Shown here: in pieces, positions 1-64,000 of the stretch
Layout: the number at the start of each line of letters is the position of its first letter
Position numbering within the stretch: position 1 is the first letter of the stretch
Origin: Pirellulaceae bacterium
GTDB lineage: Bacteria; Planctomycetota; Planctomycetia; Pirellulales; Pirellulaceae
Direction of reading: 5' to 3'
Length of the DNA stretch: 64,000 bases
Assembly: GCA_041741535.1 (NCBI GenBank)
Contig: JBGSJV010000027.1
Span: forward strand, 12,837 to 76,836
Position numbers and translations under genes: made by a program
Notes under the pieces: generated by a model
Seen by the model: only the letters and a program-made list of their open reading frames with translations
Databases searched by the model: none
Told to the model about the DNA's origin: nothing

Positions 1-241
1 CCCGATGCGGGTTTCGAGATGGGTCAAGCGTTTCGTTGCAACAAGTTGAACTAGGGGAAGGACGGCTCCTACGCTCACGTGGGCCGGCGAGGCTGGCGGC
101 AACGTTTTCCGTGATCGCCATCGCGGCAACGGCGTTTTTCAAGGGAACGCGTTTTTCGTAAGGCGGCTTTTTTCGGGGTATTGGCTCAAAGGCACCGACG
201 GGGTTCGGTTGGCTTGATTGTGTACTATTTCAAGGTATGAG

Positions 242-3200
242 ATGCCCAAACTAACTATTGATTTGCGGGTACGTGTGGAAGTGGCAGAAGAAACGGCCCA
301 ACCGGCTCGCTCGGTTTCCCGACATGCCAGGCCTGGCCTTTGGATGATTTGTTGGAGCTTGGTCGGTATTGGCACGCAGTGGATGTTGGCTGTTGGGTTG
401 GGCCAATCGCCGGAGACGGAGTTACTGACGGTCGCCGAGTCTTCCAAGTTTACGGCCACGAGCCGATTTGAGGACGTGGCCGCGTTCATTGATCGATGCG
501 ATCGCGAAGCAAATCACATCCAGCGGATCGATATCGGAGAAACGGTCGAAGGACGCCCGATCGTTGCGGCAGTGGTTGGAAATCCATTGCCGGCCGTGGA
601 GTCCACGGATCCGTCTATTGGCGGAATCGTTGTCGACGACAAACGGATCGTGTGTCTGTTGTTGGGCAACATACATTCGGGCGAATGCGCTGGGAAAGAA
701 GCCTTGTTGATGCTGCTTCGAGAATTGGGTCGGTCACCTGATTCGCCGTGGATGAAAGAGTTGGTCCTGATCTTTGTCCCCAACTACAACGCCGACGGCA
801 ACGAGCGGATCGGGGCTGGGCAATACCATCGTCCTGGGCAAATGGGGCCGGAAGCGGGGATGGGGCTCCGGGAAAACGCACAACAATTGGATCTGAATCG
901 CGACTTCATCAAGATGGAAGCGCCGGAAACTCGCGCGCTGGTGAAGCTGATGAACCAATACGATGTCGATGTGGTGATCGACATGCACACCACCAATGGT
1001 TCGAAGCATCGGTACGACTTGACCTACGACTTCCCCCATCACCCAGCGGTGTTCCCGGATATTCGACAGTATTTGGTGAGTGAACTGTTGCCCACGGTCA
1101 CCCAGCGAATGTCGGCCCAAGGGATCGAGACGTTTTATTATGGCAATTTTGATCGGCAGCAAACCGAGTGGCGTTCGTTTGGCTATGAAGGACGTTACTC
1201 GACCGAGCATGCGGGATTGAGCAATCGAATCGGCATTTTGTCCGAGGCGTACTCTTACGTAAGTTACGAACGTCGAATTATCGCGTCGCGCGAGTTTGTT
1301 CGAAACTGCCTGAACTACTTGAGTGAAAATCCGGAACGAGTTCGTCAGATCCGCACTCAAGCGGCAGCTTGGGGTGTCAATTCGTTTGAGAAAAATGAAC
1401 CGCTGGCGATGAGCGCCACGTTGGAAGCCTTTCCCGAAAAAGTGGTTGTAAAAGGCTATCGCAACGAAGCCCCCGAAGATATCACCGTTGGTTGGTTTGC
1501 CAATTTTCGTCCGGCCGAACGGGCGGTCATACCTTTGGCTTACGTGATCCCGGCAGAATTTAGTCAAGCGGTCGATCGGTTGGTGATGCAAGGGATTCAA
1601 GTGCAACAACTCACGACGCCGCTGCGCACGGAAGTGTTGATCGACCGGTGCGTGAAGATCACTCGGCCCGATCGGCCGTTTCAGGGCCATTTCACGACCG
1701 AGTTGGAATCGACGCGGCGCAGTGAAGTACGCGAATTACCCGCCAAGAGTTATTTGGTTCCCACCAATCAACCATTGGCTCGGTTGTTGGCCACGTTGTT
1801 GGAGCCAAACTCATCAGACAGTTTGTACACCTGGAACTTTTTCTCCGATCAAGTTAGCGAGGGGCAGGATTTACCAGTGCTGCGGATCGACGAACGAATC
1901 GAATGGCAAACAGCACCGGTCAAACGGATCGAGCCCAGCGAGTTATTAACGCTCGCAAAGATCGATGGCCCCGTCGGGCAAATCGACTTGCAGTCGTCGA
2001 TACTGACCGATCCGCAATGGTTGGACGAAGAACATTATTTATTGACTTGGAATTCGCGCCGGCAAAAAGTCAACGTCGTCACGGGTGCAATGATGCCGAC
2101 CGATGACGCGTTGCCCAGTCGTCGTGTCTTGGATGCGTTTCAGAAGTTCTTGGTGGAGCAACAGGCGGCAGCCTCCGAGCCCGAGCGGACAGACCTTCCG
2201 GAAATCAAGGTCCAGGAAGATCAATTGATCTATGCCCCCGATCGACTGGCGGTTCTCTTGCAACACGCGGACGACCTTTATTGTTTATCGGCCGGCAGCG
2301 ATCAAGTTCGCCGCTTGACTCGCGATGGAACTCGCAAACATTTGATCCACTTCTCGCCGGACAAATCCTGGGTGTCGTTCGTCAATGCGGAACACAACTT
2401 GTGTGTGGTGTCCGTAGAATCGGGCGAGCCGCGGATCTTGACGACGGACGGTTCGCCAAACGTGCTCAATGGACTGCTGGATTGGGTCTATCAAGAGGAA
2501 TTGTATGGTCGCGGCAATTACAAAGGGTATTGGTGGAACCCGCAGTCGACTCAAATTGCGTTTTTGCAATTGGATCAAACGGCAGTACCACGCTTCATCG
2601 TCGTCGATCAGTTGCCACTCAACAATGGAATGGAAACGTTGCCGTACCCAAAGGCGGGGGATCCCAACGCAACTGTCCGAGTTGGAGTCGTGACCTTGGA
2701 CGGCGAGCAAAAGTGGGCAAAATTTGCGGAACCATCAACAGATGTGGTCGTATCGGATGTTTCCTGGAACTCCGATGGCAGCTCGGTTTATTTTCAACTC
2801 CAGGATCGCCAGCAAACTTGGCTGGATCTGTGTCGACTGACACCCGACGGAGAGACTTCGGTAATTTTCCGTGACCAGACCGGCAGTTGGGTCGAATCGC
2901 CCGGTTCGCCCTATTGGTTGGCGGACGGCAGTTTTCTCTGGCTAAGTCCGCGAAGTGGTTGGCGTCAGATTTATCATCACACCAACGATGGCCAAGTAAA
3001 CGCGGTCACGCAGCCCGGAGTGGAAGTCCAACAGATTTTGGGAGTTTCTCCCGCTGGCGACCAAGTGTTCTTTTCGGCGTACCACCCTTCGCCAACGGAA
3101 CTTCACGTGCACCGAGTCACCATGTCGGGCGGCATGTTGCACCGGTTGACGTCACTGGGGGCATCACACAAAGTCACGTTCAATCGCTCCCATACGTACT

Positions 3201-4108
3201 TTATCGACGAGTACAGTTCGGTCACGATGCCTAAACGTATCGAACTGCGCAACAACGACGGTAAGCGAATCCGTGTCCTCGAAACGAGAAACGATGATCG
3301 GCTCAACTACCTAAAGTCAAACCCACCCGAATTGATTAAGGTTCCAACCAGTGACGGTGGTAGTTTGGATGCATACCTGATCCGACCCGCGGACTTCGAT
3401 TCCAACAAGAAGTATCCCGTTTTGTTTCATGTTTATTCCGGCCCCCAGGCCCCGCGCGTCAAGAACGAATTTGGCGGCAAGACGTATCTCTGGCATCAGT
3501 ACCTGGCACAACAAGGAATCTGTGTGTGGATCTGCGACAATCGGAGCGCCACGCGGGGAGCGTCGCAATTGGCGTGGCCAGTGCATCGCAATTTGGGTCA
3601 GCACGAATTGGCGGACATCCTAGAAGGCTACAACTGGCTCAAAGATCAACCTTGGGTCGACGACAAGCAAATTGGGATCTGGGGTTGGAGTTATGGCGGT
3701 TACATGACGGCCTACGCGTTGACTCATAGCAAGGTCTTCCAACTCGGAATCTCCGGCGCTCCTGTCACCGATTGGCGGAACTACGATTCCATTTACACGG
3801 AGCGTTACATGGGACTGCCCAGCGACAATCCGGAAGGCTACAAGCGTTCTTCCGTGGTCGAGGCAGCTGCCAACTTAAGCGGAGACTTGTTGCTGATCCA
3901 TGGCGGAATCGATGACAATGTCCACATCAACAATTCGATGCAATTGGTCAAGGCCTTGCAGGATTCCGGTGTGTCGTTTGAAATGATGGTCTATCCGGCA
4001 AACCGACATGCCGTCACTCGAGAGCAGCAAGTACGTCACATGCGTAAGTTGATGACCGATTTCTTGCTGAAGCGTTTTAAACCGGTGACGCGGGTAAGCG
4101 GCGAGTAG
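242..4108 (+). CDS. Secreted two-module peptidase: M14 zinc-carboxypeptidase-like domain fused to dipeptidyl-peptidase IV (S9B beta-propeller + alpha/beta hydrolase)
   Basis: 1296-aa ORF. The track start at 218 is TTG; the first ATG is at 242, and a hydrophobic leader begins at ATG 344. M14 motifs: HSGECAG, NADGNE, DLNRDF, DMHT. DPP-IV motif: DWVYQEELYG. S9 catalytic contexts: GWSYGGYM, IHGGIDDNVH, ANRHAV. Confidence 0.85.
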   Translation: MPKLTIDLRVRVEVAEETAQPARSVSRHARPGLWMICWSLVGIGTQWMLAVGLGQSPETELLTVAESSKFTATSRFEDVAAFIDRCDREANHIQRIDIGETVEGRPIVAAVVGNPLPAVESTDPSIGGIVVDDKRIVCLLLGNIHSGECAGKEALLMLLRELGRSPDSPWMKELVLIFVPNYNADGNERIGAGQYHRPGQMGPEAGMGLRENAQQLDLNRDFIKMEAPETRALVKLMNQYDVDVVIDMHTTNGSKHRYDLTYDFPHHPAVFPDIRQYLVSELLPTVTQRMSAQGIETFYYGNFDRQQTEWRSFGYEGRYSTEHAGLSNRIGILSEAYSYVSYERRIIASREFVRNCLNYLSENPERVRQIRTQAAAWGVNSFEKNEPLAMSATLEAFPEKVVVKGYRNEAPEDITVGWFANFRPAERAVIPLAYVIPAEFSQAVDRLVMQGIQVQQLTTPLRTEVLIDRCVKITRPDRPFQGHFTTELESTRRSEVRELPAKSYLVPTNQPLARLLATLLEPNSSDSLYTWNFFSDQVSEGQDLPVLRIDERIEWQTAPVKRIEPSELLTLAKIDGPVGQIDLQSSILTDPQWLDEEHYLLTWNSRRQKVNVVTGAMMPTDDALPSRRVLDAFQKFLVEQQAAASEPERTDLPEIKVQEDQLIYAPDRLAVLLQHADDLYCLSAGSDQVRRLTRDGTRKHLIHFSPDKSWVSFVNAEHNLCVVSVESGEPRILTTDGSPNVLNGLLDWVYQEELYGRGNYKGYWWNPQSTQIAFLQLDQTAVPRFIVVDQLPLNNGMETLPYPKAGDPNATVRVGVVTLDGEQKWAKFAEPSTDVVVSDVSWNSDGSSVYFQLQDRQQTWLDLCRLTPDGETSVIFRDQTGSWVESPGSPYWLADGSFLWLSPRSGWRQIYHHTNDGQVNAVTQPGVEVQQILGVSPAGDQVFFSAYHPSPTELHVHRVTMSGGMLHRLTSLGASHKVTFNRSHTYFIDEYSSVTMPKRIELRNNDGKRIRVLETRNDDRLNYLKSNPPELIKVPTSDGGSLDAYLIRPADFDSNKKYPVLFHVYSGPQAPRVKNEFGGKTYLWHQYLAQQGICVWICDNRSATRGASQLAWPVHRNLGQHELADILEGYNWLKDQPWVDDKQIGIWGWSYGGYMTAYALTHSKVFQLGISGAPVTDWRNYDSIYTERYMGLPSDNPEGYKRSSVVEAAANLSGDLLLIHGGIDDNVHINNSMQLVKALQDSGVSFEMMVYPANRHAVTREQQVRHMRKLMTDFLLKRFKPVTRVSGE

Positions 4109-4137
4109 GACCGAACGAGATAAGGAAGGTGAATGCC

Positions 4138-6378
4138 ATGCGAACTTGGAAGAACAACATCCGACGCGACTGCGTCGTCGGCGCGATGCTTGCGAGCAGC
4201 ATCCAATTATTAACCGGAGCAGATGTCACGGCGGACGAACCCAATACCTGCTCTTTAGCGCACACGAAATCAAGGAGTCAACACGTGTCACTTGTTTCAG
4301 CACCCCATACCGAGCCAACAACCACCCGAACCGCGGTTGATGACAACCCATTCTTCCAACCTAGTACATTGCCCTTTGGCGCACCGGACTTTACCAAAAT
4401 TACCGAGGCCCATTTTCGTCCGGCGTTCGACAAAGGCATGGCGGAGCAAATGGCGGAGATCTTGGCGATCGCCGAGTCGACCGATGTGCCAACCTTCGTC
4501 AACACCATTGAAGCGATGGAGCGATCCGGTGAAATCTTGAATCGCGTGCAACGAGTGTTCTCCAACTTGAGCTCCGCCCATACCAGCCCAGAGATCCAGA
4601 AGATTCAAGTCGAGTTGTCACCGAAACTGGCCGCTCATTCCGACAATATTTTGCTGAACGCCCGACTGTTCGCTCGCGTGAAGGCCCTATGGGATAAACG
4701 CGACAAGCTAGGGTTGGATTCGGAACAACAGCGACTGTTGAAAGAAACGTACGAACGTTTTGTGCGGGCAGGAGCACGACTGAATGCCGAGCAGCAAGGC
4801 CGGATTCGCGCAATCAACGAACGCTCGTCGACGTTGAGCACCGAATTCCAAAATAATTTGTTGGCCATCACCAAAGAACGATCTGTGTTGGTGGAAGACG
4901 TCGCCCAGTTGCAGGGCCTAAGTGCCGAGCAAATCGCTTCAGCCGCCCAGCAAGCGAAGGCCCGTGGAGCGGAAGGCAAGTACTTGCTGACCATCACGAA
5001 CACAACGCGACAACCGGTGCTGGCAAGTTTACAGAACCGAGAATTGCGGCAACGAGTGTGGGAGGCCTCGGCCTATCGAGGATTGGGACGTGACGGCGGA
5101 TTGGATAACCGCGCGATTGTCACGGAGTTAGCCAATTTGCGGGCCGAAAAAGCCAAGATCCTGGGCTATGCCAATCATGCAGCCTACGCGTTGGAACAGT
5201 CGATGGCGAAAGATCCAACGGCCGCCACGAAGATGTTAACGGACATGGTTCCCGCGGTGGTCGAAAAAGTTCAGGAAGAAACCGCCGCCATCGCCGAGTT
5301 GATGCAAGCCGACGGAATCAACGATGACGTCCAACCGTGGGATTGGGAATATTACGCGGAAAAGGTTCGGCAAAAGAAGTATGAATTGGACGATGCCGAA
5401 GTTCGGCAATATTTCCTGTTGGACAACGTGTTGACGAATGGTGTTTTCCACACCATGAACCGATTGTTTGGAGTGGAATTCAAAGAGCGATTCGACATTC
5501 CTGTCTATCATGAAGATGTGCGAGTCTTTGACGTGATCGACGCCGATGGCACTCCGATCGGTCTGTTCTATGCGGACTACTTCGAACGCGAGACCAAACG
5601 CGGTGGTGCGTGGATGAGTTCGTTTGTAAATCAGTCCGGGCTGCTAGGACAGAAGCCCGTGATCGTCAACGTGATGAACATCCCCAAACCGGCCGCTGGA
5701 GATCCCGCGTTGATCAGCTTTGATCATGCGTCGACGATGTTTCACGAGATGGGGCACGCGGTGCATGGGCTATTCTCTGATGTGAAATACCCATCACTGG
5801 CAGGCACTTCGGTTCCTCGAGATTTTGTGGAGTTTCCATCGACGTTTCAAGAAGACTTTGCGATCCATCCGGAAGTGCTCAAGAACTACGCGAAGCATCA
5901 TCAAACCGGCGCGGTATTACCACCGGAATTGCTGGAGCGCATGATTGCCGCCAAGACCTTCAATCAAGGCTACGACACCCTGGAGTATTTGTCGTCGGCC
6001 TTGCTGGATCTGGAGTGGCACTCCTTGTCGCCCAACCAAGCGCCCCAAGATATCGAGCAATTTGAAGCGGAAGCGCTGGCTCGCCGCGGTGTTCTGCTCA
6101 ATGCCGTTCCGCCGCGTTACAAAACCGCGTTTTTTGCCCACGTGTGGCCAGGTGGATATTCGGCTAGTTACTACGCGTACATGTGGAGCGAAGTTTTGGC
6201 CGCGGACAGTTTTGCGTGGGTCCGAGACAATCCGGGTTTATCGCGCGAAGCAGGCGATCGATTCCGCGCGACCGTATTGTCCCGGGGTGGAAGTGTCGAG
6301 CCAATGGATCAGTATCGCAACTTCATCGGACGTGAGCCGCAAGTTGATGGATTGTTGATACGTCGCGGCCTGAAGTAA
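4138..6378 (+). CDS. dcp: M3 family peptidyl-dipeptidase Dcp
   Basis: The N-terminus (NPFFQPSTLPFGAPDFTKITEAHFRPAFDKGM) closely resembles E. coli Dcp as recalled. Zn motif FHEMGHAVHG. AAGGAAGG lies 8 nt upstream of ATG 4138 (the track GTG at 4129 overlaps the SD). Signal-peptide-like N-terminus. Confidence 0.9.
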   Translation: MRTWKNNIRRDCVVGAMLASSIQLLTGADVTADEPNTCSLAHTKSRSQHVSLVSAPHTEPTTTRTAVDDNPFFQPSTLPFGAPDFTKITEAHFRPAFDKGMAEQMAEILAIAESTDVPTFVNTIEAMERSGEILNRVQRVFSNLSSAHTSPEIQKIQVELSPKLAAHSDNILLNARLFARVKALWDKRDKLGLDSEQQRLLKETYERFVRAGARLNAEQQGRIRAINERSSTLSTEFQNNLLAITKERSVLVEDVAQLQGLSAEQIASAAQQAKARGAEGKYLLTITNTTRQPVLASLQNRELRQRVWEASAYRGLGRDGGLDNRAIVTELANLRAEKAKILGYANHAAYALEQSMAKDPTAATKMLTDMVPAVVEKVQEETAAIAELMQADGINDDVQPWDWEYYAEKVRQKKYELDDAEVRQYFLLDNVLTNGVFHTMNRLFGVEFKERFDIPVYHEDVRVFDVIDADGTPIGLFYADYFERETKRGGAWMSSFVNQSGLLGQKPVIVNVMNIPKPAAGDPALISFDHASTMFHEMGHAVHGLFSDVKYPSLAGTSVPRDFVEFPSTFQEDFAIHPEVLKNYAKHHQTGAVLPPELLERMIAAKTFNQGYDTLEYLSSALLDLEWHSLSPNQAPQDIEQFEAEALARRGVLLNAVPPRYKTAFFAHVWPGGYSASYYAYMWSEVLAADSFAWVRDNPGLSREAGDRFRATVLSRGGSVEPMDQYRNFIGREPQVDGLLIRRGLK

Positions 6379-9300
6379 ATGTCCGGAAACCTGCGATTCG
6401 CCCTCTGGTTGTTCTTGATTTGGATCGGTGGTTCGGTAGCCATGGCTACCGAACCAGATCGCCCCAATATCTTGTGGATTACTAGCGAAGACAATGGTCC
6501 GGAACTGGGCTGTTATGGGGATCCCAGCGCATCGACTCCCCATCTGGATCGATTGGCTGCGGCGGGCATGCGTTATCAGCACTGTTGGTCGAACGCGCCG
6601 GTTTGTGCCCCGGCGCGAACCACCATCGTTTCCGGCATGTATCCAACCACCACAGGCTCGCAGCATATGCGAAGCAATGTGGAATGTTCGGCCGAAGTGG
6701 AATTCTTCCCGCGCGTCTTGCGGCGGGCCGGATACTATTGCTGCAACCGTTCCAAAGAAGACTACAACTTGCGACAATCGCCAGGCTTGTGGGACGATTC
6801 GAGCCCTCGAGCACATTGGCGGAATCGAGAACCCAATCAGCCATTTTTTGCCGTCGTGAATTTTACGACAACTCATGAAAGCCAAATTCGCTCGCGGCCA
6901 CATCAACCGGGCTTGGACCCGCAGCAAGTTTCGCTACCGCCATTTCATCCGGACTTGCCCGAAATCCGCCAGGACTGGGCGCAGTACTACGACAAGATCG
7001 CCGCAATGGATCAACAGGTGGGTGAACTGTTGGCCGAGTTGGAGCGGGATGGTTTGCGCGATGATACGATCATTTTCTACTTCGGCGATCACGGCACGGG
7101 CATGCCACGAGGCAAACGGTGGCTGTACGAAACCGGCTTGCGAGTGCCGCTTATTGTTTGGGCGCCGGAAAAGTATCGTGAGCTATTGGGCGAAGCCTAT
7201 CAACCGGGAGATTGCTCCGAACGGTTGGTGAGCTTCGTTGATTTGTTTCCAACGGTACTCAGTTTGTTGCGACTGCCCATACCACCGCAATTGGCTGGAA
7301 AAGCGTTCCTGGGGCCGAATACGGTGGCACAACGCGACTATCTGTTTGGCTTTCGTGATCGAATGGATGAGCGTTATGATCTCAGCCGCGCCGTGCGAGA
7401 TAAGCGATATTCGTATATTCGCAATTACATGCCGCAGCGAATCCAAGGACAGTTCTTGGAGTACATGTTCCAAACTCCAACCACGCGGGTTTGGAAGGCA
7501 GCGTTTGATAGTGGCCAATGCAATCACGCGCAAAGTCAATTTTGGTTGCCGAAAGTTAGCGAAGAACTTTACGACCTTGAGAATGACCCCTACCAACTTC
7601 ACAACTTGGTTGGGTCTGTGGAACATCACGATACGCTGCAGCGATTTCGCGGGACCTTGCGTCAACACTTGCTGGAAACTCGCGATCTTGGCTTTTTACC
7701 GGAATCCGAGATGTTGCGGCGGTCGGCGGACACGTCGCTGTTTGATTACGGTCGCCGGACGGAGGCCTATCCATTGGAGCGCATTCTCTCGGCTGCTGAA
7801 ATGGCGACTCGCTTGGATTTGGGTACAAAACAGGAACTGCGTGAGTTATTTGGCGATGTCGAACCAGCGGTTCGGTATTGGGCGGCGATTGGCCTGGTGT
7901 GGCGGGGACTGCAGGAGGACGATCCAGAGTTCGTTCGAGAAAGCTTGCCACTGTTTCAGTTTGTGCAGGCGAACGACGCGAGTCGACCAGTACGTGGAGC
8001 CGCAGGCGAGTGGATCGCGCGTATGACTCAAATTGCAGAACCGTCCGTCGCGGTTCAACACCGGGCATTGGCCATTGCGCGCATGGTCGATGACGCGACC
8101 GCTGAGGATACGAGTTATTTCGAGGCCGTTGAGTTGCTGAACTTCTTGGTCCACTGCGAGCCCACAGCGGCAGAGTTGAATGGACATTGGAACAAATTAT
8201 CACGTTTGAATCGAAGCGGCGAAGCCAGGGTCGAGTTCTACTTGCAGCGATTGTTGGAAGTGCTGCCCCGACAAATGAATGTCGTTGTCCTGGTGTCCGA
8301 TGATCAGCGTTGGGACTCGTTGGGCGCGGCCGGAAATCCGATTATCCAAACGCCCCATTTGGATCAGTTAGCGAGCCGCGGTGTCCACTTCAAAGAAGCG
8401 CGGGTCACAACCAGCATTTGTATGACCAGCCGCGCGTCAATCTTGACAGGGCAATACATGTCGCGACATGGCATCGATCGGTTTGGTTTGGAGATCACTC
8501 CCGAAGTGTTCCGCGAAACCTATCAAGGGCAGCTCTCGGGCGCTGGGTATTGGACGGGGTTTGTCGGCAAGTATGGCGTCGGAGCTCCGAGGGGAGAAGA
8601 CTTCGATTTTCTGCGTAACTACGGAGCAGTTCATTGGTTGGAGCGGGATGGAAAGCCGGTTCACGTGACGGAACAAAACCAACGTGACTCGCTCGAGTTC
8701 TTGCGGCAGCGACCCAAAGACAAACCCTTCCTGTTAAGTGTGTCATTCTTTGCAGGCCACGCCGAGGACGGTCACCCGGATCAATACCGGCCGCAAGCTT
8801 GGAGTGAAGGCATTTATAAAGACAAAGTCGTCCCCTCAGCTCGTTTTGCGGACCCACGATACTTATCCGCGCTTCCACCATTTTTGTCCGACGCCAAAAA
8901 TGAAGGCCGCGTACGTTTTGGCTGGCGATTCGAAACGGAAGCCCATTATCAACAATCGATGATCAACTACTACCGTCTGCTAACGGAAATGGACGCAGTG
9001 GTTGGGGACATTGTCGCAGAACTGCGTACTCAAGAAGTTGATGAAAATACGCTGATCGTTTTTGTGGGCGACAACGGATACTTTCACGGCGATCGCGGGT
9101 TGGCCGACAAATGGTATCCCTACGAACAGGCATTGCGAGTTCCATTGATTGTTTACGATCCACGCATGCCGGAATCCGAGCGAGGCCAGGTGAATTCGGT
9201 GCGGGCTCTTAACATCGACATTGCGCCGACCGTGATGTCCGCGGCTGGGCAACCGATTCCCGCGCGAGTCCAGGGTGTCGATTTGAGTGAGTTTTATTTG

Positions 9301-9561
9301 AAATCACCTCCGGCAAATCCACGTAGTTCGTTTTTGTACGAACACCCAACGATCACCAACCGAGATCGCATTCCCGCGTCGCAAGCGGTCATCAGCCAAG
9401 ACTTCAAATATGTTCGCTGGCCAGAATGGAACTTTGAGCAATTATTCGATTTGCGCAGCGATGATGAAGAAATCCACAACTTGGTCGATGAACCCAAACA
9501 CGCACAAGATGTCGCGCGATTGCGATTGGAATTGGATCGGCTTCTAGAACAGGCTCGCTGA
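6379..9561 (+). CDS. Tandem double sulfatase (two complete S1 sulfatase modules joined by a HEAT-like linker)
   Basis: Module 1 has PVCAPARTTIVSGMY (CxPxR) and LYDLENDPYQLHNL. The linker has HEAT-like VRYWAAIGL / RPVRGAAGEW. Module 2 has SICMTSRASILTGQY (CxTxR variant, 8419-8433) and LFDLRSDDEEIHNL. The ATG at 6379 directly abuts the dcp stop codon. Confidence 0.85.
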   Translation: MSGNLRFALWLFLIWIGGSVAMATEPDRPNILWITSEDNGPELGCYGDPSASTPHLDRLAAAGMRYQHCWSNAPVCAPARTTIVSGMYPTTTGSQHMRSNVECSAEVEFFPRVLRRAGYYCCNRSKEDYNLRQSPGLWDDSSPRAHWRNREPNQPFFAVVNFTTTHESQIRSRPHQPGLDPQQVSLPPFHPDLPEIRQDWAQYYDKIAAMDQQVGELLAELERDGLRDDTIIFYFGDHGTGMPRGKRWLYETGLRVPLIVWAPEKYRELLGEAYQPGDCSERLVSFVDLFPTVLSLLRLPIPPQLAGKAFLGPNTVAQRDYLFGFRDRMDERYDLSRAVRDKRYSYIRNYMPQRIQGQFLEYMFQTPTTRVWKAAFDSGQCNHAQSQFWLPKVSEELYDLENDPYQLHNLVGSVEHHDTLQRFRGTLRQHLLETRDLGFLPESEMLRRSADTSLFDYGRRTEAYPLERILSAAEMATRLDLGTKQELRELFGDVEPAVRYWAAIGLVWRGLQEDDPEFVRESLPLFQFVQANDASRPVRGAAGEWIARMTQIAEPSVAVQHRALAIARMVDDATAEDTSYFEAVELLNFLVHCEPTAAELNGHWNKLSRLNRSGEARVEFYLQRLLEVLPRQMNVVVLVSDDQRWDSLGAAGNPIIQTPHLDQLASRGVHFKEARVTTSICMTSRASILTGQYMSRHGIDRFGLEITPEVFRETYQGQLSGAGYWTGFVGKYGVGAPRGEDFDFLRNYGAVHWLERDGKPVHVTEQNQRDSLEFLRQRPKDKPFLLSVSFFAGHAEDGHPDQYRPQAWSEGIYKDKVVPSARFADPRYLSALPPFLSDAKNEGRVRFGWRFETEAHYQQSMINYYRLLTEMDAVVGDIVAELRTQEVDENTLIVFVGDNGYFHGDRGLADKWYPYEQALRVPLIVYDPRMPESERGQVNSVRALNIDIAPTVMSAAGQPIPARVQGVDLSEFYLKSPPANPRSSFLYEHPTITNRDRIPASQAVISQDFKYVRWPEWNFEQLFDLRSDDEEIHNLVDEPKHAQDVARLRLELDRLLEQAR

Positions 9562-9705
9562 AGGTCGGGGGTGGCCCGACCGTTGGCGATACGGACGGCT
9601 TGTGCAGTCTCGGACGTCGAACTACGATCTGAAGCAACGGCCGACGTCGTTGGGGAGTTTCAGTACCGTCACATTCATCCCCATTTTTGACAAGAAAGTC
9701 ACTTC

Positions 9706-11235
9706 ATGGTTCCCCGTTTCGTTCGAGGTTGGTTGGCTGCCATTTTGCTTGTCAGTTTTTCGTGGTCGCATCTTCCCGCTCTGGGAATGCAATCGGCCGA
9801 GTTCCAGGTCGTGGTTTGCAACGTGGAAAACCTGTTCGATGTCGATGGCACGGCATTGTTTGATGACTACAAACCGGAAGTTTACAAACCAGGGCACTTG
9901 CTGACGAAGCTACAAAATCACGCAAAAATTTTGGCCATGGTCAACGAGGGAGCTGGTCCCGATATTATCTTGTTTCAAGAGTTGGAAGCCGATCAAACGC
10001 CGGGCAGTCAGGCGTTCGATTTTGGTCAATTCCTCCAACAGTATGGGGATAAGAAGTTGGCAGACATGCTGGCCGCTCCAATCGCGGCCGACGTCAAAGA
10101 CTTGCCTGCAGCGGCCTTCTTGCTAAAAGCGCTGCAAGAGGAAGGTCTGGGGCAGTACCAAGTTGCGGTTGCCGAATATCGCCCCGACCCAACTGGCCGA
10201 GTTGTTGCGCACGTGAACGCCACGTTTTCGCGTTTTCCGATCAAAAAAGCCACGACACACCATACGCCTGGAGCTCGAGGCATTTTGGAAGTGGTCCACG
10301 ACGTCGAAGGTGCGATGTTGTACACCTACAACAATCATTGGAAGTCCGGTGCCTCGGACCCGGAGTCCGAACCGATTCGCGAAGGCAATGCTCGCGAATT
10401 GCGAAAACGATTGGACGTTGTACTGGCCAACGATCCCAACGCGGACATCGTGATCGGCGGAGACTTCAACTCGCAATACAACCAACGAGAGGCCTACCCC
10501 GACATGCGCACGACAGGCATTCAAGGAGTGCTGGGTTCGCAAGGTGATGAGGAAAAGATTCGCTCCTCCGGGGACCTTGTTTACAATCTCTGGTTCGAAT
10601 TACCCGAAGCAAAACGGGGCAGCGACGTTTACCAAGATCATTGGGGAACCTTGATGCAAATGATGGTGACGCGAGGTGTCTACGACAATCTGGGAATCCA
10701 ATACGTCGACAACAGCTTTGAGGCCGTGATTCACGAAGGGGTCAACGCTCAAATGGGGACTCGATTGCCGATTCGCTGGAATCAACTTGGTGATGCCGGT
10801 GGTGGATATTCCGATCACTTCCCGGTCGCTGCCAAGTTTCGCAAGGTCGCTGCCGCAACGGAACGTCAATGGTTGCCCCTAACCAATCCTGGCCGAGAAG
10901 CCAAATCTGCCGGGGCAAGTCGGTCCGTTGATTTCCGTGCCGTCAAATCCGCCAAGGTCCCAACCCTGCGCAAGTTTGCCACGGATCAAGAGATATGCGA
11001 TCCGCAAAACTTGGGGCATGTCTTTTTGATCGAAGGCCGAATTTCTGGCGAACGCCCGTTGCGGATCAAGATCTACGATCAGGAGTACGGTATTTGGGCG
11101 TTTGATGTCGAGATGCGAAAAAAGATCTACGATCGGTTGCAGGTCGGCAAAACGGTTCGCTTCTACGGTGAGATCAGCACTCACGAAGAGAAATGGCAGT
11201 TCGTCGTACGTGACTTGAGTTGGTTGGACGAATGA
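9706..11235 (+). CDS. Secreted endonuclease/exonuclease/phosphatase (EEP) family protein with a C-terminal OB-fold-like region
   Basis: Signal-like N-terminus. EEP motifs: ILFQELE, GGDFNSQYN, YSDHFPVAAKF. The C-terminal ~90 aa (VFLIEGRISGERPLRIKIYD...VRFYGEIS) is OB-like. Confidence 0.8.
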   Translation: MVPRFVRGWLAAILLVSFSWSHLPALGMQSAEFQVVVCNVENLFDVDGTALFDDYKPEVYKPGHLLTKLQNHAKILAMVNEGAGPDIILFQELEADQTPGSQAFDFGQFLQQYGDKKLADMLAAPIAADVKDLPAAAFLLKALQEEGLGQYQVAVAEYRPDPTGRVVAHVNATFSRFPIKKATTHHTPGARGILEVVHDVEGAMLYTYNNHWKSGASDPESEPIREGNARELRKRLDVVLANDPNADIVIGGDFNSQYNQREAYPDMRTTGIQGVLGSQGDEEKIRSSGDLVYNLWFELPEAKRGSDVYQDHWGTLMQMMVTRGVYDNLGIQYVDNSFEAVIHEGVNAQMGTRLPIRWNQLGDAGGGYSDHFPVAAKFRKVAAATERQWLPLTNPGREAKSAGASRSVDFRAVKSAKVPTLRKFATDQEICDPQNLGHVFLIEGRISGERPLRIKIYDQEYGIWAFDVEMRKKIYDRLQVGKTVRFYGEISTHEEKWQFVVRDLSWLDE

Positions 11236-11762
11236 CCAAGAGCGTGGAAGAACCCTCCAGTCCTCTGGAGTCTGAGAACTCGTACGAGCCTTGTGTTCAT
11301 GTCGTGTTGCATCAACCGGAGATCCCTCCCAACACGGGAAACATTGGTCGTACCTGCGTAGCGATTGGGGCCAAGTTGTGGCTGATTCGGCCGTTAGGTT
11401 TTGACATTAGCGAAAAGGCTCGACGCCGAGCGGGTTTGGACTATTGGTCCTATCTGCAATGGCAAGTTGTTGAAAATTGGAATGAACTGCTGGCGAATTT
11501 TTCGGCGCCCCGCTTGTGGTTGTTTACCAAAACGGCAACGCGTGCCTATACGGAGGTTTGTTATCAACCGGGCGATCTATTGGTGTTCGGCAAGGAGACC
11601 GCAGGGCTTCCGAAAGAACTATTGGAACGTTATGCGGAGCAATGTTTGCGTATCCCGATCCGACCTCAGGTGCGGAGTTTGAACCTGTCGTGCTCCGTGG
11701 GGGTAGCTACCTTTGAGGCCGTTCGCCAAATTCAGTTGCGTTCGGGTGGACTGGAATTGTAG
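11232..11762 (+). CDS. trmL: tRNA (cytidine/uridine-2'-O-)-methyltransferase TrmL (SpoU/TrmH family)
   Basis: VVLHQPEIPPNTGNIGRTCVAIGAKLWLIRPLGF and RSLNLSCSVGVATFEA are typical of TrmL/YibK. The ATG at 11232 overlaps the upstream TGA (ATGA). Confidence 0.85.
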   Translation: MTKSVEEPSSPLESENSYEPCVHVVLHQPEIPPNTGNIGRTCVAIGAKLWLIRPLGFDISEKARRRAGLDYWSYLQWQVVENWNELLANFSAPRLWLFTKTATRAYTEVCYQPGDLLVFGKETAGLPKELLERYAEQCLRIPIRPQVRSLNLSCSVGVATFEAVRQIQLRSGGLEL

Positions 11763-11873
11763 AGGGCGTTTAGCAAGTTTTCTCCACTGGGTCCTGAAAG
11801 GGATCCCACACACCAATCCCAATTTTTTGTGTATATTTACCGTTCGTCATCGAGCCATGGAGCGTCCAAACAA

Positions 11874-13292
11874 ATGGAGGAAGATCAACGAATCGGTGAG
11901 GCCATGGATCCGGTTCATGGCAAAGCAATCTCCCCGGATCAGTTGAGAGCGTGGGACGCGCAGCATTCCTGGCATCCATTCACTCCGATGCGGCAATACT
12001 TGGCCTCCGACCCGTTGATGATTGTGCAGGGACGCGGGGTTCAGCTCCAAGCCACGGACGGTCGCTGGTACATCGACGGCTGCTCGTCAATTTGGCTCAA
12101 CATCCACGGACATCGCCATCCGTATTTGAATGTCGCCATCCAGCGTCAATTAGAAAAAGTCGCGCACTCCACCCTGCTGGGGCAAGCAAACGTCCCAGCG
12201 ACGATCTTGGCAAAGCGATTGGTGGACGTCGCCCCACTTGGGCTGACCCGCTGCCATTTCTCGGACTGTGGGGCAACGGCCGTCGAGATCGCCGTGAAAA
12301 CGGCCATTCAGTATTGGTACAATTTAGGTCGCCCCGAAAAACGACAAATTGTCGGATTTGAAAACAACTATCATGGTGATACGTTGGGTGCCATGGCGGT
12401 CGCGCCCAGCGAACATTTTCACTCGCCGTTTCTATCATTACTTCCACCCAATCATCAGTTGCCGTATCCGATTTGCGCCGATCAACCGTTCCCCGACGTG
12501 GGATGCGAATGTGATCCGACGTATGGTCGACATTTGGAGAGCTTGCTTTCTAGTCAGGCCGATCGAATTGCGGCAGTCATCATCGAGCCGGTCCAAGGCG
12601 CCGGTGGGATCTTACCGGCTCCACCCGGATTTCTCCGATTGGTCAAAGACATTTGTACTCGGCACCAGGTGCTGCTGATTGTGGATGAAGTCGCGACGGG
12701 ATTTGGCCACGTTGGCGATTGGTTTGCCTGCACGCGCGAGCAAGTCGTGCCTGACCTGTTGTGTTTGGGCAAAGGTTTGTCGGGCGGGTACCTGCCAATC
12801 GCGGCGACGCTTTCAACCGAAGGCATCTACGAGGCGTTCTTGGGCGAAATTGCCGAACAGCGAACGTTGTATCATGGCCATTCGTTTGCGGGGAATCCTT
12901 TGGCCTGCGCCGTGAGCTTGGCGAGTTTGGATTTGATGCCGAGATTGCTCCAAGGATTGCCACCCAAGATCGAAATGCTCTCGCGGGGTCTGCAAGAATT
13001 GCGTGAACATCCACACGTCGGCGAAATCCGCCAACGAGGATTGATGGTCGGCGTGACCGTTGTACGGGATCGCGAAACGGGCGAACGGTTTCATTTCAGC
13101 GATCGAGCCGGCTACGTGGTGGCGGGACATGCGAGGGACCTGGGTTTGATCATCCGGCCGATTGGTGATGTTGTGATTGTGATGCCGCCACCGTGCATAT
13201 CGCTCGAAGAGCTTCAAATTTTGTTAGATCGCTTGTTGGAAGCCTTTCAGCGATCCATAGCCACTTGGGAACAATGTCATTCTCGGCGGTGA
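11874..13292 (+). CDS. bioA: Adenosylmethionine-8-amino-7-oxononanoate aminotransferase
   Basis: Class-III aminotransferase motifs: WHPFTPM, FSDCGATAVE, IIEPVQGAGG, DEVATGFG, LGKGLSGGYLP, HGHSFAGNPLACA. The start is uncertain (ATG 11874, ATG 11904 or the track GTG at 11829). Confidence 0.85.
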   Translation: MEEDQRIGEAMDPVHGKAISPDQLRAWDAQHSWHPFTPMRQYLASDPLMIVQGRGVQLQATDGRWYIDGCSSIWLNIHGHRHPYLNVAIQRQLEKVAHSTLLGQANVPATILAKRLVDVAPLGLTRCHFSDCGATAVEIAVKTAIQYWYNLGRPEKRQIVGFENNYHGDTLGAMAVAPSEHFHSPFLSLLPPNHQLPYPICADQPFPDVGCECDPTYGRHLESLLSSQADRIAAVIIEPVQGAGGILPAPPGFLRLVKDICTRHQVLLIVDEVATGFGHVGDWFACTREQVVPDLLCLGKGLSGGYLPIAATLSTEGIYEAFLGEIAEQRTLYHGHSFAGNPLACAVSLASLDLMPRLLQGLPPKIEMLSRGLQELREHPHVGEIRQRGLMVGVTVVRDRETGERFHFSDRAGYVVAGHARDLGLIIRPIGDVVIVMPPPCISLEELQILLDRLLEAFQRSIATWEQCHSRR

Positions 13293-13314
13293 ACACAACG
13301 GGAGACTTGGACAA

Positions 13315-14472
13315 ATGTTGTTGATTCCAATGGGACCGCTGGGCGAAGTCCACTACAAAGCCTATCTAACAAACATCGCCTGCGTCGTTGTGACGATTTT
13401 TTCGCTGATCGGATTTTTCAATAAGTCGTTTCTTGACGGCGCGAGCATGGACCTCACGACCATCCGGATGTTGGCGTGGTTTACGGCACCCTTGGTACAC
13501 GAAAACTTCTGGCAGTACCTTTTGAATCTCGTGTTCTTTTGGTTGATCGGTCAAGTGCTGGAAGGGCGGTTGGGGTTCTGGAAGTACTTCGGCACGATCT
13601 TAGTGATCGGATGGACCTTCATGATGACGGCCCAGTTTTTCTTCTTTTGGCTGGATGCCAAAGAAGTCACCTTGTTTGGGTATGTCCGTGGTCTCTTTGC
13701 CGTGAATTTTGGCCTTATCGTGGTCGCGTTGATCTATGTTTACGATCGTCAGATTTCGTTCTTGCTCCATCTCATTGTGTACCGGCGCCGATTTGGGATC
13801 AACATCATGTTCTTGTCGATGATGTACATGGTGGCAACCACAGGTGTGCTCGGTGCTTCTGGTCAGCTTTCCGAACTGATCCACTTTTTGGGCTTCTTGA
13901 TCGGACTATTTTTCGCGATCTTCTTGACCATGTCGGGCATTGTTCCCGAACAAGGGGCCAACTTGATCGAGCGGGTCTTTGAAAAGAAATTTGTTCGCCG
14001 CGAAATTGAATTGAATCCCAAGTCGGAAGTAGAACTTGAGGCGGAACTTGCCCAACAAGAACAAACCGAATGGGATGAGACGCTGCCCAATTTGATTCGA
14101 CTGGCGGAAGCTGGACGCTTTCCCGAACTCCATCAGCGAATGGCTCGGTTATTGGCCAACAATCGATTTGCGGTTTGGGATTCCGAGCTGTTGAGGAAGC
14201 TGATTCAAAGCTACACCAAAGCCAGCAACTGGGAGGAGGCCAATCGATACCTGTATATTTTCCAACAAGCATTCCCAGATCAATTGACCGTGCCGCTGCT
14301 GCTAAGCTGGACCCATGTGCAGCTGGAATTGGCACGACCACGCAGTGCCATGAGAACTCTGAAGTCGCTTGAGGGAGCTGCCGTTCGACCGGAACAAAAA
14401 GCGGTCTTTGTAAAGCTAGCGGAACGAGCCCGTGAGATGGTTAAAGCGGGGATACTGGAACCAGACGCGTAA
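13315..14472 (+). CDS. Rhomboid-family intramembrane serine protease with a C-terminal helical (TPR-like) domain
   Basis: Multi-TM protein. Rhomboid motifs: HENFWQYLLNLVFFWLIGQVLE, GASGQLSE (GxSG) and HFLGFLIGL. GGGAGA lies 10 nt upstream of the ATG. Confidence 0.75.
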   Translation: MLLIPMGPLGEVHYKAYLTNIACVVVTIFSLIGFFNKSFLDGASMDLTTIRMLAWFTAPLVHENFWQYLLNLVFFWLIGQVLEGRLGFWKYFGTILVIGWTFMMTAQFFFFWLDAKEVTLFGYVRGLFAVNFGLIVVALIYVYDRQISFLLHLIVYRRRFGINIMFLSMMYMVATTGVLGASGQLSELIHFLGFLIGLFFAIFLTMSGIVPEQGANLIERVFEKKFVRREIELNPKSEVELEAELAQQEQTEWDETLPNLIRLAEAGRFPELHQRMARLLANNRFAVWDSELLRKLIQSYTKASNWEEANRYLYIFQQAFPDQLTVPLLLSWTHVQLELARPRSAMRTLKSLEGAAVRPEQKAVFVKLAERAREMVKAGILEPDA

Positions 14473-15247
14473 TAAACATGCCGTGCCGATCTGGACAAAG
14501 CACGGGTAACCAAAACCAGTACCGTTCAACGAAGGACTTATTTCGCTTCCGAATCGCTCGGCGACGCAACGCTGGGCGAAATGGATAAACAATTGGGAAT
14601 AGCGGGTCCCCGCCCCAGCATTGCTCTGCGTCGCGGTTAAAACGCTGCTATACGGGATCTTATTTTTTGGCGAACCGATTCTGCGATTGCTGCGTATTAG
14701 GAACATCGTCAGCCATGCCCAGCGAAAGGCTAGTTATGTTCGTGAGAACATGGACTGCCCCCGGCCTCCTGCATAGGAGTAACTCGGGCAAACGCCGAGG
14801 GCATGAAGTGTGACGAGGTTCCGTTCGCAGAGCTTTGTACTCTGGGAATCGAGCCTAGGAAGCCGGTCGTCATTCGCGGGGTGGAAACACGCGTCGTGAT
14901 TGGCGGCAGCGAACAAGATGTTCTAACCCGGACAGGCTTAGGCCCTTAAAGTCTCGCCAATCGGAACCGACCTTACCGTTTGTTCCGACAGAGACCATCT
15001 TCCGGTAAAAAAGTGAAGGAAGTTGGCGTCATTTCTTCACTCTTGGCAAATTCATGATTTAACCTTTGGAGCTTCCATCGTCGCGTTGTACTTAGTCGCC
15101 GGGTTCTGGTCCTGAAGAAGGGTCAAACCGGGCAACGGTACGACGCACTCCAGCATCATCCTGAACCGACGCAATGTCTGGGTCCTGGCAAATTCCTGAA
15201 CGCCAGTGTCCGCATGGCCTGCGTCTGTACCCATCGGACGGTCCAGC

Positions 15248-17302
15248 ATGAACGTATGTCATTTGCCAGTAGGTTGTTGTCGACAATCGAATATCGCGGA
15301 CGCGAAATCGGCCCGCAAACCAGGTGCGAGTCACCGGTCAACGATTCATACCATTATTCTCACGTTGGCCTTGCTCACTCAGGGGCAAATGGCGGCAACA
15401 AGCGTTCTTGCTCAAGAAGACACGGCTGTTGGAAATCATCCATTCCGATCAGCCCCGACACAGGAATGGAATTCGCAAGTCCCTTTGCTGTTGCCCAGTG
15501 ACGAGGACGCGTCTGCATTACCTGAATGGAGTCAGATATCGCTGGTGTCGCGATTGAATGACGAGCGAACTTCCGGAGGATGGCGACCGGTCTCGTCGGG
15601 GAATGCTGCAACATTGGTTCCAGTGGCTGGAACGTCCGCCCCAGCCTTGGGCCAAGAGATCGAGTCGGCGATCACACAGTTGCGGAACGGTGCGAACGAC
15701 AGTTTGGCGCGAACAAACGCCACGCCCACACCTACGGTGGCAGACCTACCGGTGGGTAGCGAAACCGATCCTTGGGTGCAAACCGTGTTGGCCGAAGGTC
15801 AGCAGTTGGCCAATGGGGACCGATGGTCGGAAGCATTGACGATCTATCAAGCCGCGCTGCGCAAGGCACCTCACAGTGCCACTTTGCTCAAACAGCGTCA
15901 GACGGCTCGAATGCACGTCGACTTGCGAAATCGCTTGGCCGACAACAAGTATGTCCAATTCGCCCGGACGGATTCGGTCGAAATGGCCGCCGCTCACCTG
16001 AATGAGATCTTACTCAAGATCGAATTGAATCATTTGGAGCAGCCAAACTGGAGTGGGATCTTTCAACACGGGCTAAATTCGCTGTTGATCTCGTTGGAGG
16101 ACGCCGATTTTCAAGCCAAGTTTGTAAATTCGGCCATGGTGGTTCAAATCGCCGGAATCGTTGAACGCTATCGGGAGAGTTTGGCTTCGCTGCCCGTTCG
16201 TAACCATTCGGAGTTCGCTGGATTGGTTCGCGAATTAGCCAATCAAGCCCAACGCCAAATTGGTTTGGCGCCCAGTGTTGTCTTGCACGAGTTTGCCAGC
16301 ACTGCGGCTTCAGCGTTGGACACCTATAGCACGTTCTTGACCCCAGGTCACTTTGATGATCTGAACTCACAGATTCGCGGAAACTTCGTTGGGATCGGCG
16401 TCGAACTGCGAAGCAAGAAGGACCATCTGGAGATTGTCAAGGCAATCCCCGGCGGCCCAGCAGATCGAGCTAGAATTCGCGGCGGTGACAAGATGTTGGC
16501 CATCGAAGATCAAATGATCTCCGAGATCGGTGGTGACGCAGCGGCCGACTTGCTGCGAGGTGCCGATGGATCATTGGTCACGGTGGTTGTCGAAACCCCG
16601 GAAGGAAAACAATACCGGCTGAAACTGCAACGTGCTCGAGTGGAAATCCCCAGCATCGACGAAGTGAAGTTTGTGAATGCCGCTCAAGGGATTGGCTATA
16701 TCAAACTTTCGAACTTCCAAAAGAACACGCCAGCCGATTTTGACCGGGCCCTGCTGCAACTGCGACAAGGTGGTCTTCGCAGTCTGATCCTGGATTTGCG
16801 AGATAACCCAGGCGGGGCCTTGGACGCTGCCGTGGAAATTGTTGACCGTTTTATCGCTCGCGGAACCATTGTGAGTACGAAGGGGCGCAACTTGGCCGAG
16901 AACATGACGTACTCCGCTCAAGTCAGCGACGTTGGGCAATTGCCACTCACGATTTTGATCAATGAAAATTCGGCAAGTGCCAGCGAGATTCTGGCCGCCG
17001 CCATTGCCGACCATCAACGTGGGACGATCATCGGCCAGCGTTCCTTCGGCAAAGGTGTAGTCCAAACGATTTTCCCGCTGACGTCGGGCCGAGGCGGCAT
17101 TCGATTGACCACGGCGGAGTACTTTGGTCCATCCGGACGCCGCGTCGAAATGCAGGGCGTCTCGCCGGACTTCGTCGTCCAAAACACTGCCCGACCAGCA
17201 ATCGATTCCGCAGCCGTTACCGACGAATCTGGATCGCAGCCTGTCGAAACAGACGAAGTTTTGGAAGCCGCCATTCGACGTGCGACGAATCAGTTGCCGT
17301 AA
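15248..17302 (+). CDS. S41 carboxyl-terminal processing protease with PDZ domain
   Basis: PDZ segment: GIGVELRSKKDHLEIVKAIPGGPADRARIRGGDKMLAIE. S41 motifs: LILDLRDNPGG, INENSASASEILA, FGKGVVQ. ATG 15248 precedes a signal-like segment; the track start at 15206 is probably too long. Confidence 0.85.
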   Translation: MNVCHLPVGCCRQSNIADAKSARKPGASHRSTIHTIILTLALLTQGQMAATSVLAQEDTAVGNHPFRSAPTQEWNSQVPLLLPSDEDASALPEWSQISLVSRLNDERTSGGWRPVSSGNAATLVPVAGTSAPALGQEIESAITQLRNGANDSLARTNATPTPTVADLPVGSETDPWVQTVLAEGQQLANGDRWSEALTIYQAALRKAPHSATLLKQRQTARMHVDLRNRLADNKYVQFARTDSVEMAAAHLNEILLKIELNHLEQPNWSGIFQHGLNSLLISLEDADFQAKFVNSAMVVQIAGIVERYRESLASLPVRNHSEFAGLVRELANQAQRQIGLAPSVVLHEFASTAASALDTYSTFLTPGHFDDLNSQIRGNFVGIGVELRSKKDHLEIVKAIPGGPADRARIRGGDKMLAIEDQMISEIGGDAAADLLRGADGSLVTVVVETPEGKQYRLKLQRARVEIPSIDEVKFVNAAQGIGYIKLSNFQKNTPADFDRALLQLRQGGLRSLILDLRDNPGGALDAAVEIVDRFIARGTIVSTKGRNLAENMTYSAQVSDVGQLPLTILINENSASASEILAAAIADHQRGTIIGQRSFGKGVVQTIFPLTSGRGGIRLTTAEYFGPSGRRVEMQGVSPDFVVQNTARPAIDSAAVTDESGSQPVETDEVLEAAIRRATNQLP

Positions 17303-17427
17303 CAACTATAGATTTCCGCCCTAACTACTGAGAAATTGTGCTAGATTTAAGGTGCAAGTGCGTCTCGTGGATGTGGTCGTAGACACTGACCCCACGGAAT
17401 GTCGTTGTCATTTCGGAGTTCACAGCC

Positions 17428-18099
17428 ATGGCCAAGCCCCTTGCCGATCATTTTTCCGAAAGCCTCCGGGAACAAGGGGTGATTCCGGTGATCGTCTTGG
17501 ACCATGTCGCGGACGCCGTCCCATTGGCGGAAGCTCTGTCGGTTGGCGAATTGTCGGTATTGGAAATCACGCTTCGCAGCAGCGCGGGACTCGACTGCAT
17601 CGAAACGGTCTCGAAATACGATCGGTGGATGGTCGGTGCCGGCACGGTCTTGAACCGCGAGGATGCGCGACGTGCGATCGATTCAGGGGCACAGTTTATT
17701 GTGTCTCCGGGCCTGGATGAAGGAACCGTTGTCTATTGCCAAGATCGCAACATCCCCATTGTCCCTGGGGTCTGCACTCCCACCGAGGCTCAACGTGCGA
17801 TCAATATGGGATTGAGATTGGTGAAGTTTTTTCCGGCCGAAGCGTTTGGGGGTGTCGCCACGCTGAAGGCCCTGAAAGGTCCGTTTCCAAATTTGAAGTT
17901 CGTGCCGACGGGCGGAATTGCCCTGGAGAACATGGATTCTTATCTTGAACTGCCCAACGTGCTGGCAGTTGGTGGCAGTTGGATGGTCGCGCGTCCGCTG
18001 TTGGAGTCCAAGAACTTTGCTCAGATCGGGTCGTTGGCTCATTTCGCTCGCGAACGAGTCAAGAGCGCGCGGCACGAAGGATTAGGCAGTTTAGGTTGA
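17428..18099 (+). CDS. eda: KDPG / 4-hydroxy-2-oxoglutarate aldolase
   Basis: VIPVIVLD...LSVLEITLRS, VGAGTVLN, FIVSPG, KFFPAEAFGG, LKFVPTGGI. This is the classical Eda pattern. Confidence 0.9.
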   Translation: MAKPLADHFSESLREQGVIPVIVLDHVADAVPLAEALSVGELSVLEITLRSSAGLDCIETVSKYDRWMVGAGTVLNREDARRAIDSGAQFIVSPGLDEGTVVYCQDRNIPIVPGVCTPTEAQRAINMGLRLVKFFPAEAFGGVATLKALKGPFPNLKFVPTGGIALENMDSYLELPNVLAVGGSWMVARPLLESKNFAQIGSLAHFARERVKSARHEGLGSLG

Positions 18100-18112
18100 A
18101 GTTAACGATCGT

Positions 18113-18877
18113 ATGGTCCGATATTACGCGAAGTCGGATCAAAACTTCCCCCACACTGCGGTCTCTATGGAAACGACACTCCATCGCCAACTCAAGACAT
18201 TGTATGCAGCCCCTGGCGATCGTTTGGAGCAAGAACTGGGCAAGTATCGGATCGATGTGGCCAAGTCGGATTGTTTGGTCGAAGTCCAACATTCCAGCTT
18301 GAACGCCATTCGCGGCAAAGTCAGCGAGTTGTTGCTGCGGCACCGAGTCGTCGTGGTGAAACCGCTGGTCGTGAAAACGAGAATTGTGCGTTTGAATCGA
18401 AAAGGCGGACAAGTTGTCAGTCGCCGCTGGAGTCCCAAGCGAGGACAGATGATCGACTTGTTTGACGAGTTGATTTATTTTCGGGAGCTCTTTCCGCATC
18501 CAAACCTGACGCTTGAAATCCCATTGGTGCAAATCGAAGAGTGGCGTTTTCAAGGACATGGTCGACGGGTTCGCACGCGTATCAGCGATCATCAGGTTCA
18601 AGATCAACTGTTGTTGGGTGTGGAACAAACGGTGAAATTGAACCGCCCGACGGATCTCTGGAACATTGTGGCTCGGCCCGACCAATGTGAATTTTCCACG
18701 CAAGACTTGTCGAAACTCTGGCAAGTTCCTCGTTATCAAGCACAGAAGATTGCGTACACACTTCAGCACTGTGAAGCCATTGACCGAATTGGCAAATCGG
18801 GAAACTCGTGGGTCTATGGGTTGGCGCGGTCCAAGACGTCTACCGCAAAGCCGCTTTCTTTGCGAGTGGCGGGGTGA
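18113..18877 (+). CDS. Hypothetical protein, possible CoiA-like PD-(D/E)xK nuclease fold
   Basis: 254-aa ORF with an ATG start. YRIDV...LVEVQHSS resembles the D...E.Q.S signature of CoiA-like nucleases. The function is not established. Confidence 0.5.
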   Translation: MVRYYAKSDQNFPHTAVSMETTLHRQLKTLYAAPGDRLEQELGKYRIDVAKSDCLVEVQHSSLNAIRGKVSELLLRHRVVVVKPLVVKTRIVRLNRKGGQVVSRRWSPKRGQMIDLFDELIYFRELFPHPNLTLEIPLVQIEEWRFQGHGRRVRTRISDHQVQDQLLLGVEQTVKLNRPTDLWNIVARPDQCEFSTQDLSKLWQVPRYQAQKIAYTLQHCEAIDRIGKSGNSWVYGLARSKTSTAKPLSLRVAG

Positions 18878-19818
18878 ACGAACAAGGGCCGATCGGAGGC
18901 CGTTCCAGCATCGATTGGTCCGCCGTAGATTGGCGGTCTTTGGGCATCGCCACCCATCAGCACTTTCCCGAGATTTCTTCGACAAACGATGTGGCTCGCA
19001 GTACGACGGGAGCGTTGCCGCTAGATGCTTTCCCGTTGTTGATCACGTGCGAACGACAGACCCAGGGACGCGGTCGCAACGGTCGGCAATGGTGGCATCG
19101 TGAGGGCGGCTTGGCTTGCTCGATTGTCTTGCCGCTTCCTGCACAAGAACTCAACCATGCATCCGGGCTCAGCAACGCGGCCGGGCGCTTGGCGATTTGG
19201 ACCGCGATCTGCCTCCAAGAAACCGCCGCTCACTTTTTGCCCAATCAGGTTTGCCAAATCAAATGGCCCAACGACTTGATGATTGGAGATCGCAAAAACG
19301 CGGGAATTCTGATCGAATCCGTACCAACCGTTCCGCGCCAACCCTCCCACGCAACAAACGCGAACGACCCCGCCCAAAATCCGTCGTCGTTGGTTGTGGT
19401 TGGCATTGGCGTCAACATCAACAATCGATCGGTGTCCTCCGAACTACCCAGCACGGATTGGTTCAGTTGGGCCGAAACCAATCAAACATTTGCCGTACCC
19501 ATGGTCTTAGCCGATTTCTTGGCCCGATGGCTACCACGCATGGAAGGCTGGCCGCCTCCGATGTCGCTCCTCCAACCACGCTTTGCCGCGGTCGATTGGC
19601 TTCACGGGAAACGGCTGGAAGTTCTGGCGACGGGCGCATGGCAGATCTTGCCGAATGGCGACTTGGCAGTCGCTGACATGGACCAAGGCCAACATGAGCC
19701 ACAGACGTTTTTCGGCACCTATGCGGGAATCGACCCGCAAGGCTTCTTGCGAGTGTGCATCGACAATGGGGATCTGCGGATCTTTCCCAGTGTTCACCGA
19801 GTTCACGCGCTACCTTGA
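18874..19818 (+). CDS. birA: Biotin--[acetyl-CoA-carboxylase] ligase
   Basis: FPEISSTND and the RQTQGRGRNGRQWW motif (GRGRxGRxW); KWPNDLMIGDRKNAGILIE. The GTG at 18874 overlaps the upstream TGA (GTGA). The track start at 18808 would overlap the upstream gene by 70 nt. Confidence 0.8.
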   Translation: MNEQGPIGGRSSIDWSAVDWRSLGIATHQHFPEISSTNDVARSTTGALPLDAFPLLITCERQTQGRGRNGRQWWHREGGLACSIVLPLPAQELNHASGLSNAAGRLAIWTAICLQETAAHFLPNQVCQIKWPNDLMIGDRKNAGILIESVPTVPRQPSHATNANDPAQNPSSLVVVGIGVNINNRSVSSELPSTDWFSWAETNQTFAVPMVLADFLARWLPRMEGWPPPMSLLQPRFAAVDWLHGKRLEVLATGAWQILPNGDLAVADMDQGQHEPQTFFGTYAGIDPQGFLRVCIDNGDLRIFPSVHRVHALP

Positions 19819-19926
19819 TTTCTCTCACTCGGTATACCAAGATATCAGATCGATGCATTAGAACCGTTATTGATCTTGTTCCCGTTGCGCAACATCATGA
19901 ACGGCTTGGGTTGATAGGAACACGGC

Positions 19927-20244
19927 ATGGATCATGGCGCGAATGAGATTCAAAAAGAAGACGCGGCAACGGTCGTCAGGAATCAACGCCTTGGATTGAA
20001 GCTGTTTGCGGGCTATGCGATCATGTATTTTCTGTTCATTGTCTGCTGCATGACGTCGCCCGGATTGCTACAAGCGACGCCGTTGTGGGGAATCTCGAAC
20101 TCGGTGGTTTTTGGATTTGGTCTCATTTTTTTAGCGATTGCCATCGCTTTGATTTATGGATTGGCTTGTCGCGGTACGGGCGGTGTGTCGTCTCAATCCG
20201 TGCTTGGGACGCAACCGGACGCGACCTCGGAGTCCCATTCATGA
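19927..20244 (+). CDS. DUF485 (YjcH-like) membrane protein
   Basis: 105 aa with two TM helices, immediately upstream of and overlapping the acetate symporter gene. This is the conserved yjcH-actP arrangement. Confidence 0.75.
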   Translation: MDHGANEIQKEDAATVVRNQRLGLKLFAGYAIMYFLFIVCCMTSPGLLQATPLWGISNSVVFGFGLIFLAIAIALIYGLACRGTGGVSSQSVLGTQPDATSESHS

Positions 20245-21983
20245 TCTACGAAGTGAACTACACCGCCGTTACGGTGTTTACGCTTATTGTGGGCCTCACC
20301 CTTTGGCTCAGCGTTTATCTGGCGAAAAGCGCAACCAGTGCCTCGGGGTTTTTCGCGGCCAGTGGCGGCATCCATTGGTTCGTGAACGGAATCGCGTTCG
20401 CTGGCGACTATTTGTCGGCGGCATCGTTCTTGGGCATTTGCGGCATGATCGCGTTTTACGGCTATGATGGCTTTCTCTATTCGATTGGTTACTTAGCTGG
20501 ATGGATCGTGGCCCTGTTGGTCGTGGCCGAGCCCTTGAAACGACGCGGGAAATACACGTTTGCGGATGCCTTGGATTCCGCATTTCAGTCGCGGGCAATT
20601 CGTTTGTCGGCTTCGATGAGCACGTTGGTCGTGTCGGTCTTCTATTTGATTCCTCAGATGGTAGGCGCGGGCGCCTTGGTCCAACCGCTCTTTGGGTTGC
20701 CGCATTGGGTGGGCGTGACCATGGTTGGAGCCGTGGTCGTCGCCATCGTGATGACCGCCGGTATGGTCAGCACAACGTATGTTCAATTTCTCAAAGGTGG
20801 CTTGTTGGTTTTCTTCTCGTTGATTTTGACGATCCTGATCTTACAACGGGGTTTCACGGTTGTTCCCGAAAGCGAACGCGCCGCTCGGTTGGCCGACCAA
20901 GTTCGCGAAGAGACTCCTGACGGTCGCATCCTGATCAATGGCTTGCCCCAAGGTCGCGGTCCGGGAGAGACGGATCTGCGGCCGGTCGGGGAAGTTTTGG
21001 AATTGCCCAATGGTGCCACAGCGACAGGCCCCGTGGGACCACTCGAGTTTTTTCGAGTCCTACAAGGCAGTACGATTGCCCTCTGGCGTGGCAAAACGGT
21101 GGACAAGAAAACGACGTACACCGCGACTCCAACCGCTGGCACGGAGATCTTGCGACCAGGAAATCTTCCGGCCCTCAAGGGGATTCGCAGTGAGAAATGG
21201 GCGGACCGTTTGAATTTTGTCTCGTTGATGTTGGCTTTGTTTTGTGGCACCGCCGCCTTGCCCCATATCTTGATTCGTTATTATACGGTCAAGGATCAAG
21301 CCAGTGCTCGCAAGAGCACGATCGTTGGTATCGCCACGATCGGCTTCTTTTATATCTTGACCCTGTACTTGGGCATTGGTGCCATGACGAGTGGCGCGAT
21401 GGATGTGTCGGACAACAACATGGCGGCCCCGTTGTTGGCCCGGAGTTTCAGCAATTTGTTGTTTGCGTTGATTTCCGCCGTAGCCTTCACCACGGTCTTG
21501 GGGACCGTCAGTGGGTTGATTATCGCCGCCAGTGGAGCGGTCGCGCATGATGTGGTTCCAATCGTGACCGGCAAACCGTTAGACGATCGTTCGAAAATTC
21601 GGGTCGCCAAAATTTCAGCTCTGGTGGTTGGCTTGATCGCCATTGGCTTGGGGATCGCCTTTCAGAAAATGAATGTCAATTATTTGGTGGGTTGGGCGTT
21701 TAGTGTGGCCGCTTCGGCGAACCTACCCGCGTTGATCATGGTTTTGTTTTGGTCGAGGGCAACGTGGCAGGGAATCACCGCCTCGATCATGGTCGGAATG
21801 TTGTCGGCCTTGGCGTGGATTCTGTTGAGTGGTGACACGTTTAAAGATGTGTATGGCATGCCGGCCGATCAAAGCTGGATTCCCTTCAGTCAGCCGGGGA
21901 TTGTCACGATCCCTTTATCGTTCGTGACCCTGATCGTGGTCTCGCTGTTGACGAATAAACCCACCGAGCCAGTTCGCCGTTAG
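20241..21983 (+). CDS. actP: Cation/acetate symporter (SSF family)
   Basis: Multi-TM SSF protein (MIYEVNYTAV..., FFAASGGIHWFVNGIAFAGDYLSAASFLG). The ATG at 20241 overlaps the DUF485 stop (ATGA). The track start at 20085 lies inside the DUF485 gene. Confidence 0.85.
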   Translation: MIYEVNYTAVTVFTLIVGLTLWLSVYLAKSATSASGFFAASGGIHWFVNGIAFAGDYLSAASFLGICGMIAFYGYDGFLYSIGYLAGWIVALLVVAEPLKRRGKYTFADALDSAFQSRAIRLSASMSTLVVSVFYLIPQMVGAGALVQPLFGLPHWVGVTMVGAVVVAIVMTAGMVSTTYVQFLKGGLLVFFSLILTILILQRGFTVVPESERAARLADQVREETPDGRILINGLPQGRGPGETDLRPVGEVLELPNGATATGPVGPLEFFRVLQGSTIALWRGKTVDKKTTYTATPTAGTEILRPGNLPALKGIRSEKWADRLNFVSLMLALFCGTAALPHILIRYYTVKDQASARKSTIVGIATIGFFYILTLYLGIGAMTSGAMDVSDNNMAAPLLARSFSNLLFALISAVAFTTVLGTVSGLIIAASGAVAHDVVPIVTGKPLDDRSKIRVAKISALVVGLIAIGLGIAFQKMNVNYLVGWAFSVAASANLPALIMVLFWSRATWQGITASIMVGMLSALAWILLSGDTFKDVYGMPADQSWIPFSQPGIVTIPLSFVTLIVVSLLTNKPTEPVRR

Positions 21984-22020
21984 CGACCGTAGGCATTTTG
22001 CCCCGTGAGGATCGACAGCC

Positions 22021-23448
22021 ATGGATATTCTCCGTTTTGGGATGGGTCGACTTGGCCCGACAGCACTTTCGCATTGTCTTCTCTTATTCTTCGCCTGTGT
22101 CCTCGATGACCGTGTCCTCGATGACAGTGTCCTCGACGGCAGTGTCGCTTTGGCTCAGGAATCGCCGCAGACGTATCGAAGATTCGAGGTCTTGGATCAA
22201 GGTGATCGCGTGGCTTCCCTGAAGGTCACGGCCGAAGCGGTCGTCCCCCGTTGGGCTCAAGAGGTATCACAAGCGAAATACTCGTGGTCGACCGAGGTCA
22301 ACGCCACGCCGCGTTTTGAGTTACCTTTGGTCTTTGTCCTTCCGCCGGTCGAGCCGGATCAACCATTTGGAAATCACAACCATCAACCGTCACTTGCATG
22401 GTTGGACAATGGAGACTTGATCGCCATTTGGTATTCGACCAGTTCCGAATCAGGCACCGAACTCACGGTTCTGGCTTCCCGTTTGCGAGCGAATGCAGAT
22501 CAATGGGATCCCTCGAGTGAATTCTTTAAGGCCGAGCAGCGCAACATGCATGGGTCGGCGATCTTCCACGATGGTGCCGGCACCTTGTTTCACATCAACG
22601 GAATGGGGCCGTTGGGCGGTCGAGGCTGGGCGAAATTGGCGTTGTTACAACGAACCAGTCGTGACCATGGGGTCACGTGGAGCTCACCCCAAGCCATCGG
22701 TCCCGAGTACACGACGCGGCACCAGGTCATATCGGGAACGTTGCGAACTTCCGCCGGATATTTGATCCAATGTTGTGACGCGGACCCCGGACCAAACGGT
22801 GGCACGGCGATCCATGTGAGTCATGACGACGGCAAGACTTGGTCGGATGCGGGACGCGGAACCAAACCCGAATTTGTGAGCGGAGGCAACGGACTCGGCA
22901 CTGTGGCCGGCATTCACGCGTCGGTGGTCGAATTGGCCAATGGCAATCTCTTGGCATTGGGCCGAGGGGATTCGATCGACGGCCACATGCCGCAAAGTAT
23001 TTCACGCGACACGGGGAAGACGTGGGAATATAGCCCCAGTCCCTTTCCGCCGATTGGTGGTGGGCAACGCTTGATTTTGCGACGGCTAAACGAAGGCCCC
23101 TTATTGCTGGTTTCGTTCACGTCTGGCAATCGCACCGAGCCGGAAGCAAATCCGCAGTCATTTATTGACCAACTAGGCCAAACTTTCGCGGGAAATGGCA
23201 TGTATGCGGCGGTGTCGTTTGACGAAGGAGCCACTTGGCCGCTGCGCAAACTACTGACACCTGGATCCGGAAACTGGGATGGTGGTGCCCATACAAAAGA
23301 ATTCACTGCTTCGCCAACTCGCGCTGAACATGCGGGTTATTTGGCTTCCACGCAAACGCCCGACAACACCATTCACGTGATCAGTAGTCGCTTGCACTAC
23401 CAATTCAATCTCGCGTGGTTGGCAGAGGGTTACCACAGCTCGAAGTAA
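22021..23448 (+). CDS. BNR/Asp-box repeat glycoside hydrolase (sialidase-like), secreted
   Basis: Four Asp-boxes (SxDxGxTW): SRDHGVTWS, SHDDGKTWS, SRDTGKTWE, SFDEGATWP. Signal-like N-terminus. Confidence 0.75.
   Translation: MDILRFGMGRLGPTALSHCLLLFFACVLDDRVLDDSVLDGSVALAQESPQTYRRFEVLDQGDRVASLKVTAEAVVPRWAQEVSQAKYSWSTEVNATPRFELPLVFVLPPVEPDQPFGNHNHQPSLAWLDNGDLIAIWYSTSSESGTELTVLASRLRANADQWDPSSEFFKAEQRNMHGSAIFHDGAGTLFHINGMGPLGGRGWAKLALLQRTSRDHGVTWSSPQAIGPEYTTRHQVISGTLRTSAGYLIQCCDADPGPNGGTAIHVSHDDGKTWSDAGRGTKPEFVSGGNGLGTVAGIHASVVELANGNLLALGRGDSIDGHMPQSISRDTGKTWEYSPSPFPPIGGGQRLILRRLNEGPLLLVSFTSGNRTEPEANPQSFIDQLGQTFAGNGMYAAVSFDEGATWPLRKLLTPGSGNWDGGAHTKEFTASPTRAEHAGYLASTQTPDNTIHVISSRLHYQFNLAWLAEGYHSSK
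22097..22148 (+). repeat. 15-bp tandem repeat, about 3.4 copies (gtgtcctcgatgacc / ...aca / gtgtcctcgacggca)
   Basis: Read directly from the sequence. It encodes VLDDR-VLDDS-VLDGS-V just after the signal peptide of the BNR protein. Confidence 0.9.
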
Positions 23449-23586
23449 TTGTCATTTCTGGCCCCAGCCGAGCTCACTTTGGTTGAGCCAAGGATAGGTC
23501 GCGATCACCGGCTGGCCGGTCCCGAGCCGTTGTCGGTCATGTTATGGGCGTGCGAACTGCGGACGTCTGGCGAACAGATTCCGACA

Positions 23587-23862
23587 ATGGACGAGGGGGA
23601 ACCACCCCAGGTTGTTGAGAGCGTTGGCGGCGACAATCCTTCGTCGGATGTAGAAGCAAGTTATCTCTGCGATGCGTGTGGCGAAGAGATCATCATTCCG
23701 TTGGATTTGACGGCAGGATCGTATCAGACGTATGTGGAGGACTGCCCCGTCTGCTGCCGCGCCAACGTCATCAAAGTCCAACTAGACCCCAACGGCACCC
23801 TCCAAGCCTGGGCAGAACCAGAACGGGACCACGGTAGTTTGCGACGTTTTTGCTTGCAATAA
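23587..23862 (+). CDS. CPXCG-motif cysteine-rich protein
   Basis: YLCDACGEEIIIPLDLTAGSYQTYVEDCPVCCRANVIKV matches the CPXCG-family pattern. The ATG at 23587 is the likely start within the longer track ORF. Confidence 0.7.
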   Translation: MDEGEPPQVVESVGGDNPSSDVEASYLCDACGEEIIIPLDLTAGSYQTYVEDCPVCCRANVIKVQLDPNGTLQAWAEPERDHGSLRRFCLQ

Positions 23863-23936
23863 TGAAAAATCGCGGAAATCTGTTAAAATGAGTACAATCA
23901 GGCCGAAAAGCGAGATCATTTGACGAGCGATTTCAT

Positions 23937-23965
23937 TTGACAAGAAAGACAATAGATCATATGAT
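23937..23965 (+). promoter_or_regulatory. Sigma70-like promoter TTGACA-17 nt-TATGAT for the 24001-26754 operon
   Basis: TTGACA at 23937-23942 and TATGAT at 23960-23965, about 35 nt upstream of ATG 24001. A direct repeat tcatttgac x2 lies just upstream. Confidence 0.55.
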
Positions 23966-23970
23966 CTATT
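23951..23970. promoter_or_regulatory. Perfect 20-bp palindrome aatagatcatatgatctatt (candidate operator)
   Basis: The sequence is exactly self-complementary when read directly. It overlaps the predicted -10 box. Confidence 0.6.
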
Positions 23971-24000
23971 CATGCTATACCATTTCGTGAGAGCAGGCAG

Positions 24001-24375
24001 ATGGGAGATGAACTTGAGGAAATACGCCACCAACTGGTGGTTCTTTGCCAGCGCAAGGGGGCGCGCAAAAGCGAGTGGTCGATCAATTGCCCGACGGAAT
24101 GGCAACCCACCACAGTTATCGAGCCGCAAACTGGCTTGCCGTTTACCGACGCGGGTGCTTGGGAATTTGTCGCTGAGAAGCTTAGAGACGGCTTGGAGCT
24201 AGAGACGGTTCAACTTGAAAGGCCGCCAGGTTCGATTGGCTATGTCTTGAAGATCCCGCTTGGCGACAGGAAGTTGTACGTGAAGTTACAGCTAGGGGCC
24301 GGAAAGGTCGTGGGCCGCAGTTTTCATTACAGCACAGAAACGAACCGCCCGTCTAAGGAGATTAAGAATGAATGA
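24001..24375 (+). CDS. Small protein, possible MqsR-like (RelE-fold) toxin
   Basis: 124 aa. The stop overlaps the start of the downstream MqsA-like gene by 8 nt. The C-terminal LYVKLQLGAGKVVGRSFH resembles MqsR VYLKITVIHDVLIVSFKEK (recalled). The gene order matches mqsR-mqsA. Confidence 0.4.
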   Translation: MGDELEEIRHQLVVLCQRKGARKSEWSINCPTEWQPTTVIEPQTGLPFTDAGAWEFVAEKLRDGLELETVQLERPPGSIGYVLKIPLGDRKLYVKLQLGAGKVVGRSFHYSTETNRPSKEIKNE

Positions 24376-24940
24376 TTCCAGCGAGATAATATTCCCAGCA
24401 ATCGATTGTCCTTCATGCAGTTCAGGGAATGTTCGGTCACGCTTTGTCGACACGTCGTTTCCATATGGGCAAGGCGAATCGGCGGTCTTGCTTCCAGTCA
24501 CGCTTCAAGCATTTAGCTGCCTAGACTGTGGGCTCGAGTATGTTGACGATAGCGCCGAGGAATTAAAGCACGACGCGGTTTGTCGGCATATGGGCGTCTT
24601 CACTCCAGCGGAAGTTGAGTCAGTCCGTAACGCCATTGGCATGACTCGGGCGAAGTTCGCAGAGTTAACGAAGATTGGCGAGGCGACTTTAGGACGATGG
24701 GAACGTGGCGCACTGATTCAGAATTCCGCATATGACCAGTTCCTTTACTTGCTTAAATTTTCCGACAATGTAGTTCGTTTACTTAATCGCGAACTGCTAC
24801 AAAAATCTGGGAACCTGCCAACTGGATCAAGCATGGAAGAAGTGCAGTCCAAGTTTAGAGGCTTGGTTAAATCGGAAAGACTGGGCGCTGCGGTAAAAAA
24901 CGCTGCCACTTTTCGTTTGCATGATCCGGAAGCTGCATAG
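24368..24940 (+). CDS. MqsA-family antitoxin-like protein (N-terminal CxxC...CxxC zinc finger + XRE-type HTH)
   Basis: CPSCSSG...CLDCG zinc ribbon followed by an HTH (IGMTRAKFAELTKIGEATLGRWERGALIQNSAYDQFLYLL). This is the same architecture as MqsA/YgiT. Confidence 0.7.
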   Translation: MNDSSEIIFPAIDCPSCSSGNVRSRFVDTSFPYGQGESAVLLPVTLQAFSCLDCGLEYVDDSAEELKHDAVCRHMGVFTPAEVESVRNAIGMTRAKFAELTKIGEATLGRWERGALIQNSAYDQFLYLLKFSDNVVRLLNRELLQKSGNLPTGSSMEEVQSKFRGLVKSERLGAAVKNAATFRLHDPEAA

Positions 24941-24942
24941 CC

Positions 24943-26754
24943 ATGTACATAACAACGTTCTACTCATTCAAGGGCGGCGTCGGCCGGACATTTGCACTTG
25001 TAAATGTCGCAACAGCCCTGGCACGAGCCGGTCGCACGGTATTAATCGTCGACTTTGATCTCGAGGCGCCCGGATTGCAGACCTTTGCGGAGCTCAAGCC
25101 CAAGAAGCCGTCCAAAGGAGTTGTTGAATTTGTGTCCGACTACATAGCAGCCGGTAGCACCGCAGACGTCCGCGATTATGTATACGAAACCAAGGGTGTT
25201 GCGGCTAATGGAGGTAGATTGTGGGTGATGCCCGCTGGAACGGGCGATGGCAACTATCGACGGCAATTGTCCAATATTCACTGGCAAACGCTATATGCCG
25301 AGCAAAACGGGTATTTGATGATGGAAGATCTAAAGGCGCAATGGGAAGACGCCTTTGCACCGGATTACGTTTTCATCGATTCTCGAACTGGGCACACGGA
25401 CGTCGAGGGCATATGTACGAGACAATTACCGGACGCTGTTGTTTTGCTTTTTTTTCCCAACGAGCAAAATCTTGCTGGGCTGGCGGAGGTCGTCGAGGAC
25501 ATTCGGAGTGATCGGTCGCGTACTGACAGGTTGCCGAAGCTACACTTCGTAGTTTCAAACGTCCCCGAACTCGATGATGAAGATGATGTATTAAAAGGAA
25601 GTTTACAACGTTTTCGAAAATCGCTTCGATTTACCTCGCATAATACGATTCGGCATTACCCTAGCCTAGCGTTGGTTGACCAGTGCATTTTCGTGCTTAA
25701 TCGACCAAAGAGTCGATTGACCAAGGAGTATTTGAAACTCAAAGACACCATTATTCTGCACAACATGCGCGACCGCGAGGCAGCCATTGATTACCTACGA
25801 CAAGGAATTCGTCCCTACGGTTTTCGCTTTGAAAGTACGAAGCAAGATCTCGAACGGCGACTAGAAGAAATTCGATCATACCATCCGAACGATGGCGAAA
25901 TACTGTTCTTTATCGCATTGCTTCGCCGATCCGAGGGCAGGACTGACGAGGCCCTCCAATTGTTGGATAAGGCTATTGATAACGGATTTGAGCAAGGGAA
26001 AGTCTTTCTGGAGCGGGCTGCAGGGCGACTCTATACGGGCGATCGGTCTGGCGCGGCGGAAGATGCGCTTCATGCACTTGGGCTATCCAATTTATCTGAC
26101 ACGGAAGTTGCCAAGGCAGCGAGACTACTGGGAATGGCAGAAGAAAATCGCTTGGATGCCGTTTGGGAATGTGCGGCATTGCGAGAAATCCCAGTCGTAC
26201 AACGCGGCCCAATTGTTCAAGCTCTAATGCGGTTTCGAAGAGGACTTCCGTCTGCAATAAAAATTCTTGAATTCGAGATTGACCAGTGTAGTTCGCACAA
26301 AGGAAACGCCAAAAGTCTTTTATCGCTATGCTTGATTGGTGACGGACGTTTCGAGGAGGCATTGCAACACCTCGGTGTCAAACATGAGTGTTTGTCAAAA
26401 TCTAACATTTCCGATCGATTCAATTTCGCCATGAGCACATGGGCAAAGTCAAATGCAAAGCCTGACGAGCTGCTAAATGAGCTTGGCAAATACTTCGAGC
26501 GAGGTAGCGAAGATGTTCCGGGTGATGCAAATTACCCGCAATGTTGTGCCTTAGTATTTGCTGCGATAGGCAATCGCGACGAGGCAATCAAGCACGCACT
26601 GGAAGCGAAAAGGCGAATCGAGAAATCTGGGGAGATGGCGTTTAGTTGCTGGCGGTATTTAAACGCTCTCCCAAAAGACTTCTCGGAAGACTGCGATGCC
26701 ATCATAGAGTTTGCGAAGTCTGGGAATCCGATGCCCAAGTTTATTGCGAACTAA
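24943..26754 (+). CDS. KGGVGR-motif ParA/MinD-like ATPase fused to a C-terminal TPR-like repeat domain
   Basis: Deviant Walker A FYSFKGGVGRTF, then VLIVDFDLEAPGL, YVFIDSRTGHTD. The C-terminal ~320 aa are helical repeats. The ATG lies 2 nt after the upstream stop. Confidence 0.8.
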   Translation: MYITTFYSFKGGVGRTFALVNVATALARAGRTVLIVDFDLEAPGLQTFAELKPKKPSKGVVEFVSDYIAAGSTADVRDYVYETKGVAANGGRLWVMPAGTGDGNYRRQLSNIHWQTLYAEQNGYLMMEDLKAQWEDAFAPDYVFIDSRTGHTDVEGICTRQLPDAVVLLFFPNEQNLAGLAEVVEDIRSDRSRTDRLPKLHFVVSNVPELDDEDDVLKGSLQRFRKSLRFTSHNTIRHYPSLALVDQCIFVLNRPKSRLTKEYLKLKDTIILHNMRDREAAIDYLRQGIRPYGFRFESTKQDLERRLEEIRSYHPNDGEILFFIALLRRSEGRTDEALQLLDKAIDNGFEQGKVFLERAAGRLYTGDRSGAAEDALHALGLSNLSDTEVAKAARLLGMAEENRLDAVWECAALREIPVVQRGPIVQALMRFRRGLPSAIKILEFEIDQCSSHKGNAKSLLSLCLIGDGRFEEALQHLGVKHECLSKSNISDRFNFAMSTWAKSNAKPDELLNELGKYFERGSEDVPGDANYPQCCALVFAAIGNRDEAIKHALEAKRRIEKSGEMAFSCWRYLNALPKDFSEDCDAIIEFAKSGNPMPKFIAN

Positions 26755-27171
26755 ATAGAAATTCCCTCAGACGTTCGGTCGGTTGCTTGCTTTAAATTGA
26801 ACTGAAGATCTACACCAACGCCAGCCCCATCTGCGAAAAACTCGGGCCAAACAGTGACAGATACGTATATGGCTCACCCGCCCACGACTGAAGTTTCGGC
26901 GCAGAGAGATTCGCGACAGCGTCGGTCATTCGGCGACAGACGGGCAATTAGAAATGGCCACGGATGAAGCGAAAAAACAGTTCAATGACTTCGGTACCAG
27001 AAGCTTGTCGCAACGAACCAAACCAACTAGAATCCTTCACGTTGGACTCTCCAACTGCACGAACCGTTGCGTCCACAGTACTCGAAACCTCCGACCGTGC
27101 GACAATCGCACGACAGGAGTCCACTCTTTAAGATTTAACACTTTTTGGGACGCTTCCACCAAGAATCGACT

Positions 27172-28308
27172 TTAATTAGAAGCGAGTCCGAGATCGCCAT
27201 CGCCATATATCAGGACAAGACGTTTTCCACGACTCTTTGACATCCGCATGGCCTCGTTCGCATGTATCGTCAGCTCTTCAAAGTTGTTGGCTTGAGAGGG
27301 ATAACTTGCAATGCCACCGCTTATCGTGATTCTACGCATTCCGTTTTCGGTCGTAAAACCCTGTTCGGCGACGTTCTTCGCGAGGCGGTCTAAAAGGAGC
27401 TTCGCCTCTGAACCCTCCGTATTCTTGAATACCATCAGAAACTCATCGCCGCTACGATGGTATACCACGGCGCGATGTTCTAGTTCCGATACAAGCGTAT
27501 CAGCAAGTTGGCGAATTACATTGTCAGTTGCATCATGACCAATCTCGGTATTCAATGCCTTTAGATCGTCCATGTCAATGAAAGCCACAGAGAGCGGTTG
27601 CCGTGGGTTCTCTAAGTATTGAAGCGAGTCCCGCTCAAACTGGGTTAGGTCAGGAAGACCAGTCAGCTGATTTCTGCTTACGGGCTCGGAGTCAGACTCC
27701 ATGAGCTCAATTGCGATTCGCTTGTCCAATTCATGAATAATCTGACTGTGCAACTGCCACACTGCGGAATGGTGCGAGTAACTAGACTCCTCGGAATGAA
27801 ATTGAGCAAAGAGGGATCGCGTTGAAGTCGCCGCCTCACGCAACCCAGCGGAGGTCAAATTGAGCAAGATAGCTTTCAGTGTGTCTTGGGGTAGGTTATT
27901 TGGTTCGGTCATAAGGGACCAAACGGAAATCAACCGACCGGCTTCGTACAACACTGTACCCACGCCTTCGAGCGATGCTTCAGCGAATTCGGCCACCGCC
28001 GTTGTGACTTCGGCCGCTTCAGCCATGGTCTCTTCGAACAGTTGTTCCACTTGTTGCTGGGATTTAACCACGCCCATGCGAATACTGACAACAGCGAAGT
28101 TAATCTTTTCCAGCTTTTCAACCAAACTGGCGGCCGTACGCGCGGGCATCAACCGTTTGGCGGCCGCCTTCACCGGGTAGACAGCTCTTCCCATATCCGT
28201 GTACGGACTTGATTGCCCAAATGGACCCAATAAAGCCTCTATCGTCGGCCGTATCTGATGCGTGTAGAACCCGAGATTGAACGCAGCTCTATGTCGATGC
28301 GCATCCAC
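27172..28308 (-). CDS. GGDEF-family nucleotide cyclase (SGDEF variant) with an uncharacterised ~200-aa helical N-terminal domain
   Basis: QLTGLPDLTQF, FIDMDDLKALNTEIGHDATD, YHRSGDEFLMVF, ITISGGIAS, ANEAMRMSKSRGK. No RxxD I-site upstream of SGDEF. GTG start with GGAGGAG 5 nt upstream. Confidence 0.8.
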   Translation of the reverse strand: MDAHRHRAAFNLGFYTHQIRPTIEALLGPFGQSSPYTDMGRAVYPVKAAAKRLMPARTAASLVEKLEKINFAVVSIRMGVVKSQQQVEQLFEETMAEAAEVTTAVAEFAEASLEGVGTVLYEAGRLISVWSLMTEPNNLPQDTLKAILLNLTSAGLREAATSTRSLFAQFHSEESSYSHHSAVWQLHSQIIHELDKRIAIELMESDSEPVSRNQLTGLPDLTQFERDSLQYLENPRQPLSVAFIDMDDLKALNTEIGHDATDNVIRQLADTLVSELEHRAVVYHRSGDEFLMVFKNTEGSEAKLLLDRLAKNVAEQGFTTENGMRRITISGGIASYPSQANNFEELTIHANEAMRMSKSRGKRLVLIYGDGDLGLASN

Positions 28309-29046
28309 TTTTTACTCCTCCAAACTCTCACCGCGTGAGGGTAACGCCCATTAGACTCTAACTGTCCCATAAACAAACAGTATATAAGCGCCGGAAGCGT
28401 CCCCAAAATTTTAAAAGCATAAAAAATGGTCTCCCTCCGTGCGATAATCGCACGGTCGGAAGTATCAGGTTTTTTGACAACGGTTGACGCCGTTGAGGAG
28501 ACCACCGCGAAAGATCTTAGCTTGTTTGGTTCTTTGGGGCAAGCTTCGGGTAATGAATCCGTTGAAATGTTTCTCATATTGATAAGCAACTATATCCGTT
28601 CGCTCATCTGCTACTACCTTCGGAAGTTACGGAGTCGCGACGAATTGTCGAAGTACGTGGAAATGTTTTGGCCTCAACGGTACTTCTGGTCGGAGCTTGC
28701 AGGTCGACCTTTTCCGATTCGGTGCTGGCGGTATATGTGGCAAGTGCCTGTGCGTTGGCGGTGCTACTGGTACGGAGCTGACAATTACGAAAGGCGACAA
28801 ATAGAACCGTACAAAGAGCCTGAAGAGCCACGAGAAAAAGATAACACCGAATAAACTACGCTTTTGCACTTGTTCTTTGGATCCGTCCCCCATTAATGGA
28901 CGCAGGCTTGGTTTCTGGGTATCATCTGCGTTGGTAAGCATTGGTCTATTGCCACAGTTATATGGCACTGTGGTGGGACGAGCAGGGATTTTGTACTTTC
29001 AGAATAGCTTTACAGGGCCGACGTAAGTCGATACGGAAATCAGGGA

Positions 29047-31617
29047 ATGGCACAGGAACTTCTGGGCAAGCACGCCGCGTCTGCCGCTTCAACCAGCAAA
29101 CGAGCCGATCGGCTGACGCTGCCTCGGCTGGAACGCAAACTGTTCGAGGCCTGCGATATTCTCCGCGGCAATATGGATGCCTCGGAGTACAAAGAGTTTA
29201 TCTTCGGCATGTTGTTCCTCAAGCGACTGAGCGATCAATTCACGGCCGATCGCGAAAAACTGATTGCCGAATACCATAGCAAAGGACTCAAGCAAGCTCT
29301 GATCGAGAAGCAACTCGACAATCCCGACAAGTACGACTTCTTCGTACCGCTCCAAGCCCGCTGGAGTGCCCAGGACGAAAAGGGCCGCAACATCGGGATC
29401 GCCCACCTCAAAACGGCCGTTGGCTCCGGACTCAACAAGGCCCTGGCGGCGATCGAAGATGCCAATCCCAACACGCTGCAAGACGTGCTCAAAGGGATCA
29501 ACTTCAATCGCAAGGTCGGCCAGCGGTCGATGGACGATGATACCTTGGTGGCATTCATCCAGCACTTCAACGACATCTCCCTCTCCAACGACGACTTCGA
29601 GTTCCCCGATCTGCTAGGGGCGGCCTACGAATACCTGATCAAGTACTTCGCCGACAGTGCCGGAAAAAAAGGGGGCGAGTTTTACACTCCGGCCGAAGTG
29701 GTCCGGATGATGGTCCAGTTGATCGGGCCCAAAGAAGGCATGAGCATCTACGACCCGTGTGCCGGTTCGGCGGGGATGCTGATTCAGGCCAAGCAGTTCG
29801 TCCAAGAAACGGGCGGTGATTCTCGCAATCTGGAACTCGCGGGGCAAGAACTCAACGGCGGCACGTGGGCGATCTGCAAGATGAACCTGCTGCTGCACGG
29901 CGTTCGCAGTGCCGATGTTCGCCAAGGTTGCACACTGAAAGAACCCCAGCACTTGGACAAAAACGGCGAAATCCGCCGCTTCGACCGGGTGATCGCCAAT
30001 CCGCCCGTCTCGCAGAACTACGTTCGCAGCGGGATGCAGTTCGCCGAACGCTTCCACACCTTCATGCCCGAGAGCGGCAAGAAGGCTGACCTGATGTTCG
30101 TGCAGCACATGGTCGCCTCGCTCAAGAGCGATGGACGCATGGCCGTGGTCATGCCGCACGGCGTCCTGTTCCGTGGTGGCGAAGAAAAGGCTTGCCGTCA
30201 GAAGTTCATCAAGGACGGCAATCTGGAAGCGGTCATCGGCTTGCCTGCCGGCCTGTTCTACGGCACGGGCATTCCGGCCTGCGTGCTGGTTATCAACAAG
30301 AACGAATCGGCCAAGCGCAAGAGCGTGTTGTTCATCAACGCCGACCGGGAATACAAGGAAGGCAAGAACCAGAATTCGCTGCGGCCCGAAGACATCGAGA
30401 AGATCACCCACGTCTATCAAAAACGGCTCAGCGTGCCGAAATACTCCCGTGAAGTTCCGGTCGAGGAACTGGAGCGGGAGGAATTCAATCTCAACATCCG
30501 CCGCTACGTCGATAACAGCCCGCCCCCGGAACCACACGATGTTCGGGCACATCTGCACGGCGGCATTCCGGTCAGCGAAATCACCCTGCTGACTTCCTAC
30601 TTCGACAACTACGCCGGACTGCGGTTGCTGTTGTTCAAAGATCGGGACGCCAAATACAGCGACTTCGCAACTGGCGTCGGCTCGAAGGAGAACATCAAAA
30701 CGCGAGTCGAATCGGCACCAGGCCTTCAAGCCAAACATGCTGAGTTCCATAAGTCGCTCGATGCGTGGTGGACCGGCAATGTCAAACGCCTCGAAAAACT
30801 CCCCGAGACACAAAACGTCTTTGAGTTTCGTCGGCAGTGCATCGATGGGTTGTCGAAGGCATTGGTGCCGCACAACCTGCTCGATGTGTATCAGGCTCGT
30901 GGTGCCGTGGCTGCTTACATCAAGTCGCTGGATAGCGATCTCAAGTCGATAGCGGCCAGTGGTTGGGGGCCGGAACTGATCCCCGACGACGAAATCCTCC
31001 AGTCCCAATTCCCCGAAGTGCTGGAGCAGATCGAGCAAGAGACGGCTCGCATCGCCGAACTCGAAGGGTTGTTTGCCGCCGTCAGTGGTGGCGACGAAGA
31101 AGAGGGCGAAGTCGAGGTCGATGCCGAGAACGGCGTGCTGCCCAAGTCGTTGGTCAAATCGCTCAAGGAAGAAAAGAAGAACCTGGGGGGCGAAATCAAA
31201 GAGGCCAAGAAGCGGGCCAAGAACGAAGGGCGAAGTGGCGTACCTGCCGAAGTTGTTGGCTGGGAGAAACGGATCGAAGAAATCGACGCTCAACTCGCCC
31301 GGCATGTGGCCTTGGATGACGAACTCAAGACGATCAAGACCCACATTCGGGAAGTGGAGAAGCAGAGGGACACCCTTATCGCCTCTGCCCGTGCCAAGAT
31401 CACCGAGACCGAGGCGAAGAAGCTGATCCTGGCCCGGTTCAAGCGGCTATTGACCGAGCAATTCGACGGCTACCTGCGACAGTACCAGCGAGCGTTCATT
31501 ACCGCCGTCGAGAACCTGTGGTCCAAGTACGCCGTGACCACGAAACAGATTCTCGCCGAGCGGGATCGGGAAGCGGCCCAACTCAACGCATTTTTTAAGG
31601 AGTTGGGGTATGAGTGA
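29047..31617 (+). CDS. hsdM: Type I restriction-modification methyltransferase subunit M with a ~330-aa C-terminal coiled-coil extension
   Basis: The N-terminus [36 protein letters not shown] is typical of HsdM. AdoMet motif [12 protein letters not shown]; catalytic VIANPPV. The C-terminal part is charged and coiled-coil-like. Confidence 0.9.
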
Positions 31618-32986
31618 AGTTCTCACCGGTGCGTCAAATCGCTTTCCGGCTGACTGGAGTACCTTTTCTGTCGGTGAAGCTTTCGAGATGCAATTGGGCA
31701 AGATGTTGAGCAAAGCGTTCAAGATTGGAAAAACGCCGAAGCCGTATCTCGCAAACAAGAATGTCCAATGGGACCGAGTTGACCTCAGCAGTTTGGAGAC
31801 AATGGACTTCACTGAAGCTGAGCGAGAAAAGTTCTCATTGTTGCCGGGTGATCTTCTTGTCTGTGAAGGTGGCGAGATTGGTCGCACTGCGATGTGGCAC
31901 GGCGAAATGACGAATTGCTACTTCCAAAAGGCGATACATCGGCTTCGACCACGAACCAACGACGTACTACCCGAGTACATGCTTCGCTACATGCGATTGG
32001 CAGCTACGAACGGGTGGCTCGTCGATTTTATGTCGCAGTCGAGCATTGCTCATCTCACCCGTGAACAATTTGCACGAGTTCCAATCGGTATCCCCCGGCC
32101 ACCCCAGCAACGCAAGATCGCTCGGATTCTGACGACGGTAGACAACCTGATCGAGAAGACCGAGGCCCTGATTGCCAAGTATCAGGCGATCAAGCAGGGG
32201 ATGATGCACGACCTGTTCACACGTGGCGTGGACGAACACGGCCACCTGCGGCCCCCATACGAAGAAGCCCCCGAACTTTACAAACAGTCCGAGTTGGGTT
32301 GGATTCCGAAGGAGTGGGAGGTTTGTCGTGTCGATGAAGTCGGTTCGGTTAAGCTCGGTCGGCAGAGATCACCAAAACACCAGTCGGGAAGGTTCACCAC
32401 ACCTTACCTCCGAGTCGCCAACGTATTTGATGGGTTCATTGACTACTCCGACGTGCTTGAAATGGACTTCACGCCAAGGGAAAAGGAAACCTATTCGTTA
32501 CTGCCCGGCGACATTCTTCTGAATGAAGGACAAAGCCTGGAACTCGTGGGGCGATCCGCTATCTACGAAGGCGAACCGCATCGCTTTTGTTTTCAGAACA
32601 CGTTGATCCGGTTTCGTCCGTACACACCGCATGACGTCCGTTTCTGCCGTGGTATTTTCAAATACTACATCGACATCGGCCGATTCATGACAATCGCACG
32701 CCAAACGACCTCAGTTGCTCATCTTGGTGCAGATCGGCTGGCAAAACTGGCCTTCCCTTGTCCACATTCTGATGAACAGCATCGGATAGCCAACGCTCTA
32801 CTCCAACACGAGAAGCGATGCGACCTTGATCAAGCTTACATGAACAATCTGTTGCAAACAAAAACCGGCCTCATGCAGGACCTGCTTACCGGCAAGGTCC
32901 GGGTGAAGGTGGACGAAGAGGAGGATGACGGTAAAGCGGCGGATGCGAAAGGACAGATTGAAGATGTCTCAACAAAGGTTAGTTAG
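31610..32986 (+). CDS. hsdS: Type I R-M specificity subunit S (two target-recognition domains)
   Basis: The start overlaps the hsdM stop (ATGAGTGA). Two TRD halves are each followed by a conserved helix ([37 protein letters not shown]; ...[17 protein letters not shown]). Confidence 0.9.
32861..32930 (+). repeat. hsdS 3' conserved segment, copy 1 of a ~70-bp direct repeat (copy 2 at 33835-33904)
   Basis: Hand alignment gives 60/70 identical nucleotides. Both copies encode [18 protein letters not shown]. Confidence 0.8.
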
Positions 32987-33104
32987 TGAGTGCTGCCGCA
33001 CGAGCGCACACTGTGTGCTTTGCCGCTGGTTTTTCTGTGGCTGCGAAGAGTTCGGCTGGAGGCACCACTTGCGTGGTGCTAAGTACAGCCCGTTTCTGTA
33101 TTTA

Positions 33105-33788
33105 ATGAGTTGCCTGTTTTGGGTTCTTCGCCGCCTCTCGTTGGTGGAATATCTCAAACCCTGCCTACGGCAGTGGATTTGGCATTCGAAACAAACACCC
33201 GCCACCTTCACCGACCTCTACATTTTCGCTTGGTTCGCTGTGGCGATTTCGGCTGCATGGTGGCACAACGAGCCTCCGAACTGGCTCTACACGGCTTGGG
33301 CGTTGTTTATGGTAGTGCAAATCGTGCAAACGACCTTTTACCACAACCTATGGCGAAAAGTGATCGGAAAGAATCGCTTGGTTTACAGCCACGGACGGAA
33401 CCTGCTCATTGGACTCCTGAACTATTTTGAAATCACTTGGCTCTTTGGCGTGCTTTACTGGTGGAATCGTCATGCCGGTTTCGACAGTTGCCTTAAAAGC
33501 GTATGGCAGGCGATTTACTTTTCATTCGTCACTGGTGCCACAATCGGTTACGGAGATATCACGCCTTCGAAGAGTGATCTCGGTTTCGTTCATGCATTGG
33601 TGGTGGTTCAATCGCTTGTTTCAATCACTATGCTAACGATTATAATCGGCCATGCGATCGGAGCCTTAGGGAGCCTCGATGACACGACTTCGGCGAAAGA
33701 GAAGCGACGACAAAAGGAACAAGAGCAGGATGAATTCGCGAAAGCGATCGCCGATAAGATTCGTCCGGGAGATCATCCAGATGTCTGA
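33105..33788 (+). CDS. Potassium-channel-like membrane protein (Ion_trans_2 type pore)
   Basis: Selectivity-filter signature FVTGATIGYGDITP, flanked by pore and inner helices, with additional TM helices upstream. The start is uncertain (ATG 33105, ATG 32964 or the track start at 32925, which overlaps hsdS). Confidence 0.7.
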   Translation: MSCLFWVLRRLSLVEYLKPCLRQWIWHSKQTPATFTDLYIFAWFAVAISAAWWHNEPPNWLYTAWALFMVVQIVQTTFYHNLWRKVIGKNRLVYSHGRNLLIGLLNYFEITWLFGVLYWWNRHAGFDSCLKSVWQAIYFSFVTGATIGYGDITPSKSDLGFVHALVVVQSLVSITMLTIIIGHAIGALGSLDDTTSAKEKRRQKEQEQDEFAKAIADKIRPGDHPDV

Positions 33789-33918
33789 ATACTCCTTGCT
33801 TAATAAGCCGTTTCACACTATTTGTGCCAAGGACAAAACCGGCCTCATGCAAGACCTTCTCACCGGCAAGGTGCGTGTGAAGACGGACGAAGACGAGGAG
33901 GTCGCCGCCCATGCCTAA
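33781..33918 (+). pseudogene. 45-codon chimeric relic: hsdR-like 5' end (MSEYSLLNKPF) joined to an hsdS 3' end ([27 protein letters not shown])
   Basis: The first 11 codons resemble the intact hsdR start VSEYSFVEKPF at 36650. The last ~28 codons duplicate the hsdS C-terminus. Its stop overlaps ATG 33911 of the next gene, as a genuine hsdS stop would. Confidence 0.6.
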
Positions 33919-34783
33919 ACTCCAGCAACGTCCCTTCTCGATCACGATCTTCGTGCCGGATGGCGATCCCGACAGCCTGCGATTGGTGGAGAAGTCCAAC
34001 TGGACAGGCATCGGTGTCGTCTTCAATCGCACGAACTACAAACAGGTCGTGATCCAAGAGGAGTTCAACAAGACCGGCGTCTACGTGCTGGTCGGTTCGT
34101 CCGAAGGGAGTGGCCTGCCGACGATCTACATCGGCGAAGGTGATCCGGTCAAAGATCGATTGAACCAGCATTACAGCAAGAAGGATTTCTGGGATTGGGC
34201 CGTGTTCTTCGTGACGAAGGACAACAGCCTGAACAAGGCTCACGTCCAGCATCTTGAAGCTCGTTTGCTGGAACTGGCCCACGCCGCCAAGCAATGCAAG
34301 TTGGATAATACGCAGAAACCTCTGGCACCGACGCTCTCCAAGTCGCAAACCGCCGACGTGGAGAGTTTCCTGCTCGACGTGCTGAGCATCTTCCCGCTCT
34401 TGGGCTTGAGCGTCTTCGAAAAAACGGAGACATCGGCCCGACAAAGTGAAATGCTGTTTATCAACGCGAAGGGAATCAAGGCAACCGGTTACGAAGACCC
34501 CAAAGGATTCGTCGTCCTCAAGGGCTCGCAGGCCGTAAAAGAGGAGACCAATACCATTCCAACCTACGTAACGACCTTGCGTAAAGACTTGATCGGACAA
34601 GGGGTCCTGGTTGACGACGGATCGGTATGGAAGTTTATGCAGGATCAAGTGTTTACGTCTCCATCAAGTGCGGCGGCAGTCGTTCAAGGGCGATCATCCA
34701 ATGGACGAGATGACTGGAAGAACAAGGATGGAAAAACACTGAAGCAGATACAGGAATCCACCGCAATGGAGGTCAAAGAATGA
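33911..34783 (+). CDS. GIY-YIG nuclease family protein with C-terminal DUF4357-like domain
   Basis: GVYVLVG...TIYIGEGDPVKDRLNQH...HLEARLLELA (GIY-YIG). C-terminal FVVLKGSQA...FTSPSSAAAVVQGRSSNGRDDWK (DUF4357 pattern). Confidence 0.8.
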   Translation: MPKLQQRPFSITIFVPDGDPDSLRLVEKSNWTGIGVVFNRTNYKQVVIQEEFNKTGVYVLVGSSEGSGLPTIYIGEGDPVKDRLNQHYSKKDFWDWAVFFVTKDNSLNKAHVQHLEARLLELAHAAKQCKLDNTQKPLAPTLSKSQTADVESFLLDVLSIFPLLGLSVFEKTETSARQSEMLFINAKGIKATGYEDPKGFVVLKGSQAVKEETNTIPTYVTTLRKDLIGQGVLVDDGSVWKFMQDQVFTSPSSAAAVVQGRSSNGRDDWKNKDGKTLKQIQESTAMEVKE

Positions 34784-36471
34784 CGCTTCTTGACCTAGAG
34801 AAAATGTTGACCGAGTTCATGTTGCTCCCCGCTGAAACAGAGTGGATTGAGTTCAAAGAAGCAAAGGCGAACATCGACTTTGATGAACTGGGGCGGTACT
34901 TTTCAGCGCTAAGCAATGAAGCAAACTTAAAATCACAGACCTCTGGTTGGTTGGTATTGGGCATCTCTAACAAACCTCCACGGCAGATTGTCGGTTCGAA
35001 TTACCGACTTCAAGCTCCTGGTTTGGACAAACTAAAGGGCGAGATCGCGAAGCATACGAACCATCAAAGCACTTTTCAGGATATTCATGTTGTTAACCAT
35101 GCTGAGGGAAGAGTTGTTCTGTTTCAAATCCCACCAGCTCCTCGTGGTATTCCAACGGAGTGGAACGGGAAAGTTTATGGCAGACATGGTGAATCGATCA
35201 GCACACTTAGCTTGCAAGAGATTGACCAAATACGACAACAGGTTGTACGGGAAGATTGGTCAGCTCAAATCTGTATCGGCGCTTCGGAAATCGATCTTGA
35301 TCCCAAGGCATTGGCGTTTGTTCGCCAGGAATACAAAACGAAGAATCCAGGATTGGCTGCCGAGGTCGATTCCTGGAGCGATGTAACGCTTCTCAACAAG
35401 GCCAAGCTCACTATCGACGGAAAAATCACTCGTGCAGCGATCATCCTTCTCGGTAAACCCGAATCCGATCACCACCTACCAAACTGCCACCCGCAGCTAA
35501 CGTGGATCCTTAAGGACAAAGATGGGTTTGAACGTGACTACAAGCACTTTTCGCCCCCCTTGTTATTGGCCGTCGATGCTCTATTGACCAACGTACGAAA
35601 CCTAACCTGCCGAGTACTGCCCTGGGGGACTCTATTCCCTGTTGAGGTTTTGCAATACGATTTCTGGGTTCTTAGAGAGGCACTTCACAACGCAATCGCG
35701 CATCAAGACTATTCGATCAGTGGTCGTATCAATGTTGTCGAATTTGAAGATCGATTAGTGATTGCGAACCACGGCTCTTTTCTGCCTGGCGATGTCGAGT
35801 CCGTCATTCGTCGCGATGCTCCGATGAGCATCTATCGCAATGGCTTTTTGGCTCAGGCGATGGTGAATCTGGGGATGATCGATACGATTGGCAGTGGGAT
35901 CAAACGCATTTTTCTCACACAGAAGAAGCGGTCGTTCCCGATGCCTGATTATGATCTCTCGAATGCAATTGAGGTCAAGGTGGTCGTTAGGAACTCGGTA
36001 CTCGACGAAAAGTATACGAAAATGTTGCTTGCTAGAACCGAACTTGGCTTGTGGGACGTCATCGCTTTGGACAAGGTTCAAAAAGGGTTGAAGCTGAGTG
36101 ATGCGGAGTTTAAGTCATTGAAGCGGCAGAGGCTAGTCGAAGGCAGGAGGACTAACCTATTCGTATCAGCCGAGGTTGCGAAAGCGACCGATACTGTCGA
36201 AGACTATTTGGTCAAGAGAGGGATCGACCGGGACTATTGCAAAAAAATGGTTTGCGATCTTTTGAAACAAAAGGGAGAGGCTCGGCGAGAGGATATTGAC
36301 AATCTATTACGAAAAAAGTTGTCAGATGCTCTTTCCGAAGATCAAAAATCGAACTTTATTCGGAACCTGATCCAGGAGATGAAAAAGGAAGGGTTGGTCG
36401 TCCGCATCGGTTCGAGTACCGGGAAAAACGCGGGCTGGCAATTGTCTAGAAGCCCAGAAAATCAGGAGTAA
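34780..36471 (+). CDS. AlbA_2 (Schlafen-like divergent AAA) + HATPase_c_4 + winged-helix protein
   Basis: ETEWIEFKEAK, ALSNEANL...GWLVLGIS, YGRHGESISTLSLQEI (AlbA_2). REALHNAIAHQDYSISGRINVVEFEDRLVIANHGSF (HATPase_c_4). The ATG overlaps the upstream TGA (ATGA). Confidence 0.8.
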   Translation: MTLLDLEKMLTEFMLLPAETEWIEFKEAKANIDFDELGRYFSALSNEANLKSQTSGWLVLGISNKPPRQIVGSNYRLQAPGLDKLKGEIAKHTNHQSTFQDIHVVNHAEGRVVLFQIPPAPRGIPTEWNGKVYGRHGESISTLSLQEIDQIRQQVVREDWSAQICIGASEIDLDPKALAFVRQEYKTKNPGLAAEVDSWSDVTLLNKAKLTIDGKITRAAIILLGKPESDHHLPNCHPQLTWILKDKDGFERDYKHFSPPLLLAVDALLTNVRNLTCRVLPWGTLFPVEVLQYDFWVLREALHNAIAHQDYSISGRINVVEFEDRLVIANHGSFLPGDVESVIRRDAPMSIYRNGFLAQAMVNLGMIDTIGSGIKRIFLTQKKRSFPMPDYDLSNAIEVKVVVRNSVLDEKYTKMLLARTELGLWDVIALDKVQKGLKLSDAEFKSLKRQRLVEGRRTNLFVSAEVAKATDTVEDYLVKRGIDRDYCKKMVCDLLKQKGEARREDIDNLLRKKLSDALSEDQKSNFIRNLIQEMKKEGLVVRIGSSTGKNAGWQLSRSPENQE

Positions 36472-36480
36472 AAACGGTGC

Positions 36481-36578
36481 ATTTAGACAATCCAAGAAAT
36501 CCGGAGCTAAGTAAACCCTTGGCTGGCAAGAGTTTGCGATTGTCTAGTTTTTTGCAAATCGCCTTGTATTTAGACAAT
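36481..36578. repeat. Three copies of a TAGACAAT-core motif upstream of hsdR
   Basis: atttagacaat at 36481-36491 and 36568-36578 (direct). attgtctag at 36539-47 is the inverted copy. Confidence 0.7.
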
Positions 36579-36649
36579 GGATTTATCCTGAGCCGACGCC
36601 GATTCTACTCCCAAATGTGGCATTTCTTGGCAGGAAGGGAGTCGTAGAG

Positions 36650-39600
36650 GTGTCCGAATACTCCTTCGTCGAGAAACCGTTCCTCGATCAGCTCGCCGCC
36701 CTTGACTGGACGGTGGTCGACCAGGGGCCGGGCATTCCTACCGATCCAACCAAGAGCCTGCGGGCCAGCTTTCGGGAAGTGACCCTGCGGGATGTGTTCA
36801 ACCAAGCTGTTCGTGCGATCAACACCACCCCCGATGGCCAAACGTGGCTTACGGACAAGCAACTCGACGACCTGCACGATGATCTGTTCGGTCACTCGGG
36901 CCGCAGTTTGGTCGAGAACAATGAAGCCGTTCTCAAGCTGCTGTTCCGCTCCCAGGTCGATGCCAATGAATTGACCGGCGAGCAGTACCCGAACGTCAAG
37001 CTGATCGACTTCGAGCATCCCGAACGCAACCAGTTCCACGCCGTCAACCAGTTTCGCATCGACACACCGGGAGCGACCAAGGGCTTCATCATTCCCGACA
37101 TCGTGCTGTTCGTGAACGGTTTGCCGTTGGCCGTGATCGAGTGCAAGGAAGCCAACGTCTTCACGTCGAACCCGATGTTCGAGGCGTTCCAGCAGTTGAT
37201 GCGGTACAGCGACCAGCGGGAGGAGACGAAGCAATCGGGCTTGCGAGAAGGCGAGCCAAGGCTGTTCTTCACCAATCAACTGCTGATCCGCACCAGCGGC
37301 GAGCAGGCCGACATCGGTACGATCACTTCGACCGACGAAGAGTTCTTCTTCCCCTGGCGAGACATTTATCCCGAGAAGTATCGCACCGTCACCCCACCGC
37401 TGGGCAAAGTGCGTCCCCAGGAAACATTGATCCAGGGCGTGCTGCCCAAGGAAACGCTGCTCGACTTGATTCGCACCTGCTCGATCTTCATGGATGTCGG
37501 CAAGGTGCGGGCCAAGGTGGTCGCTCGCTATCAGCAGTACCGGGCCGTCTGCAAGATCATCGACCGGCTCCGTAAGGGGAAGACACCCAACGACCGATCC
37601 GGCGTCATCTGGCACACGCAGGGTTCGGGCAAATCGCTGACGATGGTCTTTGTGATCCGCAAGCTGCGAATGTGCGACGACCTGAAGGATTACAAGGTCT
37701 GCCTCGTCAACGACCGCACCGATCTGGAAGACCAGCTTGGGGACACGGCGGCACTGACTGGCGAGAAGGTCACGTTCATCACCAGTTCCCACGACCTGAA
37801 GCAGAAGCTCGCCACGGGCTCGTCGAATCTGAACATGGTGATGCTGCACAAGTTCAACGAGAACCCGAACCGTGATGTGCCGGATTATCTGCAAGACGTG
37901 ATCGATCTGCCGAAATACGAATCGTTCGGGATGGTGAACGACTCCGAGCGAATCCTGCTGATGATCGACGAGGCCCATCGCTCGCAATCCGGCGACCTGG
38001 GCGACAACCTGTTCGAGGCGTTCCCCCAGGCTACCCGGCTCGCCTTCACCGGCACCCCGTTGATCGTGGTGAAGGACAAGAAGAAGACGGTCGAGCGATT
38101 CGGCAAGTACATCGACAAGTACCGGCTACAAGATGCGGTCGATGACGGCGTGACCGTGCAGATTCTCTATGAAGGGAAGACGGCGGATTCGGCTATGTCG
38201 CACAAGTCGGACTTCGACGAGAAGGTGAATCAACTGGCCGAGCAGCATGTCGCTAGCCAGATGCGAAAGGCCGAGAACGTCGAGACGCTGCGGCGGATCG
38301 CCAGCCGGGAGAACCGGAAGTTCGACGACTTGGTGAAGGAGCGAACGGCGGACGAAATCCTGGCCCTCAAGAAGAAGTGGGGAACCAGCGACGATCTGTT
38401 CGAGGCCGAGCCACGGATCAAGGAGATCGCCAGCGACCTGGTGGGGCATTTCATCGCCAACATCCTGCCCAACGGCTTCAAGGCCCAGGTGGTTTGTTCG
38501 TCGAAGTTGGCAGCGGTGCGGTACAAGAAGTTTATCGACGAGGCCGTGGCCGAGCGACTGGCTGCCGAGATGGCAAAGCCGCCAAGGCCGACGATTGGAA
38601 TACCCTACGCAAGACCTGTTGCGAGCGGCGACATCCTCGCTGCCGTCCCTAAGGCTGAGTTGACACTTGTTGCGGAACATGTCGAGAACGAATCAAGCAC
38701 TTATCGCGACGATGAACTCTGCAAACGGATTGGTATTTTGAAGTCGGTCGTCGTCGTCTCTTCTGAAGGCACCAACGAGCGGGCGATCATTACGCAGGCT
38801 CGCAAACATGCGGCGGAAGTCAATGCGGTCGAGAACTTCAAGAAGAAGTTCGACTACGCCGACCCGGACAAGACCAATACGGGCATCGCCTTCCTGGTCG
38901 TTTGTGACATGTTGCTCACCGGCTTTGATGCTCCGATTGAGCAAGTGATGTACATCGACAAGCGGGTGAAAGATCACAACCTGCTGCAAACCATCGCCCG
39001 AGTGAACCGGATCGCCAAGGGGAAGACACGAGGCTACATCGTCGATTACATCGGGTTGACCGATCACTTGAAGAATGCCCTGTCGATCTATTCCGCCGAT
39101 GACAAAAAAGATGTCGAAGGGACGCTGACCGACATCACTGGCGAATTGCCCGTCCTGGAAGCCCGCTATCGGCGGTTGCTCAATCTGTTCATCGATAGCG
39201 GCGTAGCCGACATCGAGAACTTCGTACAGCAGAAGATCAAAGACACCGCCCATGAACTGGCCGTGCTGGAGAAGTCGATTCGGTGCATGGAAGACTTGGC
39301 TCAGCGAGCCAATTTCGAGGTCTTCCTGAAGAAGTTCTTGCAGAGCATGGACATCATCCTGCCCAATGCCGAGGCGTTCCCGTACCGCATTCCCGCCAAG
39401 CGATTTGGCTTCCTGCTGGTGAAGATCAAGGAACGCTACAAGGATGATTCGCTCGGCATCTCCGGGGCCGGTGAGAAGGTGCGGAAGCTGATCGACGAGC
39501 ATCTGGTTAGCTTGGGCATTAACCCCAAGATCCCACCTGTCGAATTGTTCTCACCGAACTTCGTGCAGCAGGTAAATAAAAACACGTCACCGCAGGCCAA

Positions 39601-40099
39601 GGCCAGCGAGATGGAACATGCGATCCGCAAGCACTGCAAGGTTCACTTTGATGAAGACCCGGTGCTTTATGAATCGCTGAGCGAGAAGCTGGAGGCATTG
39701 ATCCAGAAGTACAAAGACAATTGGGACTTGTTGAGTCAGCATCTCTTCGATTTACGAAAAGAGGCCGAGGCCGGGCGGCAGGACGATCCCGAAGGCGTCA
39801 GCAAGAAGGCGGCACCGTTCTATGACCTGATCGGCAAGATCGCCTTCGGCAAGGGTGGCATCCCAGAGGAACATGGCGAGCAGGCCAAGCAACTGGTGAT
39901 CGCTCTGCTGAGCAAGCTGCATCGCACGATTGGGATCATTAACTTTTGGGGCAATCTGCCCGAAGTGGCGAAGTTACGGGGCGAGCTATCGGACCTTCTG
40001 GTTGAGTCGGGCCTTGATGCCATCGCCGACAAGAGCGACAAGATTGTGACCGAGATCACCGCCCTGGCAAAAATTCGAGAGAAGGACATTCTTGAATGA
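36650..40099 (+). CDS. hsdR: Type I restriction endonuclease subunit R (SF2 helicase/translocase + nuclease)
   Basis: N-terminus SEYSFVEKPFLDQL; PD-(D/E)xK region IPDIVLFVNGLPLAVIECK; Walker A HTQGSGKSLTM; DEAH box MIDEAHRSQ; motif VI QTIARVNR. The GTG at 36650 has GGGAG 8 nt upstream (the track start at 36617 is probably too long). Confidence 0.9.
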   Translation: MSEYSFVEKPFLDQLAALDWTVVDQGPGIPTDPTKSLRASFREVTLRDVFNQAVRAINTTPDGQTWLTDKQLDDLHDDLFGHSGRSLVENNEAVLKLLFRSQVDANELTGEQYPNVKLIDFEHPERNQFHAVNQFRIDTPGATKGFIIPDIVLFVNGLPLAVIECKEANVFTSNPMFEAFQQLMRYSDQREETKQSGLREGEPRLFFTNQLLIRTSGEQADIGTITSTDEEFFFPWRDIYPEKYRTVTPPLGKVRPQETLIQGVLPKETLLDLIRTCSIFMDVGKVRAKVVARYQQYRAVCKIIDRLRKGKTPNDRSGVIWHTQGSGKSLTMVFVIRKLRMCDDLKDYKVCLVNDRTDLEDQLGDTAALTGEKVTFITSSHDLKQKLATGSSNLNMVMLHKFNENPNRDVPDYLQDVIDLPKYESFGMVNDSERILLMIDEAHRSQSGDLGDNLFEAFPQATRLAFTGTPLIVVKDKKKTVERFGKYIDKYRLQDAVDDGVTVQILYEGKTADSAMSHKSDFDEKVNQLAEQHVASQMRKAENVETLRRIASRENRKFDDLVKERTADEILALKKKWGTSDDLFEAEPRIKEIASDLVGHFIANILPNGFKAQVVCSSKLAAVRYKKFIDEAVAERLAAEMAKPPRPTIGIPYARPVASGDILAAVPKAELTLVAEHVENESSTYRDDELCKRIGILKSVVVVSSEGTNERAIITQARKHAAEVNAVENFKKKFDYADPDKTNTGIAFLVVCDMLLTGFDAPIEQVMYIDKRVKDHNLLQTIARVNRIAKGKTRGYIVDYIGLTDHLKNALSIYSADDKKDVEGTLTDITGELPVLEARYRRLLNLFIDSGVADIENFVQQKIKDTAHELAVLEKSIRCMEDLAQRANFEVFLKKFLQSMDIILPNAEAFPYRIPAKRFGFLLVKIKERYKDDSLGISGAGEKVRKLIDEHLVSLGINPKIPPVELFSPNFVQQVNKNTSPQAKASEMEHAIRKHCKVHFDEDPVLYESLSEKLEALIQKYKDNWDLLSQHLFDLRKEAEAGRQDDPEGVSKKAAPFYDLIGKIAFGKGGIPEEHGEQAKQLVIALLSKLHRTIGIINFWGNLPEVAKLRGELSDLLVESGLDAIADKSDKIVTEITALAKIREKDILE

Positions 40100-40788
40100 T
40101 TCGCACTTATCGTGACATCCGGTACACGCTCAAGAGGAGCAAACGCAAAACCGCCAGTTTGTACGTGGAGCGGGACGGCCAGATCACGCTGATTGCTCCC
40201 GAAGAATTGTCCGTCCCGCAAATTGAGAAAGTGCTGGAGGAGAAACGCCGCTGGATTTACAAAAACTTGGCCGAATGGCATGACCTGAACGCCACCCGCA
40301 TCGAACGGCAGTTCGTGAGTGGTGAAGGGTTCTTGTACCTCGGTCGGTCCTATCGGTTAAAGTTCGTGCCGAAGCAGGAGGAGCCGTTACTGCTGAAGGA
40401 CGGATACTTTTGCTTACGGGCTGATCTGCGACCTGCGGCCAAGGCCGTTGCCGCCTTCAAGGATTTCTACCGAGACAAAGGGCTAGTGCGGATCAACGAG
40501 CGGGTGGACTTCTTCAAGGCCCGCATGGATGTCGAACCGCGATCCGTCAAGATCCTGGACCTGAAGAATCGTTGGGCCTCTTGGACGCCAGGAGGCAATC
40601 TCAACTTCCATTGGAAGTGTATGATGTCCCCAACGAAGATTCTGGATTACATCGTGGTCCATGAACTCGCCCACCTAATTTTCCCCGATCACTCAGCGAA
40701 GTTCTGGAGCGAAGTCGATAAGCTGCTGCCCGACTTTACCGAACGAAAAGAATGGCTACGCGTGCATGGAGCGGGGATGGATTTGTAA
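40096..40788 (+). CDS. DUF45/YgjP-like (M48-type) metallopeptidase commonly linked to hsdR
   Basis: NRWASWTPGGNLNFHWKCMMSPTKILDYIVVHELAHLIFPDHSAKFW (HExxH). The ATG overlaps the hsdR stop (ATGA). Confidence 0.8.
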   Translation: MIRTYRDIRYTLKRSKRKTASLYVERDGQITLIAPEELSVPQIEKVLEEKRRWIYKNLAEWHDLNATRIERQFVSGEGFLYLGRSYRLKFVPKQEEPLLLKDGYFCLRADLRPAAKAVAAFKDFYRDKGLVRINERVDFFKARMDVEPRSVKILDLKNRWASWTPGGNLNFHWKCMMSPTKILDYIVVHELAHLIFPDHSAKFWSEVDKLLPDFTERKEWLRVHGAGMDL

Positions 40789-40886
40789 TTGGAGCGCAGG
40801 GGCCGATGTTCGGAACGTGAGGCAAACATATTTTCCCGAACGACTTCGTTGGCCATCCCCCAGCTTGCCGCAAATGGTTGGAGCCT

Positions 40887-40980
40887 CAGATTTGGCGATG
40901 TTTATTTGAAATACCGCGCCAAATCTAGGTTTTGAAGAGCAGATTTGGCGAATTATCGAGAAACGATTTCGCCAAATCAG
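40887..40980. repeat. Four alternating-orientation copies of the motif AGATTTGGCG (two inverted pairs with ~19-nt spacers)
   Basis: Plus-strand copies at 40888-40897 and 40941-40950. Minus-strand copies (cgccaaatct / cgccaaatc) at 40917-40926 and 40970-40978. Confidence 0.8.
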
Positions 40981-41173
40981 CAGAGCGAGAACCAACGGTC
41001 GCAAGAATCCGAATCCCAATCCATTGGGACCGAGCATGCCTAGCCGGATTGGTTCTAGCTTGCCCTCGCCGTTATGAGGGTGAGGAGAGCGTACCTTGGG
41101 AAAAAGGGAACTGGGGGACAGACCTGACACACCCTGTTTTAGGTGTCGTAGGTTAAGCAATTCCAAGAGAGCA

Positions 41174-41203
41174 TGGGAATGACAGGAATCGAACCTGCAC
41201 TCC
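41174..41203 (-). other. tRNA 3'-half remnant (T-arm + 3' acceptor strand); candidate att core of an integrative element
   Basis: The reverse complement ggagtGCAGGTTCGATTCCTGTCATTCCCa has a canonical T-stem/loop (GTTCGATTC) and a 7-nt acceptor strand. No matching 5' acceptor strand, D-arm or anticodon arm can be folded upstream. Confidence 0.55.
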
Positions 41204-42068
41204 TTAAGGAACTAGATCCTAAAAATAGAGCGAAATCACGATTCCAACCCGTTTTTTCTCGTGTCGAATCCATTATAGCATCGGTTTTTAGCATTGCAAA
41301 CTGACGCACAAAAACGCATTGAATATCCGTATCGTTTTTAACCTCGGCTAGCAAATTCCGTAACTACGGATTTTGCGCAGACAGCAACCATCACTTGGTG
41401 CGACAGTCGATGGCGGCGGTCGGGTGAAGCGGAACCCGGACATTCGCGATTCCAAACTGCTGTACTCGCTCGACACGCACGCATGAGAGAACCAACCGGA
41501 CACAGCGAATTGGACGGGGTGCGTGCAACTGGAGCACGCGGCCTGCGAAAGACGAGAGAACCACACGGGCGGACGCAGTGGACAACGCCACCGTTTGGCA
41601 AGGACTCATGAGCCAAGCCTATCTGATTGTTCCCTCCCGCAATGCCACCGGAAATCGATCCAGACCCCCACCCCATACCGACGGGACTCCTCGGGATATC
41701 CCGCCAGACGGAAACACAACTTTGACTTGCGGTATCGGGGCGATCATTGAGGGACCTCGATTAGTAGACACCGAATAGCAGGTGGACGATTCGGTGTTTG
41801 ACGGCCGAACGGCATTTCATAGTTGCAATTAGCCGACGTCCTTCAGTTATCAGTTAGTGATTGTGTGGATACCGCCACCTCCACCAAACCGAACCGAACC
41901 GCCGATCTCTGCCTCGCCGATCTCTGCGAATCCGAATTCGGCCAGTCTCGCGATCTCACCGCCCCGACAACCCCCGACGCGTCCCAACCCCCACATGCCT
42001 GTGGTGGACGCTTACAAAGGAATACCCGACAATTACAGGGAACGCCCCAACATGTAAGGAGCTGACCA

Positions 42069-42626
42069 ATGTCCGAAGGTAAGACGACCATTCTGGTCGA
42101 GAGCTGGTTAAAACCCCTGCAAAACCCGGATTCCGATCAAGGTCGGCAGGCACGCAATGAGCTGATTGAGCATTCGCATCGACGGATGAAAGCGATGTGT
42201 CACAAGATGTTCTTTTCGTCGTTGAAGAGTAGCGGGGTCGTCGACTGGGAGGACGTCTACCAGGAGGCGGCACTAAAACTCTGGAAAGCTCTGGCTGATG
42301 CAAAACCTGACAGTGTCCGACAATACTTCGGACTCGCGACGAAAAAAATTCAAGAAGTCTCAAAGGACATGTGTCGCAAATACGTGCGAGATCTACCCGA
42401 ATTGACGGCCGCGGATGCATCGCACAGTCCGGTGACTGCTGCCATGTGGACCGAATTTCATGAGAAGGTGAAAGCGCTAGATGATGACTTGCGTGAAACC
42501 TTTGAGCTCTTGTGGTATCACGGATTGACTCAAAAAGAAGCGGCAGCGATTCTGGAGGTGGACGAGTCCACGGTCAAACGCCGCTACGGTCGAGCCAAAG
42601 AGAAGATGGTCGACTTCGTTTTGTGA
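42069..42626 (+). CDS. ECF-type sigma-70 family RNA polymerase sigma factor
   Basis: The region 2-like segment (VDWEDVYQEAALKLWKAL) and the region 4 HTH (LTQKEAAAILEVDESTVKRRYGRAKEKM) are recognisable. AAGGAG lies 8 nt upstream of the ATG. Confidence 0.75.
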   Translation: MSEGKTTILVESWLKPLQNPDSDQGRQARNELIEHSHRRMKAMCHKMFFSSLKSSGVVDWEDVYQEAALKLWKALADAKPDSVRQYFGLATKKIQEVSKDMCRKYVRDLPELTAADASHSPVTAAMWTEFHEKVKALDDDLRETFELLWYHGLTQKEAAAILEVDESTVKRRYGRAKEKMVDFVL

Positions 42627-42789
42627 TGCAACATCCTTCGAAAAAATGCTGCCGTGAACAAAACGCTGCCCGCAAATTGAAACGGCCATCGCTATAACAA
42701 TTGAAGCGTCGCGAGTTTCCGAGGGGAAAGGCGGGGTTTAGAGGCGTTACATATGTCCGCGCGGTTCTGTTGATGCAGGGAGTTGTTCT

Positions 42790-45700
42790 ATGTTTGAAAA
42801 TGAGAAACCCGATTCTTTGTCTGATTTGTGGGAATTGCGTCAAAAACAGAATGCTCCCCCAACGTCGTCGGATATGAATGGCGGATCGCCGGAATCAGAA
42901 CCGCAGGTAGTGGAGCGTGCGGCCAAACGAAAATTGTTCGACAGCGTGTTTGGACCCGATCTGGACACCATCCCGAACCGGCCCGACGAGATCGGTGAGT
43001 TCTGCAACGGCCGCTACAAAGTCGAAGCATTATTTGACGAAGGGGGCCTCGGGGCGCTTTATTTGGCACGCGATACAGAGTTGGGGCGATTGGTTATTGT
43101 GAAAGCGATTCGCGCCTCCCATTCGGACGACCACGACAGCCAACGACAATTCGTCAACGAGGCCGCGATTACCGGCCAATTGGAACACCCCGGAATCGTG
43201 CCAATTTACGGTTTCGGCCGTGACCAACACCGGCGACCGTATTACACAATGCAGAAGATCAAAGGAACGAAACTGAGCGAGGAGATCCGTCAATTTCATG
43301 AGCATCGCGCCAACGACGGTGGACACATCAAAGCGTTCCAAAGGCTGCTGGAAGATTTTCGATCTGTCTGTTTGACCATTCATTTCGCACATAGCAGGAA
43401 TGTAATCCACCGAGATATCAAGCCTGATAACATCATGGTGGGCAAGTTCGGCGAGGTACTGGTCATCGACTGGGGTCTGGCAAAGCAGATTTCGGCGACG
43501 GATAGTCTCTCGGCGCCTGCTCGCGATATGCCACAGGTCGACGAATTTGAGCCGATTGCAGTTCCCAATGCTTTTCAGACCCGTCACGGGGCGGTCAAGG
43601 GCTCACCGATTTATATGAGCCCCGAACAAAGCGAAGGCAGCACGGCGAAAATCGGGCCGGCCAGCGACATCTATGGACTGGGCGCGACCCTGTACCAAGT
43701 AGTCACGGGTCGCCCGCCGTTTGAGGGCTCGAGTCAAGAGGTCCTGTTGCAAGTCAAAGAGGGGAAAGTGAGGCCGCCCAGTCAAGTTGCAGCCGACGTT
43801 CCTTTGGCGCTCGAGGCAATCTGCTTGAAAGCCATGCAACGCGATCCAGATCAGCGTTACCAAACGGCCAAGGATCTAGCGGAAGACGTCGAATGCTTCC
43901 TGGCTGGCGAGCCCGTCAGTGCGTACAACGAACCTTGGACCGACACAGTCCAGCGTTGGGGGCGACGGAATAAAACTCTGGTCGCGAGCACCATAACATT
44001 CTTTATGGTGGTTTTAGTGGCTTTGGTAAGCACTTCAGTGTTGTTGACCAAGTATAACGCTGACCTGTTCATCGCGAAAAATGCAGCAGAAACGGCAACG
44101 ACGGCGGAACAGCAGCGAGCGAACGAACTCGAAAAATCGCTGTATGTCAACCAAATCATGCTCGCCCAAGCCGCTTGGAATGAACCTGACTTGCATCGGA
44201 CGTCCGACATTCTGGACGCTACCACACTCGGCCGAAGATCACTGGAATGGAACTATGCGAAACGACTCGTTACGCGAGTCAACGATCTGGCATGGAACCA
44301 GCCGCCGGCGATTGAGCCAACCTGGATTAATAGTTTGACTTCAAGTGCAAATGGAGCCTGGTTGATGGCGACCTTCGAGCAAGAGAGTGCCTTCGAACCT
44401 GGAAAGTTTCACGAACCAATCAAGGTGATTCCAACAACCGACAATGTCTCTCGCGTTCCAAAGCTCTCCTTGATTAGTTTGGCGGCAACATTTGGGGTTC
44501 CGGCCCAGATTCTCTGTTTTAGCCCGAGCGGCGACGAAGTACTGTGCCGAGTGCCCAGCGAGAATGGCGGCACTGAACGACAATACCGTCTCGCACTCGT
44601 GGGAATCCAAACGGGACAAGCCATCTGGCAAACCGAACCACTGACCGACGACAGCACCAGCATCTTCAAGGCAGGCTTTCTGATGCCAGAACCAATTGCC
44701 GATCCATTGAAATCTCCGCAGGTTGGGGAGTCGCCCGATCGTCAGTCAGGATCGCAGATCGTCGTTATGACAGACCCGCAAGTAATATCTCCAGAGCTGG
44801 GGACAACTGGCCGCGTCGCTCGAATAGAATTTCGCGATGCGCTTACCGGAGGGTTTCTAAAGACATTCGAAACTAATACCAATATTGTTGCTGAGCGAGC
44901 GTGCTTCAGTCCCAATGGGCAGCGAATCGCGTTGATGGACATGCTGAACGTTACGGTGTTTTCGGTCATCGCTGACGATTCTCCCCAAACGCTGACCGGG
45001 GACAACGGGTTCTTCTTCTGCGATGTAGCGTTTAGTCCTGACGCATCACTCATGGCGACGGCCAGTGCCGATCATGCCGTACGGATCTGGGATGCGGTCA
45101 GCGGTAGTTCGATCCAGGTACTATGGGGAATGCGCAAGCGGGTTCGTTGCCTGGCGTTTGATCCAAGCGGGAATAGGATTGCCGCGTGTGGCGAAGAAGG
45201 CGCTATCCGTATTTGGGATCTGAAGGACGGAAAACTGTTGAACGTACTGCCTACGAAAGATACGGAAACATATACGATCACATTTAGTCACGATGGCTCC
45301 CAGATTTACTCTGGAGGCAGCGACGGAGTCATTCGCCATTACGACTTGGATGAACCTCCCGTTGCCAGGACCATTCAGCACGAAAACCGTGTGTCCCAAG
45401 TTCAATTAAACTCTCAGGGGGACACGATAGCGGCGATCATCGGATGGGCAGAAAACAGTAAAGTATGTGTCTATGATCGGCAAAGTGCGCGGCTTAAGTT
45501 CGAGACTGACCTGTACGATGCTCGTTATCCGTCGGAAGCACTCTTTGTCGGTGATATTGACTTCAGTCCCGATGGGAAAACGCTGGCGATCGGTGGTGAC
45601 AATGTTGTGCATCTGGTGGATGCAGATACCGGGGCCAAACGCTGGGAGCACCGAGGTCTGGAAGGTCGGTTGAAATTCACTTCCGATGGGAGACATCTGA

Positions 45701-46494
45701 TCGCATCGCGAAAAAGGCGTTTTTTCATTCAGGTGATCAAGGAAGAAGCACTGTTGGATCGAGTTCTCGGAGCCGAAGCGAAAGAAGTCATTGGAGAGGT
45801 TGTGCAGAATTGGGAAGAACGGACACTCGATAAGAGGTTGTGGTACGATGATGGAGACGAAAAGATCTTGCAGTACTTAGCGAAGGACCCTGGCAACGAA
45901 CAACTGATTGCATTGATCACCAGTAATGCTCGAAGTGCACAGGTGACTGTAGACGTCTCCGCCGGGAAAATCCAAAAGGTGCTCGATTGCGACGCCGTTT
46001 TTGGCAACGCAATTGCACTTCATCCGAGTTTGCCAGTCATCGCTGTCGCCGAAAACGACAGAGTCAGCTTGCGGGATATCGATTCGGGTAAGTCCTTGTC
46101 TCAGCTTGAAATAGGCGTGGAACGACCGACACACCTGGCATTCAGTCCAGACGGCAACCGTTTGGTCCTCTCATCTGAATGGGAAAGCACCGTGGCGGTT
46201 GTCGACATTGAGAGTGGAACAGCGGCCTTTCGTCTCGTCGGGCATGTCGGTGGTGTCATGCATGCAAGTTTTTCGTTTGATGGCAAGCGTATTCTGACTT
46301 GTGCGACCGATGGAAAACTTCGGATTTGGGATGCTGACAGCGCGACTCTGTTATGGGTCATCGATGAATCTCAAATGCCACTGAACTCATTGTCGGTCAG
46401 TAGCGATGGCCACTACCTAGTGGCTGGAAGCGGCCAGCGCAATGGAGTCGGCGGCGGATCAATCTTGTTATGGGACTTGGAACCGGAGAAATAG
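42790..46494 (+). CDS. Ser/Thr protein kinase - TM helix - WD40 beta-propeller protein
   Basis: GGLGALYLARD, VIVKAI, HRDIKPDNIMV, DWGLAK, GSPIYMSPEQ. TM helix LVASTITFFMVVLVALVSTSVLL. WD40-like repeats: AVRIWDAVSG, AIRIWDLKDG, VIRHYDLDE, LRIWDADSA. Confidence 0.9.
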   Translation: MFENEKPDSLSDLWELRQKQNAPPTSSDMNGGSPESEPQVVERAAKRKLFDSVFGPDLDTIPNRPDEIGEFCNGRYKVEALFDEGGLGALYLARDTELGRLVIVKAIRASHSDDHDSQRQFVNEAAITGQLEHPGIVPIYGFGRDQHRRPYYTMQKIKGTKLSEEIRQFHEHRANDGGHIKAFQRLLEDFRSVCLTIHFAHSRNVIHRDIKPDNIMVGKFGEVLVIDWGLAKQISATDSLSAPARDMPQVDEFEPIAVPNAFQTRHGAVKGSPIYMSPEQSEGSTAKIGPASDIYGLGATLYQVVTGRPPFEGSSQEVLLQVKEGKVRPPSQVAADVPLALEAICLKAMQRDPDQRYQTAKDLAEDVECFLAGEPVSAYNEPWTDTVQRWGRRNKTLVASTITFFMVVLVALVSTSVLLTKYNADLFIAKNAAETATTAEQQRANELEKSLYVNQIMLAQAAWNEPDLHRTSDILDATTLGRRSLEWNYAKRLVTRVNDLAWNQPPAIEPTWINSLTSSANGAWLMATFEQESAFEPGKFHEPIKVIPTTDNVSRVPKLSLISLAATFGVPAQILCFSPSGDEVLCRVPSENGGTERQYRLALVGIQTGQAIWQTEPLTDDSTSIFKAGFLMPEPIADPLKSPQVGESPDRQSGSQIVVMTDPQVISPELGTTGRVARIEFRDALTGGFLKTFETNTNIVAERACFSPNGQRIALMDMLNVTVFSVIADDSPQTLTGDNGFFFCDVAFSPDASLMATASADHAVRIWDAVSGSSIQVLWGMRKRVRCLAFDPSGNRIAACGEEGAIRIWDLKDGKLLNVLPTKDTETYTITFSHDGSQIYSGGSDGVIRHYDLDEPPVARTIQHENRVSQVQLNSQGDTIAAIIGWAENSKVCVYDRQSARLKFETDLYDARYPSEALFVGDIDFSPDGKTLAIGGDNVVHLVDADTGAKRWEHRGLEGRLKFTSDGRHLIASRKRRFFIQVIKEEALLDRVLGAEAKEVIGEVVQNWEERTLDKRLWYDDGDEKILQYLAKDPGNEQLIALITSNARSAQVTVDVSAGKIQKVLDCDAVFGNAIALHPSLPVIAVAENDRVSLRDIDSGKSLSQLEIGVERPTHLAFSPDGNRLVLSSEWESTVAVVDIESGTAAFRLVGHVGGVMHASFSFDGKRILTCATDGKLRIWDADSATLLWVIDESQMPLNSLSVSSDGHYLVAGSGQRNGVGGGSILLWDLEPEK

Positions 46495-46652
46495 GTGCAA
46501 ATAGCTCTCTGGCACCGCTCAAAAAGGAGCGTACCGGTTCGGGCAGTACACGAACCAAATATTTCTGCCCCAAATTGGCGGCCCGGTTCGCTTGTTCCAT
46601 GGAGCGGGGGCTTTCAAACTAGCCAGACCACCTTTTTCACAGGAACAACGCC

Positions 46653-47162
46653 ATGTACAGTAAACCCCGTTTTATTCTAGCTGCGGTTATTCTGATCGCG
46701 TCGATATCGACAATATCGACCTCGAGGGCAGACGACTTCGTAGTTGATGACAATACCTACGCGGCGATTGCGTACTCTCAGGCGACCGGACGTTACGGAT
46801 ACGCCTACGACTATCGTTCGCGAAAGTCGGCAGAACAAGCCGCCGTTCGCAATTGCAAAGCGGACGATGCCAAGGCAGTTTGTTGGGTAAATGCTGGATG
46901 GTGTGCCCTGGCCTTGGGAGATGATCAAAAGTGTTATGGTACAGGCTACACTTATGGTAATGGAGCGACACACAGCGAGGCGAGCCGCCAAGCTGTCTTC
47001 GATTGCCAGAAACGAACGACGGGAGCCCATGTAGCCGTATTCCTGCTTTCCGATGGACAACTCGTTTTTACTGTCAACAGCGATGAGTCGAACACGAAGC
47101 AGGTCGAAGAATCGGTGAAAGCTGACCCTGTACCGTCTTCAGGCAGTCCACAGTCGAAGTGA
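46653..47162 (+). CDS. Secreted DUF4189 domain protein
   Basis: Signal peptide, then YAAIAYSQATGRYGYAYDYRSRKSAEQAAVRNCK...CALALG...YGTGYTYG...EASRQAVFDC, which is the DUF4189 pattern. Confidence 0.7.
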   Translation: MYSKPRFILAAVILIASISTISTSRADDFVVDDNTYAAIAYSQATGRYGYAYDYRSRKSAEQAAVRNCKADDAKAVCWVNAGWCALALGDDQKCYGTGYTYGNGATHSEASRQAVFDCQKRTTGAHVAVFLLSDGQLVFTVNSDESNTKQVEESVKADPVPSSGSPQSK

Positions 47163-47324
47163 CGATCTGGGAATCGGACCCCATGCGTTAGCTGGAGGTT
47201 GCAACCCGATCGGGTACAATCAAACGTGACTTCATATTCGTCAAAGCAAAATATGCTGTGGATTTGCTCCTGCAGCAGTCGATTGCGTTTGGAATACACT
47301 TCTTTGTCTAAGTGCGAGTGCGAC

Positions 47325-50300
47325 ATGTACAAGAGAAAAACTGATCGCGACGATGCACGGCGCGAACTCCAGAGAATCCTGCTTGACGAAGAAGCCGACG
47401 ACCCAACCGCGCCGCCGAATGCCCTGTTATCATCAACGGCATACTATATCTTGCCAGAATTCTCAAATCTCGTTCCACGACTCCGCACGATCGTCGCTGC
47501 ACATTCCGACCGCAACCTGCGGATTCGCGCTGCCGAAGCATTGGTGTTGTGGGGAGAGCCGAGCGGTAATTCACTTGCGATGTTGATTGATTTCCTGAGT
47601 TCCAACTTTCGGCGAGAAGAACGCATCGCTGCCATTCAGGCGTTAGGACACATTGGTCCTCCCGCTGCTTGCGCGATTCAGCCGCTGGTCCAGTTGTTGA
47701 GTGATGGCGACGCCGAGATTCGATCCACCAGCCTCCAATCATTGCTGTTGATCCGACCGGAACCTGACCCAGCCGGGCGTCTGGTCGATTTCCTATTCAA
47801 GCAAGAACTCGATGCCAATGAAGCGATCCGCCTACTTGTGGCTATGGGGAGACCAGTTGTGAAGCAACTCACGCAAAAATTGGAGTTGGAACGAAACGAG
47901 GATCGACATCTTGCGATCAACGCTCTCTCGCAGATTGGTTGGGCGCCGCCGGATGCGATTGCGACTATTTTGGCGTCGTTTCAGTTCGAATACTGCTGGA
48001 ATTCACTACTTGATCGGGGGCGATTATTTGCTCCTGATCGGCGAATGGAGAGTTTTTTCTGGTTCGATCAACCAGAGGTCGCGATGGCACATGCCATTCA
48101 CCATCCGGAGGTCTTAGTCCGCCGACCGGTGACGTCAATGCTAGCCCATTGGTACGCGCCCCAACAAGCGGATCTGTTACCTGCACTGCTGTCCTCAGCG
48201 CAGGATGTTGATCATGAAGTTCGTCAGAATTCGGTACGATCATTGATCCGATGGGCACATCGTGAACCGTCACATTGGGAGCCGATTTTGCCGCTTCTGC
48301 TGCAGGCTGTCCGAGATTCGTCGGTTCTCGTGCGTCGCAATGTCCTCGAGAATCTCTATTTAATGAAGGAACGACCTTCGGATCGTGATGCGTTGTTGGA
48401 GGTATTGTCAGACGTTGATCCCGATGATCGGTTGCGATCCGATGCCGACACCGAACGGCGGGCTCTTGCCCTCGATTTTGATGCCCGCATTCAAGATCTG
48501 ATCGATGCAGTCAAAACATCCGTAGAATTGGATGAGAGTGCGGTCAGTCACCTACGAAGGCTGGGACCGGCAGCTAGGGCTGCCATGCCATGCCTTGTTG
48601 CGCGCTTGGGGCAAGAAACAGATTCCCGCTATCGTAGCAGGCTGGGATATGCGATCGCGGCAATTAATCCTCAACTGGCGATCATCCGTGACCTGTTGGA
48701 CGACGACGACCCAGAAGTTCGGTTCTTGACGCTTGCTGGTTTGCAATCATCGGGGCAGCCATTGGATGAGCTAAAGCCACTGATTCTTATTCGCCGTTCA
48801 GACGACGATGCTTCAGTGCGGCACGAAGCGGCGACGCTGTTGTGGTCGTTGGACCAGGACGTTGCACCTTATCTGAGGGTACTCGTTGACATAATGCAAC
48901 AACAACCGCTTTATACGTGCAAAGTTCGAGTACTATTCAATGGTGCACCACTCGATTGCTTGCGTGACGATTGTTGGCCTGAGGTGACGGACGAACTCCT
49001 CAAGCTAGCGCATTCCAATACTGCGGCAATCGCTCAAATCGCGTTGATTCTTGAGGAAGATAAACGACAGAGCTTGCACATGCTGCGACTGAACTGGGAG
49101 TTGTTCCATAACGTCAGCATCGTCTCAGACGTTGCTCGTGGCTTGGGCGGTGATTTTCATCATTGTATTGCAAGTGCCGAATTGCTGCATCGCATCGGTT
49201 GTCAAGCTACTGCCGCAGTACCCGAACTACGCGGTCAACTCGGTGCAGATTACTATTTGTACCGACTTCATGCTCTGCAAGTGCTCCAGCAGATCGGGCC
49301 TGCCGCTGAAATGGCTCTGGGCGATGTCGTCCATGTCTTGAATTGGGGCACAACGAACGCAGCAAACGATGAAGAAGGATTTTGCGAAGACGCAGTGCGA
49401 GCTGAAGCCGCAAGTACAATCGGCTGTATTGTACCTGAACTGAGCGACCTCGTACCGATTCTGAAGTTGATCGCTGGCAATCCATACGTACGCTCGACCC
49501 TGGCGCGTGTTGCTGAGACCGATTCCGTTGAGGTGGTGAAATCGATGTTGTTGGCGCTCGCGAAACGTCACAGCATTGCGCCCTCAATGACTAATACGAC
49601 AGACAGCAAGCAGCAGCCGACAGTGTGTGCGATGGATGTCGAAGAATTGGTCCGTACGCTGCAAGATGAACAATCGGCACATCGCAATGGCGCAGCACTC
49701 GCTTTGGCAAATCTGGGGCCAGCGGCTGCCATGGCGATACCGCACCTCGCATTCCTGTTGAGTGAATCCCAATCGACTGCCTTGCGCGACACCGTGATCG
49801 TTGCGCTGGGACGTTTTGGAGCCGCCGCTGTTGCGCCACTCCAAGAGTTGATTGGACACAGTGATTGGATCGTGCGACTGGAAGCAGCGGAGGCATTGCA
49901 CCGCACAGAAGCTGTGCCAGAGTTTGAATTGCCTTCGATCCTGGCGCTGCTCGACAACGTCGATGGCAGTGATCCTATGTGTCACCAACGACAACTTGCT
50001 CCCGTAACGTTTCGACGAATTCTCAATCAGATATTCAACTTAGTCAATTCTCCTCTTAGCGAACACATATTAAGTGACGCATCGCGGCGGCTGCTGGGTC
50101 CGTTCAGCATGCTCATCCAGGCTCGGGGTTGGCATCTGCGCGACTGCGCAATTGGCAACCTGGGTCGCTTCGGTCGTAAAGCAGAGCCTCTCGTGCCCCT
50201 AGTACTGGACGCCTTGCATGATTCAGATTGGTTGGTGCGACAGGCAGCGCTCTACACCATAGAAAAGATTGCGACACCCACCACGGAAGTCATTGCGGCG

Positions 50301-50390
50301 CTCCAGCGCACGTCGAATGACCCTTTTGACGCCGTGCGTGACCTGGCAATTTCGATTGTTCAGGAATGGGGTCCCCTTGTATCGGATTGA
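47325..50390 (+). CDS. Large HEAT-repeat protein
   Basis: Many PBS-lyase/HEAT-like units: NLRIRAAEAL, DAEIRSTSLQSL, DHEVRQNSVRSL, DPEVRFLTLAGL, DASVRHEAATLL, DWIVRLEAAEAL, DWLVRQAALYTI. The start is uncertain (ATG 47325 or the track start at 47199). Confidence 0.75.
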   Translation: MYKRKTDRDDARRELQRILLDEEADDPTAPPNALLSSTAYYILPEFSNLVPRLRTIVAAHSDRNLRIRAAEALVLWGEPSGNSLAMLIDFLSSNFRREERIAAIQALGHIGPPAACAIQPLVQLLSDGDAEIRSTSLQSLLLIRPEPDPAGRLVDFLFKQELDANEAIRLLVAMGRPVVKQLTQKLELERNEDRHLAINALSQIGWAPPDAIATILASFQFEYCWNSLLDRGRLFAPDRRMESFFWFDQPEVAMAHAIHHPEVLVRRPVTSMLAHWYAPQQADLLPALLSSAQDVDHEVRQNSVRSLIRWAHREPSHWEPILPLLLQAVRDSSVLVRRNVLENLYLMKERPSDRDALLEVLSDVDPDDRLRSDADTERRALALDFDARIQDLIDAVKTSVELDESAVSHLRRLGPAARAAMPCLVARLGQETDSRYRSRLGYAIAAINPQLAIIRDLLDDDDPEVRFLTLAGLQSSGQPLDELKPLILIRRSDDDASVRHEAATLLWSLDQDVAPYLRVLVDIMQQQPLYTCKVRVLFNGAPLDCLRDDCWPEVTDELLKLAHSNTAAIAQIALILEEDKRQSLHMLRLNWELFHNVSIVSDVARGLGGDFHHCIASAELLHRIGCQATAAVPELRGQLGADYYLYRLHALQVLQQIGPAAEMALGDVVHVLNWGTTNAANDEEGFCEDAVRAEAASTIGCIVPELSDLVPILKLIAGNPYVRSTLARVAETDSVEVVKSMLLALAKRHSIAPSMTNTTDSKQQPTVCAMDVEELVRTLQDEQSAHRNGAALALANLGPAAAMAIPHLAFLLSESQSTALRDTVIVALGRFGAAAVAPLQELIGHSDWIVRLEAAEALHRTEAVPEFELPSILALLDNVDGSDPMCHQRQLAPVTFRRILNQIFNLVNSPLSEHILSDASRRLLGPFSMLIQARGWHLRDCAIGNLGRFGRKAEPLVPLVLDALHDSDWLVRQAALYTIEKIATPTTEVIAALQRTSNDPFDAVRDLAISIVQEWGPLVSD

Positions 50391-50518
50391 AGAACTCTCA
50401 TTCGTCTGACTTCGGTGGCACCGAGGCCAAGAGGTTTTAGCAGCTTCGGACAACCCAATCAATTCATTAAGGCAGAGTTAGCAGGACACCCGTTCAGAAC
50501 GGTGTAGGAGAAAAACGT

Positions 50519-51745
50519 ATGAACAATGGAACGAGAAGAGAGCTCGAAGACGCAATTCGCCATCTATCGGATAGAGACGAGCGAACTCGACAAAGTGCGA
50601 TCGCATTATTTAGGTCTGATCCCAACGAAAGTTTGCGGTACTTGATCGAGAGTCTTCAAACCAATCCAAACTTTCGCTGGAAGACTTTGTGTGCCTTTCG
50701 CTACTTAGATGGAAACCTAGTGACCGCGTTGCCAGTTGTGCTGCCCCATCTGCACGACGAACACCGCCTTTGCCGCATCGCGGCAGTCGAAATCATTATG
50801 CAAATGGGGACAGACGCAAAGGCCGCAGTGCCGGAACTGATCAAGTTATTGGATGTAAAGGATCAGGAGTTCAAAGCACTTGCCCTAAAGGGTCTAGTTA
50901 AAATCGGTCTTACTCCGACGGATACGGCAGGGATCGCTCCGCTGGGCAAAATACTCGGCAAAGAAATCTGCAAAGATAAGCCGAACCGAGAGGTCATTGG
51001 CAGCGTGTCAGCTTTGCTGCGTGCAATTGGTCCAAGTTCCATACCGACATTCGTCAGTTGCTTGCGTAAGGCGACACGCTCTTCAATGTTCCTGGACGAT
51101 GAATACGATGAATGGTCTTTTGAACCCGTGTTCGAAGCACTTCAAGGATTGCTACCCAAGTCGAAAAATGCAGCTAAACAACTGATTAGTCTGCTTGAGT
51201 TAACCGGGTCACCACTGGGATTTCGGGAGAACGTCTTGTTTGCGCTGAGTAGTGTTGGCCCGACCGATGTTGATCGCGTGGTGCGTTCATTCATTGAGCT
51301 TGGAACACATATCGATATCGCGTGTGAGAGGTCACATCTGGCTTTGTTCGGCGCGTTATTCAGAATTGGCCCGGCCGCCATACCAACTCTGCTTAGGATT
51401 CTTCGCTGTCACGACGATACCCAAAGCGTTTTTGCTGCACAAGTTCTGGGTACTTACAACAACGACCCATACCCATGTGAAGTAAGCGAAGAATTGAGTC
51501 AAGCAGCGAAAGCGACAATACCTGCATTGATTGCGGCATTTCAAGCAGGCGGACGGGAGTTGAAGGAAGCCTGCGTAGATGCCTTAGGTACGATGGCTGC
51601 AGAATCCAAAGACGCTGTAAAAATCCTGATCGCTGCTGTCGATGACCCTAGTATTAATGGAAAAAGCGGACTTACACAAACAGGCGGTCAAGAGACAGCC
51701 CTTCGCGCACTGGAGTCAATATTGAACGATCGATCGCGAAGATGA
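50519..51745 (+). CDS. HEAT-repeat protein
   Basis: DERTRQSAIALF, EHRLCRIAAVEII, AVPELIKLLD, and other repeats. AGGAGA lies 8 nt upstream of the ATG. Confidence 0.75.
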   Translation: MNNGTRRELEDAIRHLSDRDERTRQSAIALFRSDPNESLRYLIESLQTNPNFRWKTLCAFRYLDGNLVTALPVVLPHLHDEHRLCRIAAVEIIMQMGTDAKAAVPELIKLLDVKDQEFKALALKGLVKIGLTPTDTAGIAPLGKILGKEICKDKPNREVIGSVSALLRAIGPSSIPTFVSCLRKATRSSMFLDDEYDEWSFEPVFEALQGLLPKSKNAAKQLISLLELTGSPLGFRENVLFALSSVGPTDVDRVVRSFIELGTHIDIACERSHLALFGALFRIGPAAIPTLLRILRCHDDTQSVFAAQVLGTYNNDPYPCEVSEELSQAAKATIPALIAAFQAGGRELKEACVDALGTMAAESKDAVKILIAAVDDPSINGKSGLTQTGGQETALRALESILNDRSRR

Positions 51746-52129
51746 ACCTGAGATGATTTCGAATCCGAGGGTTGATCCAAATAGTAAAGATCGCTGCCCC
51801 AATCTTGACCATCCTTCCGTTTAATTCTTGTGGATAAACTCGGTGGAACCGGAATTGAAAAAACGAAAACGGACTATCGATTGCCGAACTAACCTCCACG
51901 CCCCCCCTCAAGCCGCTGAATCCCAGAGAGTCGGCAATAATCGGCAATGCCTGTCGATCTGAACTCCCCGATTTGCGATTTGATGCCCCCAAATCCTCTC
52001 TTGCACCGCTCCCCTTATTGGATGCTGAAATCATCAGCAGTGAATCAGAGTTGCCAAGCAGCGAGCCAGAAGGTTTTCACGCCGATTTTACGGAATCGAG
52101 CTGAAACCGATTGAAGGGAATTCCTCAAC

Positions 52130-53452
52130 ATGCTTCCAATAAAACTGGACGTGGCTAAGTTTGCGTACGTTTGTCGACGGTTTCCTCTGGCCGCGGGCTG
52201 GTCGGCCATAATTGGGGCCCTAGCAAATCGATTTGTCAATATCGGGAGGCAACTTTGGAACAAGACCCCGCTGACGCTCACTGGCGCTTTTGCGATACCG
52301 CTTTTGATTTGGCTGGCAGCTTCGATCGGTCTAGGAAGGCAAGATCGCGTTGTCCTTTCCATCGCGGCGATTGGACTTGCTTGGATCTGCTTGGCGATGT
52401 TGACGGTGAGTGTGGCCGCCATTTGGATCTGGTTTCGGAAACACAAAGGCCCCGCGAACACAATCTCGCTGAATGCTGGCGAGTCCGCATTTACTGGTTT
52501 CACGGTTTCGCGATTTCCGTGGGGAATTTTCCTTCAAATTCGCATCGAATGGATCAATCCTCGCGGTGTTGAAATTTCGTTGGATCCTCAGGGAGGCCAG
52601 TTGTTGGAACGAGCCACTGCGGTGCAGCGAACGTTGGTCGAACGAGTTGTGCGCCGCATACACATCGGCGATCCATTTGGGCTGGTCGCGGTTTGCGTTG
52701 ACTTGGTTGCCGATCAACGCATTGTCGTTTTACCTACTTCAGGCGAAATAGCGCGATTTCCAACCACGTTTTTCAACAATCCAACCGATGTGACACCGCA
52801 CCCAAGTGGCAATTCTGAAGGTGATTTGGCGGAATTTCGCCGTTATGGAGCAGGCGATCCACTCAAACGAATTGTATGGAAAGCCTTTGCCAGAACTCGG
52901 CAAGTGATCGTACGAAATCCCGAAAAAGCAAATTCACCCACAACGAAACGACATATGTACTTTGTCGCGGGCGCTGGCGACGAGGCGACGGCCAGTATTG
53001 CACGAGGAGTGCTCGAGCATCAAACGAGGGAAGATTTTCTGTTTGCCGCCGACGGTTCGGAATCACCAATTTCTACAGTCACCGAAGGGCTCGAATACCT
53101 TGCCAGGTCTGAGCAATTCCGTGAACAAGGAGCCGAAGGGCTCGAACGATTTTTCAAGATAATGGAACCAGGTGCGTCTTGCTGCGTGCTGTTCCTCCCG
53201 CTGCAAGCTGGTACCTGGGTCGATCGCGTTGTCGATCAGCTCTACCGCTCCTCGGTTCAGTGCCAGGTCATCATCGGAACGGACGGAATCACAGAGCGAT
53301 GCCCGTCATTTGCGAGTCGTTTGGTGTGGAAATGTCGTCCAGTCTGGCCAGACAAAAATCACGTTCGACAAATTCATGATCGCGTTGCAGCAACCGGAGC
53401 CTCCGTCTGCGTCGTTGACCGGAGCACGGGGGAACAGCTTGATTTTGGTTGA
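52130..53452 (+). CDS. DUF58 domain protein (vWA-like partner of MoxR ATPases), N-terminal TM helices
   Basis: DUF58 signature LAEFRRYGAGDPLKRIVWKAFARTRQVIV. Two N-terminal TM segments. Confidence 0.8.
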   Translation: MLPIKLDVAKFAYVCRRFPLAAGWSAIIGALANRFVNIGRQLWNKTPLTLTGAFAIPLLIWLAASIGLGRQDRVVLSIAAIGLAWICLAMLTVSVAAIWIWFRKHKGPANTISLNAGESAFTGFTVSRFPWGIFLQIRIEWINPRGVEISLDPQGGQLLERATAVQRTLVERVVRRIHIGDPFGLVAVCVDLVADQRIVVLPTSGEIARFPTTFFNNPTDVTPHPSGNSEGDLAEFRRYGAGDPLKRIVWKAFARTRQVIVRNPEKANSPTTKRHMYFVAGAGDEATASIARGVLEHQTREDFLFAADGSESPISTVTEGLEYLARSEQFREQGAEGLERFFKIMEPGASCCVLFLPLQAGTWVDRVVDQLYRSSVQCQVIIGTDGITERCPSFASRLVWKCRPVWPDKNHVRQIHDRVAATGASVCVVDRSTGEQLDFG

Positions 53453-53536
53453 ATCTCAAGTCCTAACGATCGTCAAGGCCGCTGTGCGCGTACGAATTCA
53501 GCTCCGCGAACGGACAACAAGTAAAGGGAACTTTCG

Positions 53537-55804
53537 ATGATACCGCATGAGAATGTAAATGGCGCCACGGCTCGTTTTGACAACGAACCGTTCAGCTTGG
53601 TTGCGATTCGAATGTGTTGCTACTGGATCGGCGTGCTGCTGATTGTTGGCCCGCTTTCGTCTGGGTTCGGAATCGTCGGTGCGATGGCCGCTGTAACCGC
53701 CGGAATGTTTGCCGCAAATTACCTAAAATCTCGCGAAGTTCGCACGGTGATCGTTGTCCTGGGTTGCCTCGCTGTCGTCGCTTGTAGCCAGTGCTCAATT
53801 CCGCAACTAGTCGTACGATGGTTGGTTGCGTGGGTGGGAATCACTGCAACGGTGGGCGCAACTGATGCGTTGATGTTCGGATTGCTGGCTTTCGGTATCA
53901 CCATCTTAGTGCGGACACTAGCCGCAACATCAGCGGTCTTGCGACTGTGTGAAGTGATCTGCTTGACAGCGCCTGTCGTGCAACTATTCGCAGGCCATCG
54001 CGACATGCGTCTTGGGCAACCAAGGTTCTTGACGGACTGGGCCCTCAGTCGTGGTTTCGACCCCCACACGCTCCTATTGGGTGTAGGCGTCATTACGACG
54101 ATTGGGATAGCAATTCTGCTTCTACCTCGACAACGGTTGAGTCAATCGGCCGGCGCCATAGTGATTTTTCTAGTTTTCTCAGTCGTCGGGTACCAGGCGT
54201 TAGGTGTCCTATTATCCAGGGGTGATTTGACGCATTTTAGCGGTAGCACCCGCGACAATGATCAGAACGACAAGTCACACAATTCGACACCAGCAAAGGA
54301 AGCATCGCCAAACAATAAATCTTCGCGCCCTGAAGAACAGCATGTCAAGTCGTCGAACGACTCCTCATCCGATCCAGACGAAATGCCTTTTGTACCCAAT
54401 CCTAATCCGCGACCATCCACTCCAGTGGGCGTGGTAACGTTGAGTGATGACTACTCCCCCGGCGAACGAGTTTGGCATTTTCGCACGGCAGCCCTTAGCC
54501 AGTACAACGGGCAGCGTTTTGTCGTTGCAGCGGCTTCACAAGTAGACGAGGACATACCTCATGGCTTTCCCGCCGAGCGGGTCGAGTTGCCCGGAGCAAG
54601 CTCAGCGGAAGATGTCACACAGGTAGTACGAACAACGGTCGGTTTGTTGAGTGCTCAGTCACGACCGCTGTGCCTTGTCAGTCCACAGGTCATTGAGCCG
54701 TATCGAGAAAGCCATTCGAAGCTCTTCGTCTCGAGTTACCGAGTGGAGTCTCGCGTTCCCAAAACCAACGTTTCAGAATTCGGTTATCTGGTTGGGATGG
54801 TAAAGTTGGCCGCTGGTTCACCAAGTTGGAATGATCAAACGAAAGAGCATTACCTTGCAGGGCCCGAAGACCCTCGCTATGCCGAACTGGCGGCACAAAT
54901 CATGGCTGAGAGTGTCGAGCTAGAAAAAATCATGCCCGAGTATCGCGAGTCGGCCTACCTCAAGGCGCTTTGCGTTCGTCGTTGGCTCGAAAAGAACATG
55001 ACCTATACGATGAAGCCGGGGCATGCGCCGGACGCCAATCCGGTGGCTGAATTCCTGTTCGGTAATCGACGAGGGTACTGCGTCCATGTGGCGCACGCGA
55101 TGGCAAGTTTGCTGCGGACGCTGGGCGTTCCGGCTCGTGTCGCGACTGGATTTGCCGTCAAAACTGAGAATGTATCGACAAAAACCTCGCTTACCATTCA
55201 ATCCACCGACGCTCATGCTTGGGCGGAAATTTATCTAACTGGGATTGGTTGGATTCCAGTCGATGCCTCATTGGAAAACGTCGATTCAGATGTACCAACC
55301 TCCGATCCCTTTGATGCATCCACAGCATTGCATTTGGCAAATGAGCTGCGCGGCTCAAACGCCCCTGGTCAGAACGAATCGTCAGACCTTGCCGCGCGGG
55401 TGGGCTACTTTGGGCGACGTTTCCTTATGACCGCACTTGTTCTTGTCCTATGCGGGCCCTACCTGGTCAAAATTTGGAGACGGTTGGCGCCACACATCGC
55501 TTCAAGGCAGACACTGCACCGCCTCTGTTACCGCACCGTCCTCGACCGGTTGGCGGAAGTCGGCTTACACCGCAGAGCGGGTGAAACACGGGAAGAGTTT
55601 TCCGAACGAGTGGCCCCGTGGGCGCCCCAATTGCCCGATTTCACCCAGGCACACGAGCGTTACGCCGGCGGAGCCAACGTCGCAACAGAATACGACTGGC
55701 GTTTTCTGCAGCGTGTGATTGAGAAGCAACTTTCCACGAGCTTCTCGCTACGAAGGCGACTGATCGGCCTTTTGCATCCTCTGAGTTGGACCAAGGTTCA
55801 TTGA
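53537..55804 (+). CDS. TgpA-like membrane transglutaminase (multi-TM N-terminus, transglutaminase core, C-terminal TM + DUF4129-like tail)
   Basis: Cys-His-Asp core contexts: GNRRGYCVHVAHAMASLLRTLGVPARVATGF, DAHAWAEIYLTGIGWIPVDAS. About six TM helices at the N-terminus. Confidence 0.85.
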   Translation: MIPHENVNGATARFDNEPFSLVAIRMCCYWIGVLLIVGPLSSGFGIVGAMAAVTAGMFAANYLKSREVRTVIVVLGCLAVVACSQCSIPQLVVRWLVAWVGITATVGATDALMFGLLAFGITILVRTLAATSAVLRLCEVICLTAPVVQLFAGHRDMRLGQPRFLTDWALSRGFDPHTLLLGVGVITTIGIAILLLPRQRLSQSAGAIVIFLVFSVVGYQALGVLLSRGDLTHFSGSTRDNDQNDKSHNSTPAKEASPNNKSSRPEEQHVKSSNDSSSDPDEMPFVPNPNPRPSTPVGVVTLSDDYSPGERVWHFRTAALSQYNGQRFVVAAASQVDEDIPHGFPAERVELPGASSAEDVTQVVRTTVGLLSAQSRPLCLVSPQVIEPYRESHSKLFVSSYRVESRVPKTNVSEFGYLVGMVKLAAGSPSWNDQTKEHYLAGPEDPRYAELAAQIMAESVELEKIMPEYRESAYLKALCVRRWLEKNMTYTMKPGHAPDANPVAEFLFGNRRGYCVHVAHAMASLLRTLGVPARVATGFAVKTENVSTKTSLTIQSTDAHAWAEIYLTGIGWIPVDASLENVDSDVPTSDPFDASTALHLANELRGSNAPGQNESSDLAARVGYFGRRFLMTALVLVLCGPYLVKIWRRLAPHIASRQTLHRLCYRTVLDRLAEVGLHRRAGETREEFSERVAPWAPQLPDFTQAHERYAGGANVATEYDWRFLQRVIEKQLSTSFSLRRRLIGLLHPLSWTKVH

Positions 55805-55923
55805 CATTATCGTGAGTCTTTTCAGGAATTTGCGTCGTGCAGTTGCCCCATCATCGCCAGTTCCTTCGCTTATATAGATGAGTCGAAATCGTGTTTCACC
55901 CTTCAAATTGGAGAAAACTGTAA

Positions 55924-57045
55924 ATGTCTGCATGCACACCAATGATTCGCGATCGCATTGCAAACTGCGACGAAACGGATTCGCGCACGCCCGTGGGCGG
56001 CAAGAGTGATCAAGAGTTGTTTGCCACAGATCACGAGCTCTCCAGCAATGATGTTCGCCAAGCCGCAACCGTCGAAAGTTTAGAAGACGCCAAAGCACTT
56101 GCAACCAATCTCGGCAACCTCTGCCGTGAAGCCGTTCGTGGGCGCGAAGACGTGATCGAGCTTGTCCTGATCGCTATGCTGGCAGATGGCCACGTATTGC
56201 TAGAGGATCATCCGGGCTCGGGCAAGACAACTCTAGCCAAGGCACTCGGTTCGGCAATTGACGCGGGAGTAACCGCCAGCCAAATATCGTCGTTTCGCCG
56301 GATTCAATTCACGCCCGATCTGCTCCCATCCGATGTGACCGGAACCACGGTATTCGATGGCGAAGCTAACCGATTCGATTTTCATCCGGGCCCGGTTTTC
56401 GCCAACATCGTGTTAGGCGATGAAATCAATCGTACCGGCCCCAAAGTCCAAGCGGCCTTGCTCGAGGCGATGGCTGAGAAGCAAGTAACGGTCGATAATC
56501 ACACCTATCAGCTCGATCCGCTGTTTTTCGTTTTGGCAACACAGAACCCCTTGGATCTGAATGGCACCTATCCCTTGCCGGTGGCTCAACTCGACCGTTT
56601 TTTGTTCAAGATCAAGATGAATCACTTGTCGCGCGAAAGCGAATTGGAGATTCTTGCCAGTCGTGGAAATGGTTGCCAACGATCCACGACTTGGAAAGTC
56701 AGCCCGGCAACGATTGTTGCCGCTCGAGATGTCATTCGCAAGCAAGTGCATATCGCGCCGGTGATTCATGAGTGCCTAGTCGATATTTCATTGGCGATGC
56801 GTGCGGACCGCCGAGTTGCGCAGGGCGTTTCCACCCGCTGTCTGGTGCTGGCCATCGACGCGCTAAAATCACGAGCAGCTTTGCATGGACGAGACTTTGT
56901 GTCGCCACGAGACGTCAAGGCGCTCGCATGCCCGCTGTTCAGTCACCGACTGCAACTAAAATCGGCTGGAGTCGATCCAGACCAGATCGTCGTCGAGTGC
57001 TCGTTACCGGTGATCGAATCGACGATTCGCAAGTCAATGAAATAA
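55924..57045 (+). CDS. MoxR-family AAA+ ATPase
   Basis: Walker A HPGSGKTTLAKALG; RIQFTPDLLPSDVTGT; Walker B/sensor VLGDEINRTGPKVQAALLEAMAEKQVTV; FFVLATQNP. GGAGAA upstream of the ATG. Confidence 0.9.
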   Translation: MSACTPMIRDRIANCDETDSRTPVGGKSDQELFATDHELSSNDVRQAATVESLEDAKALATNLGNLCREAVRGREDVIELVLIAMLADGHVLLEDHPGSGKTTLAKALGSAIDAGVTASQISSFRRIQFTPDLLPSDVTGTTVFDGEANRFDFHPGPVFANIVLGDEINRTGPKVQAALLEAMAEKQVTVDNHTYQLDPLFFVLATQNPLDLNGTYPLPVAQLDRFLFKIKMNHLSRESELEILASRGNGCQRSTTWKVSPATIVAARDVIRKQVHIAPVIHECLVDISLAMRADRRVAQGVSTRCLVLAIDALKSRAALHGRDFVSPRDVKALACPLFSHRLQLKSAGVDPDQIVVECSLPVIESTIRKSMK

Positions 57046-57082
57046 CGAATCATCACGGCTCTAAAATGAAAGAGGAATTCTC

Positions 57083-59182
57083 ATGATGCGGTCGAAATTC
57101 GTGCGTCCGATATTGCTCCTGCTCGTGTTACCCATTGCCGTCGTTTGTGTTTGGTTCGTAAGCCGAATCATGGGCGGAACGGATGTTTCAGAGCTTTACC
57201 CACCTGCCGCTTTTGCTCCAGTCCCACAGGATTTCCCCAGGATCATTGCTTTATTAGAAGCCCCGTCCAAGTCCAACGAAGTTGAATGGAAGGCCTACGT
57301 GGAGCAATTTGAGGCGATCAATGAGTACTTGATGAATTCGGGAGCAGCGCAACGGTCCACTGACGAGGAGCGAGAGGTAATTCATGCTGATATCAAACGG
57401 GAGTTCGCAAAATCGCGAGAACGTGCGACTCATATTCTATCAAAAAACCTTGATTCAATACCAGCTCTGATTGCATTAGCTAGGGCGGAGGCGTTTGGCG
57501 ACGGAAACCTGCCTCAGGGGCTCTTCTTAATCCGCCAAGCTCGTCGCATCTGCGAATCGCGTGGAATTGCCAACTCAGCGGATGCAGATGCCCGCGAATG
57601 GTATTTGCGGATAATGCACCAAGAATACGATATGTTGGGTCGACTCGACCGACGACTAGAGCAACTGGAAGTTGTGAATCGCATGGAGTCGATTTACGAA
57701 CCATTGCCAGTGCTAAAAGTCTGGCCGCTAATCAAGCTTAAGAAATATGACGAAGCTGCGGAGGCAACTCGGTTGGCAGACGAGACGGGACGATTCGCAG
57801 CGACGGTCTTAAACGCTCGCTGTGCGATGGCGTGGGAAATGCAACAAAGAAACGAGGCGTATGATGCAGGCTCAGCGATGATCGAGGCGCACGGCGATAG
57901 CCCGGTGCATTGGAAGAATCATGGCGAAGCCGCCTTGGGCGTTTTTCGTTTTGACGAAGCGGAGAAGGCTTTTCTGAAGTCCACCACATTGAGTCAAACG
58001 GGACTCTCTAGCACTGCCTACAATGATTTAACGGTTCTGTACCTTCAACAAGGTCGTATAGCGGAGGCAATCGACGCGATCAAGAACGCCAACCGACAGC
58101 GGGCCAGTCGAGAACCGAGCAACTTGCAACAAGACCAAGCGACAACGGACTTGTCCAAAGCGATGTTGATGATAGTCTTGGGACGGGGAGATGATGCGAT
58201 TCGTCACGCGCGCTCGGCTTATGAACTGCCCGATCGAGGTGGCAATACAAGCGAAGACGCCAGCGTCCTGAGGCTCAGTTGCGCATTGGGATACGCAGCG
58301 GCATTGCGATTACAGCGTGAACAGCAATATGAAGCTGCAAATTCGTCACTGCTGCCCACACTGAATTTCGATGTTTTGCTTTTCGACCACAAGTCCCGCA
58401 ATCTAACCGACGTGCAGCTACTCTGCAGCACTCTCCGTCCGCACCTTGGTGGTGGACCGGGAATCAGCAAGGGCATTCCTTCCTGGCTACGCGTTTCTGT
58501 AATACAATTTTTCCCGCCAGTTATCGCTGCTGAGGCGGTCCGTCAAGTTCGCGAAGTGGAAGACCATCCGCTAGCGATCCCCTATCTCGATGCGATTGAA
58601 GCCGAAGTCTGTCTGCGTCTGGGAGACTATGAGACAGCGTCCTCGCTGGCGAAACAGTCACTTGAGCAACTGCCTGCTCAAGGGGAAAAGCTTTTATGCG
58701 GTCGAGTTGCACTGGTTGGTGCCCAAGCCGCGTTTCTTTCCGGGGATGTCTCTTCGGCATGGCCACTATTTCAACGAGCACTACAAGATTTTCCTACAGC
58801 CTTTCGCCTGCTGGGCGTCGCATTGCCTGTTCGAATTGAGCATGATGAGCAAAAGGGCTCCGCGTTATTAGCTAGAGCTGTCGGCCGGTCCCGCCGCTTT
58901 CGACCAGACGCGAGTGGTTTTGTGTTCACATTCAATCAGGGCGACGGAATGGTTGATTGCAATCTAACAAGCCCCAATGGTTCACAAATCTTCGCGGAAT
59001 CGATTAAACTTGTTGATGGCGAGCCCGATGCGATTGGCCAAGCGCTCGAACGTATTCACGATCGCTTGCTCGCGCCTGCAATCGACCTGACGCAGTCCGA
59101 CATGAGTTCGCTTGACGGTTCGCCCATTGCCGCCCGCAGTCGCGAAATGATTGATCATTTACTGAAACCTAAATCGCCTTAG
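57083..59182 (+). CDS. Membrane-anchored TPR-repeat protein
   Basis: N-terminal TM helix FVRPILLLLVLPIAVVCVWFV. TPR-like helical repeats throughout (e.g. AYNDLTVLYLQQGRIAEAIDAIKNA). AGAGGA upstream of the ATG. Confidence 0.7.
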   Translation: MMRSKFVRPILLLLVLPIAVVCVWFVSRIMGGTDVSELYPPAAFAPVPQDFPRIIALLEAPSKSNEVEWKAYVEQFEAINEYLMNSGAAQRSTDEEREVIHADIKREFAKSRERATHILSKNLDSIPALIALARAEAFGDGNLPQGLFLIRQARRICESRGIANSADADAREWYLRIMHQEYDMLGRLDRRLEQLEVVNRMESIYEPLPVLKVWPLIKLKKYDEAAEATRLADETGRFAATVLNARCAMAWEMQQRNEAYDAGSAMIEAHGDSPVHWKNHGEAALGVFRFDEAEKAFLKSTTLSQTGLSSTAYNDLTVLYLQQGRIAEAIDAIKNANRQRASREPSNLQQDQATTDLSKAMLMIVLGRGDDAIRHARSAYELPDRGGNTSEDASVLRLSCALGYAAALRLQREQQYEAANSSLLPTLNFDVLLFDHKSRNLTDVQLLCSTLRPHLGGGPGISKGIPSWLRVSVIQFFPPVIAAEAVRQVREVEDHPLAIPYLDAIEAEVCLRLGDYETASSLAKQSLEQLPAQGEKLLCGRVALVGAQAAFLSGDVSSAWPLFQRALQDFPTAFRLLGVALPVRIEHDEQKGSALLARAVGRSRRFRPDASGFVFTFNQGDGMVDCNLTSPNGSQIFAESIKLVDGEPDAIGQALERIHDRLLAPAIDLTQSDMSSLDGSPIAARSREMIDHLLKPKSP

Positions 59183-59253
59183 AATGGGTCGAGCGTTTCG
59201 AATAATTGCGCTGGCGCAATCTATTGCGTTCTCCCAAGAAGCGGAATATTTAC

Positions 59254-62200
59254 ATGGATTCGGATGAACTCGACGAAGATTTCCTTTCCTTTTCTTTCTC
59301 GAAAGAGTCGACTTCGAGCATTGAAGAATCGCATGTTCCCGGCAATTTTCATGAGCAATTAGGCATCCGGATTCAACCTACCTCTGCTGAGGAAATTCGG
59401 CGGGGATCGACGGGCGAGGTGCAAACAGATCGATTTTTTTCAGCCGATCGAAAGAGCTTTCATCCAAAAGGGCTGTTTAGCGAGAAGATCTTCGGACTCA
59501 CATCGGATTGGAAACATTCGAAAATCACTGCGCAGTCGCCGGTCGGTCATATTGAGTTGCCAGTCCCGATCGTGCATCCTCTTTTTCAAAGCGGACTTGC
59601 AGGTCAAGCGGTTCGTGCAGTGCTGGGGCTCACGGAAGCAGAACTCGATCAACTGTTAAAGGGTCGGGGGTGCATCGTCACCGAACCCATGGACTCCGGC
59701 TGGTCATGCGGAGCTATCGTAACCGTTGACGCGTACCAAACAGCCGCCAAGAAGTATGGGGCAGAATTGGCCCCTTTGTACCAAGCCGAGGCTGTTCGTT
59801 GGTTGATGGGGCGAGCCACGTTGGATGCGTCGATCGCACGCGCCAAACTCGTTTCTCCTGACAACAGCGGAGTTGTAAGACTAATTCGCAAATGGTTCGA
59901 GAGGGGGCGTAGACTCGATTCGGTGATACTCGACGTTCTCCCCGTCATTCCACCGGCGATGCGTGCGATGCAACGCACATCATCGGGCGAGCTGCGACGA
60001 CACGATCTCACCTGCTTGTACCAAAAAGTGGTTCGCCGATGCGGTCGAATTCGAAAGCTAGTCAAACTTGACGCTCCCTCGGTGATCTTAAGGAATGAGG
60101 CTCGATTGTTGCATGAGGCCGTCGAAAATTTGCTCGTGAAGCCGTCGAAGGCCGATGAATACAAATCCAAATCGCGGCGGTTTATGCCGCTTCTGCAAAC
60201 TCTACAAGAATCGCATACTCCACTGTGCGAAGAGGGACGCACGAAGACGTGGAAGAATTCATTGCGACTGCCTGCATCGCCCAATCCCAGACTGCGAATC
60301 ACTCAGTGCGGCCTACCGCGAACAGCAGCGACGTTGGAAATGCTGGCGCCAATTTGGCTGGCACATTGCAAACAGATCGGACTTGATCCGAGTCTTGCGG
60401 AATGGCAATTACGACATCCGACGGCATCGGTGTGGGAAGTGATCGCGTTGCAACTCCCCTGGCACGCCGTCTTGTTGAGACACGAAGCCCGTCGCAGCCA
60501 ATCGTCGCTACAGGCCTTTCAACCCAAGCTGGTGGACGGCAGAGCCATACAGCTTTCGCCGCTTGCACTTGGTGCCCTACGTGATGGTTCGATCCAAGAG
60601 GACGTATCGGTCTTTCTGCTCCAATCGCGATCGGCGTGCAGCCAAGCTTTGGTTGAGATGTTAGCAGATCAATGCCGCAACTCGGCCAGTGGTAAGCTTG
60701 CCTATCAACCAACCTTGGATATGGTAACGGGCTGCTTTTTAATGACACGCGATCCATTGCCGATTTCTGAGGGTTTGTCACGCAGACCACTTCACTTGGG
60801 TGCAATGGCGTTTCGCACGATGGCCGAAGTGCAGAGTGCATTGGACCAACGCGTGGTATCGTGGAATTCACCGATTTTGTTTTATCCCGATCGACGCACG
60901 TTCGCCGAACAACCGCTGTGCGAAAAAGTCTGTGCCCACCGTCAACGGATCGGGACGACTCCCGGTCGCGTGATCTTCAACGATTTCTTCCCTTTAGAAT
61001 TGCCATTCGTCAACTACCAGGTCACGGAAAACTCTTTCGGCGACCAACTGGAAGCGACTCACGCAATCATCGGCGCGACCCGCACACGCCAACTGATTGA
61101 CGCCCTGCAAGCGACTGCACTTGCCGTGCTAACGCAATCCGGTCTCAGCATCTCGATCTCGGATTTGGCACCTCCACGAAGGAAGCCAGCCATCCTCGAT
61201 GAAACAAACAAGCAGATCGTTAAATTGAAGAGGTATTATGATCGAGGAATTATCTGTTCAATGGAACGACTTAATCAAACCTACGATGCTTGGACGAATG
61301 CATCGAAGATCCTAAATCAGGAAATAGCAGTTCAGTTGTCAAGTGAGAGTAAGAATCCTACCTCGCTATTTGCGGCTGTGGCCCACACTACAAGCATGAC
61401 TTGGGTACAACACCTATGCGGCATGTTCGGTATAGTCCTGCCGCCCGATCGCAGAATTCACGAAGTAGCCGTTACCTCCAACTGGGGAGAAGGCTTGAGC
61501 GTCAGAGAATATTGGCAGGTTGCACTACAGACGCGGCACTTCACCATCGATGAATGCAAACGGACTGAAGACGCGGAGCAGATCACACGAACTTTGTTGA
61601 GTGCTTTGCAAGACGTCACCATTACCGTAGCCGATTGCGGAACGACCGAGGGAATCGAAAGGAGTAGCTCCGCTGACAAGAGCCTATCCGAAGCTTTAAT
61701 TGACCGAATCAGTTGCGAAGCGATTGTCAACCCAATCAACGGTGAGCCGCTCGTACAAGTTGGGGAACGGATCACGGCGGAAATCGTTCAAGGATTGGCT
61801 TCGCTCAACGTTCAGAAACTGCGTGTGCGTAGCCCTGCGACATGTGATTCCGAGCGAGGCATTTGCCAACAATGTTATGGTCGCAACCAATCGACGGGGG
61901 AATTGACTGAAATAGGCACATCGGTCGGTGTGAATGCCGCGTACGCCCTCGGGGAGTACGCCCACCATTTGCTGAATTGGTATAAGATTCGGGAATACCG
62001 AGCACCGCGGTTTGGATGGGTGAATGGAACAGAGCGTGCCGATTGCTCAGGGAATATTCAGTTCCAACTGCCGAGGACGGTTCGCAAACAAGATGGACGA
62101 ATTGTCGCACTGCAGCCTGGCAAAATATTAATACGAGATCGATATCGAATCCTGCAAGAGATCGCCGTTCCAGTTGGCGCCGAGGTTCTTGTCCGTAACG

Positions 62201-63354
62201 AAGCGGAAGTACGTCGCGATGACGAGATTTGTAAGTGGAATACAAATGGAATACCCCTGATCGCGGAAAACGCCGGCTCGATCATACTCCGTGATTTTGT
62301 TCCGGGAGATAATTGTCGATATTCGGATGACTCCGATACCAACAAGTTCGTCACATCTGATCTGACACGAGGGACATTGCGGCCGCGTGTCTTGATCCTC
62401 AATGCGGCCGGGCAACCGATCGAAGCGCATTACCTGGCTGACCATTCCGTTGTTGAGGTGGTTGACGGCCAGTCGGTGGCCGCGGGAGACATGCTCGCCC
62501 TGCAGCTCAATCGTTCGTCTCTATTGGAGGATCGCGCGTCAGAGGCTCAGACGGTATTTGGTTGGGAATTACAAGAATTGCTGGAAGCAGGTCCGACTCA
62601 TGAAACGGCGGTCTTGGCACCCTGCGACAGCGTCGTTTCTTCTGTTGAGCGAAAGGGAGAGCATCGAAAAGTTGTATTGCAAAATGTAGACCGCGAGGAA
62701 TTTGAATTTGTGTTGTCACGAAACGCCCATTTGCAAGTGATCGTTGGAGACGCGGTTAAACCAGGCGATCCGCTGACGGATTCTAGGCAAATCAACCCTA
62801 ACGATATCTTTCGTATCTTAGGGGTGGAGGCAGGTATTCTGTATCTGTTGGGAAGGCTTTCTCGATTGTTTGTAAAAAATCAAATCTCGATAGACAGCAA
62901 GCATATGGAGCTTGTGATTGGCAGGATGCTTTCCCGCGTCAAAATCGATCACCCAGGTGACACCGATTTTGTCGCAGGCGAGGTGATCGAACGCATCGAT
63001 TGGCGGAGAGAGAACGACCGGATTAACCAGTTTGTCCGCATCGCGTCTTCCGAGGCCTCCAAATCTACTGTTGATCAGATTGTTCGACGCGAGGCTTACG
63101 AACTTCTCGCCCGCGAACTGACTTCGCAGAACCAGGCGCCCCCAACCGTACGACGCTCGCGTCCGGCGAGGGCAGCGGCGCAGTTGACGAGTATTCAACA
63201 CCTTGTGAACCCGCACAAACAAGGACGGCGCTCAGGCGAATTCGACGTCGACGTTTTGGCCCGACTCGTGTTGGCTGGGGATGTCAGCTCCATAAACCGA
63301 TTAATAGATCTGATTGTGCGAACCAGCAATGGTGGTACGCGTTGCCGTCCATAA
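59254..63354 (+). CDS. Full-length RNA polymerase beta-prime (RpoC) paralog lacking the catalytic NADFDGD triad and N-terminal Zn ribbon (predicted pseudo-enzyme)
   Basis: Collinear RpoC landmarks: FHPKGLFSEKIFG, VGHIELPVPIVHP, VLPVIPPAMRA, ILRNEARLLHEAVENLL, RITQCGLP, LQAFQPKLVDGRAIQLSPL, ADCGTTEG + CDSERGICQQCYG, KHMELVIGRMLSRVKI. The catalytic loop reads RDGSIQE (60580-60600). The ATG at 59254 is the likely start within the track ORF that begins at 59206. Confidence 0.85.
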   Translation: MDSDELDEDFLSFSFSKESTSSIEESHVPGNFHEQLGIRIQPTSAEEIRRGSTGEVQTDRFFSADRKSFHPKGLFSEKIFGLTSDWKHSKITAQSPVGHIELPVPIVHPLFQSGLAGQAVRAVLGLTEAELDQLLKGRGCIVTEPMDSGWSCGAIVTVDAYQTAAKKYGAELAPLYQAEAVRWLMGRATLDASIARAKLVSPDNSGVVRLIRKWFERGRRLDSVILDVLPVIPPAMRAMQRTSSGELRRHDLTCLYQKVVRRCGRIRKLVKLDAPSVILRNEARLLHEAVENLLVKPSKADEYKSKSRRFMPLLQTLQESHTPLCEEGRTKTWKNSLRLPASPNPRLRITQCGLPRTAATLEMLAPIWLAHCKQIGLDPSLAEWQLRHPTASVWEVIALQLPWHAVLLRHEARRSQSSLQAFQPKLVDGRAIQLSPLALGALRDGSIQEDVSVFLLQSRSACSQALVEMLADQCRNSASGKLAYQPTLDMVTGCFLMTRDPLPISEGLSRRPLHLGAMAFRTMAEVQSALDQRVVSWNSPILFYPDRRTFAEQPLCEKVCAHRQRIGTTPGRVIFNDFFPLELPFVNYQVTENSFGDQLEATHAIIGATRTRQLIDALQATALAVLTQSGLSISISDLAPPRRKPAILDETNKQIVKLKRYYDRGIICSMERLNQTYDAWTNASKILNQEIAVQLSSESKNPTSLFAAVAHTTSMTWVQHLCGMFGIVLPPDRRIHEVAVTSNWGEGLSVREYWQVALQTRHFTIDECKRTEDAEQITRTLLSALQDVTITVADCGTTEGIERSSSADKSLSEALIDRISCEAIVNPINGEPLVQVGERITAEIVQGLASLNVQKLRVRSPATCDSERGICQQCYGRNQSTGELTEIGTSVGVNAAYALGEYAHHLLNWYKIREYRAPRFGWVNGTERADCSGNIQFQLPRTVRKQDGRIVALQPGKILIRDRYRILQEIAVPVGAEVLVRNEAEVRRDDEICKWNTNGIPLIAENAGSIILRDFVPGDNCRYSDDSDTNKFVTSDLTRGTLRPRVLILNAAGQPIEAHYLADHSVVEVVDGQSVAAGDMLALQLNRSSLLEDRASEAQTVFGWELQELLEAGPTHETAVLAPCDSVVSSVERKGEHRKVVLQNVDREEFEFVLSRNAHLQVIVGDAVKPGDPLTDSRQINPNDIFRILGVEAGILYLLGRLSRLFVKNQISIDSKHMELVIGRMLSRVKIDHPGDTDFVAGEVIERIDWRRENDRINQFVRIASSEASKSTVDQIVRREAYELLARELTSQNQAPPTVRRSRPARAAAQLTSIQHLVNPHKQGRRSGEFDVDVLARLVLAGDVSSINRLIDLIVRTSNGGTRCRP

Positions 63355-63400
63355 CGCATCGAATTCTGGAGTGGGGTCTGTCGTTGCCGCTCTACCTGCT

Positions 63401-63450
63401 CGGGCTCGCTCTGTTGACGAAGTTGAGCCCGCGTCTATGATAGACGTTTT
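63401..63450 (+). terminator. Possible terminator region between convergent genes (two hairpins, the second followed by TTTT)
   Basis: cgggctc-17 nt-gagcccg (63401-63431), then cgtcta-tga-tagacg-tttt (63432-63450). The stems are short, so the signal is weak. Confidence 0.3.
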
Positions 63451-63493
63451 CTCAATTGTATGGCGCCCTCGAACCTGCACTTGGGAAGGTTTG

Positions 63494-64000
63494 CTATGGT
63501 GGAGACAATTTAGGGCGGGTTTGTAACGGCGCATCTCGCAACGAGCGTTGGCCTGTTCCGACTGGAATCAATCGGCCGAGCATCACGTTGGAATTGAGAC
63601 TACCGAGGTCGTCGGACTGACCTGCCAAGGCCGCATTAGCGAGGACCGCTCGCAAATCTCGATAGCTCGCTTCGGTCAGAAAACTGCCGCGACCGACGCC
63701 CGCTATGGTTATTCCCTGAAGCATAACCTTGCCGACAGCAGGTCTAGCCGGAGTGGACTCTGCAGGTCGTCCACCATTCTGACCAATATTCTGATTGACC
63801 TGTTCCAATTCTGTGGCCGAAACCAGTTCGCCAACTTGCAGACTCGAGTCGCCGCAATGTGTTACGCGGCGTAGTTGCCATAGTTCGTTATTCACACCGC
63901 GCAGCATTGATCTTTCGATGACGGTACCTATGACAAGGTGCGAATCGCCGGAGTCGATGATTTTGGCGCGACTAAACATACGGGAAATGACCAGTTCGAT
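63494..64000 (-). CDS. C-terminal part of a second RNA polymerase beta-prime-like gene (continues beyond the window)
   Basis: IELVISRMFSRAKIIDSGDS..., GITIAGVGRGSFLTEASYRDLRAVLANAALAGQSDDLGSLNSNVMLGRLIPVGTG aligns with the RpoC C-terminal regions. The reading frame is open to the window edge. Whether it is the housekeeping gene is unresolved. Confidence 0.7.
   Translation of the reverse strand: MELVISRMFSRAKIIDSGDSHLVIGTVIERSMLRGVNNELWQLRRVTHCGDSSLQVGELVSATELEQVNQNIGQNGGRPAESTPARPAVGKVMLQGITIAGVGRGSFLTEASYRDLRAVLANAALAGQSDDLGSLNSNVMLGRLIPVGTGQRSLRDAPLQTRPKLSPP

Follow-up and report, generated by a model that had tools for sequence, protein, structure and literature searches.

The window, a stretch of 64,000 nucleotides from the MAG of a Pirellulaceae bacterium (94.6% complete, 3.45% contamination), ends at position 76,836 of contig C27 (94,983 bp). 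At its right-hand end two genes related to the largest RNA polymerase (RNAP) subunit, β′, lie tail to tail: copy A and, on the opposite strand, the C-terminal part of copy B. The copy B frame is open to the window edge and its C-terminal end reads GITIAGVGRGSFLTEASYRDLRAVLANAALAGQSDDLGSLNSNVMLGRLIPVGTG, exactly the letters quoted in the initial annotation. Extension of the contig to the right completed the copy B ORF. Positions are listed in the table.

Copies A and B, parts of copy B and genes at the head of the copy A run. Positions are those of the window unless C27 is named.
Feature	Position	Strand	Remarks
ECF sigma factor	42069-42626	+	Head of same-strand gene run ending in copy A
Ser/Thr-kinase-WD40 gene	42790-46494	+	Head of same-strand gene run ending in copy A
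Copy A, dead β′ paralog	59206-63354	+	1382 aa (1366 aa from ATG at 59254); tail to tail with copy B
Spacer between stop codons of convergent copies A and B	63355-63493		139 bp
Copy B, C-terminus	63494-64000	-	168 codons + stop; frame open to window edge
Copy B, whole gene	C27:76330-80556 (window-equivalent 63494-67720, past window end)	-	1408 aa; from contig extension
Copy B, region H equivalent	63551-63712	-	Residues 1337-1390; YRDLR for FQETT, LNSNV for LKENV, GRLIPxGTG retained
Copy B, YRDLR (FQETT site)	63650-63664	-	From alignment to canonical β′ of contig C144
Copy B, planctomycete-specific 32+8-aa β′ insert	63737-63883	-	Residues 1280-1328
Copy B, region-G helix (IELVIS...VIER)	63911-64000	-	Residues 1241-1270; sole stretch where A-B likeness exceeds that of either copy to canonical β′

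Copy B belongs to the β′/Rpb1 superfamily. It was collinear from end to end with the canonical β′ of its own genome (37.9% identity) and contained collinear Rpb1 domains, two Cys4 Zn sites and a double-psi β-barrel core. Precomputed Pfam domains comprised Rpb1 domains 1, 2, 3 and 5 (PF04997, PF00623, PF04983, PF04998); Rpb1 domain 4 (PF05000) was not among them. Searches with phmmer matched PDB β′ chains at E values of 1e-196 to 1e-206, and the best Foldseek matches of the AlphaFold2 model were E. coli β′ (E 1e-80). The global TM-score was only 0.34, a result of mis-packed domains in the isolated model. Mean pLDDT was 72, and the dips in confidence coincided exactly with the lid, rudder/switch-2, bridge helix and trigger loop; pTM was 0.43, and the model was therefore left out of surface and interface mapping. 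A promoter and terminator scan around copy B returned nothing above shuffled expectation.

Copy B is not the housekeeping rpoC, as the initial annotation had thought possible. The canonical cluster nusG-rplK-rplA-rplJ-rplL-rpoB-rpoC lies on contig C144, where the six genes from nusG to rpoB exceed NCBIfam equivalog cut-offs and the rpoC frame contains NADFDGD. C27 and C144 are assigned to one cell on the basis of binning, similar composition and a second genome, G041, that has both a canonical and a B-type gene on long contigs. NADFDGD is absent from copy B, and neither rplL nor rpoB lies upstream of it; a 197-aa ORF with no family match is found there. Against TIGR02386, the NCBIfam rpoC equivalog (cut-off 963.5 bits, whole-protein score), copy B scored 853.8 bits, its ortholog P0004 805.5 and copy A 502.5, all below the cut-off, while the canonical planctomycete β′ of G041 scored 1719.7. 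Nor is the divergent C-terminus typical of the lineage: the B family was not found in 5 same-genus, 40 related and 400 same-family genomes, the same-genus and same-family sets having the canonical gene only. With the source genome counted, the B type occurred in 1 of 401 same-family genomes, and the rest had only a 39-40% identical canonical gene. A gene census of the source genome gave one rpoB and three β′-like genes. The alternative proposal of a divergent second RNAP-like gene set thus held for the divergent, non-housekeeping nature of both copies and failed for the set, there being no second rpoB-like gene.

The two copies resemble each other as adjoining, convergent, full-length dead β′ paralogs with the planctomycete insert, but they share only 27.9% identity, compared with 28.8% between copy A and canonical β′ and 37.9% between copy B and canonical β′. 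Copy A is the more degenerate: it has RDGSIQE where canonical β′ has NADFDGD, and its N-terminal Zn finger is deleted. It lacks the EFNGE loop and the trigger-loop insert of the B type, and no ortholog of it was found in a set of 5.8 billion proteins. The initial annotation had found the region-G segment IELVISRMFSRAKIIDSGDSHLVIGTVIER much closer to copy A than to E. coli. The segment matches copy A at 18/30 residues, and each copy matches canonical β′ at 10/30 (counted by hand). In a sliding-window comparison, copy B residues 1212-1300 were the only flagged region in which the two copies were more alike than either was to canonical β′; at the N-terminus, A-B identity was above A-canonical alone, and by a smaller margin. 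No DNA similarity or inverted repeat was found between the copies, the 139-bp spacer included, and the B family is present without copy A in another genome. The suggestion that copy A arose from copy B by inverted duplication was therefore not supported, copy A being no nearer to B than to canonical β′, and recent inverted duplication or gene conversion between the two was rejected, one short protein stretch alone being more alike.

The reported divergence at near-invariant sites proved to be real and general: of 391 positions near-invariant across 28 canonical β′ sequences from several phyla, copy B retained 56% and copy A 42%. The change from FQETT to YRDLR was borne out by the canonical C144 β′, which has FQETT at the same place. 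Region H of copy B was 65-75% identical to that of its 61% identical ortholog. Motif alignments placed GVEFNGE at the position of NADFDGD, so that two of the three Asp residues are Glu and the middle one is Asn (Ser in some family members), and an 18-residue canonical stretch is replaced by SVFAVSDALEHKNLLLRTFKWG and an insertion. Invariant residues were retained at 4 of 20 positions in the trigger loop, which carries an insert of about 23 aa, at 16 of 33 in the F-loop/bridge helix and at 6 of 21 in rudder/switch-2. All 12 Zn2 invariants were kept, and CxC...CxxC was also present.

The trigger loop of copy B is without its catalytic Met/Arg/His residues, the C-terminal half of the bridge helix and rudder/switch-2 are replaced, and basic residues of the rudder, switch-2 and Zn-finger domain are lost. 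With these elements and the Asp triad changed, copy B is predicted to be catalytically dead, and neither template-directed RNA synthesis nor hybrid binding would be expected of it. In E. coli β′, single substitutions at D460, D462 or D464 abolish catalysis. The Glu/Asn/Glu of copy B could in principle still hold a metal.

Four members of the B family have been found so far: copy B, P0003, P0004 and P0165. The family is defined here by the loop G-[V/L]-E-F-[N/S]-G-E, the trigger-loop insert WGIG...P...E... and monophyly. The phylogeny recovered it as a clade (100% SH-aLRT). The orthologs P0003 (82% identity to copy B) and P0004 (61%) have the same altered motifs, with GVEF[N/S]GE as the loop in the close orthologs. 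An exhaustive HMMER search added one further member, P0165, with 41% identity to copy B and 34% to canonical β′; it has both the insert in the trigger loop and LEFNGE. Scanning genome and metagenome contigs with peptide patterns and degenerate DNA gave chance matches only, such as the HisS motif QQFGVEFFGE.

Judged by codon comparison, the copy B ORF was shown to be under purifying selection. The intact family ORFs are 1408, 1428 and 1409 aa long, and in simulation about 8 stop codons appeared already at 5% neutral change. Values of dN/dS in the family were 0.26 at dS 1.03 and 0.41 at dS 0.24, a range that indicates relaxed constraint. The best-conserved parts were the former active-site barrel and the adjoining funnel/dock region (copy B residues 321-360 and 401-640), much of whose equivalent faces β in RNAP. 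The best block, residues 401-480, was 57-65% identical between copy B and P0165 and holds the invariant family replacements N452G, D454E, D458E and M460L. The clamp helices were the fastest-evolving part of copy B, at 36-38% identity compared with 95-97% in the canonical pair. The 82% ortholog, at locus L008, is split by two frameshifts, which could reflect decay or faulty assembly; adjacent genes of that assembly are serially frameshifted as well, suggesting sequencing error.

Copies A and B fell on long branches between planctomycetes and other phyla in LG+G and C20 trees, with a warning of long-branch attraction, and the 32+8-aa insert was used as origin marker instead of rooted tree placement. 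Canonical planctomycete β′ has the insert, and so do copy A and the close B group, made up of copy B and its orthologs at loci L007 and L008. Other phyla, the distant family member P0165 and the D- and E-type paralogs described below lack the insert or have most of it deleted. The shared insert marks both copies as descendants of a planctomycete rpoC. When the window contig was compared with that of the 82% ortholog, conservation was limited to the gene and a leader of about 35 nt. Synonymous divergence (pS) between copy B and the G041 ortholog was 0.56, compared with 0.80 (saturated) for the canonical rpoC of the same genomes; dN was 0.27 for both. Unconserved flanks and synonymous divergence below that of the hosts' rpoC suggest horizontal spread, and copy B can be regarded as an accessory single-gene unit of patchy occurrence that was probably transferred horizontally.

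Further triad-mutated β′-like proteins, which lack at least one of the three Asp residues, were found: the D-type in G329 and L008, the E-type in G144, and P0168, P0170, P0190, P0215 and P0246. Most have the planctomycete insert. They differ from copy B in their loop sequences, and the D-type is without the whole N-terminal third. G329 and G144 each have in addition a full-length β′ match, 38-39% identical to copy B, that was taken as their canonical gene. The D-type, P0168, P0190 and P0215 nest inside planctomycete canonical β′ as separate origins; by their tree positions, the triad-mutated paralogs arose independently several times, mostly in planctomycetes. A full-text literature search found no description of a bacterial dead β′ paralog.

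These observations point to copy B as a selectively maintained, catalytically inactive β′ paralog that derives from a planctomycete rpoC and would act as a β′ mimic by binding, a reading to which we assign a probability of roughly 0.6. Copy B would work by binding, not catalysis, occupying or titrating something that normally docks on β′. We prefer the version in which copy B would still associate with β, or with a β′-binding factor, in a complex that is inert for transcription; during stress or conflict signalling this complex might act as sponge or decoy. A wider proposal, that planctomycetes repeatedly convert duplicated rpoC into β′ mimics and that the mobile EFNGE family acts as a sponge or decoy coupled to signalling modules of the WD40-kinase/NTPase and vWA-AAA kinds, is considerably more tentative.

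One non-exclusive subtype of such a mimic is a decoy or guard in a conflict system directed at phages or competitors. A protein with which an invader binds or modifies RNAP would be diverted to copy B, with readout by nearby WD40 kinases or STAND NTPases, vWA/AAA ATPases and NADAR. We regard this as possible and rather unlikely. The patchy, probably horizontally spread family with its variable flanks is consistent with it, as are several neighbours. A kinase-WD40 gene and a small TM protein adjoin dead paralogs in L008 and G329; in G144 the neighbours are a 1622-aa P-loop NTPase-WD40 protein (domains read by eye) and a small TM protein. The B-family loci L007 and L026 share AAA_28 (72% identity), VIT-vWA (49%), WD40 and two small proteins; a homolog of one of the small proteins adjoins a WD40 gene 10 kb from copy B on the window contig. 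NADAR genes lie near the B gene in 3/4 loci, and upstream of copy A lies a MoxR gene with a match to bpMoxR, a model for MoxR-vWA-β-propeller ternary systems.

Against a conflict role, PADLOC-DB 2.0 gave no match for copy A, copy B or the adjacent 197-aa ORF and only generic kinase-domain matches for the kinase-WD40 protein, and no mobile-element or phage genes were observed next to copy B. The neighbour sets vary by locus, and the dead-paralog loci L027 and L028 show no such signalling neighbours. Planctomycetes are rich in WD40, HEAT and kinase genes (about 72 kinase loci in these genomes), so that adjacency by chance is not negligible. A conserved operon with the upstream gene was rejected, the 197-aa ORF having no homolog at other loci. 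The small upstream proteins are unrelated among L007 (DUF4419), L008 (TM protein) and the window, and the 220-aa upstream protein of L026 had no match. The flanking kinase, sigma and HEAT genes of the window and L007 were also rejected as orthologs, at 25-39% identity, mostly in the kinase domain; they appear to be of the same kind and not clearly orthologous. The associations with ECF sigma/kinase-WD40 and with AAA_28/VIT-vWA/WD40 genes are partial.

Less probable still is that copy B, or especially copy A, is a partner or sink for an ECF sigma factor that the adjacent Ser/Thr kinase controls, an anti-sigma by mimicry whose β′-like clamp would keep sigma bound pending a release signal. ECF groups that are kinase-regulated and have no anti-sigma factor are characteristic of planctomycetes and work through a sigma-2.2/β′ contact (PMC8999054). 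An ECF sigma and kinase-WD40 pair heads the gene run that ends in copy A, lies directly upstream of the B ortholog in L007 and occurs 3 kb upstream of the dead paralog P0190. By a rough hand estimate with an assumed number of pairs per genome, the chance of such a pair at 3/9 loci is about 0.004, and we take the association as suggestive only. The three sigma factors share only about 25% identity and differ in the DAED-type motif; in the window genome copy B is 17 kb from the sigma gene and on the opposite strand; and no sigma factor was found at L026, L027 and L028. Copy A retains clamp-helix sigma-contact residues better than copy B, keeping what we take to be the equivalents of E. coli R275, R278, R293, N294, E295 and A302. 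At the sites presumed to correspond to R275, R293, N294, E295 and A302, copy A has R, R, N, E and A, copy B has C, I, D, C and A, and the L007 ortholog has R, R, D, C and V. Since the clamp helices are where the B family is least conserved, copy B is a less likely generic sigma sink than copy A.

We consider it very improbable that copy B is the catalytic subunit of an alternative RNAP, holding a metal by Glu-Asn-Glu and pairing with the single β. Its full-length collinear β′ with both Zn sites and the strong conservation of the altered loop would fit such a role, and the Nanoarchaeum RNAP is reported to be active although its active-centre motifs are radically substituted (PMC8204694). The change of the Asp triad to Glu, Asn/Ser and Glu, the loss of catalytic trigger-loop residues, of half the bridge helix and of the basic residues that hold nucleic acid, and the lack of a second rpoB all speak against it.

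Equally improbable is a functionless, decaying duplicate (a young pseudogene) or an assembly or binning artefact, for which the relaxed dN/dS, the frameshifted L008 ortholog and the MAG origin could be cited: the ORFs have stayed intact over dS≈1 and down to 41% identity with family-specific motifs conserved, the L008 frameshifts point to sequencing error, and contamination or mis-binning as the whole explanation was rejected, since the nucleotide composition of copy B is close to that of the genome and its orthologs lie on planctomycete contigs of 413 kb and 1.1 Mb, one alongside the canonical gene in the same genome.

The β′ mimic that we favour can be set beside several known proteins. Planctomycete RpoC (for example that of Pirellula staleyi, P0082) is likewise full-length and collinear, with 38-40% identity to copy B, the Zn sites, the barrel and the insert. 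Copy B differs in having no NADFDGD or FQETT and a degenerate trigger loop, bridge helix and rudder/switch-2, and also in lying outside the rplL-rpoB-rpoC operon, in not being universal and in evolving several-fold faster. Engineered E. coli β′ mutants in D460/D462/D464 are non-catalytic, still assemble into core enzyme and are dominant negative. They share with copy B a full-length β′ without catalysis (by prediction in copy B) and illustrate what might be expected of a naturally dead β′ that retained binding to β. The engineered mutants keep all nucleic-acid contacts and promoter binding, whereas copy B has lost basic residues and mobile elements, which makes a roadblock sitting on DNA an unlikely role for it. 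Actinomycetes have rifampicin-resistant rpoB paralogs. Francisella has two non-identical α subunits (PMC3294249). In these cases too a second gene for a core RNAP subunit is kept in a bacterial genome; those products are functional in active polymerase, whereas copy B is accessory, patchy and predicted to be dead.

To our knowledge, β′ is among the most conserved and normally single-copy bacterial proteins. A dead but selected full-length β′, with a conserved loop replacement, movement between genomes and independent counterparts, would mean that the largest RNAP subunit can be recruited as a pseudoenzyme. The B ortholog P0004 is annotated as 'hypothetical protein' and the triad-mutated P0170 and P0189 as 'DNA-directed RNA polymerase subunit beta''; the use of rpoC as a phylogenetic marker and checks for contamination in MAGs can therefore be confused by dead paralogs. 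For structural biology, copy B would be a naturally 'dead' β′ scaffold, and binding to β, to sigma factors or to foreign RNAP inhibitors, if it occurs, would provide a new handle on the regulation or defence of transcription capacity. Should the mimic or decoy reading be true, the polymerase's own catalytic subunit would have given rise to a class of RNAP-directed regulators or immune sensors not recognised before.

The minus-strand frame at window positions 63494-64000 was open to the window edge, and its translation had been quoted exactly in the initial annotation; the 168-aa window fragment alone matched no Pfam family. The source assembly is a metagenome-assembled genome (MAG) of 196 contigs and 6.8 Mb, and the window, C27:12837-76836, is followed by another 18 kb of contig C27. 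Extension to the right yielded a complete ORF of 1408 aa, copy B, tail to tail with the 1382-aa β′-like copy A across a 139-bp spacer. B has a GC content of 52.6%, which is close to that of the host, as is its tetranucleotide usage. Directly before its start codon lies a leader of ~35 nt containing the palindrome TTCATTTGAA, kept in the window genome and in an 82% ortholog, and a candidate operator or translational element.

The initial annotation had considered that B might be the lineage's unusual housekeeping rpoC. A whole-genome search with Pfam Rpb1 domain 1 found one β′-like locus on contig C144 in addition to A and B on C27, three in all, and Rpb2 domain 6 found one rpoB, adjoining the C144 copy. 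The same three loci, and none besides, were returned by tblastn with five different β′-type queries. Gene order on C144 is nusG-rplK-rplA-rplJ-rplL-rpoB-rpoC; each of the six genes from nusG to rpoB scored above its own NCBIfam equivalog cut-off, and the rpoC frame has NADFDGDQMAVH, a canonical trigger loop and FQETT. Upstream of B, instead of rpoB or rplL, was only a 197-aa ORF without a family match. B therefore does not lie in an rplL-rpoB-rpoC operon, and the housekeeping role is filled by the C144 gene. In some canonical planctomycete β′ genes (e.g. P0074, P0086, P0090 and P0118; genomes G289 and G147) the open frame reaches 1700-1970 aa and encodes helix-hairpin-helix domains at the C-terminus (PF14520, PF00633 and PF14229), an unusual extension for a housekeeping subunit.

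B is 37.9% identical to the canonical β′ end to end; A is 28.8% identical to the canonical copy and 27.9% to B. No DNA similarity was found between the A and B genes. The likeness to A noticed in the initial annotation was borne out at B 1212-1300, the only stretch flagged where A-B likeness exceeds likeness to the canonical protein. All four N-terminal Zn-finger Cys are retained in B, as are 12/12 near-invariant positions around the second Zn site and the greater part of regions C, D and E. NADFDGD is replaced by GVEFNGE, the trigger loop now reads SVFAVSDALEHKNLLLRTFKWG followed by an insertion of ~23 aa, the basic rudder/switch-2 segment has changed from KGKQGRFRENLLGKR to ERQLQRDIRTSFPLGKA, and the C-terminal half of the bridge helix is replaced. 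The Zn-finger domain has lost its basic tail (SRVRRKR, now HPRPQTS), and FQETT from region H is now YRDLR. Overall, B retains 56% of 391 near-invariant positions defined from 28 canonical β′ proteins, with 4/20 in the trigger loop and 6/21 in rudder/switch-2. Its score against the rpoC equivalog TIGR02386 was 853.8 bits, below the cut-off of 963.5; the canonical β′ of another planctomycete scored 1719.7. When the 82% ortholog was modelled with AlphaFold2 (mean pLDDT 72), confidence was low exactly at the lid, rudder/switch-2, bridge helix and trigger loop, and the best Foldseek matches of the model were E. coli β′ chains (E ~1e-80). Mutagenesis of E. coli β′ has established that loss of any one of the three Asp abolishes catalysis. 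Because triad Asp are lost along with the trigger loop and nucleic-acid contacts, B is taken to be catalytically dead; that it serves as a subunit of an alternative active polymerase is unlikely.

Among 5.8 billion proteins searched by word index, only two were closer to B than canonical β′ (~38-39%): P0003 (82%; locus L008; GCA_963852535.1, 1.1-Mb contig) and P0004 (61%; locus L007; MAG GCA_041398825.1, 413-kb contig), the latter annotated 'hypothetical protein'. Both have QQFGVEF[N/S]GE and an altered region H. Exhaustive searching of 1.84 billion cluster representatives with HMMER added P0165 (locus L026; 1409 aa, 41% to B and 34% to canonical), with LEFNGE and the same trigger-loop insertion, giving a family of four with 100% clade support. 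Nei-Gojobori dN/dS was 0.26 for B and P0004 (dS 1.03) and 0.41 for B and P0003 (dS 0.24). Simulated neutral change of 5% already produced ~8 stop codons, so frames of 1408-1428 codons that stay intact at such divergence require selection; a pseudogene is unlikely. The P0003 gene has two frameshifts; nearby genes of its assembly are serially frameshifted too, so that sequencing error and decay are equally likely causes.

Conservation within the family was greatest at B 321-360 and 401-640 (78-88% in B/P0004), and at B 481-640 identity to P0004 exceeded that between the canonical β′ proteins of these two genomes. Between B and P0165 the former catalytic barrel was the best-conserved block (57-65%), and N452G, D454E, D458E and M460L are invariant replacements. 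Least conserved were the sigma-docking clamp helices, at 36-38% in B/P0004 versus 95-97% in the canonical pair. B would act by binding, as a β′ mimic. In RNAP, much of the barrel/funnel/dock part of β′ faces β and the secondary channel. Since the family's strongest constraint falls there and not on the sigma-docking coiled coil, we favour a reading in which B pairs with β or with some other binder of this β′ face; the resulting complex would be transcriptionally inert and may titrate or sense something. Two specific versions of the β′-mimic reading were considered. B may be the decoy of a conflict system, a less likely version, or, less likely still, a sink for ECF sigma factors; the latter would better suit A, which keeps the sigma-contact residues.

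In trees (LG+G, C20 mixture), A and the B family fell on long branches between planctomycete and non-planctomycete β′, a topology that is not decisive alone because the tool warns of long-branch attraction. A 32+8-aa insert separates conserved regions G and H in the C-terminal part of canonical planctomycete β′ and was absent in the other phyla sampled. The insert is present in A and the three close B orthologs (B itself, L007 and L008) and largely deleted in P0165. Being common to A and B, it shows that both descend from planctomycete rpoC. Derivation of A from within the B family was rejected because A has neither the EFNGE loop nor the B-type insert.

B-type genes were absent from 5 genomes of the same genus, from 40 relatives and from a further 400 genomes that represent 126 genera of the host's GTDB family. 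The window contig and that of the 82% ortholog are alike only in the gene and the ~35-nt leader, with unrelated flanks. Between the window genome and that of P0004, synonymous sites are saturated in canonical rpoC (pS 0.80) and unsaturated in the B genes (pS 0.56), with dN = 0.27 for both pairs, and in the protein tree the canonical β′ of the P0004 genome branches apart from the clade with that of the window genome. Divergence of the B genes is therefore younger than that of their hosts; taken with the patchy distribution, this suggests that an accessory gene was transferred horizontally. B is a selected, planctomycete-derived accessory gene that is probably mobile.

Coordinates and neighbours of copies A and B and of related β′-like genes
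Feature	Coordinates	Remarks
Copy B	C27:76330-80556(-)	C-terminus in the window
Copy A	window 59206-63354(+)	convergent with B
32+8-aa insert in B	window 63737-63883	same region of C144 canonical β′ carries the insert
Conserved ~35-nt leader with TTCATTTGAA	C27:80557-80600; L008:9960-10000	former just right of window
D-type β′-like gene, 1126 aa	L019:7201-10581 (G329:C479)	starts at VDYSAR motif, N-terminal third absent; loop DSEQDGD, FDSEQDGDQVTVY
E-type β′-like gene, 1247 aa	L020:1513-5256(-) (G144:C23)	loop KSSHNNN, no Zn finger
AAA_28/VIT-vWA/WD40/small-protein set	L007:15355-23081; L026:7983-16354; C27:89206-92154	
ECF sigma factors adjoining dead β′ paralogs	L007:2565-3182(-); window 42069-42626; L029:698-1348	
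MoxR ATPase upstream of A	window 55924-57045	
Duplicated 748-bp piece	L008:7815-8561; L008:18041-18784	90% identity
Window, one strand		ECF sigma, kinase-WD40, two HEAT proteins, 440-aa protein without Pfam hit, transglutaminase, MoxR, TPR, copy A
Window contig, opposite strand		B and 197-aa ORF; then NADAR, HEAT, WD40 genes
L007		ECF sigma, kinase-WD40, HEAT, DUF4419, B; then trypsin-like, VIT-vWA, AAA_28, WD40 genes
L008		kinase-WD40, small TM protein, B
L026 (P0165)		AAA_28 (72%), VIT-vWA (49%), WD40, two small proteins common to L007
P0190 locus		ECF sigma and kinase-WD40, 3 kb upstream
G329 D-type		preceded by kinase-WD40 and TM protein, latter 76% identical to that of L008
G144 E-type		preceded by TM protein and 1622-aa NTPase-WD40 protein (P-loop NTPase)

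A gene set recurs near B-family genes: it encodes two small proteins (174-240 aa), an AAA_28 ATPase, a VIT-vWA protein and a WD40 protein; a homolog of one of the small proteins adjoins a WD40 gene at C27:90072-92154. NADAR genes lie near B in 3/4 loci. Two other kinds of dead β′-like gene, the D-type in G329 and the E-type in G144, each come after a gene for a small membrane protein and one for a large signalling protein with WD40 repeats, a kinase in the first case and a P-loop NTPase in the second. Similar neighbours were absent at two other dead-paralog loci (L027, L028), and PADLOC gave no match for the β′-like proteins A and B. With ~72 kinase loci per genome, a single adjacency carries little weight; the recurrence is suggestive, short of proof. 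In L008, a 748-bp piece from the 3′ portion of the kinase-WD40 gene occurs a second time just upstream of a D-type gene, suggesting that an older cluster (kinase, TM protein, 913-aa protein, D-type gene; cf. G329) later received the B ortholog together with ~8 kb. The MoxR ATPase upstream of A scored above the cut-off for PF20030 (bpMoxR), the MoxR of MoxR-vWA-β-propeller ternary systems, and shares its gene run with the transglutaminase and the TM-anchored TPR protein. The sigma-2.2 'DAED' position varies among the three adjoining ECF sigma factors (DWED in the window, DADD in L029, RVSD with Ser in L007), and by this motif only that of L007 looks like the phosphorylation-dependent type.

G329 and G144, of the same family as the host, each also have a full-length β′ match with 38-39% identity to B, taken as canonical. 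A second D-type gene lies on the L008 contig, 5 kb downstream of the B ortholog. Among 61 representatives examined from the B-ortholog search, NADFDGD was absent in 13 and at least one triad Asp in 10; P0165, P0168, P0170, P0177, P0189, P0190, P0215, P0226 and P0246 are among the proteins concerned. P0170 and P0189 are annotated at source as 'RNA polymerase subunit beta''. Most triad-mutated homologs carry the planctomycete insert, including P0168, P0170, P0190, P0215 and P0246. In a 48-taxon tree, the D-type and P0168 group fell within the planctomycete canonical clade, as did P0190 and P0215, indicating several independent origins. A literature full-text search found no description of such dead β′-like proteins. 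The triad-mutant counts and the insert in most of these proteins suggest that mutated-triad β′ paralogs are a recurrent planctomycete trait, and the 32+8-aa insert is a useful signature for spotting planctomycetal rpoC-derived genes.
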